Origin: Macrostomum lignano
Lineage: Eukaryota
DNA length: 64,000 nt
Assembly: GCA_002269645.1 (NCBI GenBank)
Contig: NIVC01003073.1
Span: 1-64,000 of the forward strand
Reading direction: 5' to 3'
Shown here: positions 1-64,000 of the stretch, piece by piece
Layout: each line of letters begins with the position of its first letter
Position numbering within the stretch: position 1 is the stretch's first letter
Program-made: the position numbers and the translations under genes
The notes under the pieces: model-generated
What the model was told of the DNA's origin: nothing
What the model saw: only the letters and a program-made list of their open reading frames with translations
Databases searched by the model: none

Positions 1-346
1 GCGTCGCCTTAAATAACGAGTAAAAAGGGGCAGGGGCGCAAACAAGGGGGGAGAAAGGGCTTAAACAATGGAGCTGATTGACAGCTGATTGGCTGCGGCG
101 AGGGGAGGGTGGAAGCGCGCACGGCCAGGGAGAGAGAGAGAGCAGAGGCCCAGCCAATCAGCACGGCTAGCCAAAGGCTAAACAGCCAAGGCGAGAGAGA
201 GAGAGAAAGAGAGCAGAGGCTCAGCCAAAGGGCTCATAGCTCCAGACTGGCTTGAGCCGGGGGGGGGGTAACAATAATCAACTACCAAAGTCAACAACTA
301 TCAAAGTGCACTTGCACCAGGGAGCACTGTGACACAGGTCACAACA
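1..346 (-). repeat. 3' LTR (partial, U3/R-proximal part)
   Basis: Matches 8039-8394. The differences I see are only G-run length changes. Ends with ...GGTCACAACA at 346. Confidence 0.95.
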
Positions 347-357
347 CCCTCCCCCCT
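347..357 (-). other. Polypurine tract (PPT)
   Basis: Minus strand reads AGGGGGGAGGG immediately before the TGTTGT start of the 3' LTR. Confidence 0.9.
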
Positions 358-447
358 AAAAAAAAGAAAACGACGCGCTTTGACTGAATGAAATGAAAAA
401 AAAAAATGTAATGAAATGAAACTGAATGAAAGAGACCAAGAGTGTCA

Positions 448-990
448 GGCAGCGGCCGAGAGCGCAGGACAGGGGCCGAGGATGTCGGACAGGCCGAGAA
501 CACCGGGCACGGCCGAGAATGCCGCGACTGTGGCCGAAAACGCCGGGCATGGCGAGAATGGCCGCAGCGACGAGAACGGGCAGCGGCACGCGGCCGAGAA
601 TGCCGGAGCGGCCGAGAATGCCGGGCAGCGGACCTGAGAACGCCGGGCATGGCCGAAGAACGCCGGGCATGGCCGAGAGCCGGACAGCGGCCGAGAATGC
701 CGGACAGCGACCCGAGAATGCCGGCAGCGGCCGAGAACGCCGGCATGGCCGAGAATGCCGGACAGCGGCCGAGAATGCCGGGCAGCGGCCGAGAATGCCG
801 GGCATGGCCGAGAACGCCGGGCATGGCCGAGAGTGCCGGACAGCGGCCGAGAATGCGGCAGCGCGCCGAGAATGCCGGGCAGCGACGAGAACGCCGGGCA
901 TGGCCGAGAGTGCCGGACAGCGGCCGAGAATGCCGGGCAGCGGCCGAGAATGCGGGCAACGACGAGAGCGGCCGGGCATGGCCGAGAGTG
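448..990. repeat. GC-rich degenerate tandem repeat (~19-21 bp, GGCCGAGAATGCCGGGCAGC) in the element's 3' region
   Basis: The GCCGAGAATGCCG core recurs more than 20 times. Confidence 0.9.
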
Positions 991-1371
991 TTCCCCGCCC
1001 TTCCTTCGGGGCCGCTCCCAGTGCCAAACAGAGGGATCACAACGACGATCAGAGGAGAGATGGGATGAAATGAAGGAGTGAAGGTCTCTTGCCCGCCCTG
1101 GCATCCTGCCCAGAACCCCCTAGACCGCCACCTCCGCCGCCCGCGCAACAACCCCAACACGCGTCCTCCGTCGATTAGTTCAAACTGAGGGATCGCAACA
1201 CTCATGACGAACGAGTGCTTCGCTTGAAGGCAGGCCGCCGCCCAGACACGCCGAGCATGACCCCGACACTTGGCGCTGATGTCACGGAGAATGAACTTGA
1301 CAGTCTGAGCCAAAAGCTCGGCGATTTCGCGTCGATGATCCAGCCGCTCGCTGCCGCACAGTCCCACCATT

Positions 1372-2001
1372 TCAGTCAAAAAGCCGGAACATCGCAGCTG
1401 GACTCCCCGACAACAAAGCGTGCCGAAGCTCCGACCGGATTCGAGCTCTTCGCTGCGTTGCCTCCCCGCTCCAGGTGTATTCCACCTCGGTACTCGGCTC
1501 GCTCCTCATCAGCCACGCTGGCGACTCCCGTTGGTCGATGACGAGCTCCGGTTCGTCTTCTGACATCGAAGTTTCGCCGTCGAATTCATTCAAGAGCTCT
1601 TCTTCCTCTGACTGCGTGATTTCACAGCAGCTCTGAGCAGTCTCCTCGCCGCCGCAACCACCACGCTCGCTTCCTTCCGACTCCCTGTCCTCGTCTGACT
1701 CTTCTGTTTCGTCTTCAATCGTTACGACAAACTCCTCCGGGACGCACATCCCATCCGGCGGGACAAAATACCGGGCGCACTCGAGCGGGTTGCTAACGGC
1801 ATCCTGCCCGAACCGGTCGTACAGCGCTCGTCGAAACGGACACAGCAGGACCGCACTCGCATGCTGCAGCCTCTGGAAATTCTCCGTTCCACCGGGTCCA
1901 CACTTGTCGGGGTGCCGTCGCAGGCTCTCACGGCGGTACGCACGTCGCAGCTCCTCCTCCGTCGCGAAGGGGCTGACACCAAACTCGGCGTAGAGGTCCA
2001 T
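1372..2001 (-). CDS. DnaJ/Hsp40 J-domain protein (209 aa from ATG 2001) with acidic C-terminal region, in the env position of the Gypsy element
   Basis: Residues 1-65 MDLYAEFGVSPFATEEELRRAYRRESLRRHPDKCGPGGTENFQRLQHASAVLLCPFRRALYDRFG fit the J-domain consensus D.Y..LGV...A...EIKKAYR......HPDK.....F..I..A..VL.....R..YD..G. HPD is at 1914-1906. The ORF is uninterrupted and in the same sense as gag/pol. Confidence 0.9.
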   Translation of the reverse strand: MDLYAEFGVSPFATEEELRRAYRRESLRRHPDKCGPGGTENFQRLQHASAVLLCPFRRALYDRFGQDAVSNPLECARYFVPPDGMCVPEEFVVTIEDETEESDEDRESEGSERGGCGGEETAQSCCEITQSEEEELLNEFDGETSMSEDEPELVIDQRESPAWLMRSEPSTEVEYTWSGEATQRRARIRSELRHALLSGSPAAMFRLFD

Positions 2002-2210
2002 GCCCGGAAAGCAGTGCCTGCAACAACCACGACTCACTTTTGAGAGCAGGGCAATGGTTCCTTCGAGCCTCTTTGGGGCGCCGATCCTTCATCCCTGATG
2101 GCAGGGTTGGGCAGGTGGGACCTCCACTGACGGGCCTTAAGAGGGGAAATATATATTTTTGTTTGTGAAGCAGAGGCAATAACACGAGCCCAGTTTTCAA
2201 TAACGCGGGT

Positions 2211-2352
2211 GATGACGCAGACGATGCTTCGAACCAAATGTTGATGACGCAGGTGATGACGCGGATGATGCTTCGAACCAAATGTTGATGACGCAGGTGA
2301 TGACGCGGATGATGCTTCGAACCAAATGTTGATGACGCAGGTGATGACGCGA
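2211..2352. repeat. 44-bp direct repeats (~3 copies) between pol and the J-domain ORF
   Basis: Unit GATGCTTCGAACCAAATGTTGATGACGCAGGTGATGACGCGGAT; seven TGACGC motifs in total. Confidence 0.9.
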
Positions 2353-2377
2353 CATTGCGCACGCACTCACGCCGCTC

Positions 2378-5300
2378 TTAATAATAAACGGGCGTTCCAT
2401 AACGCTGCGGAACCCTTCGATCCCTCTGGGGTCGACCTTCGATGACTTCAACTGGCGCTTCCGGCTGCGGCTGCACTCCTGGCTGCTGCACATCCATTGG
2501 TTCTCCCTCCTCTCGAACCCGCCCGGAATGTCGCCACCATCGCTCCTCATCCTCATCGTCCGATTCCTGCGAGTCCTCCCTGACGGATTCCGTCTCTTGA
2601 GCAGGACCTGGGTGGTACCTCCTTGGTGCAGGACGCCGAGGGCCACCGGTGCCGTCGACCGGGTACTTCCGGTACCGAGGCAGGAGGTTGTTAAAGTGCA
2701 CCACCTTGATCGGCTTCCGTCGACCTTCCTGTCGAATCCTATAGCGCGTCTCCGACAGCTTCTCGAGAACTACGGCAGGTCCGGTCCAGGGTGAGTGGAG
2801 CTTCGCTTTGGCACCGGCCTTCAACACGGGTTGTAGACGAACACCTCGTCGCCAGCCACGAATTCTCGACCCTTCACCTTCCGGTCGTACCAGTCTTTCT
2901 GCACTCGTTGATATGACGTTATTCTCTCACGCACCACCCGATGGGCTTCCACGAGCGTCTCCCGCAGGTTCTGGACTTCCTCGCAGTACGGTTCGATGTC
3001 CAGTGGGCGCGCCACTCCCAAGTCAACTGGCAGAGACATCTCGCGACCATGCAGAAGGAAGAAGGGTGAGTAGCCGGTGCCGCGGTGCACACTGGAGCGA
3101 TACGCCATGAGCGCCGGGGCAACGAATTCGTCCCACCGCCTCTGATCCGGCTCCTTCACCAGGTGCGCCCGGATCACTGCAGTCAGCGTCTTATTGAAGC
3201 TTTCCACTTGGCCGTTTCCAGAGGGGTGATAGGCGGTCGTACGCGTCTTTCGGATATTCAGACTTTCGCACAGCTGGCCGATCAATTGCGACTCGAAATT
3301 GGCTCCCTGATCCGAGTGGATTGTTCCTGGGGCTCCGTAGTGACAGACCCACTCCTCGAGCATTGCCCTTGCACAGGTGCTGGCCGTCTGATCTGGCACC
3401 GGTACTGCCACTGGCCACTTACTGAACGCGTCCTGCATCGTCAGTATGTATTTGTTGCCTCGGACGCTGGTTGGCAGTGGTCCAATCAAATCCACCATCA
3501 CTCTTTCAAACACATGGCTGCTGGGAATCGGCTCCAATGGGGCCTTCCGCCGCATCCCGGGCTTGCTCCGGTTACAGTCGTCACACCTTCGCACAAACTC
3601 CTCGACCTCTCGCTTCAAGCCGGGTCTCCAGAATCGGTTCCTGACTTTCTCCAGAGTCTTTGCTACGCCGAAGTGTCCACCTCCTGGTCCAGAGTGCAGC
3701 GTCTGCAGAGCGTCGGGGATCAATTTCTTCGGAGAACAGCCCGCGGTGGGTGACGTCCCAGATCCTTGATGACGAGGGTGTTGTCCACAATTTCCAGCCG
3801 AGGCTTTTGTGCCCAGATGGCTCGGGTCGTTGGTGACGCACCCCGAGGTGGCTCTTCGTTTGCTCGGCCGGCGTGCATCGACTGGTAAACTGGAGCGATG
3901 TCGTTGTCCACAGCTTGTGCTGCTGCCAGCTCATCTCGGCTGAGCAACCCGAGCAGCGTCGTTACCCTGACCCCGGGGAGGTCATCAGTCCGGCACGACG
4001 GGCAGTTATCCATTTCGGGATGTCGTCGCGGCGGCTTGCGTGACAGCGCGTCCGCATTCTGATGACGCGCCCCTGGCCGATGCTCCACTGCGAAGTCGAA
4101 TGGCGCCAACCTCTCCATCCACCGAGCCAACTGGCCTTCCGGCTGCCTCATACTTCGGAGCCACTGCAGACTTGCGTGGTCGGTGCGCACCCGGAACCTC
4201 CGGCCAAGTAGATAGTACCGGAACCTCTCTGCGAATGTCACCAGCGCCAGGAGCTCGATTCGTGTCGTGCAATAGTTGAATTCGGCCCCTTGCAGACGCC
4301 GACTCCCGTACGCAATAACCCGCTCTGACCCGTCTTCTTGTACCTGCGACAAGACTGCTCCGAGACCCTGTCGGGTACTTCCATCGGTATCCAAGATGAA
4401 CTCACCAGCCGTGGGGTCGAAGTTCGGGTAGGCCATCACGCGGCAACCGGTCAATTCTTCTTTCAGCTTTTTGAAGGCCTCATCGTGTTCCTCTCTCCAA
4501 CTGAACGGCTTGTCTTTCTTTGTCAGATCAAAAAGTGGTGCAGCGACTATCGAGAATTCTGGTATGAAGTTTCGGTAGTAACCAGCCAGACCCAGGAACG
4601 ACTGAAGGTCTTTTGCATTTCTTGGAATGCTCCAGTCACGGACTTCCTTGATCTTCTCCGGGTCGACATCGATTCCGTCCTTTGACACGACGTGGCCAAG
4701 GAATTTGACCTCATCGGCCAGGAATCTGCACTTAGATGGCTTTAGCCTCAAGTTGGCTGCGCGCAGGCGCTGGAATACCGCCTCGAGATTCGTTAGATGC
4801 TCGCTGACAGTTCGGGACCAAATGATGATATCGTCGATGTAGACGAGCGCCATTTTCCACAGAAGGTCGTGTAGTACCATATTCATCAACCTTGTGAATG
4901 TCGCCGGCGCATTGGTCAATCCGAAGGGCAGCACCTTGAACGCGAATTGCCCCCGATGCGGAATGACAAAAGCAGTCTTTTCTTGATCCTCCCTTTTGAC
5001 CTTAACTTGCCAATAGCCGGAGCAAAGGTCGAGCGTCGAAAATACAGCCGCACCTCCGAGCGCTTCAAGTGCGTCATCGACACGCGGGATTGCTATGGCG
5101 TCCTTGACAGTTCGTTGATTCAACTCTCTGTAGTCGACACACAGTCGCAGTTCCCCATTCTTCTTACGGACACAGACCACTGGCGAACTCCACGGCGATT
5201 GGGTCGGTTCAATCATCTTCGTTGCCAAAAGCTCGTCGATTTGTCGGTCGACTTCGCCGCGCCAATGTGGCGGTAGCCGTCGCGGAGGCTGTTTTACGGC

Positions 5301-6352
5301 TGTTCCGGTGGTCTCAATTTCATGCTGCACGATGTCCGTCGTCCCGAGGCGCGCTGTACTCTCTGCGAAAACATCTGCGTATCGATTCACCAATCTTAGG
5401 AAACTCGCTTTGTCTGCCCCCGTGAGCTGCTTGGAGCCGTGCTGGTTCAGTGCCGCCTCTGGGTCCCATGGATCGCAGCTGGGTCGTAAAACCGACGCTT
5501 GCTCTTCGATGCTGGCTACCAGAACCTCTTGAGCCGGATCTGATGGTCGAAACCAGCCGATGACAGCTCCCTTCCGCAGCCGCAGCTCGGAGTCCGTGAC
5601 ATTCGCGAAGTGAACTGGTAGGGTGTTGCCCTGCTGGATGAGGCAGACGCTCCTGGCTAGCATTGGTCTCTCATCGCTCTTCAGTTTTTCGTCTGGCTCG
5701 GCGACGCCGAGCACTCCGGAATTCTGTGTCGCTGTTCTCCGAATCCTGGCTGAGACGGTCCGTTCGTGATTGGCCGGAATGATCAAGTTTTCGTTCAGGT
5801 ACAACCGGCAGACGACTGGTTTGTGCTTGGTCTCTCGGATTGGCACACGTGAACCGTTCACGCGGAAAACTCCTCCGGCGAAATCGATTTGGCACCGGTG
5901 GCGGCGTAAGAAGTCGGTGCCTAGCAACAGTTCGTAGCCGACCCCTTGGACCACCGCAATTGGCGTCTGTAAAGTTTCTGATCCGAACTGTAGGGGAAGC
6001 GACGCGCATCCTAACACATTCATGGAGTTCCGTTCGCTGAGATCAGGTGGGTTTCCGAAGGGCTGAGTTCAACTCGAACCGACTTGCTCAACTGCCGCCA
6101 GGTCCTCTCGTTCACCAGCGACATGACCGAGCCCGAATCCAACAGACACGGCAACTCAATCTCGCCAATTTTTACCGACACGTAGATTGACACGGGATTA
6201 AAAGCTGTTGCAGGTTGATCTCTATCTCTTGAGCAGTCCGCCGGACATCCTGCTGCACGTCGCTCCGGGGCTGCATCTTCGTCTCGGGTTGGGGCCTCTA
6301 CTGTCTCGGCGGAACTCCCTCGCCCCTGCGGAAGTTCCCCTTGCCGTTTCCC
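2378..6352 (-). CDS. pol: pol (protease, reverse transcriptase, RNase H, integrase); split in this sequence by three 1-bp frameshifts
   Basis: PR LLDSGSVMSLV (~6140). RT LCVDYRELN, FSTLDLCSGYWQ, LPFGLTNAPATF, YIDD. RH FILDTDGS...ELLAL...RTDH. IN H-H-C-C finger (HSGPGGGH...CDDC), D-D-E core (MVDLIGP, HSDQG, GQVESFN), GPY/F-like KLHSPWTGP and C-terminal RxRRxPxRY. Frames rejoin with one added base at ~6024, ~3731 and ~2828. Confidence 0.93.
6291..6352 (-). other. -1 programmed ribosomal frameshift signal (G GGA AAC plus downstream pseudoknot)
   Basis: Slippery heptamer GGGAAAC (6352-6346) lies in the correct phase in gag, and the -1 frame stays open into the protease. After a 7-nt spacer there is a 9-bp stem GGAACUUCC/GGGAGUUCC whose loop GGGGC can pair with downstream GCCCC. 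Confidence 0.8.
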
Positions 6353-7278
6353 TGTTGCTGACGGGTTGGGCAGTTAGTCGCGATGTGCCCTGGCTTGTTG
6401 CAGAAGAAGCAGCGAATTCCTCCCGTTCGTCGAGGCTTCTGATGGTCGCCTTCGTCGGAGTCGGTCGGTCGAGCTGCGGCGCTGCTATGCGGTTCCGCTC
6501 TCAGCGACTCGAGCTGAACCACTTTGCCTTGAAGCTGCCTCACCAGTTTCTTCAACTCCTCGAGCTCTTTGTCCTTTTCTTGGGAGTAGGCTCCATCCTC
6601 CCGAGGCACAGATTCCGCCGCGCCGCTCACCACGAAGACTCCTCGGTAGCCGCTGCCAGTTGCTCCAGCCGATCTCGGTCCCTTCGCCGCCTTGGACGCC
6701 GCCTCGAGCTGCCTCACCGCGCGTTGTGCTGCCACCAGACCTTCGGGCTGCTGCAGGTAGAGCTTCTCTCGCTGGAGGTCGGAGAGTCTCACCCCTTGCA
6801 TGAAGCGATCCTTCGCGAGGTCGTCCTGCAGCTCGGCAGTTGCCGCCGGGTAGGCACAGCGCACCAGTTCAAGGAGAGCATCTGCGTAGGCCTCCAACGA
6901 CTCGCCATCCTTCTGATCTCGGGTTTTTAGCTCGACCTTGCTGTCCTGCTCTGTCCGGTACCGGGAGAAGCGAGCCTCCAACCGGGCGGTGAATCCCTCG
7001 TAGTCCAGCGGATCCACAGGATCGTCGGGTCCCGGCAGGTTCAGATTATCGACCGCAGCGTACGCCGTAGCGAGATCCAGCATGCTCATCAAGTGCTCGC
7101 GGCGATGCTCCTCGTCAATCTCGGCGGAGTCGCAATAAGCGTTGAAAGAGCGCAGCCAGAGTCGAAAATTCATGCTTGACGTGTACTTCACGGGCTTCGG
7201 GAGTCTCGGTGGCTGGGCTGGTCCATCCGCTCGCAGACGCTCGGCTAGCAGCCGAATCAGTTCGTCCACATTCGCCAT
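6298..7278 (-). CDS. gag: Gag (capsid-like domain plus CCHC zinc knuckle), 326 aa
   Basis: ATG lies 25 nt after the PBS. Contains QKDGESLEAYADALLEL (major-homology-like) and knuckle CFFCNKPGHIATNC. Confidence 0.93.
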   Translation of the reverse strand: MANVDELIRLLAERLRADGPAQPPRLPKPVKYTSSMNFRLWLRSFNAYCDSAEIDEEHRREHLMSMLDLATAYAAVDNLNLPGPDDPVDPLDYEGFTARLEARFSRYRTEQDSKVELKTRDQKDGESLEAYADALLELVRCAYPAATAELQDDLAKDRFMQGVRLSDLQREKLYLQQPEGLVAAQRAVRQLEAASKAAKGPRSAGATGSGYRGVFVVSGAAESVPREDGAYSQEKDKELEELKKLVRQLQGKVVQLESLRAEPHSSAAARPTDSDEGDHQKPRRTGGIRCFFCNKPGHIATNCPTRQQQGNGKGNFRRGEGVPPRQ

Positions 7279-7302
7279 GACAGCTCACAAGCAAACTGAG
7301 CA

Positions 7303-7320
7303 GTCCCTGTTCGGGCGCCA
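7303..7320 (-). other. Primer binding site complementary to the tRNA-Lys(UUU) 3' end
   Basis: Minus strand reads TGGCGCCCGAACAGGGAC, 1 nt inside the 5' LTR end. This is the known tRNA-Lys3 PBS 18-mer. Confidence 0.92.
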
Positions 7321-7488
7321 ATGTTGTATCCCCCTTCCTCGCTGGCACGGCCGGGTTGGGTGACGGGTAGCGGTGTCGGGGTTCGGGTACTGGACTGCCC
7401 AGGGCTTACGAGCTCGATCGGCGACCCCGAGGCGTACGGACACTTCGGGGGAGGTCAAGGTTGAGAAGTCGAGAGAGAGGGGAGGGGC

Positions 7489-7792
7489 GGCTGTGGGCGG
7501 GCGGCCACTCGACAGCCTGGTGAGTCAAGGAAGAGAGAGAGGGCTGCGGGCGGTCGGCCACTCGACAGCCTGGTGAGTCAAGGAAAAGAGAGAGGGCTGT
7601 GGGCGGGCGGCCACTCGACAGCCTGGTGAGTCAAGGAAGAGAGAGAGGGCTGCGGGCGGTCGGCCACTCGACAGCCTGGTGAGTCAAGGAAAAGAGAGAG
7701 GGCTGTGGGCGGGCGGCCACTCGACAGCCTGGTGAGTCAAGGAAGAGAGAGAGGGCTGCGGGCGGTCGGCCACTCGACAGCCTGGTGAGTCA
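7489..7792. repeat. 53-bp tandem repeat x~6 inside the LTR, alternating A/B variants, each with TGAGTCA
   Basis: CCACTC starts at 7505, 7558, 7611, 7664, 7717, 7770. TGAGTCA at 7521, 7574, 7627, 7680, 7733, 7786. Confidence 0.92.
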
Positions 7793-7977
7793 GACTGAGG
7801 AGAGAGTGAGAGAGAGAGAGATCAGGAGAGCGACCCCGAGGAACACAGGCAATTGTCTCGACAGCTTACCGGGCCGGGTCGATTATAGCACTCATACACG
7901 GGAAGGCCGATCGATTGCAATAAATTGAGTCTTCGCAGTAAGAGACCGTCTTTACGGCTGATCGCTGGTCACGTTCG

Positions 7978-8200
7978 TTTATTTATCGCGGTGGGCGCAA
8001 ATGGGCGCAGGCACGGTGAGAAAAGGGGCGGGGTCTGAGCGTCGCCTTAAATAACGAGTAAAAAGGGGCAGGGGCGCAAACAAGGGGGGGGGAGAAAGGG
8101 CTTAAACAATGGAGCTGATTGACAGCTGATTGGCTGCGGCGAGGGAGGGTGGAAGCGCGCACGGCCAGGGAGAGGGAGAGAGAGCAGAGGCCCAGCCAAT
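7978..8200 (-). promoter_or_regulatory. LTR promoter and poly(A) signals: TATTTAA (8053-8047), CCAAT boxes, AATAAA (7983-7978)
   Basis: On the minus strand the order is CCAAT boxes, TATA-like box, then AATAAA, as expected for U3-R-U5. Confidence 0.55.
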
Positions 8201-8656
8201 CAGCACGGCTAGCCAAAGGGCTAAACAGCCAAGGCGAGAGAGAGAGAGAAAGAGAGCAGAGGCTCAGCCAAAGGGCTCATAGCTCCAGACTGGCTTGAGC
8301 CGGGGGGGGGGGGGGTAACAATAATCAACTACCAAAGTCAACAACTATCAAAGTGCACTTGCACCAGGGGAGCACTGTGACACAGGTCACAACACATGTA
8401 CAGTGGGAATTGGGTGATTTAGTTTTGTGTGCAGGGGACAGGAAACTCAGTCAGACCACGGACTGTATGAAAACTGATTGAGTATCTCGGGACAAAGAAG
8501 CAACAGAAAAAGACCGAGCGTCAACTATTCAATCATCATTTCTCTCTTTTCAAGCTGCTTCAAAAATGAAAAATCGAACGTGTAAAAACATAACTTGTTT
8601 CCGCACAAGACACCCACTAGCTCCATCTAAAAATGTGTTGAAATTCATGTTTCAGG

Positions 8657-8954
8657 CGAATATCTGGAAAGCGGATTAATCTAGAGACACGATTCTTTCT
8701 GCGGGTGATACCGACTGGCACACTCTAATGATGTGTAGAGTCCCAAAAGTGAGGCTACTGATACAGCTTGGCAATTCCTGATTGATTTTCCCGGATTTGC
8801 CCATTTGAATGCATTAGAATTTTCCCGAATCGCCGCCTTCGAATATCTAGAAAGCGGATTAATCTAGAGACACGATTCTTTCTGCGGGTGATACCGACTG
8901 GCACACTCTAATGATGTGTAGAATCCCAAAGCTGAGGCTACTGATACAGCTTGG
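8657..8954. repeat. 115-bp direct repeat, 2 copies (8657-8771, 8840-8954)
   Basis: CGAATATCT...ATACAGCTTGG is duplicated with few substitutions, period 183. Confidence 0.9.
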
Positions 8955-9500
8955 AAATGTATACAAGCCTTTTGACTGTCAACTGTCACGTCACCGTGTC
9001 ATTATCTCCCGGTTGCGGTTTGGTGGGGGGAGGCTGTCAGTGTTCTCTCAATTGGCCGCCTTTCAACCAGTGGGAACAAATATTCTATAGAATTCTATAG
9101 AACTACAAAGCGATTCCATAGAAAAATCGTGTCTTTCCGTGAACCCAACTGAACCCCGACAATTTATCCCAGGAAGTCAGGATCAGGATTGGGAACGCAT
9201 CTAAACTCTAAACAATAAAGAAAAGAAAATTATATGCTAGCTAAATTTTATCCATGTTAAGTTGCTTAAGTTTCTCACTATGGATGCTTGCAGAAGGGCT
9301 GTTGCGGTACTTAGTATATCATTTGGTTCCGCAGCTAGTCACAGGTAATTCAGCCCATTCCACGGACTCGTGCACAAACACACACAGATACGTAGCTTGT
9401 ACGCAGGCAGGCAGGCACCAACTCAACAAGTGTGTACATCTGCCCCTAATTTTTTTGAGTCAGGCATTGTCATTATTAAATAGGTTCTTTCAACGGCAAG

Positions 9501-9973
9501 AGACTCAGGGAGAGAGAATCAAGAAGAGATAATCTGGGAAAAATAATCATGAAAAGAGACTCAGGGAGAGAGAATCAAGAAGAGATAATCTGGGAAAAAT
9601 AATCATGAAAAGAGACTCAGGGAGAGAGAATCAAGAAGAGATAATCTGGGAAAAATAATCATGAAAAGAGACTCAGGGAGAGAGAATCAAGAAGAGATAA
9701 TCTGGGAAAAATAATCATGAAAAGAGACTCAGGGAGAGAGAATCAAGAAGAGATAATCTGGGAAAAATAATCATGAAAAGAGACTCAGGGAGAGAGAATC
9801 AAGAAGAGATAATCTGGGAAAAATAATCATGAAAAGAGACTCAGGGAGAGAGAATCAAGAAGAGATAATCTGGGAAAAATAATCATGAAAAGAGACTCAG
9901 GGAGAGAGAATCAAGAAGAGATAATCTGGGAAAAATAATCATGAAAAGAGACTCAGGGAGAGAGAATCAAGAA
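9501..9973. repeat. 56-bp minisatellite, ~8.4 near-perfect copies
   Basis: Unit AGACTCAGGGAGAGAGAATCAAGAAGAGATAATCTGGGAAAAATAATCATGAAAAG. Confidence 0.95.
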
Positions 9974-12057
9974 GCTAGAATTAGAAGCAATTAGAATCCG
10001 GATATTTAAGCGTTTTTTCGTGTAGTCGACGAAAGCTTTCAAAACAAGAAATCGATTTTTTATCACGACAAGTCAGCCGCCCCGAGCGACCTTAAGGCGA
10101 CCGTGAGGCGACCGAATGAAAGTGCATAAGAGCTTAGGAAAAACATCCAAAGTACCATTTTTTGCTGAAAATGCTCTCTAGATTGCAATTAAAGTACTCT
10201 AAGAACAAACTCCAAAAATATTTGGGCGATCGTTTGGGCGGCGCCGCCCGCAGTCGCCCCCAGTTTTTTCCCACTGGGAATGTACATATACAATTTGAGA
10301 TAGATAGGGATTAATGCAAGTACATGGGATTAATTTACATATGCTAGTACATATAGAAATATGCTATGTATATGTATATCACGTTTAGGATAGCGTTTTC
10401 ATATACTACTTACTTCATTTTGAGATAGTAGTATAGTTTGCGTTTTTTGCGTCAAAACATCTGAAAACCCAGCAGTTTCTGCGCATTACGTAGTCGCGCG
10501 GTATTTATATACCCACAGAATCAGTGCAGTAAAACAACTGGTAGACCTCTTGTCACACATATACGGTAACCAGTGAAGCATGAGTTTCCAGTGAATTAAT
10601 TTCGCACGTTAGTATGATCTCAGAAGTCATTAGTAATTAATACTAATTAGCGTAATATAAACGATGAATTCTAGGAGCCCTACCACACTTAGAACTAGGC
10701 CCCTAGTTTTCTTTTCAATTTCAGATGGGTGGGCAGCAGAGAAAGCAAAGCACGACAGTCGGGTGAACGATAGTTACCAAATTCTTGTGTATTTACATGC
10801 AGTTTATTTTGCCGTGCAAGAAATGATGCATTGCTTAATTTTTTGAGTTTATTAAAAACTTCAGTGTACGCAGGCCTAGCGGCTTAAATCGATCAATCAA
10901 TTCGTCTGCAAAGTAACTTACAAGCTTACAGGTGATCGATGTAGCTTTATTTCGTTATCGGGATCATGATTTTTAGACTAGATGTGATGTGGATAACTGC
11001 ATTACATGTATATCGCGATTGCACTTGCATGCCACTCGGTCACACCCGCTGCATAACTGCAGAGCATACCTACAGCACAGTCCTGTGATATACATGTATT
11101 ACCATTCAATCTCTATGGATACTGGATAATAATGAATCACAGAGGTCCCAATTATCATAGTAAATGCACTATCGATAAGACAATTATATGTTCTTTAACC
11201 TCCAGCTCGATTTATAAGAAAATCGAATGTAGCGTCCTACTACTCATGTACTCCATCAAGAACTCCGCGACCCATTCCGCGGCGGCGGCTTCAGCATGCT
11301 GGCAATCGACAAAACGCCGAGTACACGCCTGTCCCCGTCAGTGGGGTGCCTGCAGTGTCAGCGGCAGTACGACTGGTCTCCAGCTGGAGTCGCCGACAGC
11401 GCAACAGTTGTCCATGGATAGCTGTTACACACAAACATTGCTAGTCAACCAGAAGCTGCCGGTATGTAGATGCTGTAACTACAAGTTTTCTCTGTCTGTC
11501 AACTGACCCGCGACATCTTACAGAAAAACAACGATTTGCTTCGCAGTTGACATGTAGGACTAGCTAAAGACCTAACAAAAAGGAAGATAAGTTGAAAGGG
11601 TCGCGCGAATTAGCACTAGAGAGCCAGCAGAGAAAGAGCAGAGTGCTTGAATTCATGCCGATCGGCCCTCTGCATCGGCATCGCCTGTCGTGACTTAACA
11701 CTTTGCTTTCGAGCTTTCGAGTGAGTGAGTGAGTGAAAGTCTTGACAACGCGGAATTCAAGGAGGGAGCGGCGCAACAGCCTTTAGGAGAGAAAATTCGT
11801 GTGAGGGAGTAGAGATGGAAATGGAAAGGGGGAGGCTGAAGACGCTGTTTGGAGCCCCGGGAAGAAAATTAAATTTCGTCTCCGGTCCGCTTTTATTAGA
11901 TTCTGACCGGCTCGGTTCGGCTGCATCGCCTCGCCTCTCAGGGCTTCGGTCGTAGGTCATTTGCGCCCTCCATTTTCTAGTGTTTTATTTTTAGTGTATT
12001 CAGCAGCGCTTCCGGCTACTCTGCCATCTTCATCAGTCTCTGTCGATACCAGTGCTT

Positions 12058-12225
12058 TGCTGTCTGTCTGTCTGTCTGCTTGTTTGTCTATCTGCCTGTC
12101 TGTCCGTCTGTCTGTCTGTCTGTCTGCCTGTTTGTCTGTCTGTCTGTCTGTAGTGTCTGTCTGTTTGTCAGAGTGTCTGTCTGTCTGTCCGTCTGTCTGT
12201 CTGTCCGTCTGTCTGTCTGTCTGTG

Positions 12226-12256
<31 letters not shown>

Positions 12257-12257
12257 G

Positions 12258-12330
<73 letters not shown>

Positions 12331-12375
12331 GTGTCTGTGTCTATCTTAGTGTCTCTCTGTCCATGTCTGTCTGTC
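12058..12375. repeat. (TGTC)n microsatellite
   Basis: Direct inspection. Confidence 0.95.
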
Positions 12376-13244
12376 TTCTTCTTATCCCAGATCTGCTAGA
12401 ATTCTAGCCTTTGATCGATTCACTTCTAGTATTCCAAGGCGCAACCCAAAACACACTGATGTTACATCAGCACGGGCTGTTCAACATCTATTCAAAACCC
12501 TTTTGACAATTATCGAACCAATTTCCTTTTCACCAAATGACCTCTCAGCACTCGGCTCCTCTCTTTCTGGCCTTGTCCCCACAGGCCGGCAGTCTATCAT
12601 ACTCGCTACTGCAAATCGAGTTTCCATCACTCTACAGCCAGCCTGGCCCAGCCAGCCAGAATACTAAAGAAAGCAATTCAGCCGACGTTGCTTGCTTTTT
12701 TGCTGCTGTTGCCGTTGTCTGTGTTCAGTTTGTAACCCGGCGTGACGCAATCAAACCCTGCAATTTACAGGCTTAATTGCGCGCTGTCGCTGCAGTTACG
12801 CTTTTTGCTATGCGTACTTCGGGTGCCGTCCATCTACCTTCATCTCAGCAGCAAAATGTAAAGGGTAATTGAAAGCTTGCATGCGAGCCAGCTGAGTGTG
12901 TTTTTGTGACCTCTATACGAGTTATAGGGCTGGAACTGGCCTGCGCAATGGACTGACTAACTTTTTTGGGTAGGTAGCTTCCCCTGTGACACGAATAGTT
13001 GCTGCTAAAGGCGTGAAGTCAGCACTGCTAAGCACTAGTGCGCGTTCATGTTGGCGCATATGAGAGCACCACCTGCCATGCTGAACGTTAATTTATGCGC
13101 GCATATCTGCACGAACCGCTTTTTCGATTAGTTCTACCTAGATTTCAAATACTCTCGTATATGCTAGTACTTGCAGGTCTGCTTCTCGCCAGACCAAGGT
13201 CAAACCCAATGTGCTAACAAGCTGTAGCACTGACAGTCAGTCAT

Positions 13245-13343
13245 CTCTCTTCTCCCTCTCTCTCGCTCTCGCTCTCTTCTCTCTCGCTCTCTTCCTCTCT
13301 CTTCTCCCTCTCTCTCGCTCTCGCTCTCTTCTCTCTCGCTCTC

Positions 13344-13387
<44 letters not shown>

Positions 13388-13990
13388 CTCCCTCTCTTCT
13401 CTCTCTCTCTTCTCTCTCGCTCCTTTCTCCCTCTCTCTCTCTTCTCTCTCTTCTCTCTCGCTCTCTTCTCCCTCTCCCTCTTCTCTCTCGCTCTCTTCTC
13501 CCTCTCTCTCTCTCTCTTCTCCCTCCCTCTCTTCTCTCTCTCTCTTCTCTCTCGCTCCTTTTTCCCCCTCTCTCTCTTCTCTCTCTTCTCTCTCGCTCTC
13601 TTCTCCCTCTCCCTCTTCTCTCTCGCTCTCTTCTCCCTCTCTCTCTCTCTCTTCTCCCTCCCTCTCTTCTCTCTCTCTCTTCTCTCTCGCTCCTTTCTCC
13701 CTCTCTCTCTCTTCTCTCTCGCTCCTTTCTCCCTCTCTCTCTCTTCTCTCTCTTCTCTCTCGCTCTCTTCTCTCTCTCGCTCTCTTCTCTCTCTCGCTCC
13801 TTTCTCCCTCTCTCTCTCTCTTCTCTCTCTTCTCTCTCGCTCTCTTCTCTCTCTCGCTCTCTTCTCTCTCTCGCTCCTTTCTCCCTCTCTCTCTCTTCTC
13901 TCTCTTCTCTCTCTCGCTCTCTTCTCGCTCTCGCTCTCGCTCTCTTCTCGCCCTCGCTCTCTTCTCCCTCTCGCTCTCTTCTCCCTTTCT
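13245..13990. repeat. (CT)n-rich low-complexity tract
   Basis: Direct inspection. Confidence 0.95.
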
Positions 13991-14644
13991 TCTCCCTATT
14001 TCCCTCCTCTTCCCTTTCATTCCCCCATAGCCGGCTCCTTTACCCCTTCTCTCTATCGGCATAGCAGACCCAGACAGGCCCGCAACCAAACAGAGGGACA
14101 CCGCCACCCCTGGGTCCTCAAAAATTTCAATCTAGCAATCTACTAGAGCAATCGGGTCTACAGCGAGTGCCAGCAGTTTATCTCTGCTGCAGCATCCTCC
14201 ATCAGACTGAAGTGGCTCCTAGCGCTTGCCCGGCTCACAGCCATAAAATATTTATCGCCCTGACCTCAGAAGCCCGCATGTGGATGAGTGCAGCAGCTCA
14301 TCCTGCATGACTCAAACCAGCTGCATATTCATCCAGCCTTGTGCTTCTGGTTGGCATTAAAATTTCAATAAACTGTGCTGCCATTTCCTCATTAAATTGA
14401 CTGAATGACACTTTCACATTATTAAAGGGTATTGGCCTGAGCTCTGCTCCACCCCGTGAGAGTCTCGTGGGCTTTGAAAATTTCAAATTTAAAAAATCCA
14501 ACAAATAATCCGATTGACGATGTGTGGAGCTCTGCAGCCTCTGCTGGCATTTCATTTTTTGAGGAACTGCAGGGCTCATCTGGCCTGTGCGCCCTCCGTG
14601 ACTTATTCTTGACTTCCCTTCTGTCTTTCCGTTCACTCTTCTCT

Positions 14645-15355
14645 GTGTCGTGTCCTGTCCTGTCCTGTCCTGTCCTATATTTCTCTTTGTCCTGTCCTGT
14701 CCTGTCCTGTCCTGTCCTGTCCTGTCCTTTCCTGTCTTGTATTTCTCTCTGTCCTGTCCTGTCCTGTCCTGTCCTGTCCTATATTTCTCTTTGTCATGTC
14801 CTGTCCTGTCCTGTCCTGTCCTGTCCTGTCCTGTCCTTTCCTGTCTTGTATTTCTCTCTGTCCTGTCCTGTCCTGTCCTGTCCTGTCCTGTCCTATATTT
14901 CTCTTTGTCATGTCCTGTCCTGTCATATCCTGTCCTGTTCTATATTTCTCTTTGTCATGTCCTGTCCTGTCCTGTCCTGTCCTGTCCTTTCCTGTCTTGT
15001 ATTTCTCTCTGTCCTGTCCTGTCCTGTCCTGTCCTGTCCTGTCCTGTCCTTTCCTGTCTTGTATTTCTCTCTGTCCTGTCCTGTCCTGTCCTGTCCTGTC
15101 CTGTCCTGTCCTGTCCTGTCCTGTCCTGTCCTGTCCTGTCCTGTCTTGTATTTCTCTCTGTCCTGTCCTGTCCTGTCCTGTCCTGTCCTGTCCTGTCCTG
15201 TCCTGTCTTGTATTTCTCTCTGTCCTGTCCTGTCCTGTCCTGTCCTGTCCTGTCCTGTCCTGTCCTGTCCTGTCCTGTCTTGTATTTCTCTCTGTCCTGT
15301 CCTGTCCTGTCCTGTCCTGTCCTGTCCTGTCCTGTCCTGTCCTGTCATATCCTGT
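14645..15355. repeat. (TGTCC)n satellite with recurring TTGTATTTCTCTC inserts
   Basis: Direct inspection. Confidence 0.95.
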
Positions 15356-15849
15356 CCTCTCCTTTCCTCGTCCAACCATCCTCGTCTTCTACAACTCAGA
15401 CAAGATACAAGCGGACAGACTAAGAAAGCTAAGAGGACTGAAGCAGTGCAGCTGCTAATCCAATTGAGCGCCGATAACTGCATGCCAGAACATTATTGGC
15501 TGCAATCAGCGGCTCTGCACTCCTGGCAACACTGATGGCCGGCCCACTTGACCCATGCTAAACTGGCACTCCATGTCCAACTGCTTTTACCAGTGCACTT
15601 GGCAACCAAGCCGAGCTGTCAAGAGGAGGTGAAACTTGATAGCTAGCTAAGGGACAGGCGGACTGTCTGGGGATGAGAGGAGGCTGGGCCTGGCTTCACA
15701 TCTTATCTGACTAGCTATCTGCCCAGCAACCATTGGTCTTCTGTTGACTGCGTACTGGGTGGAACCTGCGTTCAATGGTGAAGTTTTAAAAAAAATTTTT
15801 GCAGATTTCCAATCAGGACACAGTCACCCCATTTATATATCCCAATCTC

Positions 15850-16210
15850 TCCCTTGATTTATCTCAATCTCACTCTTCATCTAACCCAATCTCACCCTTC
15901 ATCCAAACCCTATCTCACCGTTCATCTAAACACTATCTCACCCTTCATCTAAACCCTATCTCACCCTTCATCTAAACCCTATCTCACCTCTCTTTTAACC
16001 CAATCTCACCCTTCATCTTTCCTAATCTCACCCTTTATCTTTCCTAATCTCATCTCCCATCTATCCCAATCTCACCCTTCATCTTTCCCATTCTCATCTC
16101 CCATCTATCCCAATCTCGCTCTCAAGCTATTCCAGACTCACACTTTGTCTAACTCAATCTCACCCTTCATCTATTCTAGTCTCACCCTCTGCTAAATCTC
16201 TAATCTCACC
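15850..16210. repeat. Degenerate ~21-bp repeat (ATCTCACCCTTCATCT core)
   Basis: Direct inspection. Confidence 0.8.
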
Positions 16211-16920
16211 ATTCAAAAATCCCCTCCCCTCGAAGATGCTTCTCCCAGCTGCAAGCTACAGGACAACCTCAACCTCAGTTTTTCCCTAATTTGCATTTAT
16301 TCCCCAGCAGACCCTCCTGGGGAGCAGACGCGGAGCAGACGCGGGACCAGAACAGCAATTGGGAGCCGAGACGCATGAGGGGATTTTAATCCTCATGGGA
16401 GCTGCCATGCAGCCGGCAGCAACAGCAGTATCTTGATCTTCACCCCCTTTGCCTTTCCTCCCAAACTACCGGCTAACCGCCGCCATCATATAACCGTGGC
16501 CGTTGGTTGCTAAGGCAGGGCGGCTACCGCCGCCATCATATAGCCGTGGCCGTTGGTTGCTGAGACAGCGAGCGGCCCACAAGAAAACTCGATTAGCAAA
16601 ATTCTGGGCAGCTCTTAACTGCCTGTGTGGCCTTGAATGTCGAGGAAGGGGAGACGGTTAAAAAGAACGTCGAGTACATTTCTTATCGCTTAATTCTGAT
16701 GATGAACTGGGGGAGGCTGTGGGGCTTTTCATAATTTTATGGAGGCCTGCAGCTGCATCTGAAAGCTCGCCCCAGCTTTTTCTAAGAATTCCCAGGGCGT
16801 AAATGCTGGCTGCTTAGCTGCGATTCCTTGGCGTGGCTTTTGTACTTTTCTGGCAGGGGCGGCTCTGAATGTCTGTATGTGAGATCTACTTGTATATATT
16901 CTGGTTTTTTCCCGGTTAAC

Positions 16921-17660
16921 ATGGCGCCCCCGATGCTCACCAGTTGGCGCCCGCGATGCTCACCAGTTGGCGCCCCCGATGCTCACCAGTTGCTGGCGCC
17001 CCCGATGCTCACCAGTTGGCGCCCGCGATTCTCACCAGTTGCTGGCGCCCCCGATGCTCACCAGTTGCTGGCGCCCCCGATGCTCACCAGTTGGCGCCCC
17101 CGATGCTCACCAGTTGGCGCCCGCGATGCTCACCAGTTGCTGGCGCCCCCGATGCTCACCAGTTGGCGCCCGCGATTCTCACCAGTTGCTGGCGCCCCCG
17201 ATGCTCACCAGTTGGCGCCCGCGATGCTCATCAGTTGCTGGCGCCCCCGATGCTCACCAGTTGGCGCCCCTAATGCTCACCAGTTGGCGCCCCCAATGCT
17301 CACCAGTTGGCGCCCCCGATGCTCACCAGTTGGCGCCCGCGATGCTCACCAGTTGGCGCCCCCCATTGCTCACCAGTTGGCGCCCTCGATGCTCACCAGT
17401 TGGCGCCCCCCATTGCTCACCAGTTGGCGCCCCCGATGCTCACCAGTTGGCGCCCCTAATGCTCACCAGTTGGCGCCCCCGATGCTCACCAGTTGGCGCC
17501 CCCGATGCTCACCAGTTGGCGCCCCCAATGCTCACCAGTTGGCGCCCCCGATGCTTACCTTGGCGCCTCCCCGTAATCATCTTGGCGCCTCCCCATAATC
17601 ATCTTTGCTCCTCCCCATAGTCATCTTGGCGCCCCTGATGTTTACTTTGGCGCCCCCAGT
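16921..17660. repeat. 23-26-bp minisatellite (TGGCGCCCCCGATGCTCACCAGT)
   Basis: Direct inspection. Confidence 0.95.
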
Positions 17661-18039
17661 GCTCACTGCACTTCTTCAGGCATTTTGGCTGTCAAACTGT
17701 GGTTGTTGATCATAGCAGCTGTGAATTATAGCATCTCATATATATATTTCACCTTGTAAAATGTGTGATAAGTTCATGAAAATAGGATGCTAATATACAC
17801 GGATGTAGCTTGTATATTTCCAAAAATGGTTCTGCAGCTTCAATCAGTGCTATATTTTCAGTCATGACGGGGCTCAGATTGAATCCAATAAATGGATCGG
17901 TGGCCTATTTATAACTCCAACACGGCCGTGTCTGCCATCCTGCACTGATCTTCACCTCTTCACCTGTCTTTATTTGGCTCCTTTTGACGCTGGCGTTCTG
18001 TGACATTATCCCTCATTTAGGGGGGTGAAAAGAGGAATG

Positions 18040-18290
18040 AGAAGGGAGTGAGAAGGGGGTGAGAAGGAGAGTGGGAAGGGGACTGGGAAGGGGAGTGAGA
18101 AGGGGAGTGGGAAGGGGAGTGGGAAGGGGAGTGAGAAGGGGAATGAGAAGGGGAGTGGGAAGGGGAGTGAAAATGAAATGGAAGGGGAGTAAGATGGAGA
18201 ATGAGACGTGGAATGAGAAAGGGAGTGAGAGGGGAGTGAAATATGGATTGAGTGGGGGGAATAAGAAGGGGAATGAGATGGGGTGGTAAA
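18040..18290. repeat. 12-bp purine-rich repeat (GAAGGGGAGTGR)
   Basis: Direct inspection. Confidence 0.85.
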
Positions 18291-18929
18291 TTAACGGGGT
18301 AGAGGAACGCGGGTACCAGGAGTCAAGAGGCAGGGCTACAAGACAAAGCCTTTTAAAGTCTGAACCAGCGGAGTGAAGGAGCGCCATAAAGGAAAGATTT
18401 CTAGCGGAAATCTGTGCCCAAATAAAGTCAACAATCAATGCTTACAGAGCCACCCCAATGCAGCTCAGGCATCACAGGCGTTCAATGGTTGTGCAAACAT
18501 TTCGTATTGCAAATCTGGAGAGCGCTACATGCAAGTACAGATCGTTTGCAGCACAGGCCATTTCATAAGCAGAGCGCCTGGAACTGATCCGTCCGCCAGT
18601 GTGATGGATGGCAACAATGCCGTGGGAAATTATTAATAACAATGTATGAGAAACATGGACTCCAATTCAAATTAGCAGCACAGTGTTTTGCTCAGACTTA
18701 TCTGCATCAAATCACTGGTACTGTTGACGCATTGGGGATGTGCTGTAGTCTGCTTCCCTTCAAGCAGAAGCCGTCACCTGCTCTTCATCAGATTGTGGTT
18801 GACTGGGTGCAAAACTTGGCATTGGTTTTTGCACTGCGCTTTTGGGGCGTTCTAGATCGGAAAAGCTTGGAATCAGGAATTGGATATGGTTTCTGCAGGT
18901 TTACCAGATGATCCTGGAACAATTTGAAG

Positions 18930-19420
18930 GTTGAAAGAACAAGATAGAGGATCCTGAAGGTTTCGATAAGAAGCTAGAGGGTCCTGAAGGCTTTGGTAAG
19001 AAGCTAGAGGGTCCTGAAGATTTCGATAAGAAGCTAAAGGATGCTGAAGGCTTTGAGAAGAAGTTAAAGGATGCTGAAGGCTTTGGTAAGAAGCTAGAGG
19101 ATGCTGAAGGTTTTGATCAGAAGCTAGAGAATCCTGAAGGTTTTGATTAGAAGCTAGAGAATCCTGAAGGTTTTGATCAGAAGCTAGAGAATCCTGAAGG
19201 TTTTGATCAGAAGCTAGAGAATCCTGAAGGTTTTGATTAGAAGCTAGAGAATCCTGAAGGTTTTGATTAGAAGCTAGAGAATCCTGAAGGTTTTGGTCAG
19301 AAGCTAGAGAATCCTGAAGGTTTTGATCAGAAGCTAGAGAATCCTGAAGGTTTTGATTAGAAGCTAGAGGGTCCCAAATGTTTTAGTAGCTGTTAAGAAG
19401 CTAGAGAATCCTGAATATTC
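18930..19420. repeat. 30-bp minisatellite (AGAAGCTAGAGAATCCTGAAGGTTTTGATY)
   Basis: Direct inspection. Confidence 0.92.
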
Positions 19421-19938
19421 CAAAAGTCAAACTGATAAATATTAACACGCTACCAGAAACATCACTAATGCTCATTTAGGTCTCAGTCCATCTAGAACCG
19501 ATCCAACTGCTTATCTAGCGCTAGGTGGTCTTCAAATTAAAATTGCACGCATTGAACCCTACACAAGCTCAAAAACCTCGAGCAGCATGTGAGTTAACAG
19601 GGCCAACGTCCCAGTGCAGCGTTCATTTTTTGATGGATGATTTTTTCCCGCTGAAAATCTGCTCTGAAAATTTCCTGGTAAAACACGAAAGAACTGGCAG
19701 GCCGGAGGGGGTGCTGCGAGGGAGAGATGCGGAGAGGAGAATAAGGAGAGCAGAGTCCACTCAGACAGCACGGGAGAGGCTGCAGTGAAGACAGCGACCG
19801 CTGGGTAAAACATGTGAATCAGGCTGATAGCCAAATCTCTTTGAAACTGACTGTCAAGACTTCATTTCCTGCGACTGTCTGCTTCCAGGGGCTGCATGAT
19901 CGGAATGAATGGCGACTGGCAAAGGACAGAGTGAAACG

Positions 19939-19940
<2 letters not shown>

Positions 19941-19987
<47 letters not shown>

Positions 19988-20010
19988 GGCAAGCAGACAG
20001 ACAGATATAT

Positions 20011-20095
<85 letters not shown>

Positions 20096-20096
20096 C

Positions 20097-20179
<83 letters not shown>

Positions 20180-20184
20180 CAGAC

Positions 20185-20247
<63 letters not shown>

Positions 20248-20248
20248 C

Positions 20249-20335
<87 letters not shown>

Positions 20336-20345
20336 CAGATAGATA
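19941..20345. repeat. (GATA)n/(GACA)n microsatellite
   Basis: Direct inspection. Confidence 0.97.
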
Positions 20346-20883
20346 TAGTTAGACAGGCATAGGAAATTTGAGCAGGCCGCGGATGTGGCAGAGCCGTGAG
20401 CCCCGCACATTCCTCACTGCCCGGGATGGGGGCAGAGCTGCAGTGCGCAGCCGGGCAGGGCAGGCTGAGGCTGCACCGCCCGGTTCCGGCGCCATGCGCC
20501 CCCACCCCCCCTGCCCTGCCTGATTGGCAAGCGGCCGTCCAATGGCCGAGGCAGCAGGCAGGAGAGGCTGAAATTCCTGCCTTCAGTGCGCTGTCGCCTC
20601 AGCGCCCTTCGCCTTCTCCTTCCCCCCCCCCCCAGCCCGGCGGCAGGGCATTAAAGTGTGAGCAAGCCGAGGTGCGCTGCCCCCTCAGTAGGAAACACTG
20701 CGGCAGCTTTTCGATTTCCTTCCACCCAGCCCCACCCCCGAGAGTAAGCCGAGAGCTCACGGAACTCTTTGAGCTCGGGTACCGGCAGGCAGCTTGGCCT
20801 CCTCAACCTGAGAGCCGCTCCAACCCCCATGCTTGGGGCTCCCTGCCGGCCTTCAAAACTGTTGAGATGACCGCGGCGTCGCG

Positions 20884-22554
20884 ATGAGCATCTTCTCAAG
20901 GAAGTCGCGCGCTGCGGAGCCTCCGCCTCAGCCGCACGGCCGGGCGGTCACGCAGCCGCTGGCCATCCGGGTCGGCCCGGCCAGCCGCCCGCAGTCCGGC
21001 CACATCGGCGGCTACTCGGCCACCATCGCGGCTGCCGAATCCTGGCGGCCCGGCTGCGACGCCGGCGGCTCCGTGGCGCTGCGCAGGCGGCCGCAGCTGG
21101 TGACCCCCTGCCCCGCGCATGGCAGCTACGGCCTCAGCCCCAGGAAGCCGCCGCCACCGGCTGGCGTGGCGCCGCGGGCCGACTTCTACGGCAGCTACTT
21201 TTACCCCGGCCAGGACGACCGGCGGAGCAGCGCCGGCTCCCAGCGGTTCGCCACGGTGGCCAACCGGCTGTCCTTCGCTTTCGAGGTCGGCTCGCTGCCG
21301 CAGCTCGTCACCAACCTGCCGGCGGACGCCGCCCAGCCGCCCGACCATCCGATCCCGACGCCGCCGCCGACGCCGCCGGTCCGGCCGGCTGCCGATCATC
21401 AGTCGCGGGCGTCGCAGCTGTCCGAGACTCCGATTAAGAACAGCTGGAGCCGGGAGCAGCAGGAGCAACAGCAGCAGCAGCAGCAGCAACAGAGCGTCCC
21501 CGGAGCCATCGGCAGCCTGACCTCAATCGTGCAGTTCATGCGCCGCACCAACAGCACCTGCAGCGCGGACTCGCAGTTCAAAGTCACCCTGCGCAAGAGC
21601 CGCAGCCGGAGCCGGCGGTCACGTGACCTGCCCAGGCTGCGCTTCCTGCCGGCGCTGTCGCGGTCGCCGAGCTCCTCCGGGCGCGGCTACGAGGTGATCG
21701 ACAGCCACCCGACCGTGCTGTACCGGCCGCGCTACTTCGCCCAGCGCCGCTCCCTTGTCGAAGGGCTGGAGAAGCTGCACCTGTTCGGCGAGCTGGACCC
21801 CGAGGACGGTCTGGATCTCCTGGACGATCCCAGCGAACGGCGCGGCAGCCGGCGGCGTCGGCAACGTCGGGACTCGTGTCCGAGCAAACTGCTGGGCGGC
21901 GACGGCGCCGACGACCTTGGCCGGAGCGCCTCCGACCACGGCAACGCCAGCCAGCCGCGGCGCATCGGCGAGGTGCGCCAGGAGGCCAGCCTGCGGCGCC
22001 GCTGCCGCACCTTCTCGCGGCCGCGGGACGGCCCGCCGCCGAAGAGCCCCCTGCCGGTGCCGCGCCGGGACCGCAGCCAGCACGCCTTCTACTTCTTCCA
22101 CGTGCGCACGTGGAACCTGGCGCAGACCGAGTCGTTTCTGTTCGACACCATCGTGACGCTGCTGGCCAGGCGGCACTCCTGCACCCTGCGGCTGCTGCCA
22201 CAGGAGGAGGCGCAGGACCTGCCGGACGGACTGCGCCGCGTGGAGGTGGCCGGCCCGAGCCTGAAGGACATCAAGCGGTTTCTGTACTACCTGACCACCA
22301 GCGAGGAGACGGTGAGCCTGCAGCGCCAGATCCAGGAGCGGTACACCCTGAGCCGCGGCCTGACCGGCCACTTGGGAGGCGTCGACGTCAACGGAGGAGG
22401 AACTGGAGGAGGAGGACCTTCGCCGGCCTTCAGCGCGCGGCTGTGGCGAGCGAACTCGGTGTCGGCGACAACCGAAGCGGCTACGGATGTCCGGCTGAGG
22501 CAGGCGGCGGGGTCTGCGGGCGGATCGCGGAGTCGGGTGAACGGCTGCGACTGA
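20884..22554 (+). CDS. Intronless 556-aa protein of unknown function (Pro/Arg-rich, polyQ, possible degenerate KH-like C-terminal domain)
   Basis: Long ATG-to-TGA ORF with the same strong GC3 bias as the exons of the recognised genes here. AATAAA at 23717. No family recognised with confidence. Confidence 0.7.
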   Translation: MSIFSRKSRAAEPPPQPHGRAVTQPLAIRVGPASRPQSGHIGGYSATIAAAESWRPGCDAGGSVALRRRPQLVTPCPAHGSYGLSPRKPPPPAGVAPRADFYGSYFYPGQDDRRSSAGSQRFATVANRLSFAFEVGSLPQLVTNLPADAAQPPDHPIPTPPPTPPVRPAADHQSRASQLSETPIKNSWSREQQEQQQQQQQQQSVPGAIGSLTSIVQFMRRTNSTCSADSQFKVTLRKSRSRSRRSRDLPRLRFLPALSRSPSSSGRGYEVIDSHPTVLYRPRYFAQRRSLVEGLEKLHLFGELDPEDGLDLLDDPSERRGSRRRRQRRDSCPSKLLGGDGADDLGRSASDHGNASQPRRIGEVRQEASLRRRCRTFSRPRDGPPPKSPLPVPRRDRSQHAFYFFHVRTWNLAQTESFLFDTIVTLLARRHSCTLRLLPQEEAQDLPDGLRRVEVAGPSLKDIKRFLYYLTTSEETVSLQRQIQERYTLSRGLTGHLGGVDVNGGGTGGGGPSPAFSARLWRANSVSATTEAATDVRLRQAAGSAGGSRSRVNGCD

Positions 22555-24714
22555 CCAATCAGTGAGTCTCCCGCGGCCCGCTAAGGCCCCTTCGGCTAGC
22601 AAACTGACTGAGAGTCATTCTTCTCACAGAGCTGTCAGGGTGTACAGCTCGGCCTTGGGGAGACTCAGACCGCACGGACGTGAACTGCACCACAAGCAAC
22701 AGCAGGCCAATTTTGAGCACGAGCTGCAGATGAATTGCTGATTGCATGTTAATTACTGCTGAGCTTCTGTGCTTTAAGTTTAGCTTTCAAATTGATCATT
22801 TTATGGACTAGGTAGGGTCAGTCTTTAGGGCTTCATCAAGTCTCAGGCTTTACTTATTAAAGCAAAAGATTGGCTCAGCTTTGACCTGTTGACAGGGGAT
22901 TTGAGCTGTACGAATTAGCTGGAGTGAGCACAGCAGTGGGGCCGGATTACCAAGCTGAGCAGGGAGATGCTGCCCCCGCATGCGCTGAGGGGAAGATGAG
23001 GCAAGAGGAGCAGCAGCTCACCGAAATCTCCCCCTGCCACGCGTGAGCTCCCCAGCCTCTCCCCGCCATCTCCATCGTTGCGTGTCCGGCAGTCTCAATC
23101 AGATGTACACGGATTGTCACATGCTCCCTCAGTGTGTACTCTCCGGCTGCCTGCACTTTTGCAGTCTGCGTCTCCCCCCCCCTTGTATTCTCCTTCTCGT
23201 CTCCAGTGCGTCTCGCGCCGCTGTAACCCAATCGCTAATCCGCTGGGCTCTTACCGACGACCCGGGCCTCTTCTTTGATGCTTTCCCCGAGGAAAATTGT
23301 TTACCGCTGTGCTCCCCCCTCTTGACCGGGGGATCTGCACTGAAGCTTTGCTTATAATATCGCCGCCAATGTTTCTACACAAGAAGAAGTATTTTTCCAT
23401 CTTCGACTCCGATTCACAGATCTGTCAATGCAGCCCCAGTGTTTGTTTGCAATTCCTGTTTTTTGTGTTTGTTTTTCTTAAAAAAAGCAACTGTCGCATA
23501 CGAGTACTGTGTTGAACGCTTCCCTGTGTACTTTGTTAAACATCAAAACTTTTTCGTGTAAGTCTTCTGGCATAGCTACTGACTATTTAGTAAACTTGTT
23601 TACGTGTTTCATCGTGCAATGTACTTATTTGTGTGCAATGTACACTTCACCGTAAGCTGCGATAAGCCTGTGATTCCTGTAAATCTGTTCGGATAGAAGC
23701 TAGCTTCAATCCATATAATAAAAATGGATTTTTCCCGGCAATAAACTGCAGAGAACCAAATGCAGTCCGTATTTAGAAATGTACTTTTCGTCAAATTGAT
23801 TTCTTATTCGCCTTCGGTTCGGCTAGGAAAAAAATTGTTCGCACTTTTCCCCACTTTGGCTTGACGCACGTGATAAAAAACTTGGGCTGCCGCAGCGCCT
23901 GCAGGCAATCAATATTTATGTGCAGCCATCAGCAAATTCCGCTAATTGCATGCCATTCAGCCCATTTACAAGGCGGCTGAAGCCCCAAACCTGTGATATC
24001 ACCGCCAGACTGAATTGAACTGGGAAAGAAGTCGCTACAATGGGAGCTGTTCCTGGAAAACTCCACCAATCAATGCGACACTGCTAATACTTGCCCCCCC
24101 CCCCACCGCCGATTCTGCGGATTGAGGTAACCTTGCATTTGATTCCTCGCATGCAGTGGATTTGTTCAGCGCATTTTCGACTTGAAGGATATTTTATTGA
24201 AAGATCGACGCAGCCTCCAGCAGCACTTTCCGGGGACAGTCGCTAATGACTCACCCACTCCTCCGTTGAGCAAGCAGGAAGGGCCGCACATCGCCTTCTC
24301 CGAGTCCGCATCCGTTGATGATGCAATCCTTTAGTCCCCCTGCTGCAGCAGCTGCTGCTGAGCCGGCCGAAATCCGAGGTACGGAGAGGCGCGGGCGAGT
24401 TGAGTGCCACTCAAAACGAAGATGGCGCCACTTACGCAGGCTCCGCCCCCAGACTCCAGATTCAGGTCCTGAACATCTTAAGCCTGGGAGGATGCAGGAT
24501 AAAGCCTTTGCAGATCCCATTCTCCCAGTGCAGGCCTACGCTTTTTATTGAGCTCTCGATGACGAGTCTCGCTCTCTGGGATTCTGTTGTCCCCACAATG
24601 AAACCTGCTGCTGCTGCTGCTGCATACCAACCCCACATCCTGCTTGTGCCGCTCACCGTCTGCTCTGCTCATTCTCAGTTCACCTGCCTCTCCTCTCTCC
24701 CTCTCTTCTCCATC

Positions 24715-25490
24715 TCCTGTCTCCCCTCTCTTCTATCTTTCCTGTCTCCCCTCTCTTCTATCTTTCCTGTCTCCCCTCTCTTCTATCTTTCCTGTCTCCC
24801 CTCTCTTCTCTCCTGTCTCCCCTCTCTTCTATCTTTCCTGTCTCCCCTCTCTTCTATCTTTCCTGTCTCCCCTCTCTTCTATCTTTCCTGTCTCCCCTCT
24901 CTTCCATCTTTCCTGTCTCCCCTCTCTTCTATCTTTCCTGTCTCCCCTCTCTTCTATCTTTCCTGTCTCCCCTCTCTTCCATCTTTCCTGTCTCCCCTCT
25001 CTTCTATCTTTCCTGTCTCCCCTCTCTTCTATCTTTCCTGTCTCCCCTCTCTTCTATCTTTCCTGTCTCCACTCTCTTCTCTCCTGTCTCCCCTCTCTTC
25101 TATCTTTCCTGTCTCCCCTCTCTTCTATCTTTCCTGTCTCCCCTCTCTTCTATCTTTCCTGTCTCCCCTCTCTTCTATCTTTCCTGTCTCCCCTCTCTTC
25201 TATCTTTCCTGTCTCCCCTCTCTTCTATCTTTCCTGTCTCCCCTCTCTTCTCTCCTGTCTCCCCTCTCTTCTATCTTTCCTGTCTCCCCTCTCTTCTATC
25301 TTTCCTGTCTCCCCTCTCTTCTCTCCTGTCTCCCCTCTCTTCTATCTTTCCTGTCTCCCCTCTCTTCTATCTTTCCTGTCTCCCCTCTCTTCTATCTTTC
25401 CTGTCTCCACTCTCTTCTATCTTTCCTGTCTCCCCTCTCTTCTATCTTTCCTGTCTCCACTCTCTTCTCTCCTGTCTCCCCTCTCTTCTC
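24715..25490. repeat. 25-bp minisatellite (CCTCTCTTCTATCTTTCCTGTCTCC)
   Basis: Direct inspection. Confidence 0.95.
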
Positions 25491-26024
25491 CATCTCTCCC
25501 GCATCCCAGATCTCTTCTAATCTCTACTTTCTCAGCGCCTCTCCCAGTTCCGCCCTGAGCCTCCGCATCCCAGACACTCCTGCCTGGCTAGCACAAAAAC
25601 ACAAAATCCATAGCCAGCCGGATCCGCTTTGCTTTATCATCAGTGGTGCCGAAAACTCCCAAGCGTCTTTCGGGCTATGATTTATGATCCCCTGTTGCTT
25701 TTAATACACTATAATAATGTGAGAGGTCAGTCAGGGTCAATCCAAGCCCCACCTTGCGGCACCGCACAGGCAGTGTTGATTAGCCTGGCGGGCTTGCCTT
25801 AGTAATTAATGAAGGTGCAACTCTTCAGGTGTACAATAAGCCGATAGCACTTTCTCTCCTGCAGTTTCACCGCCTAATATCCCTTTATCCCAAGCAACAG
25901 CCTGGCAACCAATATGATTAATCAGTGATGACTTGTACCGGGCTGAAGCTGGGAAGCTACTCGTATAATAAGGTAAAAAGGCAATTGTGGAAAATACAGA
26001 AATTTAGGGTTGTACCGAAGGACA

Positions 26025-27020
26025 CCGATTGATTGAGTCCTGTCCCAGTACCGATTGTTTGAGTCCTGTCCCAGTACCGACTGATTGAGGCCTGTCCCAG
26101 TACCGACTGATTGAGGCCTGTCCCAGTACCGATTGATTGTGGCCTGTCCCAGTACCGACTGATTGAGGCCTGTCCCAGTACCAATTGATTGAGGCCTGTC
26201 CCAGTATCGACTGATTGAGTCCTGTCCCAGTACCGATTGATTGAGTCCTGTCCCAGTACCGATTGATTGAGGCCTGTCCCAGTACCGATTGATTGAGTCC
26301 TGTCCCAGTACCGATTGATTGAGTCCTGTCCCAGTACCGATTGATTGAGGCCTGTCCCAGTACCGATTGATTGAGGCCTGTCCCAGTACCGATTGATTGT
26401 GGCCTGTCCCAGTACCGACTGATTGAGGCCTGTCCCAGTACCGATTGTTTGAGTCCTGTCCCAGTACCGATTGATTGAGTCCTGTCCCAGTACCGATTGT
26501 TTGAGGCCTGTCCCAGTACCGATTGTTTGAGTCCTGTCCCAGTACCGATTGATTGAGTCCTGTCCCAGTACCGATTGATTAAGTCCTGTCCCAGTACCGA
26601 TTGATTGAGGCCTGTCCCAGTACCGATTGATTGAGGCCTGTCCCAGTACCGATTGATTGTGGCCTGTCCCAGTACCGACTGATTGAGGCCTGTCCCAGTA
26701 CCGATTGTTTGAGTCCTGTCCCAGTACCGATTGATTGAGTCCTGTCCCAGTACCGATTGATTGAGGCCTGTCCCAGTACCGATTGATTGAGTCCTGTCCC
26801 AGTACCGATTGATTGAGTCCTGTCCCAGTACCGATTGATTGAGGCCTGTCCCAGTACCGATTGATTGAGGCCTGTCCCAGTACCGATTGATTGAGGCCTG
26901 TCCCAGTACCGACTGATTGAGTCCTGTCCCAGTACCGATTGATTGAGGCCTGTCCCAGTACCGACAGGCCTGTCCCAGTACCGACAGGCCTGTCCCAGTA
27001 CCGACTGATTGAGGCCTGTC
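26025..27020. repeat. 26-bp minisatellite (CCTGTCCCAGTACCGATTGATTGAGK)
   Basis: Direct inspection. Confidence 0.95.
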
Positions 27021-27758
27021 CAAACACATGTCGAATGCGATTGTTACCTGCATTCACAGGCCAACCTTCACAAATCCAAGCCTCCACTAACACGCATTAG
27101 CTCATTGCTCATACTCATTAGCTCATTGCTCATAGTCCAACACTCGTACGTGCAGCTCTCCTCAGTTGACCAACTCAACCAAGCCTCAAGCAGTCTTGAC
27201 ACTCCGGTTTTGGCACACCCGACCATGTTCAAATCTCTGGCGGCAGCAGCGCTATGGAGATTATCCCCAATCCCCTCGCCTGTCATCACCCGTCAGCGAA
27301 ATCCTCCCGCCAGGGCCTCCGCCCCTGTGGCTGTGGCAGGGGTCCAGCGATGACCGGCACCCCATCTACACCAGCAGCAGCCGCAGCAGCAGATTTTGCA
27401 GCCCTTTTTATCTTTGCCGGCAAATCTCTTGGCATTATGGCTCTGGCTAAGCCTCTCTCTCTTCTCCTAGAAGCGGCCCCCATTGAACTGATTACGTAAC
27501 AATGCAAGTCGCTGCTGGGGGCTGTCTGTCACTGCCTGTCTGTCTGTCTGTCTTGCGGTTTAAAAAGCCCAAATCCCAAAAACACGCGCAACAAGTTCCA
27601 AAATATGTCTGAAAGCGCCTCTCATTATTGTAGCTGCGAGATGGCTGTGGTTCACTGGCTTGCTGTCAGTAACTGAGGTGGGCAACCGGCGCCCCCCCAT
27701 GCTGACCCCTTGGCTTGCGGTAAAACTAGAATAACGGTTTGGATTCACTGGCAATATT

Positions 27759-28452
27759 GAGATCAGAGATCGGAGATCAGAGATCGGAGATCAGAGATCG
27801 GAGATCAGAGATCGGAGATCAGAGATCGGAGATCAGAGATCGGAGATCAGAGATCGGAGATCAGAGATCGGAGATCAGAGATCGGAGATCAGAGATCGGA
27901 GATCAGAGATCGGAGATCAGAGATCGGAGATCAGAGATCGGAGATCAGAGATCGGAGATCAGAGATCGGAGATCAGAGATCGGAGATCAGAGATCGGAGA
28001 TCAGAGATCGGAGATCAGAGATCGGAGATCAGAGATCGGAGATCAGAGATCGGAGATCAGAGATCGGAGATCAGAGATCGGAGATCAGAGATCGGAGATC
28101 AGAGATCGGAGATCAGAGATCGGAGATCAGAGATCGGAGATCAGAGATCGGAGATCAGAGATCGGAGATCAGAGATCGGAGATCAGAGATCGGAGATCAG
28201 AGATCGGAGATCAGAGATCGGAGATCAGAGATCGGAGATCAGAGATCGGAGATCAGAGATCGGAGATCAGAGATCGGAGATCAGAGATCGGAGATCAGAA
28301 ATCGGAGATCAGAGATCGGAGATCAGAGATCGGAGATCAGAGATCGGAGATCAGAGATCGGAGATCAGAGATCGGAGATCAGAGATCGGAGATCAGAGAT
28401 CGGAGATCAGAGATCGGAGATCAGAGATCGGAGATCAGAGATCGGAGATCAG
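27759..28452. repeat. 14-bp satellite (GAGATCGGAGATCA), itself a 7+7 dimer, ~49 almost perfect copies
   Basis: Direct inspection. Confidence 0.97.
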
Positions 28453-29039
28453 AAAACAGAGATAGCAGGGAGTCACACCAGCTCCATATCACCCCAATCG
28501 AAGCCGGAGCAGAAAAGGTCAGTCAGGTAAAGCCAGCCGCAAATCAACAGCTGAGCAGCCCTTGAGTCCAGCAGGTTGCAATTCCAATTGATCATAGGAA
28601 GCTGCTCAATGCCTCATCAGTGTATCCAGCCTCCCGAGTCGCGTCATCATTAGCAACCCCAGCTCCCGTGCACCGTGGCCACTGAGGTCAGCGGCTATCA
28701 CAGATTACGCAATCGCGTCCTGCCCCGTCTCAATTTCTTTTTTTTCTTGCCACACCACCGTCACTGGGCAGCTCAAAGCGATGGCGTGACCGGCGGCAAT
28801 TACGGCGGGCTCGGGCCGGGCATCGATTGCGAGGCTGGTCGCTCCCTGGCTGCTCAGTATCGCTGCAGCATCCATGATGTTGGGTGGACTGCGGGTGATC
28901 TTGTAGCCTTGTGTCCATTCACAGATCAGCGTTTGATTACGCTTTTTTTATTCCGCCTCAGAGACGGATACAGAGGGCGATAGACTGCGGGAGACAGCTG
29001 GGAGAATAGGAGAGCTAGGAAAAAAAGTGAAGAGACGGT

Positions 29040-29820
29040 AGGAGAGTGAAAAGAGTGGGGAGAGTGAAAAGAGCGGGGAGAGTGAAAAGAGTGGGGAGAG
29101 TGAAAAGAGCGGGGAGAGTGAAAAGAGCGGGGAGAGTGAAAAGAGTGGGGAGAGTGAAAAGAGCGGGGAGAGTGAAAAGAGCGGGGAGAGTGAAAAGAGT
29201 GGGGAGAGTGAAAAGAGCGGGGAGAGTGAAAAGAGTGGGGAGAGTGAAAAGAGTGGGGAGAGTGAAAAAAGTGGGGACAGTGAAAAGAGTGGGGAGAGTG
29301 AAAAGAGTGGGGAGAGTGAAAAGAGAGTGAAAAGAGCGGGGAGAGTGAAAAGAGTGGGGAGAGTGAAAAGAGTGGGGAGAGTGAAAAGAGTGGGGAGAGT
29401 GAAAAGAGTGGGGAGAGTGAAAAGAGTGGGGAGAGTGAAGAGTGGGGAGAGTGAAAAGAGTGGGGACAGTGAAAAGAGTGGGGAGAGTGAAAAGAGAGTG
29501 AAAAGAGTGGGGAGAGTGAAAAGAGTGGGGAGAGTGAAAAGAGAGTGAAAAGAGTGGGGAGAGTGAAAAGAGTGGGGAGAGTGAAAAGAGTGGGGAGAGT
29601 GAAAAGAGTGGGGAGAGTGAAAAAAGTGGGGACAGTGAAAAGAGTGGGGAGAGTGAAAAGAGTGGGGAGAGTGAAAAGAGAGTGAAAAGAGCGGGGAGAG
29701 TGAAAAGAGTGGGGAGAGTGAAAAGAGTGGGGAGAGTGAAAAGAGTGGGGAGAGTGAAAAGAGTGGGGAGAGTGAAGAGTGGGGAGAGTGAAAAGAGTGG
29801 GGAGAGTGAAGAGTGGGGAG
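29040..29820. repeat. 18-bp minisatellite (GGGGAGAGTGAAAAGAGY)
   Basis: Direct inspection. Confidence 0.95.
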
Positions 29821-30354
29821 AGTAAAAGGTAACAGCCTGAGCGTGCGGAACTTTCTAGGAAATCGATGGACCTTCATCGCCGCAGCCGCCACAGCCTCGG
29901 CACGCAGCTGATGGCTGGCCAGAAGGTCAGTCGAGTTCAAAGCAGTCCGGGGGGGTGAACAGTTTCCCTAATAAATTTTACTGAGTGAACTTTTCAGCAG
30001 AAGGCCGACACGGGGGTGACCTGGGGACACGCGGCTTGCTGCTCACAACAGCAACTTCGGATAATTTCTGCCAGCTCTGAACAAGAAAAACCATTTGGAG
30101 AAGAAAGTTCAGCAGCTGAATAAAGCTGATGGCAATCTCGCTGATCTGAAACAGATTAGAAATGCATTTCTTTCTCCAGGATCAATTGGCTCGTGAGCAC
30201 CGCCTGAGCAGCCAGGCCGCCTTGGGAGGAACTTTGCCAGCTTATCTGCTTCTGCCGGGAAATCTTTGCTAAAATCCACGAAAGTAAATAATTGAGTTTG
30301 TGCGCCCCTGTTCTCTGTTCCTCATCAATCCATTCAACTGCTCAAATGTTCACT

Positions 30355-30895
30355 CTAGATTCAAGTCTCCATTCACTCATTTTAGATATCCATTCACTCA
30401 TTTTAGATATCCATTCACTCATTTTAGATATCCATTCACTCATTTTAGATATCCATTCACTCATCTTAGATATCCATTCACTCATTTTAGATATCCTTTC
30501 ACTCATCTTAGATATCCATTCACTCATCTTAGATATCCATTCACTCATACTAGATATCCATTCACTCCTTTTAGATATCCATTCACTCATTTTAGATATC
30601 CATTCACTCATTTTAGATATCCATTCACTCATTTTAGATATCAATTCACTCATTTTAGATATCCATTCACCCATTTTAGATATCCATTCACTCATTTTAG
30701 ATATCCATTCACTCATTTTAGATATCAATTCACTCATTTTAGATATCCATTCACTCATTTAAGGTCTCCATTCACTCATCTTAGATATCCATTCACTCAT
30801 CTTAGATATCCTTTCACTCATCTTATATATCCTTTCACTCATTATAGATTTCCATTCACTCATTTTAGATACCCATCACTCATTTTAGATATCCA
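30355..30895. repeat. 21-bp minisatellite (CATTCACTCATTTTAGATATC)
   Basis: Direct inspection. Confidence 0.95.
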
Positions 30896-31409
30896 TTGAC
30901 TCATTATAAATGTCCGTTCAACCAATTCACAAGTCCGCTCACCTCTCGCAGAATGGCTAAAAATAGGTAGGGCCACTGGCAGTCCCCATTCATCAGCTGC
31001 AAGTCAATCGCCAACCATAAACAGTTTTCACAATTCATTGGGCAGGAAAGGAAAATGTATGCCAAATTCTTTAAATCGGTCCAGAAGCAGAAATTCAAAA
31101 GCAAGGCTTTCCCATTAGGAGCAGGCAGCAAACCACAGCTCTTAGTTATAAAATTGTTGACTTCATTAGCTGTACTGTGTGTTTAGCCTGCCTGCACAGG
31201 TATGCAAAAGTGCAGCCCGAGTGCCAAAACCGGTCCAGTGCAGCCTCCCAGTTGCTTAAACTGGCCATTAAATATTCACGCCTGAGTTGCTATCGACTGA
31301 GGCTGGAGCTAATCGGCTGGCACTGAGCTGCTGAGCTGGGGCGATTGGACTGTCTGAGCTTGAAGTTCATTTGTCTGCTGAGGGCCATGAGTGCCAGGTC
31401 TCCGGTGCC

Positions 31410-32180
31410 TGTCTGTCTGAGTCTGTCTGAGTCTATCTGAGTCTATCTGAGTCTGTCTGAGTCTATCTGAGTCTGTCTGAGTCTATCTGAGTCTGTCTGA
31501 GTCTGTCTGAGTCTGTCTGAGTCTGTCTGAATCTGTCTGAGTTTGTCTGAGTCTGTCTGAGTCTGTCTGAGTCTGTCTGAGTCTATCTGAGTCTGTCTGA
31601 GTCTGTCTGAATCTGCCTGAGTCTGTCTGAGTCTATCTGAGTCTGTCTGAGTCTATATGAGTCTGTCTGAGTCTATCTGAGTCTGTCTGAATCTGTCTGA
31701 GTCTGTCTGAGTCTATCTGAGTCTGTCTGAGTCTGTCTGAGTCTGTCTGAGTCTATCTGAGTCTGTCTGAGTCTGTCTGAGTCTGTCTAAATCTGTCTGA
31801 GTTTGTCTGAGTCTGTCTGAGTCTGTCTGAGTCTATCTGAGTCTGTCTGAGTCTATCTGAGTCTGTCTGAGTCTATCTGAGTCTGTCTGAGTCTATCTGA
31901 GTCTGTCTGAATCTGTCTGAGTCTGTCTGAGTCTATCTGAGTCTGTCTGAGTCTGTCTGAGTCTGTCTGAGTCTGTCTGAATCTGTCTGAGTCTGTCTGA
32001 GTCTATCTGAGTCTGTCTGAGTCTATCTGAGTCTGTCTGAGTCTATCTGAGTCTGTCTGAATCTGTCTGAGTCTGTCTGAGTCTATCTGAGTCTGTCTGA
32101 GTCTGTCTGAGTCTGTCTGAGTCTATCTGAGTCTGTCTGAGTCTGTCTGAGTCTGTCTGAGTCTGTCTGAGTCTGTCTGT
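31410..32180. repeat. 10-bp satellite (GTCTRTCTGA)
   Basis: Direct inspection. Confidence 0.95.
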
Positions 32181-32764
32181 ACATGCCTGACACTTATAAA
32201 GTCATGGCCACTTTACACTTTACTGCTTGCATGTGCTCAGTAGTCAGCGCAATGGCCAAAATTGCCTAAGGCGTTTCGCCAGGGTGGCCCGCAGCCCTCC
32301 TGAGTATTTATTTTTATCTGTCTGTCTGCCTGCCGGTCTGCCCCGCAGAGAAGTCCGCAGAGAAGCCGGGCGCACTTTCCCAGCTCTTTATCCCCATAGG
32401 AAGGCGCTGGTGAGCTGATCTCATTTCCCAGCTCACTGAATTCCCTCACTTATTCATTAAACTCTGGGTCTCCTCAGACCCGGCCTGGGCCCAGAGCTGT
32501 GCGAGATGAAGAAGTGCCCGGGCCCAGCCTCCCGCTGCTCCATTGAGTCTGCTAATGAGTCGGAGATGAGCGGAGACAAAATGCAGAGGCTCCGCGGTTA
32601 ATTAGAAAATTCCCCCGTTTGTAAATAAAAGTTTCTTTTTTGGAAATTCGTTTCGCTCTGATGGTAGGGGCGAACGCTTCGGAGTCAAATGGTGCCAGAA
32701 GATTGATTTGGGACACTGCTGCATCAGCCACATTTGATTCTGCGTCAGATTCTGGCTATATTTG

Positions 32765-33625
32765 TGTCAGATGCTGTATCGGATGCTATGCAACCTGTGT
32801 CAGATGCTATGCAACCTGTGTCAGATGCTATGCAATCTGTGTCAGGTGCTATGCAATCTGTGTCAGATGCTATGCAATCTGTGTCAGATGCTATGCAACC
32901 TGTGTCAGATGCTATGCAATCTGTGTCAGATGCTATGCAATCTGTGTCAGATGCTATGCAATCTGTGTCAGATGCTGTGTCAGATGCTATGCAATCTGTG
33001 TCAGATGCTATGCAATCTGTGTCAGGTGCTATGCAATCTGTGTCAGATGCTATGCAACCTGTGTCAGATGCTATGCAATCTGTGTCAGATGCTGTGTCAG
33101 ATGCTATGCAACCTGTGTCAGATGCTATGCAATCTGTGTCAGGTGCTATGCAATCTGTGTCAGATGCTATGCAATCTGTGTCAGGTGCTATGCAATCTGT
33201 GTCAGATGCTATGCAATCTGTGTCAGATGCTATGCAATCTGTGTCAGATGCTATGCAATCTGTGTCAGATGCTATGCAATCTGTGTCAGATGCTATGCAA
33301 TCTGTGTCAGATGCTATGCAATCTGTGTCAGATGCTATGCAATCTGTGTCAGATGCTATGCAATCTGTGTCAGATGCTATGCAATCTGTGTCAGATGCTA
33401 TGCAATCTGTGTCAGATGCTATGCAATCTGTGTCAGATGCTATGCAATCTGTGTCAGATGCTATGCAATCTGTGTCAGATGCTATGCAATCTGTGTCAGA
33501 TGCTATGCAATCTGTGTCAGATGCTATGCAATCTGTGTCAGATGCTATGCAATCTGTGTCAGATGCTATGCAATCTGTGTCAGATGCTATGCAATCTGTG
33601 TCAGATGCTACGCAACCTGTGTCAC
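32765..33625. repeat. 21-bp minisatellite (TGTGTCAGATGCTATGCAATC)
   Basis: Direct inspection. Confidence 0.95.
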
Positions 33626-34109
33626 CCCGAAGGCACAGAGAGTGTAAACGCCTGACTATGAGAAAGTCGGGGCCGCTGTACACCCTATGTGAGCTATGGG
33701 TGCGCCTGAACTGGAATGACTGCTAATTTGCCCTTGATTTCAGAATTTCGTCAAGTTATGAAACTTTGGATATGCAGATGAAGCAGACATGAATTTGGTC
33801 GTGACATTGCATAGCAACACTGTAGTTTCGGATTTCATCTGAGTGCAATGGCCGGTCTGTGTAATTTGCAATAATAATATTATTAATTATTATTACAAAA
33901 TCTCACCGACCTACGCAATGCTTGCAGTCAGCCTGCATGCGCTCGCATACATTTGCATGTTCGCTTTGGCAGTTTTCACTGGCCTAATAAATTCTAAAGC
34001 GTTACAAATAGACGGCTTTTACAGGTCCGCCTTGCGTTTGGGGCCAGAGAATAGCGCTATTAGACACTGGCATGGCGCCCACTTCACACCTAGATATTAG
34101 CGTCATCTA

Positions 34110-34660
34110 AAGCTATCTAACAGACATTGGAGCCACCTATAGTGTAGTCATCTAGAAGACATTGGCGCTATCTATAGCCATCTAGAAGACATTGGCGCTA
34201 TCTATAGTAGTCATCTAGAAGACATTGACGCTATCTATAGTCATCTAGAAGACATTTACGCTATCTATAGTCATCTAGAAGACATTTACGCTATCTATAG
34301 TCATCTAGAAGACATTGACGCTATCTATAGTCATCTAGAAGACATTTACGCTATCTATAGCCATCTAGAAGACATTGGCGCTATCTATAGTAGTCATCTA
34401 GAAGACATTGACGCTATCTATAGTCATCTAGAAGACATTTACGCTATCTATAGTCATCTAGACTAGAAGACATTGGGATCTATAGTCATCTAGAAGACAT
34501 TGACCCTATCTATAGTTATCTAGAAGACATTGGCGCTATCTATAGTCATCTAGAAGACATTGGCGCTATCTAGTTACCAACTAGACATTGGCGCCATCTT
34601 TATTAATTTACTAGACATGGCGCTACCTAAAGTAATCTAGAATTAGACATTGGCGCCCAG
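34110..34660. repeat. ~30-bp minisatellite (CTATCTATAGTCATCTAGAAGACATTGRCG)
   Basis: Direct inspection. Confidence 0.9.
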
Positions 34661-35304
34661 TAAACATCCAAGCACCGAGTATTCCAATACTCCATTCAAC
34701 TCAAGCCGGACTAAAATTCGGTGCTGGGAAGTATTTGATTTACACTGCTGCCTCTCAAGACACTCGACTAGCTGAGGCCCTGGCTGTAACAAAAATTCAA
34801 AATTTCACTACAGCATTAAGCCTTAACAGTGAGCCAATATTTGTCCTGCAGCGCATGTTGGGCTGCATTTATTCGTGGGCACACTCGATCAAAAGAAGCC
34901 GCTGCAGAATAGAGACATGCGCGCTTGCCTCTTGTTGTCTGCAGAGATTTTCTGTTCGGATAAAATATTTGCATTCATGCCTGTTATTTATTATTCGAGT
35001 ACACGCTGGGAATCCGCACAAAGGTGCTGGGCGATCCTGTGGGCTGCATGATTCAATCTGCGAGCTGAGACATCCCGAGTGAGCAGCTCGGAATCCGATC
35101 TCCTGGGACGGCAGGGGAGGGAAAAGTGCCAGAGTAATAATTATTGCCTGCGGCGACACCGGATATCTCAGAGGGAGGGGGTCTGCCGGTGCACGCCATG
35201 GAGATTCGGCTGTGGGGGCACGGAGCAGACTGGTGTAAAGATTGGATAGATAGAGATATAGACATAAAATACAAGTATGATGAATAGGCAGAGAGATAGA
35301 CAGA

Positions 35305-35950
35305 GGCAGACAAACATGTAGACAGACAGACAGACACAGGCAGACATGTTCAGACAGACACAGGTAGACATGTTCAGACAGACATGTACAGGCAGACAGA
35401 CATGTAGACAGACAGACAGGCACAGGCAGACATGTTCAGACAGACATGTACAGGCAGACAGACACAGGTAGACATGTTCAGACAGACATATACAGGCAGA
35501 CAGACACAGGTAGACATGTTCAGACAGACATGTACAGGCAGACATGTTCAGACAGACACAGGTAGACATGTTCAGACAGACATGTACAGGCAGACATGTT
35601 CAGACAGACATTTACAGGCAGACATGTTCAGACAGACATGTACAGGTAGACATGTTCAGACAGACATGTACAGGCAGACAGACACAGGCAGACATGTTCA
35701 GACAGACATGTACAGGCAGACATGTTCAGACAGACATGTACAGGCAGACAGACACAGGCAGACATGTTCAGACAGACATGTACAGGCAGACAGACACAGG
35801 CAGACATGTTCAGACAGACATGTACAGGCAGACAGACACAGGCAGACATGTTCAGACAGACATGTACAGACAGACAGACACAGGCAGACATGTTCAGACA
35901 GACATGTACAGACAGACAGACACAGGCAGACATGTTCAGACACATACAGA
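35305..35950. repeat. GACA-derived compound repeat (CAGACATGTTCAGACAGACATGTACAGG)
   Basis: Direct inspection. Confidence 0.9.
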
Positions 35951-37630
35951 CACAGGGCAAAGCAGTCAGCAAGCGAGTTGCAATCGGCTCTCTTAGAAAC
36001 CCCAGATGCGGTCCGGCAGCCCTACAGCATCAGACAGGCAACAAAAAAGCCAGTGCAAGCAGACGGTAGCAGCAGAGCTCCCGCAAGCAGTAGCAGACGG
36101 AGTGAAGCAAATTCTTTCAACGAATTGAACTGGCGCCAAAAAATTTCCATTTGCCACCAACCGAGCATCACAAAGTGCAAATACCGTAAAGCCCCCCTCT
36201 TGCCCTGGCTCCGGTGGAAAATTGAATTACACTAAGAAACGGTTCAGTTCGGAATTTCCCAGCTACCATACAGTGAGCTTATCTCTACTTCTTGAGGGTT
36301 GGCCAACTTTTGCCCTTTGCTGCCGGCCAAATGAGAAAGAAATGGCGTGAGAATAGATGACTGATGAGAGAGGACAGCCGAGAGATGGGAAAGAGGATCG
36401 AGAGGAGAGGAGAAAGTGTTGTGTCGTGACTAGGAGCCCGTAAAAGGGCCGTTCGTCTAACTAACCTTTTCTTACTACTCTACTTTAAGTAGTGCAGTTA
36501 ATAAATTATTCGTATATTGTATTGTGAAACGTATTTTTAATCACGTGACATTATGGCGGTTGAATTTATCGATCGTGTAACAATTTACTGCTAAATAACA
36601 AATATAAGCGCGGGTTGCCCTAAGTGGAGCTCGCACTTTTTTTCCGGCAAAAAGTCTTACCTGCCACGTACTCGTGTTTCCTGTGTTAGTCTGTTGAGAC
36701 ACCACAGAAAGGAGAGAGAGAGAGAGAGAGGATCGAGAGGGGAGAGCCGAGAGATAGGAGAGGAGAGGAAAGGAGGGAGAATAGAGGGGTGTGAAGGAGA
36801 AAGAAGAGGAGAGAGGGGTGAGTAGGGCAAAGAGAGAAAAGGAGAGGTGAGAAGGGGAAAGAGAAGAGGTGAGGTGAGAAGAGAGAAGATGGGAGAGGAG
36901 CGATGAGAAGGGGAGAGCAGAGAGCTGAGAAAAGGCAAACCCTGAGCGGGCCGGATTGCTATTGTGAAGTTTCAAAGGAACCCGAGGGCTGGATAGAGGC
37001 TTAGCGGGCTGCGTATGCCGAACCCTGGATCAGCTGATAAGAACGGAGCGAGTACAATTTTCATTGAATATTTTGTCAACAACAATGATTAAATGAGTAT
37101 GTACAAAGGAAATCAAGTCCATACGGTGTGCCAGTTTATTATTCAATGCAGCTCAGGTGACAGACAGACAGAGGCAATGCAGACTGGTTGGGAAATATAA
37201 TATACGTGCTTAATAACTAATCATTTATTTGTACTTTTATACCAATAGCTTCTATTATAATAATTGAGTGCGCTAATCACACTACTGACAGTGGGCTAAG
37301 TAGTCAGTAAGAGATTTTAGTGAATTTTCCAATCATCAATTTTACTCTCAGCTAAAAAAATTTAAGATATATTTGACAAGTAAAACAAATTAAAAATGTT
37401 TCTGGATAGCAAGCGCACCAATTTAAATTGTTGATTAATAAAAAACTGATAAAAACAAAAACAAACGCCAGATGAAATTCTACACCGACTTAGGGTCACA
37501 CAAAAAACCCACTGCAGGTGCTGACGACAGACCGGAGGCAGGTTGAGGCTGCGGGACCCCAGGCAGATCCGAGGGCCGATCAGATTTGACAGACGCGGCA
37601 ACCATCGTCAATTGTCACCGCACAGGGCTG

Positions 37631-40600
37631 TCAGAAGTAAATGTCCTGCACCTGCGAGGTCTCCATCTCCATCGGGCAGTACGGGCACTTGAACCTGCGG
37701 GGCGGACTGCGGGTTGTAGCTTTAAAAATCCCACACAACACAATTCTCAAATCCCACACAACAAAAATCCCTAGATCCCACACAACACGATTCCAAAATC
37801 CCACACAACACGATTCCAAAATCCCACACAACAAAATCCCCAAATCCCACTCAACAAAATCCCCCCAATCCCACACAGCAAAATCCCCCAAATCCCACAC
37901 AACAAAACCCCTAATCCCACACAACCAAATCTTCAAATCCCACACAACAAAAATCCTTAAATCCCACACAAGCAAATCTTCAAATCCCACACAACAAAAA
38001 TCCCTAACTCTCACACAGCACAATCCCCAAATCCCACATAGCTAAATACCCAAATCCCACACAACTAAATCCCAAAATCCCACACAACTAAGTCCCCAAA
38101 TCCCACACAACAAAATCCCCAAATCCAACACAACTAAATCCCTAAATCCCACACAGCAAAATCCCCAAATCCCACACAACTAAATCCCAAAATCCCACAC
38201 AACAAAAATCCCTAAATCCCACACACACAATCCCCAAATCCCACACACCACAATCCCCAAATCCCACACAACAAAAATCCCTAACTCACACAGCACAATC
38301 CCCAAATCCCACATAGCTAAATACCCAAATCCCACACAACTAAATCCCAAAATCCCACACAACTAAATCCCCAAATCCCACACAACAAAATCCCCAAATC
38401 CAACACAACTAAATCCCTAAATCCCACACAGCAAAATCCCCAAATCCCACACAACTAAATCCCAAAATCCCACACAACAAAATCCCTAAATCCCACACAC
38501 CGCAATCCCCAAATCCCACACAACTAAATCCCAAAATCCCACACAACTAAATCCCCAAATCCCACACAACAAAATCCCCAAATCCAACACAACTAAATCC
38601 CTAAATCCCACACAGCAAAATCCCCAAATCCCACACAACTAAATCCCAAAATCCCACACAACAAAATCCCTAAATCCCACACACCGCAATCCCCAAATCC
38701 CACACAACAAAAATCCCCGAATCCCACACAACTAAATCCCCAAATCCCACACAACAAAAAAACCCTAAATCCCACACAGCAAAATACCCAAATCCCACAC
38801 ACCAAAATCCCTAAATCCCACACACCAAAATCCCCAAATCCCACACAGCACAATCCCCAAATCCCACACAACAAAAATCTCCAAATCCCACACACCAAAA
38901 TCCCCAAATCCCCAAATCCCACACACAAAAATCCCCAAATCCCACACACCAAAATCCTCAAATCCCACACAGCACAATCCCCAAATCCCACATACCAAAA
39001 TCCCTAAATCCCACACAGCACAATCCCCAAATCCCACACAGCAAAATCTCCAAACCCCACGCACTTAGATGACGCATTCGCCAGCTTGGCAACGGCATCC
39101 CTGGAGATGGCGTGGCCGCAGACCAGCCGCACAGGCGGGTTGGCATCGGAGGTCTGGGCCCGCAGGATCGGGCAGGCGAAGACGCTGTGAAAGCGCAGCT
39201 CGTCGCCCAAGTCGATGTCGATTGGCAGCTCGCCGGTGATGGCGGCGCCGAGGTTCCGCTGGTTCATCACCGTCTGGATGTTCAGCAGAGGCGGCAGGGC
39301 GGCGCAGCCGGCGTTGATGGCCACGGAGAGTGGCAGGTCCTTGGCGAAGCCCAGCATCTTGTTGGCCTCGGACACCAGCAGCTGGGACAGCTCGTGGTAC
39401 AGGCGGGACTCGAACAGGTCCTGCGGTTTGGGGATTCGAGCTCTGGGACTGTGGTTTGGGGATTCGAACTCTGGGACTGTGGTTTGGGGATTCGAACTCT
39501 GGGACTGTGGCTTGGGGATTCGAACTCTGGGAATGTGGTTTGGGGATTCGAACTCTGGGAATGTGGCTTGGGGATTCGAACTCTGGGACTGTGGCTTGGG
39601 GATTCGAACTCTGGGACTGTGGTTTGGGGATTCGAACTCTGGGACTGTGGTTTGGGGATTCGAACTCTGGGACTGTGGTTTGGGGATTCGAACTCTGGGA
39701 CTGTGGTTTGGGGATTCGAACTCTGGGACTGTGGTTTGGGGATTCGAATTCGTATTAGGGAATCGAGCTCTTAGAATTAGGATTTAAAATCTTAGATTTT
39801 TTAAGTTTCAGGCTTATCTGCCTGGGATCCGAAATCGTACACCTGGGATTTGAACTCTTACCCCTGGGATCCGAAATCGCATACGTGAAATTTTCAATCA
39901 TAGGATTCCAACTCCTGGGACTAGATAGTTGAATCCCAGGACCAATGAATGACGGGAGCCATCAAGCCCCCCCCCTAAGCCGACCCCAGCGCCAACCTTG
40001 TACGGCGAGCTGTGCAGGCTACGCCGCACGAAGGCCAGCGAGCCCATCAGGCGACGAATGTCGGCATCGCAGGCTGGCGAGAAGGCGGCCAGCAGGCGGG
40101 CCTGCTGCAGGATGGCCTCCGGCTTGGCGTCCTCGCTGGACACGAGCTGCACCAGCTGCAGGCGCCTGATGAGGAACTCCAGGTAGCGGCCAGTCTCCTC
40201 GCTGCTGAGTGACTTCTGGTTGTCCTGCAGCCACTGCAGCGCCGGCTCCAGCTGCCGCTTGGCCAGGGCCTCCACCACGTGGTTAAGCTCGGCGTAGGCG
40301 GGCAGGTGCGACTCCTCATAAGCCAGGCCAGCCTCCCTGATCAGCTCCTGCGCCACCTCCATGGAGCCCTCCCGGATCAGGTGCTCGCAGATGGCAGTGT
40401 TGAGCACCTGGGGCGGGGATTAGTCATTCACAACTTTTTAGATAATCCGTCATGTTCAGCTCAGAGATAATCCGTCATGCTTAACTCAGAGATAATCCGC
40501 TGCTTAACTCAGAGATAATCCATCTTAACTCAGAGATAATCTCTCAACTCAGCCATAATCCGTCATACTCAGCTCAGAGATAATCCATCAAACAGCTGAC

Positions 40601-43534
40601 ACCTAATCCGCCTTAGTTACCTGCAGCTTCTCAGCATCGGACTCCAGCTGAGCTGACGAAAGCGATTCGGGCAGCTCGGTGACAAAGGACTTGTCAATTA
40701 ATTTGCCCATCTTAGACAGCGGGGCGTGCAGCTCCCTGTGGCGCTTGCTGGCCTCAGAGAGTCGCTTCTTGAGCCGCTGGTGCAGCTGCTGCAGGCGCAG
40801 GCGGGTGCTGGGCTCCACGCTGCAATCACCGCCAGACTCTGCAAGATTGCGAGTCCAAAAACATGCATTTAGAATGCACAAGGTTGGGTTGAAGTGCTAT
40901 TTTGATCTGTAAGCAATTTGCACCTGCTTGCCAACATATTGCAACTTGTGAGCTTTTCAACTTGCCAGATATGACATGGAGTTCTCTTTAAAGGAGTGAT
41001 ATGCACTAACTACTAACATCCCTAAAAAATAACAAACTATATACAGGCAAGCACCCATACACACTCACGAGTCACAAGGTTCTCATTGGCTCCAAATTTC
41101 TAATTGCATGGCTATGAATTGCATGACAACCCCACAAGCCCACAGTTTTCTAATGCCAGACTATGATTAACATTGAGAAGATAGACTAGCATCTAACAAA
41201 GAACTTCTAGATTATAATTAGCAATTAAAGTTATTTATATTATAGTTAAAAGTTGCTGAAACTTATGGATTTTGCTTCTGCTGAATTTTAATCCCCAGAA
41301 CTATTTTGCATGCATTCTTAAATCAAAATTCATACTTGCATCATTCTTGTAGCTTTCTAATATTCAATGTCAAAAAATCTATGCAAAAAGTAAACTTAAG
41401 CTTTGAGCTCCTATATAGCAGTTACAATTGATAAGAGCCTAACATTAGGATTGACTTCTAGTTGGTCATTACCAATTTGTAACAGATTGATAAAAAAGTG
41501 ATAAGCTATTGCATCTTAATCAATTCTCAATTATAGCTATTTAACTGATTAGAAAATCAGTTAGTAATATATTGGCTAACAATCCACTTGGATAACAGCC
41601 ATTTTGGTAACAGCCACTTTGGTAACAAAAAATGACCACTTTGGTAACAGCCACTTCAGTAACAAGTGAGAATAATAAATATGTATTGATTGATATGCTC
41701 CAAAAGAATGTGCGAACAAACTTTAAAGAAAGAACAACAAAACACATTTGTACCTGCATGTGTTTACGAAGGAGAAAAGATAAATAAGGGAGTAGAGAAG
41801 AGAGAGAAATGAGAAGAGAAGGAATAGAGGAGAGAGAAGCAAGAGAAGGGAGAGAGGAGAGAATAGAGTGATGAAAGATCAGAGATGAGAGATGAAAGAG
41901 TGGAGAGGAGAAATTAGTAAGGAGAAAAAAGAGGATAAAAATGAGAGTGCAGGGCACAGGTAGAGGTCACAAACCCAGGATTCCGGGATCCCAAAATCCT
42001 GGGATTTAGACATTTTTTGATTATGGGATCCTAGGATTAAAAGTCGGGATTATGTTTGGATTTGGGATTTAAATATTGAAATGTGAAAAGTAGAAACTGA
42101 GTTACTGAAATAGTAAAAATTAAGATATTATGATTAATTTATGATGGTATAGTACATATGCATATGCACTGTGCTGTGCACTGTGTATTGTATAGTCAGT
42201 CAAGAAAGACAGTATGGATAAAACAAACTCCAATTGCAATCATTGGTCAGACTTAGAGGCAGCACTAGTAGGCAGACCCTGGCTCTTGGGATAGGGAGAG
42301 AAATGAAACTTGCTAAGATAGGTTGGGGTGGGGTCTGGGCTCTGGGTATATGATTGGGTTTGGTTGGCTAGATAGGCTAGAGAGGAATGAGAGCTTTGTG
42401 TATATATGTATACCATAGTGTATATACACTTTATTGACTTTAACAATCTGCTCTGCCTTTGTATGAGGTGGTAGGTGCAGGGAGACCTGGAAGGTAGATG
42501 GCTGCAAGATAAGGCTGGGCCACTGAAGGCCTCTTTCCTAGTTGTGTTTTGTTTACCCCAAGTTCTTGTTTCTCTTGTCATTTAGATCAAAGTGGAACTT
42601 AGAAGATCAATAAGTTACTTGATGCTTAATAGATATGATTTAGGCCTAATTGTATGATGCAACTCCTATGAAGACTCTGAACTCAACTCAGAACACTAAA
42701 TATATGATATGGTAGCAATATAGTGCTATTGCTATGCAATGAAAGCTAAAGTCGCTAACATATTTATGTTAATAATAACAATTATGAGCAACGAGCAAGC
42801 TAAATGGTGTTAAAAACGTGTGAAAATGCACAAATAGGATGCTTGTTTTGTTACCAAAATCAGAATTTATGACATAATCAAGGTAAACTAGGAGGAAATC
42901 TCTAATCCCAAAGTCAATCCTGGGATCCTAGGATTTTTTGTTTTTAAATATTGGGATCCTGGGATTAAAAAGAGGGGATTTTGCAACCCCTAGACACAGG
43001 TATTTAAAAGGCTTTATAAAGGATATGATATGGACAATGGGATTCAAATCATAGAATTTCAGCTGATGGATTCCAAGGAATAGAATTCCAGTGATGGGAG
43101 TTCTTCCCCTTTCTTCTCTAGAGGAGTTCCACTCATAAAAACTAAATGCTAGAAGATAAAATTAAATTAATAAATAGGGCCTAACTAATATCCTATATTC
43201 TTTATACAAGTTCATTCAAATTATTTAGTTCTGCTAGGTTTACATAAACTATCTAAGGACCAAAAATTTGGGCCTGGGCCTAGATACTTGCTATTAGAAC
43301 TAAGGCAAACTAGGCCTACTATATTATTATAAAAGTAGGGGCCTATAACAATTAATTAAGATTAACTTGATTCTCAATTTACTTACCATCAATTGCAGCA
43401 GATTTTGACAGAAATGCTTGACACTCTTCAAGTAGCTGATTTAGATCAGAATCGAAGTTAGACTTGTAGCTAGAAAAATCTTTGTAAAGTTTATCAAAGT
43501 CATTATAAAGAGCATCCAGCGATTGTTGAGTCAT
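37631..43534 (-). CDS. RMND5: RMND5/GID2-like E3 ligase subunit of the CTLH/GID complex, 5 exons, 398 aa
   Basis: Exons 43534-43387, 40838-40621, 40407-39997, 39420-39065, 37694-37631 (148+218+411+356+64=1197 nt), all GT-AG with matching phases. Shows HRELHAPLSKMGKLIDKSF, LisH/CTLH (AICEHLIREG, ALQW), CRA, and degenerate RING FHSVFACPIL...RLVCGHAISRDA...FKCPYCPME. Confidence 0.95.
37735..39060. repeat. ~22-24-bp minisatellite (AAATCCCACACAACAAAATCCCC) filling RMND5 intron 4
   Basis: Direct inspection. Confidence 0.95.
39425..39745. repeat. 28-bp minisatellite (CTCTGGGACTGTGGTTTGGGGATTCGAA) in RMND5 intron 3
   Basis: Direct inspection. Confidence 0.95.
40435..40590. repeat. Degenerate ~24-bp repeat (CAGAGATAATCCGTCATGCTTAACT) in RMND5 intron 2
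   Basis: Direct inspection. Confidence 0.8.
41961..42992. mobile_element. Non-autonomous hAT-type element (MITE) in RMND5 intron 1
   Basis: Imperfect TIRs TAGAGGTCACAAA / TAGGGGTTGCAAA (10/13). 8-bp TSD GGCACAGG / GACACAGG (7/8). Subterminal GGGATT/AATCCC motif clusters at both ends. Confidence 0.75.
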
Positions 43535-43843
43535 TTGTTACAACTAAACTAATAAGTCTAAAATAATAAAAATTTTAATTAGGCCTACGAATTTACGACT
43601 CAGACTTATATAGCTATCGCAGAAATGAAATGCAAGTAAATAATAGGATTATTAAAACACAAAATTTCTGATTTCTATTTCCAGTCTTTTAGTTGCTTGC
43701 CAGAGTCAGAGTGCAGCAGGATAGAATAAAACTTAATTGACCAATTATTGAGTATGAGTTCAACTTCATAAACGTTTATTTAGTCTGTATAAACATACAT
43801 AACTTACTTAGAGCAATAAGAGGAGCTTTTTGTTCATTTTATA

Positions 43844-44044
43844 CTAGTGGTATGCGGCGATAACATTTTTTTTAGCTTTTATCAACACAAAAAATTCGTT
43901 ATAGTCATATAAATATTTTAAACTAGCAATTTTCTTCGAACACACCTTCTTCGAAGAGTGTAATGCTAATGCATTTAAGGAATCAAGTTCTTTGCTTTTA
44001 ATCCCTCCGAAGTTTTTTGCTTTCATTTTCTTGTTATCTGCCAT
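43844..44044 (-). CDS. Small Lys-rich ORF (66 aa) upstream of RMND5, same strand
   Basis: ATG-initiated 66-codon ORF in very AT-rich DNA, followed by AATAAA (43780-43775). No homology recognised. Confidence 0.3.
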   Translation of the reverse strand: MADNKKMKAKNFGGIKSKELDSLNALALHSSKKVCSKKIASLKYLYDYNEFFVLIKAKKNVIAAYH

Positions 44045-44138
44045 AGAAGTCCTAGGGCCTAGTTCTGTTAAGAAAATAAATATTTAAGCTCCATTTCAAT
44101 GACCCGCTTGCTTGCGCAACCTTGGAATCACTCGGCGT

Positions 44139-44262
44139 CGGCCGTTTCTATTGGCAACACTGCAACACACACATGTAAGTCGCTATTGGCTGAGAGCAGT
44201 GACGTGACTACTATTCCATCCAATAGCGACTTACATGTGTGTGTTGCCAATAGAAACGGCCG
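44139..44262. promoter_or_regulatory. Inverted repeat with four CCAAT boxes between the divergent RMND5 and PRDM10-like genes
   Basis: 43-bp arms (left arm has an 8-nt insertion) around a 30-nt spacer containing GTGACGTG. ATTGG twice in the left arm, CCAAT twice in the right arm. Confidence 0.6.
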
Positions 44263-45562
44263 GGTGAATCCCTGGGTTGCGCCCAAGCATGTTCTGGACT
44301 GTTATAAGACTACCCGATTTAGATATTAGACTACTGAGAGATCAGAGATGTCGATGTCGAGAATCTTGTCCCCCAGCTCCAGTTCCTGGCTGGGCCCATT
44401 CTGGCAAAAGTTTTTATTTTTTGTCATTCTACTTGTGACGAATTTATTCTATTTATCTCTTACCTGATCATTCCAAGATTTTTCAAGGTCCAATATTGAA
44501 TATGATTATCCATATCAACATGCAATTTTTGGCCTAGGCCCTCAGCCTAGTCATGATTTATATTATATTTTATAATATATAATATGACATAGGCCTATTA
44601 TTTTACTGTGTACAGTGCATATGCAATGAATGCATATCATGCCATAGTCAGCAAGGTGGCATTTTTCTTTGAATTTTATAGCATAAAAATTGTATCTGCT
44701 ATAAAGATTAAATAAAATGAATATTTTAGTTGACTTGATTCAAATATTGAACAGAACTGATTCAAATACCAGATATTGAATATGATTATGAATATTAGGC
44801 CCTAATAATATTGAATATAAATATTTTAGTCTTTAATATTTTCACCTTGATACTCATTAGACATTAGTCACTTGTCAGCCAGGATAGAATTCTTAGACAA
44901 AAGTAGTTACATATTTGTGCATGCTAAAAAGGCCTACTTGCAGGCACTTTAAAGCTATATGCCTAAGCATATTATATTTGTGCATTCTTAGGCAAAAAGC
45001 TTTTTGTTGCCAAATCATAGGCTTTGACTTTTACTTGTATACAACATGGTTATTTTTAGCTAATATAATACATATTTGTATGCCATCCCAAGAATATGCA
45101 TGTGCATTTTCTTTCCCCTAAGCAAGACTTTTATCCAGGATTATTAGTAGTTGTCAAAGTAACTATTTGGTAGTTAGATTGTCAACTTTCTATTTTGATC
45201 TTATAAGTCTTATAAAATGAGATGCAACTTGTATACTAAGTATCTACATTAATAAATCCATAGTTGGTTTTATTTTTAAGCTTTTGCTGCAAGAAAATTG
45301 ATAAACTACTATCATTTGTGCCAGTCTTATATGAGGCTTATCACTTATATTATATACCTAACATAATGAACAGGAGTAGAGGGTAGCAGCTATATTTGAA
45401 TGTTGCAAAAAAACTGACAATGATAATATAGCTTTATATAGGAGTTTTTTCTGTTAATGAAGTTGAATTCTTTCATTCTTTCATGTAAAAAATAAAATGA
45501 TTAAATATATAAAAAAGAAATGAATGAGAGAACAAGTATTAACTTGTTTTCATTTACTTATA

Positions 45563-45700
45563 TTTAATTACCAATGCATTTTGACCCTTGTAAGTCATTG
45601 TCAGGGCAGTAATGAAATTGAAAATTACCACCAATTTCCTGGGACACCTCCATGCGGAATGTGGTCCTAAGCTGCATGTTGAAGCTTTTTTGAACAGTTT
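45563..45700 (-). mobile_element. Inverted fragment of a Penelope-like pseudo-LTR with a decayed hammerhead ribozyme (45608-45569)
   Basis: 45563-45624 is the reverse complement of ~46525-46586. Confidence 0.65.
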
Positions 45701-46049
45701 TTTTCACTTTTTTCTTGAACTCTGTTGCAACTTTCCTAGTCATTTCTTAGTTCACCTTTATTTGTCTCTGTTTACTCTGTTTTCTCTCTCTCTGTCTTGC
45801 TTAATCTTGTTATTCTTCTCTCTCTCTCCCTTGCTGCCTTCTGATTGGCTCTCCATTCTTGCCTATCTCTTCAGTCGCGCACTTTACCCCTCTCCTTATT
45901 ATCTGGAGTCTAAATTAGTCATATAAATATACTTGTTTGGGCCCTGTGCTCACTTACTAGCTTATCTTAGATTCAATTTAACTCTAATTTAAATATCTCA
46001 TAGTTTAGTCTTAGTATTTTCTCTACAAACTCAATCGAGCACAGTGTCC

Positions 46050-46590
46050 CAGTATGTCTGCAACTTGAAGTCCCATGTGCCTTGGCCTCTCAATGTAGGT
46101 GTTGTTTATAAATTTCACTGCTCTAGTGACTAGAGTATTTTGTACATTAGAAAAATTAAGCAACACTTGTACACTAGGGTCAAGGAGCACTGGACCAAAA
46201 GATCTGCTGTACAGGAGCACCTTCTCACATGCAACTCATGCTGTAACAGCAAGCCAATTGATTTATTTAAGATTATCTATTTTTGCCACCATGAGCACAC
46301 TTTGAACAATCTTAGAGGCTATGTACATCAAAGATCAGAACCTAAGCCTAAACTGCCAGCTAGCTATGGGGGGGGGTGCCAGCCGCGTACTCAGCATGTT
46401 TTAGCTTGGAGTATACATTACTGCACCGTGTGTTAGAACTTGTTTCAATTGAAAACTACGTACACGAATTTATATTGTGTATTCACTATATTATAGGCAC
46501 ATTTATTCAACTGTTTATTAAACTTTTCAATTTCATTACTGCCCTGACGATGACCTACAAGGGTAAAAATGCATTGGCAATTAAATTAAA
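46050..46590 (+). mobile_element. Penelope-like element 3' remnant: degenerate GIY-YIG endonuclease plus pseudo-LTR hammerhead (46540-46579)
   Basis: Translation NLKSHVP..NVGVVYKFHCSSD*SILYIRKIKQHLYTRVKEH....SAVQEHLLTC fits the PLE GIY-YIG pattern VVYKFxC..YIGxTxRHLxTRxxEH, with an in-frame stop. Confidence 0.8.
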
Positions 46591-46998
46591 GTAAATAAAA
46601 ACAACTTAATGTTTGTTCTCTTATTCGTTTTATTCCTATTTATTAAGTGAGTTACTCTACCAGAATAAAAAGAAAATAATGTACAATTTGTCAGGTTATG
46701 GCAGGATTTTTGGAAGTTACATTCTACTTTTTAATGATAAATACAATGATAGACATGTTGCTATTCAAATTTTCTACTTTTCAAATGAAATACAATTATG
46801 CCTAAAATATAAGTGATTCTTTTTGTGCTAGACCATTTATACTGAATCATTTTTTTCTAGTGGTTTTGATGCCAGGCCATATATGCCAAGGCTAATAAAA
46901 ATATAGGTAAAAGATTAGATTTAATAAAAAAACATTTATTACATTTTATTTGAACATAATTAATCTTTTGTTACTTTTTATATGCTGCTTGCATACAG

Positions 46999-49900
46999 AA
47001 TTTGCAGTCTGCAGCTTTGGCCATGCCACCAGCCTGTCTGAAAGGGACTGGATCATCTCAGGCAATGAAAAGCCTTCCCAGAGAGCAGTTCATTGTGGCC
47101 CAGTCGCACATTCACCCTCGCTGTCTTGGGCTGTTTGCCCGCAAGCCTGTGCCCCGTGGTGCAGTGCTTGGCCCACTGGAGGCTCCTCTGGTTGACCAAC
47201 ATTGCACAGGACAGTTTCTTGTGCCACTGCTGACAGCTCGGGGATTGCAATATTTTGATCTGACTGATGTAAATAAGTGCAACTGGCTCGTGTTCTTGCA
47301 GCCTCGGAAGGTGAGCATAACAGTGTCACACAGATCAGCATAGCAGTGTCACACAGATCAGCATAGCAGTGTCATACAGATCAGCATAGCAGTGTCACAT
47401 GGATCAGCATAGCAGTGTCACATGGATCAGCATAGCAGTGTCACACAGATCAGCATAACAGTGTCACACAGATCAGCATAGCAGTGTCACATGGATCAGC
47501 ATAGCAGTGTCACATGGATCAGCATAGCAGTGTCACATAGATCAGCATAGCAGTGTCACATGGATCAGCATAGCAGTGTCACACAGATCAGCATAGCAGT
47601 GTCACACAGATCAGCATAGCAGTGTCACACAGATCAGCATAGCAGTGTCATATGGATCAGCATAGCAGTGTCACATGGATCAGCATAGCAGTGTCACATA
47701 GATCAGCATAGCAGTGTCACATGGATCAGCATAGCAGTGTCACACAGATCAGCATAGCAGTGTCACACAGATCAGCATAGCAGTGTCACACAGATCAGCA
47801 TAGCAGTGTCACAGGGATCAGCATAGCAGTGTCACATGGATCAGCATAGCAGTGTCACAGGGATCAGCATAGCAGTGTCACATGGATCAGCATAGCAGTG
47901 TCACATGGATCAGCATAGCAGTGTCACATGGATCAGCATAGCAGTGTCACATGGATCAGCATAGCAGTGTCACAGGGATCAGCATAGCAGTGTCACACAG
48001 ATCAGCATAGCAGTGTCACATGGATCAGCATAGCAGTGTCACATGGATCAGCATAGCAGTGTCACATGGATCAGCATAGCAGTGTCACATGGATCAGCAT
48101 AGCAGTGTCATATGGATCAGCATAGCAGTGTCACATGGATCAGCATAGCAGTGTCACATGGATCAGCATAGCAGTGTCACATGGATCAGCATAGCAGTGT
48201 CATATGGATCAGCATAACAGTGTCACACAGATCAGCATAGCAGTGTCATACAGATCAGAATAACTGTGTCACACAGATCAGCATAGCAGTGTCATATGGA
48301 TCAGCATAGCAGTGTCACATGGATCAGCATAGCAGTGTCACATGGATCAGCATAGCAGTGTCACATGGATCAGCATAGCAGTGTCACATGGATCAGCATA
48401 GCAGTGTCACACAGATCAGCATAGCAGTGTCACATGGATCAGCATAGCAGTGTCACAGGGATCCGCATAACAGTGTCACATGGATCAGCATAGCAGTGTC
48501 ACACAGATCAGCATAGCAGTGTCACATGGATCAGCATAGCAGTGTCACATGGATCAGCATAGCAGTGTCACATGGATCAGCATAGCAGTGTCACATGGAT
48601 CAGCATAGCAGTGTCACAGGGATCAGCATAGCGGTGTCACATGGATCAGCATAGCAGTGTCACATGGATCAGCATAGCAGTGTCACATAGATCAGCATAG
48701 CAGTGTCACACAGATCAGCATAGCAGTGTCACATGGATCAGCATAGCAGTGTCACATGGATCAGCATAGCAGTGTCACATGGATCAGCATAGCAGTGTCA
48801 CAGGGATCCGCATAACAGTGTCACATGGATCAGCATAGCAGTGTCACACAGATCAGCATAGCAGTGTCACAGGGATCCGCATAACAGTGTCACATGGATC
48901 AGCATAGCAGTGTCACACAGATCAGCATAGCAGTGTCACATGGATCAGCATAGCAGTGTCACATGGATCAGCATAGCAGTGTCACATGGATCAGCATAGC
49001 AGTGTCATATGGATCAGCATAGCAGTGTCACAGGGATCAGCATAGCAGTGTCACATGGATCAGCATAGCAGTGTCACATGGATCAGCATAGCAGTGTCAC
49101 ATGGATCAGCATAGCAGTGTCATACAGATCAGAATAGCAGTGTCATATGGATCAGCATAGCAGTGTCACACAGATCAGCATAACTGTGTCACACAGATCA
49201 GCATAGCTGTGTCACATGGATCAGCATAGCAGTGTCATATGGATCAGCATAACAGTGTCACACAGATCAGCATAGCAGTGTCATACAGATCAGAATAACT
49301 GTGTCACACAGATCAGCATAGCAGTGTCACATGGATCAGCATAGCAGTGTCATACAGATCAGAATAACAGTGTCACACAGATCAGCATAGCAGTGTCACA
49401 CAGATCAGCATAGCAGTGTCACACAGATCAGCATAGCAGTGTCACACAGATCAGCATAGCAGTGTCATACAGATCAGAATAACTGTGTCACACAGATCAG
49501 CATAGCAGTGTCACATGGATCAGCATAGCAGTGTCATACAGATCAGAATAACAGTGTCACACAGATCAGCATAGCAGTGTCACACAGATCAGCATAGCAG
49601 TGTCATACAGATCAGAATAACTGTGTCACACAGATCAGCATAGCAGTGTCACATGGATCAGCATAGCAGTGTCACATGGATCAGCATAGCAGTGTCACAT
49701 GGATCAGCATAGCAGTGTCACACAGATCAGCATAGCAGTGTCACATGGATCAGCATAGCAGTGTCATATGGATCAGCATAGCAGTGTCATATGGATCAGC
49801 ATAGCAGTGTCACACAGATCAGCATAGCAGTGTCACACAGATCAGCATAGCAGTGTCACATGGATCAGCATAGCAGTGTCACATGGATCAGCATAGCTGT

Positions 49901-52900
49901 GTCACATGGATCAGCATAGCAGTGTCACACAGATCAGCATAGCAGTGTCACATAGATCAGCATAGCAGTGTCACATGGATCAGCATAGCAGTGTCACATG
50001 GATCAGCATAGCAGTGTCACATGGATCAGCATAGCAGTGTCACATGGATCAGCATAGCAGTGTCACACAGATCAGCATAGCAGTGTCACATGGATCAGCA
50101 TAGCAGTGTCACAGGGATCAGCATAGCAGTGTCACATGGATCAGCATAGCAGTGTCACATGGATCAGCATAGCAGTGTCACATGGATCAGCATAGCAGTG
50201 TCACACTAAGTCGGTGGCTAAAACCGCTCAATGAGAATCACCTTAACTGCATAAGCTGTAAAATCTATCAATCAAAAGGCGCCACCCCTTCACCTGCTGC
50301 AGACCTGCAGCTCGCAGCGCAGGCACAACCTACTGGCGCATCAGCGCGGCTCCCAGCTGTACTTTCGCTGCACCCAGTCTGTGCCGGCTGGCGAGGAGCT
50401 GCGCTTCGCGTTGAACCGCTGGATGGCCCGGCTGGCGCGGAGTGGCTTCTGCCGGAGTGGAGTGGCTGGTGGATGCGTTGCCAGGGCAGAGGCTGGGCGG
50501 CAGGCATCGGTGGCTGCTCTGACAGCTGTCAGGGCGCAGAGGCTGCTGGCGATGGCTCGGAGTCGGCTGTCTGAGGTGGCTTTCGGAGAGCAGCTGGCTC
50601 GGTCTGCAGCTTGTAGCGGTGAAATGGTGAGTGAGACGGCAGTTGATGCCTGCTCACTGTGGGGCGGTGGCTTTCACAAGTGAGGCTGTAAATGTTGATC
50701 AAGCACATTCAGAGTGAGCTTAAATTTACTCATTTCAAAAATTCTAATCATTTTATTCACACATCTATTGTCATTCACACATGGTGTGTGATTCATACAA
50801 ATTCTCATTCTTAGTCGTAAAACTTTCCTTTTGTCATTCACACATTCCAGAGCTTCACAAGAATAACATTACGCACCGCATTTCCCAATTGTTTTGAGAA
50901 GAATTTCGGTCTTGTGAAAGCGGCCCACTTATTTACTCACTCACTCATTCACTCACTTACTTCCTCACTCACTCACTCACTCATTCTCTCTCTCACTCAC
51001 TCACTCACTCACTCACTCACTCACTTACTCACTCACTCATTCATTCACTCACTCACTCACTCATTCATTCACTCACTCACTCACTCACTCACTCACTCAC
51101 TTGCTTACTCGCTCACTCATTTACTCACTCACTCACTTACTCACTCACTCATTCACTCACTCACTCACTCACTCACTCACTTGCTTACTCGCTCACTCAT
51201 TTACTCACTCACTCACTTACTCACTCACTCACTCACTTACTCACTCACTCACTCACTCTCGCTCACTCACTCACTCACTCACTCTCGCTCACCATCAGCG
51301 CCAGAGCACTGCTGCAGCCATCGGCCGGGTGTCCACCGCCACTCTCGACCAGCTGAAGGTCCGGCTGTGCCAGCGCCGACCCGCCGCTGTGCAGGACGCC
51401 GCGGCCGCCACCGCCTCAGATTCGGAGCCGCGGCAGCTGCAGGCAGGTGAAGGCGCCGCTCAATCCGGTCAAAGCGAGCTCGTCAGCTCCGACATCAGTG
51501 GCACCGGTAAGGGCGGCCGCGGCAGCGCCAGCATCAGCTCAATTCGTCGCCGGCTGCAGCGCCGCCGGACTCGCCTTCAGCCGGCGGAGTTCTGCAGGAG
51601 GCTGCAGGCAGCGCTGGCCTCAGCCGGCTTGGAGTTCGGCTGTCGCCGCTGCGGCCTGGTGATGCCGCATCCCGCTCTGGCCGGCTTGCACTCGCGCGGC
51701 TGCGTCAAAGTCGATGTGCAGCTGGATGACGTGGCCAGCGTCCAGGTTGATGCAGCTGCCGGCTTTGCCGACTCCCTGAGACATGGCGGCCGAGTTGACT
51801 GTCCGGTCTGCTGCGCCGTGCTCCAGGTGAGCTGCCGCTGAATCCTGCTTGATGTCTGATTAGCACCTGCATGATGGGATCTCTGATTAGGGATTAACAC
51901 CTGCATGATGGGATCTCTGATTAGGGATTAACACCTGTATGATGGGATTTTCTGATTAGGGATTAACACCTGCATGATGGGATCTCTGATTAGGGATTAA
52001 CACCTGCATGATGGGATCTCCGATTAGGGATTAACACCTGCATGATGGGATCTCTGATTAGGGATTAACACCTGTATGATGGGATTTTCTGATTAGGGAT
52101 TAACACCTGCATGATGGGATCTCTGATTAGGGATTAACACCTGCATGATGGGATCTCTGATTAGGGATTAACACCTGCATGATGGGATCTCTGATTAGGG
52201 ATTAACACCTGCATGATGGGATCTCTGATTAGGGATTAACACCTGTATGATGGGATCTCTGATTAAGGGATTAACACCTGCATGATGGGAGCAGTACTCT
52301 AGGCGTAGAAAAGTATACAAAAAGCGACATTTACATGCAAAAAGTACATTATGCGCTTTGCTACAGGGCGGCGCCCGCCAGCTGGCCCAGCACGTGGACG
52401 CGGCCCACTCGCTGCCGGAGCCGCGCATCGCCGGCCTGTCAGCCGCCTGCGACTTCGGCTGCTCAGCCTGCGGCTTGGCCTTCCCCGGACAGCCCGAGCT
52501 GCTGCGCCACGCGGCCGAGGCGCACGGCGTCCGCATGGACCCGGCAGGGCCCGTGTTCGACTCCTGCCCGCTGTGCAGCTTTGGCGACAGGTGAGGGAGA
52601 GTTGAATCAGTCTACTGGATAAACAATGCTGCGTGAGCTTCATGTAGCCGATGTAGCCGATATGTATCGAAATTAAGTTATCTTCAGGACGTAGCCGATA
52701 TGTATCGAAAGTGTAGTTTTTAAGGTAGCCGATATGTATTGAAAGCATGCTTTTCAGGCATTTGATATGTATCAAAATTAAGTTATTTTCAAGTAGCCGA
52801 TATGTATCGAAAGTAATTTATTTCAGGTAGCCGATATGTATCGAAAGTAATTTATTTCAGGTAGCCGATATGTATCGAAAGTATGTATTTAACCCGCAGC

Positions 52901-54952
52901 CCCAGTGCCGGCTGCCTCCGCAACCATCTGAAGTCGCACTGCCAGGGCCTCGGACAGCCGGTCTGCCAGCTCTGCGGCCACTGCAGTCGCAGCCGCCGAC
53001 AGCTGGCCCGGCACTACGAGGCCGCCCACCGGGACCCTGCGCTCGGCGACTTTCCCTGCCGCGTCTGCCACCGCCGGGCCGCCACCCTCGCCCAGGCCAA
53101 GCGGCACCAGCGCAACTGCCACAGCGGCGGCGGCACCGACAGCTCCGGCATCAGTCAGCAGCTGAAGCCGCCCCAGCAGTTTGCCTGCGACCACTGCGGT
53201 CGGAGGTTCGCCAAGCGGTCTCGCCTGCGCGACCATCTGGCCGCCTCCAGCGTTTGCCGCAGCGGCGTTGGCAGCTCAGCCGGCAACCTGCCGGTCAGCC
53301 AGCAGCCAGTCTGCCAGGGCTGCGGCCGCAGGTTCTCGCGCAGAGACAAACTCGCCGCTCACCTCAGGCTGGGCCGTTGCAAGGGCAGCAAAGGCGTCGG
53401 CGACCTCCCCGGACGGCCCAAGAAGCCGAGATGCGTGCCGCAGGTGCCCTCCACCGATTTTGAACGGTTTATTTACAAATGCCGCGACTGCAGTCTGGGC
53501 TTCAAGCGGCGTGGGGTGCTGGTCAATCATATGGTTTGTAGTTCAATATATGATGTTCCTGTTTGTATTGGTATTCTCTTTGAGTCTATTGCTGTACGTC
53601 TGGATCTTAGCGCCACAAACTCAGTCAGCACTTTGACCGCAGCACATTGGCATCAAAACCTTGACGTACCCTACACCTTGACGTACCCTACACCTTGACG
53701 TACCCTACACCTTGACCCCTACACCTTGACCCCTACACCTTGACCCCTACACCTAGACCCCTACACCTTGACCCCTACACCTTGACATCAACACCTTGAC
53801 CCCTACACCTTGACCCTACACCTTGACCCCTACACCTTGACCCCTACACCTTGACCCCTACACCTTGATCCCTACACCTTGACCCCTACACCTTGACCCC
53901 TACACCTTGACATCAACACCTTGACCCCTACACCTTGACCCCTACACCTTGACCCCTACACCTTGACCCCTACACCTTGACCCTACACCTTGACCCCTAC
54001 ACCTTGACCCCTACACCTTGACCCCTACACCTTGACATCAACACCTTGACCCTTGACCTCGGCACCTTGATCACTTGATCCCTATCAGGTCCGCGTGCAC
54101 CCGGAAATCCCGCTGAGCAGCTTGAGCGAGCTGAACCTGCCGCTGCTGCAGCAGGTGCGCAGCCGGCCCAACAACCTGCCCTGCCCGCTGTGCGGCAGCC
54201 TCTTCCGCTCCGACCAGCAGCGCCAGGCGCACCTGCAGCGGGTGCACGGGGTCGCCAGCCCGCCCGACCTGCACCTGCCGCCGCCACGCAGCGTCGCCTC
54301 AATGGTTGCTGCCTCGCTGGTCCCGGACTCGAATCCCGCATCTGGCTCCTCAGCATCCTCATCCGCGCCCATCATGGTGGTCTCAACGGCGCCATCCGTG
54401 ATCAGCATGGCGCACTGCTGCCCGCACTGTCCGCGCCAGTACGCCAAGAAGGAGAAGCTCACCTGGCACATGCGCCAGGCCCATCCCGCTCTGGCGCCGC
54501 CAACCCGCGCCCAAATCCGCGCCGCCATCGCCAGCGGCCTGCCGCACCCGCAGCTTCAGCAGCCGCAGCAGCAGCAGCAGCAGCAGATCTGCCAGTTCAG
54601 CGAGGACTCAGAGGATCTGCTCACCCAGGCATTGCGAGAGCTCACTGGAAACGGAGCCGGGGTTGACCTGCCAGCTGAGCAGCAGCAGCAGCAGGAGGCT
54701 CCCAATGTCCAGTTCCTGCTGGTCAACTCTGCCAGCGTGCCTGTGCTGTTCAACTCCGCCGTCACCGCCGGCGCCTCCACGGCCTCTCTGGAGGATGACG
54801 CGTCCGCCATCGTGGACGAGCTGACGGCCAGGGCAGCCGCTGGCGAGTCGGCCGGTTGCCACCAGCCCGCCACCGATGAAACCGACTGGCTCGAGGGCGC
54901 CATACGGGAGGCCGGCAGCGACCAACCTGCCACTGCCGGCCCACGGTGCTGA
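46999..54952 (+). CDS. PRDM10: PR/SET-domain zinc-finger protein, PRDM10-like (5' end uncertain)
   Basis: Exons ~46999-47310, 50303-50626, 51299-51826, 52367-52590, 52900-53533, 54089-54952, all GT-AG and phase-consistent. PR domain LGLFARKPVPRGAVLGPLEAP...NWLVFLQP...HNLLAHQRGSQLYF...EELRF. About 11 C2H2/C2HC fingers. CRDCSLGFKRRGVLVNHMVRVHPEIPL..ELNLP and CCPHCPRQY match PRDM10 as I recall it. Confidence 0.88.
47320..50205. repeat. 23-bp minisatellite (CAGTGTCACATGGATCAGCATAG), ~125 copies, inside the PR-domain intron
   Basis: Direct inspection; period 23. Confidence 0.97.
50930..51290. repeat. (CACT)n microsatellite, intronic
   Basis: Direct inspection. Confidence 0.95.
51865..52290. repeat. 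34-bp minisatellite (ACACCTGCATGATGGGATCTCTGATTAGGGATTA), intronic
   Basis: Direct inspection. Confidence 0.95.
52640..52885. repeat. Degenerate ~34-bp repeat (GTAGCCGATATGTATCGAAA core), intronic
   Basis: Direct inspection. Confidence 0.85.
53660..54060. repeat. 14-bp repeat (ACCTTGACCCCTAC), intronic
   Basis: Direct inspection. Confidence 0.95.
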
Positions 54953-55034
54953 GGTGCCGGCTTCCATTTTTTAGATGCACCTCAAATCGCTTCAGGCTCC
55001 AATCTTATCTCGTCTCTTTTTGATCTACTCTCAT

Positions 55035-55960
55035 CCTTATGTAATCTACTCTTACCCCTATCTGATCTACTCTCATCCCTATCTGATCTACTCTCATCCC
55101 TATCTGATCTACTCTCACCCTATCTGATCTACTCTCATCCCTATCTGATCTACTCTCATCCCTATCTGATCTACTCTCATCCCTATCTGATCTACTCTCA
55201 TCCCTATCTGATCTACTCTCATCCCTATCTGATCTACTCTTATCCCTATCTGATCTACTCTCATCCCTATCTGATCTACTCTCACCCTATCTGATCTACT
55301 CTCATCTCTATCTGATCTACTCTCACCCTATCTGATCTACTCTCATCTCTATCTGATTTACTCTCACCCTATCTGATCTACTCTTATATCTATCTGATCT
55401 ACTCTCATCCCTATCTGATCTTCTCTCATCCCTATCTGATCTACTCTCATCCCTATCTGATCTACTCTCATCCCTATCTGATCTACTCTCATCCCTATCT
55501 GATCTACTCTCATCCCTATCTGATCTACTCTTATCCCTATCTGATCTACTCTCATCCCTATCTGATCTACTCTCACCCTATCTGATCTACTCTCATCTCT
55601 ATCTGATCTACTCTCACCCTATCTGATCTACTCTCATCTCTATCTGATTTACTCTCACCCTATCTGATCTACTCTTATATCTATCTGATCTACTCTCATC
55701 CCTATCTGATCTTCTCTCATCCCTATCTGATCTACTCTCATCTCTATCTGATCTACTCTCATCCCCAGCTGATCTACTCTTATCCCTATCTGATCTACTC
55801 TCATCCCTATCTGATCTACTCTCATCCCTATCTGATCTACTCTCACCCCTATCTGATCTACTCTCATCCCTATCTGATCTACTCTCATCCCTATCTATTC
55901 TACTCTTATCCCTATCTGATCTACTCTCATCCCTATCTGATCTACTCTCATCCTTATCTA
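55035..55960. repeat. 21-bp minisatellite (CTATCTGATCTACTCTCATCC)
   Basis: Direct inspection. Confidence 0.95.
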
Positions 55961-56334
55961 ATGAAGTCCCCCATCTCAGTTTCCATACTGTATTCTAATC
56001 TGCATATAAATTCGCAGTTGTTCTTCAGTTCAAAATCATAAATTAATCAATTGAAAATTTAACCTCTGTAGTCTCACAGATCACTAAACAGCCGGTTTTG
56101 TGCTTTCAATTATTTAATTGAGTTTTGCTGTCGTGGTTAGCAAATATTTTAGCAAATATATCTAGTTTAAATAAGAGCCTGTTATTGATTGACCCAATTT
56201 TACTGACTTAATCCAATTTCTTGCAAATTTTACCTGTGCACTCAGCCGCTACATTGAGAAATGCGTAGTTTGTGTCACTGTTGCTTTAGTTTCATTTCTG
56301 GTACCATTGATACTTAAATCTTTAACACTGTTGG

Positions 56335-57115
56335 ATCCGCCCTTGTATCATCTAGATCCCTCCTGTACCGCTAGATCAGCCCCTGTTCCCCTAGATCCCC
56401 CCTGTTTCCCTAGATCCGCCCCTGTTCCCCTAGATCCGCCCCTGTACCGCTAGATCCGCCCCTGTTCCCCTAGATCCGCCCCTGTACCGCTAGATCCGCC
56501 CCTATTCCCCTAGATCCGCCCCTGTACCGCTAGATCCGCCCCTATTCCCCTAGATCCGCCCCTGTACCCCTAGATCCGCCCCTATTCCCCTAGATCCCTC
56601 CTGTACCCCTAGATCCGCCCCTATTCCCCTAGATCCGCCCCTGTACCGCTAGATCAGCCCCTGTTCCCCTAGATCAGCCCCTGTTCCCCTAGATCCGCCC
56701 CTGTTCCCCTAGATCCGCCCCTGTACCGCTAGATCAGCCCCTGTTCCCCTAGATCCGCCCCTGTTCCCCTAGATCCGCCCCTGTACCCTGAGATCCGCCA
56801 TTGTATAATCGAGATCCGCCCCTGTACCCTGAAATCCGCCATTGTATCATCGAGATCCGCCCCTGCACCCTAAAATCCGCCATTGTATCATCGAGATCCG
56901 CCCCTGTACCCTGAAATCCGCCATTGTATCATCGAGATCCGCCCCTGTACCCTGAAATCCGCCATTGTATCATCGAGATCCGCCCCTGTACCCTGAAATC
57001 CGCCATTGTATCATCGAGATCCGCCCCTGTACCCTGAAATCCGCCATTGTATCATCGAGATCCGCCCCTGTACCCTGAAATCCGCCATTGTATCATCGAG
57101 ATCCGCCCCTGTACC
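56335..57115. repeat. 20-bp repeat (TAGATCCGCCCCTGTTCCCC) grading into a 41-bp dimeric repeat
   Basis: Direct inspection. Confidence 0.92.
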
Positions 57116-57324
57116 CGTTGGTTTGAACTGAAACACCCATAGATTTCCCATTGAATGCCTCTAGATCCGTCATTAAAAAAAAATTGATTCGCCCTGGAAC
57201 ACCATTTGATCCTCTCTGTGAGCACTCTAAATACTCCCCCTGATAACTGATAAACCCGGCCCTGCAAAACACCTGGACTGAGCGTGGCAGCGCCCACAAC
57301 TCCATCCCGCAGCCCCGATCGGGA

Positions 57325-58857
57325 ATGTCGCAGTCGCACCGACCCACGCTATCGGAGGAGCAGCGCCTGGGAAGCTGCCACCAGGCCACGGTGCTGTGGC
57401 CTGAGGACAGCGCGAGCCCCGAGGCCTGGCTGGCTGCCCAGCCAGTCGAGGAGCTCAAGGCCCAGTTCGACAACGATGGCTACGCGGTTGTCCGCGGCGT
57501 TCTGACGCCCTCGGAGGTGGCGCTGCTCGGCGAGCTGTACGACCGGCTGCTGAACGGCAGCATCGACGCCAGCAGCCACCGGCACGACTTGGGGAACACG
57601 CAGACTGTGCAGAATGCCAAGTTCAAGGAGAACATCTGCCAGATCATGTGGCCCAGCCTGTTCGTGCATGTGCGGCGTGGGATTTGATATATTTTAGTCT
57701 GGGGTATTTTAGTCAGATATTTTAGTTTTGGGATATTTTAGTCTGGGGTATTTTAGTCTGGGGCAGTTTAGTCTGGGGTATTTCAGTCTGGGGTATTTCA
57801 GTTTTGGGATATTTTAGTCTGGGGTATTTTAGTCTGGGGCATTTTAGTCTGGGGTATTTCAGTCTGGGGTATTTCAGTTTTGGGATATTTTAGTCTGGGG
57901 TTTTTTAGTCTGGGGTATTTTAGTTGTGATATTTTGTCTGGGGTAATTTAGTCTGAGGTATTTGGATCTGGGATATTTTAGTCTGGGGTATTTTATTCTG
58001 AGATATTTTAGTTTTGGGATATTTTAGTCTAGGCTATATTTTTGTTTAGGGTATTTTAGTCTAGGGCATTTTAGTCTGGGGTATGTATTTTAGCCTGGGG
58101 TATTTTAGTTTGGGATTTTAAAGATTTAGCATAATTTAGTCTGGGCTATTTTATTCTGAGGTATTCGGGTCTTGTGTCTTCAATAGACAATCTCTGGCAT
58201 ACCTTTGCATCGCACAGGTTTCTCATCCATCAAGCAGATTTTATGAGCATTCACGAGTCGCATTGTAAACGCGCGCAAATTCTCTCTCTGGCGTAGGGCC
58301 TCGCGGACCCCTGCCCTGCTCGCCAGCGCCTGCGCCTGCTGGCCCGGGCGCTGCTCGGCCCCGACATGGACTTCGACTTCGACATGATGCTGGCCAAGCC
58401 GCCGCAGTCAAACACGCCCACGCCCTGGCACGCTGACGCCGCCTACTGGCTGGACATGCCAGATAAGAGGGCCGTGTCCTGCTGGCTGGCTGTGGATGCC
58501 ACCTGGCTGGACAACGGCTGCATGTGGTTCGGCCCCGGCTCTCACCGCCGGCCTCTGCTGCCGCACCGCTCCGCCGCTGCGGGCACCCACGTGCTCACCT
58601 GCGACGGCTCCGAGGCCGACGGGGTGCCGTGCGAGCTGCAGCCGGGCGACTGCACCCTGCACTCGGGCCAGACCCTGCACTACAGCCGGGGGAACACCTC
58701 CGACTGCTGGCGCCGCGGCTACGTGATGAACTTCCGGCCGCTGGCCATGGTGGAGTTTGAGCGCCAGAGAAACTATGACCACGGCCAGGCTGGGCTCGGC
58801 AAGATCTTCGGCGCCGGCCAGGCCCATGCGGCTGACGGAGCCGACGCTGTGGCCTGA
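57325..58857 (+). CDS. Phytanoyl-CoA dioxygenase (PhyH)-family Fe(II)/2-oxoglutarate dioxygenase, 2 exons, ~301 aa
   Basis: Exons 57325-57669 (donor could be 57663) and 58297-58857, phase 0. Shows QFDNDGYAVVRGVL, TPWHADAAYW (HxD), WLAVD...NGCM..PGSH, LHYSRGN (distal His) and RRGY (2OG Arg). AATAAA at 59368. Confidence 0.92.
57690..58160. repeat. 15-bp repeat (GGGGTATTTTAGTCT) filling the PhyH intron
   Basis: Direct inspection. Confidence 0.92.
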
Positions 58858-60093
58858 GACGGGCCGGCAGATCTGAGAAGAGCGATGAGCAGTGAGTTAA
58901 GCTAGATGAATTGTCGACAGTCAACTGTCGCTGATTGTTGTGCGTATGGGGCTACGTGTATTTTTGCTCTGGCGTTTGTACCTCAACCCCTGTTTAATAT
59001 CGATACGCAACCTCAGCTTTGGACAAGTAGCCTCATCTGTGTTCTATTGCAAGCAGTAGTGAGACTGAAGTGCTATTAAGGGAACAATGGACAATTATTT
59101 CAACAAGCAACAGCTACATATATACTCAGCAACATTGAAAAGTCGCCACTCTATGCGCCAGTGAGCAGTTTCTCTTGGACAGTTCTGAAATATAAGATAC
59201 GAACAAGAAAACTGATCGGGGTAGCTTTAATCCGTCCAACCGTACATGTAGCTGAGTTGCGTCACTCGCAAAGATTATGAGAGACTTTACCTGAACTAAA
59301 GAAATTATCTTCTGTGATGGCTGAATATACTTCAGTATATCTATCATGCAGTGCAAGTTGCTTTTTTAATAAAGATCCATAAATCCATCCATCCATTCGA
59401 ATATATAGAAAGGCAGTTTACAGGGGGTTTGAGGTTGAAATTTACGGTTGCGCTCGTACACAATTATGGACACTGAATATCCCAGTTTTTTCATAAACTT
59501 TTCTTGTAAATTATTTTCGAGATTCTTCTGTTATAAATCGCACTTCGTGATCTCCTTCTATGCATCTGTTTAGTCCTTATCTCATTGATTGAGCAGCACT
59601 TTGCTGTCTCAGAAAATTGTGCCTAAATTACTATTTTTAGTAACACTAATTGCATAAAAACATACATTTTTCATTTTTAGTATATAACACTAATATATAA
59701 AAGCTAATTGGGTGTTTTGATGGCTTATGCTGCACGCGTTGATTTTTAAATCGTATTTTGGGTACTTTTTAAATGTTTCTAAATATAAATCATCTTCTTT
59801 AAGTCAGATTATAAAAAAATATATCCATAAACTGTTCGCAGAGTTCCATAACATCATGTAGCAAGACTTTTGATTGACTTTTTTGCATGTCAGTCTTCTG
59901 TAGGGCATTAATTGGGTGGGACGGGGTGTAGCCCAGTAGTCTTGTGCCCATGGCTTACTGTTACTGTGCTGCTTAAATAAAACATTTAACCAAGTATACT
60001 GAGTAAATAACGTATGCAGTAGCGAGTCAGTCAGTGTTGAAGTTCCTTTAGTTTTTAGGCTCATATTTTTTTGTTATTATTAAGCGAAATTGT

Positions 60094-64000: not shown

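Follow-up and report, generated by a model that had tools for sequence, protein, structure and literature searches.

The retrotransposon at the start of the window

The window, the whole 64,000-nucleotide stretch of Macrostomum lignano DNA that we analyzed, begins with an LTR retrotransposon on the minus strand. Its 5′ LTR (7322..8394, 1073 bp) has TG...CA ends and its 3′ LTR (1..346) is incomplete, being cut by the contig start; a sister copy, L031, has both LTRs. Over 358 shared columns, the two LTRs of the window copy show no mismatches and 12 gap columns. Between them, also on the minus strand, lie a primer-binding site (7303..7320) complementary to the 3′ end of host tRNA-Lys(TTT), gag (6298..7278), pol (2378..6500), a third open reading frame that we call ORF3 (1120..2001), and a polypurine tract (347..357). 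The primer-binding sequence has eight genomic matches with a T-loop in front, and the two that we examined were both identified as tRNA-Lys(ttt) by ARAGORN. Gag is a 326-aa protein with a zinc knuckle that matches PF00098 at 24 bits and PF03732 and PF14893 weakly. Pol, whose upper coordinate was transferred from a sister copy, is ordered PR-RT-RH-IN, with the integrase stop at 2378, and is broken in the window near 6023, 3730, and 2827. Pfam detects zf-CCHC, RVT_1, RNase H, integrase zinc finger, rve, and Integrase_p58_C domains in the window element; the protease was found in a sister copy, where pol likewise has the order PR-RT-RH-IN.

Several parts of the element are tandemly repeated. The 5′ LTR contains a 53-bp array (7489-7792) with six AP-1-type TGA(C/G)TCA sites, compared with five in the rest of the 64-kb window. 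Two such sites occur in the LTR of lineage D (see below), and the plus-strand letters of the array resemble splice donors. It is possible that this array confers wound- or stress-responsive control in a regenerating animal. The spacer between integrase and ORF3, which differs in length between copies, contains a 44-bp tandem repeat (2203..2351), and a GC-rich array with a 20-bp unit (450..990) separates ORF3 from the purine tract. Family-specific GC-rich arrays also lie between ORF3 and the 3′ LTR in lineages C (L032:1820-2316) and A′ (L096:1162-1640). Between gag and the protease region, lineage C carries a 30-bp array of 26 copies that is open in several frames (L032:7744-8531).

With TG...CA LTRs, a primer-binding site, a polypurine tract, and gag followed by PR-RT-RH-IN, the element has the organization of Ty3/Gypsy elements (Metaviridae), and the combination of a tRNA-Lys primer-binding site with a 1-kb LTR suggests the Osvaldo cluster. 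Passages of PMC3286476 give Osvaldo-like elements LTRs of 997-2055 bp and an invariant tRNA-Lys primer-binding site, and passages of PMC12801592 report 40 Gmr1/Osvaldo families in M. lignano. The element is probably an Osvaldo-like Gypsy LTR retrotransposon, sharing with the Osvaldo/Gmr1 cluster the order PR-RT-RH-IN, an LTR of ~1 kb, and the tRNA-Lys primer-binding site. It differs in that its third ORF encodes a soluble J-domain protein rather than an envelope, whereas Osvaldo itself has an env-like ORF3; moreover, lineage D carries a different primer-binding site.

The sequence flanking the 5′ LTR was found at three other places, with the same insertion on C3956 and without it on C1450 and C2447. 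Since the flank is empty on these two contigs and the LTRs are nearly identical, the insertion is recent. Pieces of the flank (8657-8700 and 8840-8883) match a 183-bp satellite that forms long arrays on many contigs. As part of PMC12801592 describes the M. lignano assembly as redundant, the numbers of places given below overstate independent insertions. Elsewhere, the window carries sequence that is ordinary for the host: a CTLH/CRA domain exon (39901-40419), C2H2 zinc-finger exons (52865-54949), a PhyH dioxygenase exon (58297-58854), and a DDE_Tnp_1_7 transposase remnant (62504-63564). It also has a 23-bp minisatellite of more than 120 copies (47177 to ~50300), and simple repeats make up much of 12-40 kb.

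ORF3 encodes a J-domain joined to a basic C-terminal domain

A sequence-only reading of the window had described an intact 209-aa ORF with a J-domain and an acidic tail. The minus-strand frame, from an ATG at 2001 to a stop at 1372, exists and was correctly placed: it runs in the same direction as gag and pol and falls inside the two LTRs, with the integrase stop (2378) on one side and the purine tract (347-357) on the other. However, it is not intact, as the 209 residues end at a frame break near 1378 and sister copies encode 293 aa. Single-base indels interrupt ORF3 in the window copy near 1378, 1241, 1211, and 1142. In contigs from each of four public runs, the sequence departs from that of the window at every one of these breaks and also at the pol breaks, and the same insertion on C3956 (L015) reads through ORF3. 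By this comparison, the breaks are likely, though not proven, to be assembly errors in this contig. The stretch itself is present in sequencing runs of seven studies.

Searching the genome, we obtained 128 matches among 150 scored of 212 candidates. Family A, to which the window element belongs, occupies 22 places at ≥91% identity, 14 of which have an open frame of 322 codons (a 293-aa protein when counted from the ATG position). Both the ATG and the HPD motif are retained in 12 of these 14 copies; one lost the ATG and one the HPD. At all family A loci examined (L001-L023), integrase lies directly upstream of ORF3.

Residues 2-62 of ORF3 (1816..1998, HPD at 1906-1914) cover the whole PF00226 model (E = 6.9e-13, 48.9 bits against a cut-off of 27.8), confirming the four-helix J-domain. 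Its best solved relative is human DNAJB1 (E = 1.2e-13), and its Foldseek matches are J proteins. A lineage-conserved extension follows (residues 63-96, 1714..1815), then an acidic linker (1477..1713) that is 37% D+E, predicted to be disordered, and poorly conserved, and finally a conserved, basic C-terminal domain (CTD; 1120..1476, pI 11.6) that is interrupted in the window copy. AlphaFold2, run with a 13-row alignment, predicts a confident J-domain plus extension (residues 1-90, pLDDT above 89), a disordered linker (100-172), and five helices (179-289). What had been read as an acidic tail is instead a linker ahead of a conserved, confidently folded domain.

Folded alone, the CTD, which holds a conserved Gly/Arg loop, gave a pLDDT of 91.6 and a pTM of 0.84. 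Foldseek found no match to it in PDB or BFVD at E 0.001 or better. The best structural match (Z 8.3, rmsd 2.8, 83 aligned) falls within the range of generic helical bundles, and B12-cap-like helical matches (Z 7-8) were set aside as generic. Nothing meaningful was found in Pfam, PHROGs, or PDB sequences, and by these comparisons the CTD belongs to no known family.

The ORF3 proteins scanned contain neither PF01556 nor PF00684 and are thus without the canonical class A/B Hsp40 domains; having no G/F region, zinc finger, or DnaJ_C, ORF3 is class C-like. We found no transmembrane stretch or signal peptide in six lineages, where 19-residue hydropathy maxima were 1.0-1.5 and N-termini reached at most 0.5. 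With hydropathy this low, ORF3 lacks the signal peptide and anchor of an errantivirus-type env.

ORF3 is present in at least seven lineages of elements

At least seven lineages of elements in the genome carry the same ORF3 after integrase. Lineages A′, B, C, D, E, F, and G were resolved from the weaker matches. Between lineages, ORF3 is 19-37% identical (234 kept columns), and the integrases of the other lineages are ~49-56% identical to that of family A. We examined 31 ORF3 places outside family A: integrase was directly upstream at 23 and RT/RNase H at one, and no pol was seen in the flanks of seven. By comparison, nine J loci of host type were available with flanks, and integrase adjoined none of them. 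One frame of 1449 codons (L056:1226-5572), which has no introns, starts with a J-domain that is its sole Pfam match and is present at five places, two of them on one contig. With no integrase nearby, L056 and L061 were treated as host genes rather than element cargo; L056 may be a host gene or another mobile element. Lineages C and D occupy 23 and 21 places, each at identical J scores; a few of each were examined, and the rest agree by coordinates where listed. Of the 150 genomic J-domain matches that were scored, C and D alone contribute more than 40.

An HPD with a basic helix before it is found in A, B, C, D, E, F, and the public protein P0005, and HPD is kept in six lineages whose ORF3s share only 23-37% identity. 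P0005 has the same layout, but its identity to the sequences scored in the genome reaches at most 45%, or 50% when the J region alone is compared; since it is so diverged, a further ORF3 lineage must exist somewhere. Another database protein, P0016, agrees with the lineage C ORF3 at all 313 of 313 residues, and named records such as this one identify the host as M. lignano. In lineage G (L084, L085, L093), ORF3 has J-like helices without HPD (18.3 bits, below the PF00226 cut-off), followed by the CTD and a TatD-like domain. Lineage G has 20 places at ≥95% identity, 10 of them with an open frame of 571-575 codons, and is a natural control for Hsp70 dependence. Because ORF3 has been retained in G after the loss of HPD, selection on the protein must act on more than Hsp70 recruitment.

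Three lineages carry additional domains. In lineage D, a chromodomain (PF00385, 47.7 bits) is inserted in the ORF3 linker. It lies within ORF3 (L033:6161-7141, L060:449-1144) and not at the integrase end. Its best solved matches are Swi6 and HP1 proteins; at what we take to be the HP1 cage positions, the aromatic cage is complete in L060, while L033, the main D copy, has two of three residues, with Val at the third position. In lineages B and G, a TatD-like domain follows the CTD (PF01026, 32-35 bits in B and 23 in G). The GE motif of this domain aligns with TatD but the following His does not, and the remaining metal-ligand positions appear, on our assignment, to be replaced. Judged by these residues, the domain looks degenerate and inactive. 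Every lineage B copy examined was broken.

Some elements lack the gene. Lineage H (L088, L090, L092), the sister of G in the integrase tree (99/99), has no ORF3 at any of three loci. Unrelated open frames of 141-207 codons follow its integrase, and the two that were scanned have no Pfam match. A′ and B2 include deletion derivatives without J. Since H persists without ORF3 and these derivatives without J, ORF3 is not needed in cis for persistence. Two more distant integrases (41-43% identical) have no ORF3 of this type, and two further loci are interrupted by other insertions. A more distant integrase with a long C-terminal extension was also observed (L095:2-2638); Pfam sees only integrase in its 879-codon frame.

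Selection and history of ORF3

We calculated dN/dS (Nei-Gojobori) from pairwise codon alignments in 20 comparisons, dropping windows that looked out of frame. Values were 0.09-0.17 for J plus extension (five comparisons), 0.08-0.29 for the CTD (six comparisons), 0.34 for chromodomain plus CTD, and 0.14 for the TatD-like domain. Across five lineage pairs, dN/dS of ORF3 was 0.08-0.34 with bootstrap upper bounds of at most 0.46; at dS of 0.8-2.5, some pairs are near saturation and the values are rough. These ratios, well below 1, show purifying selection. Integrase controls were lower where measurable (0.08) and saturated in two cases. In the young E/E′ pair, dN/dS was 0.25 for ORF3 and 0.30 for integrase. 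The C-terminus of integrase gave an anomalous 1.68 at dS 0.05 between C and C′, probably reflecting frameshift noise and recombination. Among family A copies, which have 0-4 differences each, dN/dS is uninformative.

ORF3 and pol differ in divergence. Between C and C′, dS is 1.0-1.2 for ORF3 versus 0.05 for part of pol, and between D and D′ it is 0.84 versus 0.14. The pol parts of L053 and L060 are nearly identical to those of C and D, and their ORF3s are far more diverged. Such patterns suggest that recombination exchanges ORF3 between subfamilies, with L053 and L060 likely recombinants.

Two points of the sequence-only reading concerned the origin of the gene. The composition of ORF3 does resemble that of the element (GC3 0.69, versus 0.70 for gag and 0.64 for pol in a sister copy), but this carries no evidential weight, since three host DNAJ genes span 0.59-0.89. 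A phylogeny against host DNAJ genes supported the clustering of element J-domains and resolved no host donor: in a tree of 76 columns, the element J-domains cluster with two changes (0 of 500 shuffles were as low), yet only 48% of bootstrap trees recover a single origin, and a weak lean toward genes that are presumably DNAJC21-like is without support. The best identity of an element J-domain to the 28 host J-domains sampled was 0.38-0.46 (the host set is partial, with 150 of 336 candidates scored), so that ORF3 is not a near-identical copy of a host DNAJ. Lineages B and G group together both in the integrase tree (100/98, with H) and in the ORF3 tree (100/99); deeper branches of the lineage trees lack resolution. 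The shared extension, CTD, and position, together with the B and G group in both trees, support a single old capture.

That sister copies should keep the ORF had been set beforehand as a test, and 22 family A places and six other lineages do so. The claim at the core of the earlier reading, an element-encoded J-domain gene in the env position, stands. We conclude with near certainty that a Gypsy clade, probably Osvaldo-like, has long carried ORF3 as an accessory gene under selection. As far as the sequence comparisons indicate, the gene is ancestral and selected, yet elements can do without it in cis, and its HPD can be lost.

An acceptor-like signal precedes ORF3

A splice-acceptor-like TTGCAG (2018..2023, minus strand) lies 16 nt before the ORF3 ATG. 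In all seven lineages, a YAG is found 0-16 nt before the start of ORF3, and it abuts the ATG in C, D, and E. All four TTGCAG motifs within the 1920 nt of seven spacers lie in the last 25 nt; a simple position argument, computed after the motif was noticed, gives ~7e-5 for this clustering. The start of J has no ATG in A′ and B, consistent with a start codon that comes from an exon further upstream. Contigs of four runs cover the element without a splice joint; as none is on record as RNA, they have no bearing on splicing or transcription. These motifs point to a spliced subgenomic RNA as the probable template for ORF3, as it is for env genes in the same position.

Relatives outside M. lignano and precedents in other elements

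We found no named record of the ORF3 layout from another species. The 209-aa window protein had no relative outside M. lignano among 210 candidates; the representative-set search used this truncated query, which lacks most of the CTD. A CTD profile recovered two proteins among 7999 scored, P0156 and P0157, both from M. lignano, and a full ORF3 profile recovered one M. lignano protein among 8000, the other matches being to the J-domain only. Scans of metagenome and viral contigs revealed no ORF3 relative, and the ESM Atlas gave nothing usable for ORF3 (best 0.79). As evidence for absence, these are weak blanks.

No J-domain ORF in an LTR retrotransposon is described in the literature searched (Repbase, Dfam, GyDB, and the 2020 M. 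lignano LTR classification lie outside this scope), in line with the suspicion that the architecture had not been catalogued. DnaJ is unmentioned in the available parts of PMC3248453, PMC6431247, and bioRxiv 10.1101/2023.10.26.564294. In PMC12801592, the main text contains no DnaJ, Hsp40, or ORF, and DnaJ appears in the supplements only in an expression table. We consider it quite likely that a J-domain accessory ORF3 has so far gone undescribed.

To our knowledge, fixed extra genes are rare in LTR retrotransposons, and those described are envelopes or enzymes. Like ORF3, the third ORFs of certain bdelloid and orchid elements are captured host-type domains kept between pol and the 3′ LTR: excerpts of PMC5408684 report a DEDDy exonuclease and a GDSL esterase in bdelloids, and excerpts of PMC9289625 report AlkB in orchids. 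The exonuclease has a parallel in the TatD-like fusions of B and G; what sets ORF3 apart is that its cargo is a co-chaperone module with a domain of no known family. As reported in the same excerpts of PMC5408684, the rotifer cargo shows no clear departure from neutrality within the genome, in contrast to the strong selection on ORF3 between lineages. The M. lignano LTR families with heat-shock elements described in passages of PMC12801592 share its host and also tap the heat-shock system. These families use cis elements in the LTR, unlike our element, where an HSE-type triplet is absent from the window LTR at up to one mismatch.

ORF3 also resembles class C J proteins and those of viruses (polyomavirus T antigens, giant viruses, and baculoviruses), in which an N-terminal J-domain with HPD is joined to a dedicated domain and there is no G/F region, zinc finger, or DnaJ_C. 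It differs from the viral proteins in being encoded by a retrotransposon, in having no helicase, and in having a CTD that matches nothing. As to other well-known T-antigen features, an LxCxE motif was not seen by eye in ORF3 of A, C, or D.

Discussion

Proteins with a J-domain bring Hsp70 to whatever is bound by the domain attached to it. Motif and predicted fold make it quite likely that the HPD stimulates host Hsc70/Hsp70 in the lineages that bear it. We propose that ORF3 would be a J-domain adaptor whose basic CTD, on a flexible acidic linker, grips a target. This target may be nuclear, either the silenced chromatin of the element itself or a repressive complex on it, which Hsc70 would prise apart, making ORF3 an anti-silencing factor or transactivator. 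We rank anti-silencing or transactivation through a nuclear target first, but hold it tentatively. A chromatin or nucleic-acid target is favored since the CTD is basic and the modules added to it are a heterochromatin-type reader and an inactive-looking nuclease fold; these fused domains point to chromatin or nucleic acid more than to Gag folding. Polyomavirus T antigen disrupts Rb-E2F through its J-domain. According to PMC10396365, Arabidopsis DNAJ1/2, recruited by SUVH1/3, counteract silencing, and PMC8616336 provides a precedent in SILENZIO and the transposon-encoded suppressor VANC21. With DNAJ1/2, our proposal shares a J-domain that reaches chromatin through a reader domain, and with VANC21 a transposon-encoded counter-silencer beside tandem arrays. 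For all three, the likeness is offered as an analogy, and the present host is an animal. The GC-rich arrays 3′ of ORF3 in A, C, and A′ are candidate binding sites for the CTD. Against a nuclear role, the chromodomain occurs in one lineage only and the window family has neither chromodomain nor TatD; a basic domain suits RNA or particle binding equally; and lineage G lacks HPD and lineage H lacks ORF3. More doubtful is a bolder form of this proposal, in which ORF3 would be a modular counter-silencing machine, a new fold with swappable readers (an HP1-type chromodomain, a dead TatD) directing Hsc70 to heterochromatin on the element itself, from which repressors would be stripped, and its bearers the first known retrotransposon lineage with its own Hsp70 co-chaperone.

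The same parts could serve a particle. Auxilin acts for clathrin much as a CTD bound to the Gag lattice, element RNA, or reverse-transcription complex might, with the J-domain calling Hsc70 to assemble or uncoat. The env-like position and acceptor motif, the solubility of the protein, a basic CTD that could bind RNA, and the frequency of J-domain genes in giant viruses and phages all agree with such an adaptor. We nonetheless find it somewhat unlikely, as it is hard to see what the HP1-type chromodomain of lineage D would do in a cytoplasmic particle, and an ORF3 apparently exchanged independently of pol would be an awkward partner for Gag/Pol. That chromodomain could instead have been relocated from integrase, were ORF3 a tether bridging the pre-integration complex to chromatin for integration or nuclear import. 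A CTD that is a helical bundle and the acidic integrase tails of these elements fit a tether, yet the chromodomain is confined to one lineage and no integrase-binding fold stood out in the top 50 structural matches of the CTD, leaving this role improbable.

We give a similarly low chance to a small-RNA decoy, in which the J-domain would divert Hsc70 from Argonaute/Piwi loading or piRNA biogenesis and lower transposon silencing generally. Two reports fit this reading: in Drosophila, piRNA chaperone complexes are displaced by Hsp70, which also activates transposons (bioRxiv 10.1101/423210), and the Hsp40 Mas5 is required for RNAi heterochromatin (PMC5985592). A decoy leaves unexplained both the equally conserved CTD and lineage G, which kept the CTD and lost HPD. 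Loss of HPD in so successful a lineage, with a CTD as conserved as J in some pairs, would be expected if the CTD did the essential work and the J-domain served only as an appendage, structural or autoregulatory, without Hsp70; that HPD is kept in six lineages at 23-37% ORF3 identity makes this very unlikely. Finally, the broken window copy could be taken to mean that a host DNAJ mRNA was captured once and has since drifted neutrally, or that the gene is an artefact of assembly. Given 22 family A places and six other lineages, strong purifying selection, at most 46% identity to the host J-domains sampled, and presence in the runs of seven studies, we regard this as having almost no chance of being correct.

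Since element J-domains are among the genome matches, and fragments of these elements have entered databases under the name "J domain-containing protein" (P0002, P0016), counts of M. lignano DNAJ genes may be inflated. More broadly, a putative chaperone-recruiting adaptor has been kept across at least seven deep lineages, and its CTD is an uncharacterized domain that is predicted to fold with confidence. If ORF3 does counter silencing, it would be an animal counterpart of the plant VANC anti-silencers, working on T-antigen logic. The natural variants, with HPD lost, a chromodomain gained, a TatD-like domain gained, or the gene absent, form a comparative series, and RNAi and transgenesis are feasible in M. 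lignano. Whether animal retrotransposon proteins counter host silencing with Hsp70 as the lever is thereby a testable question.
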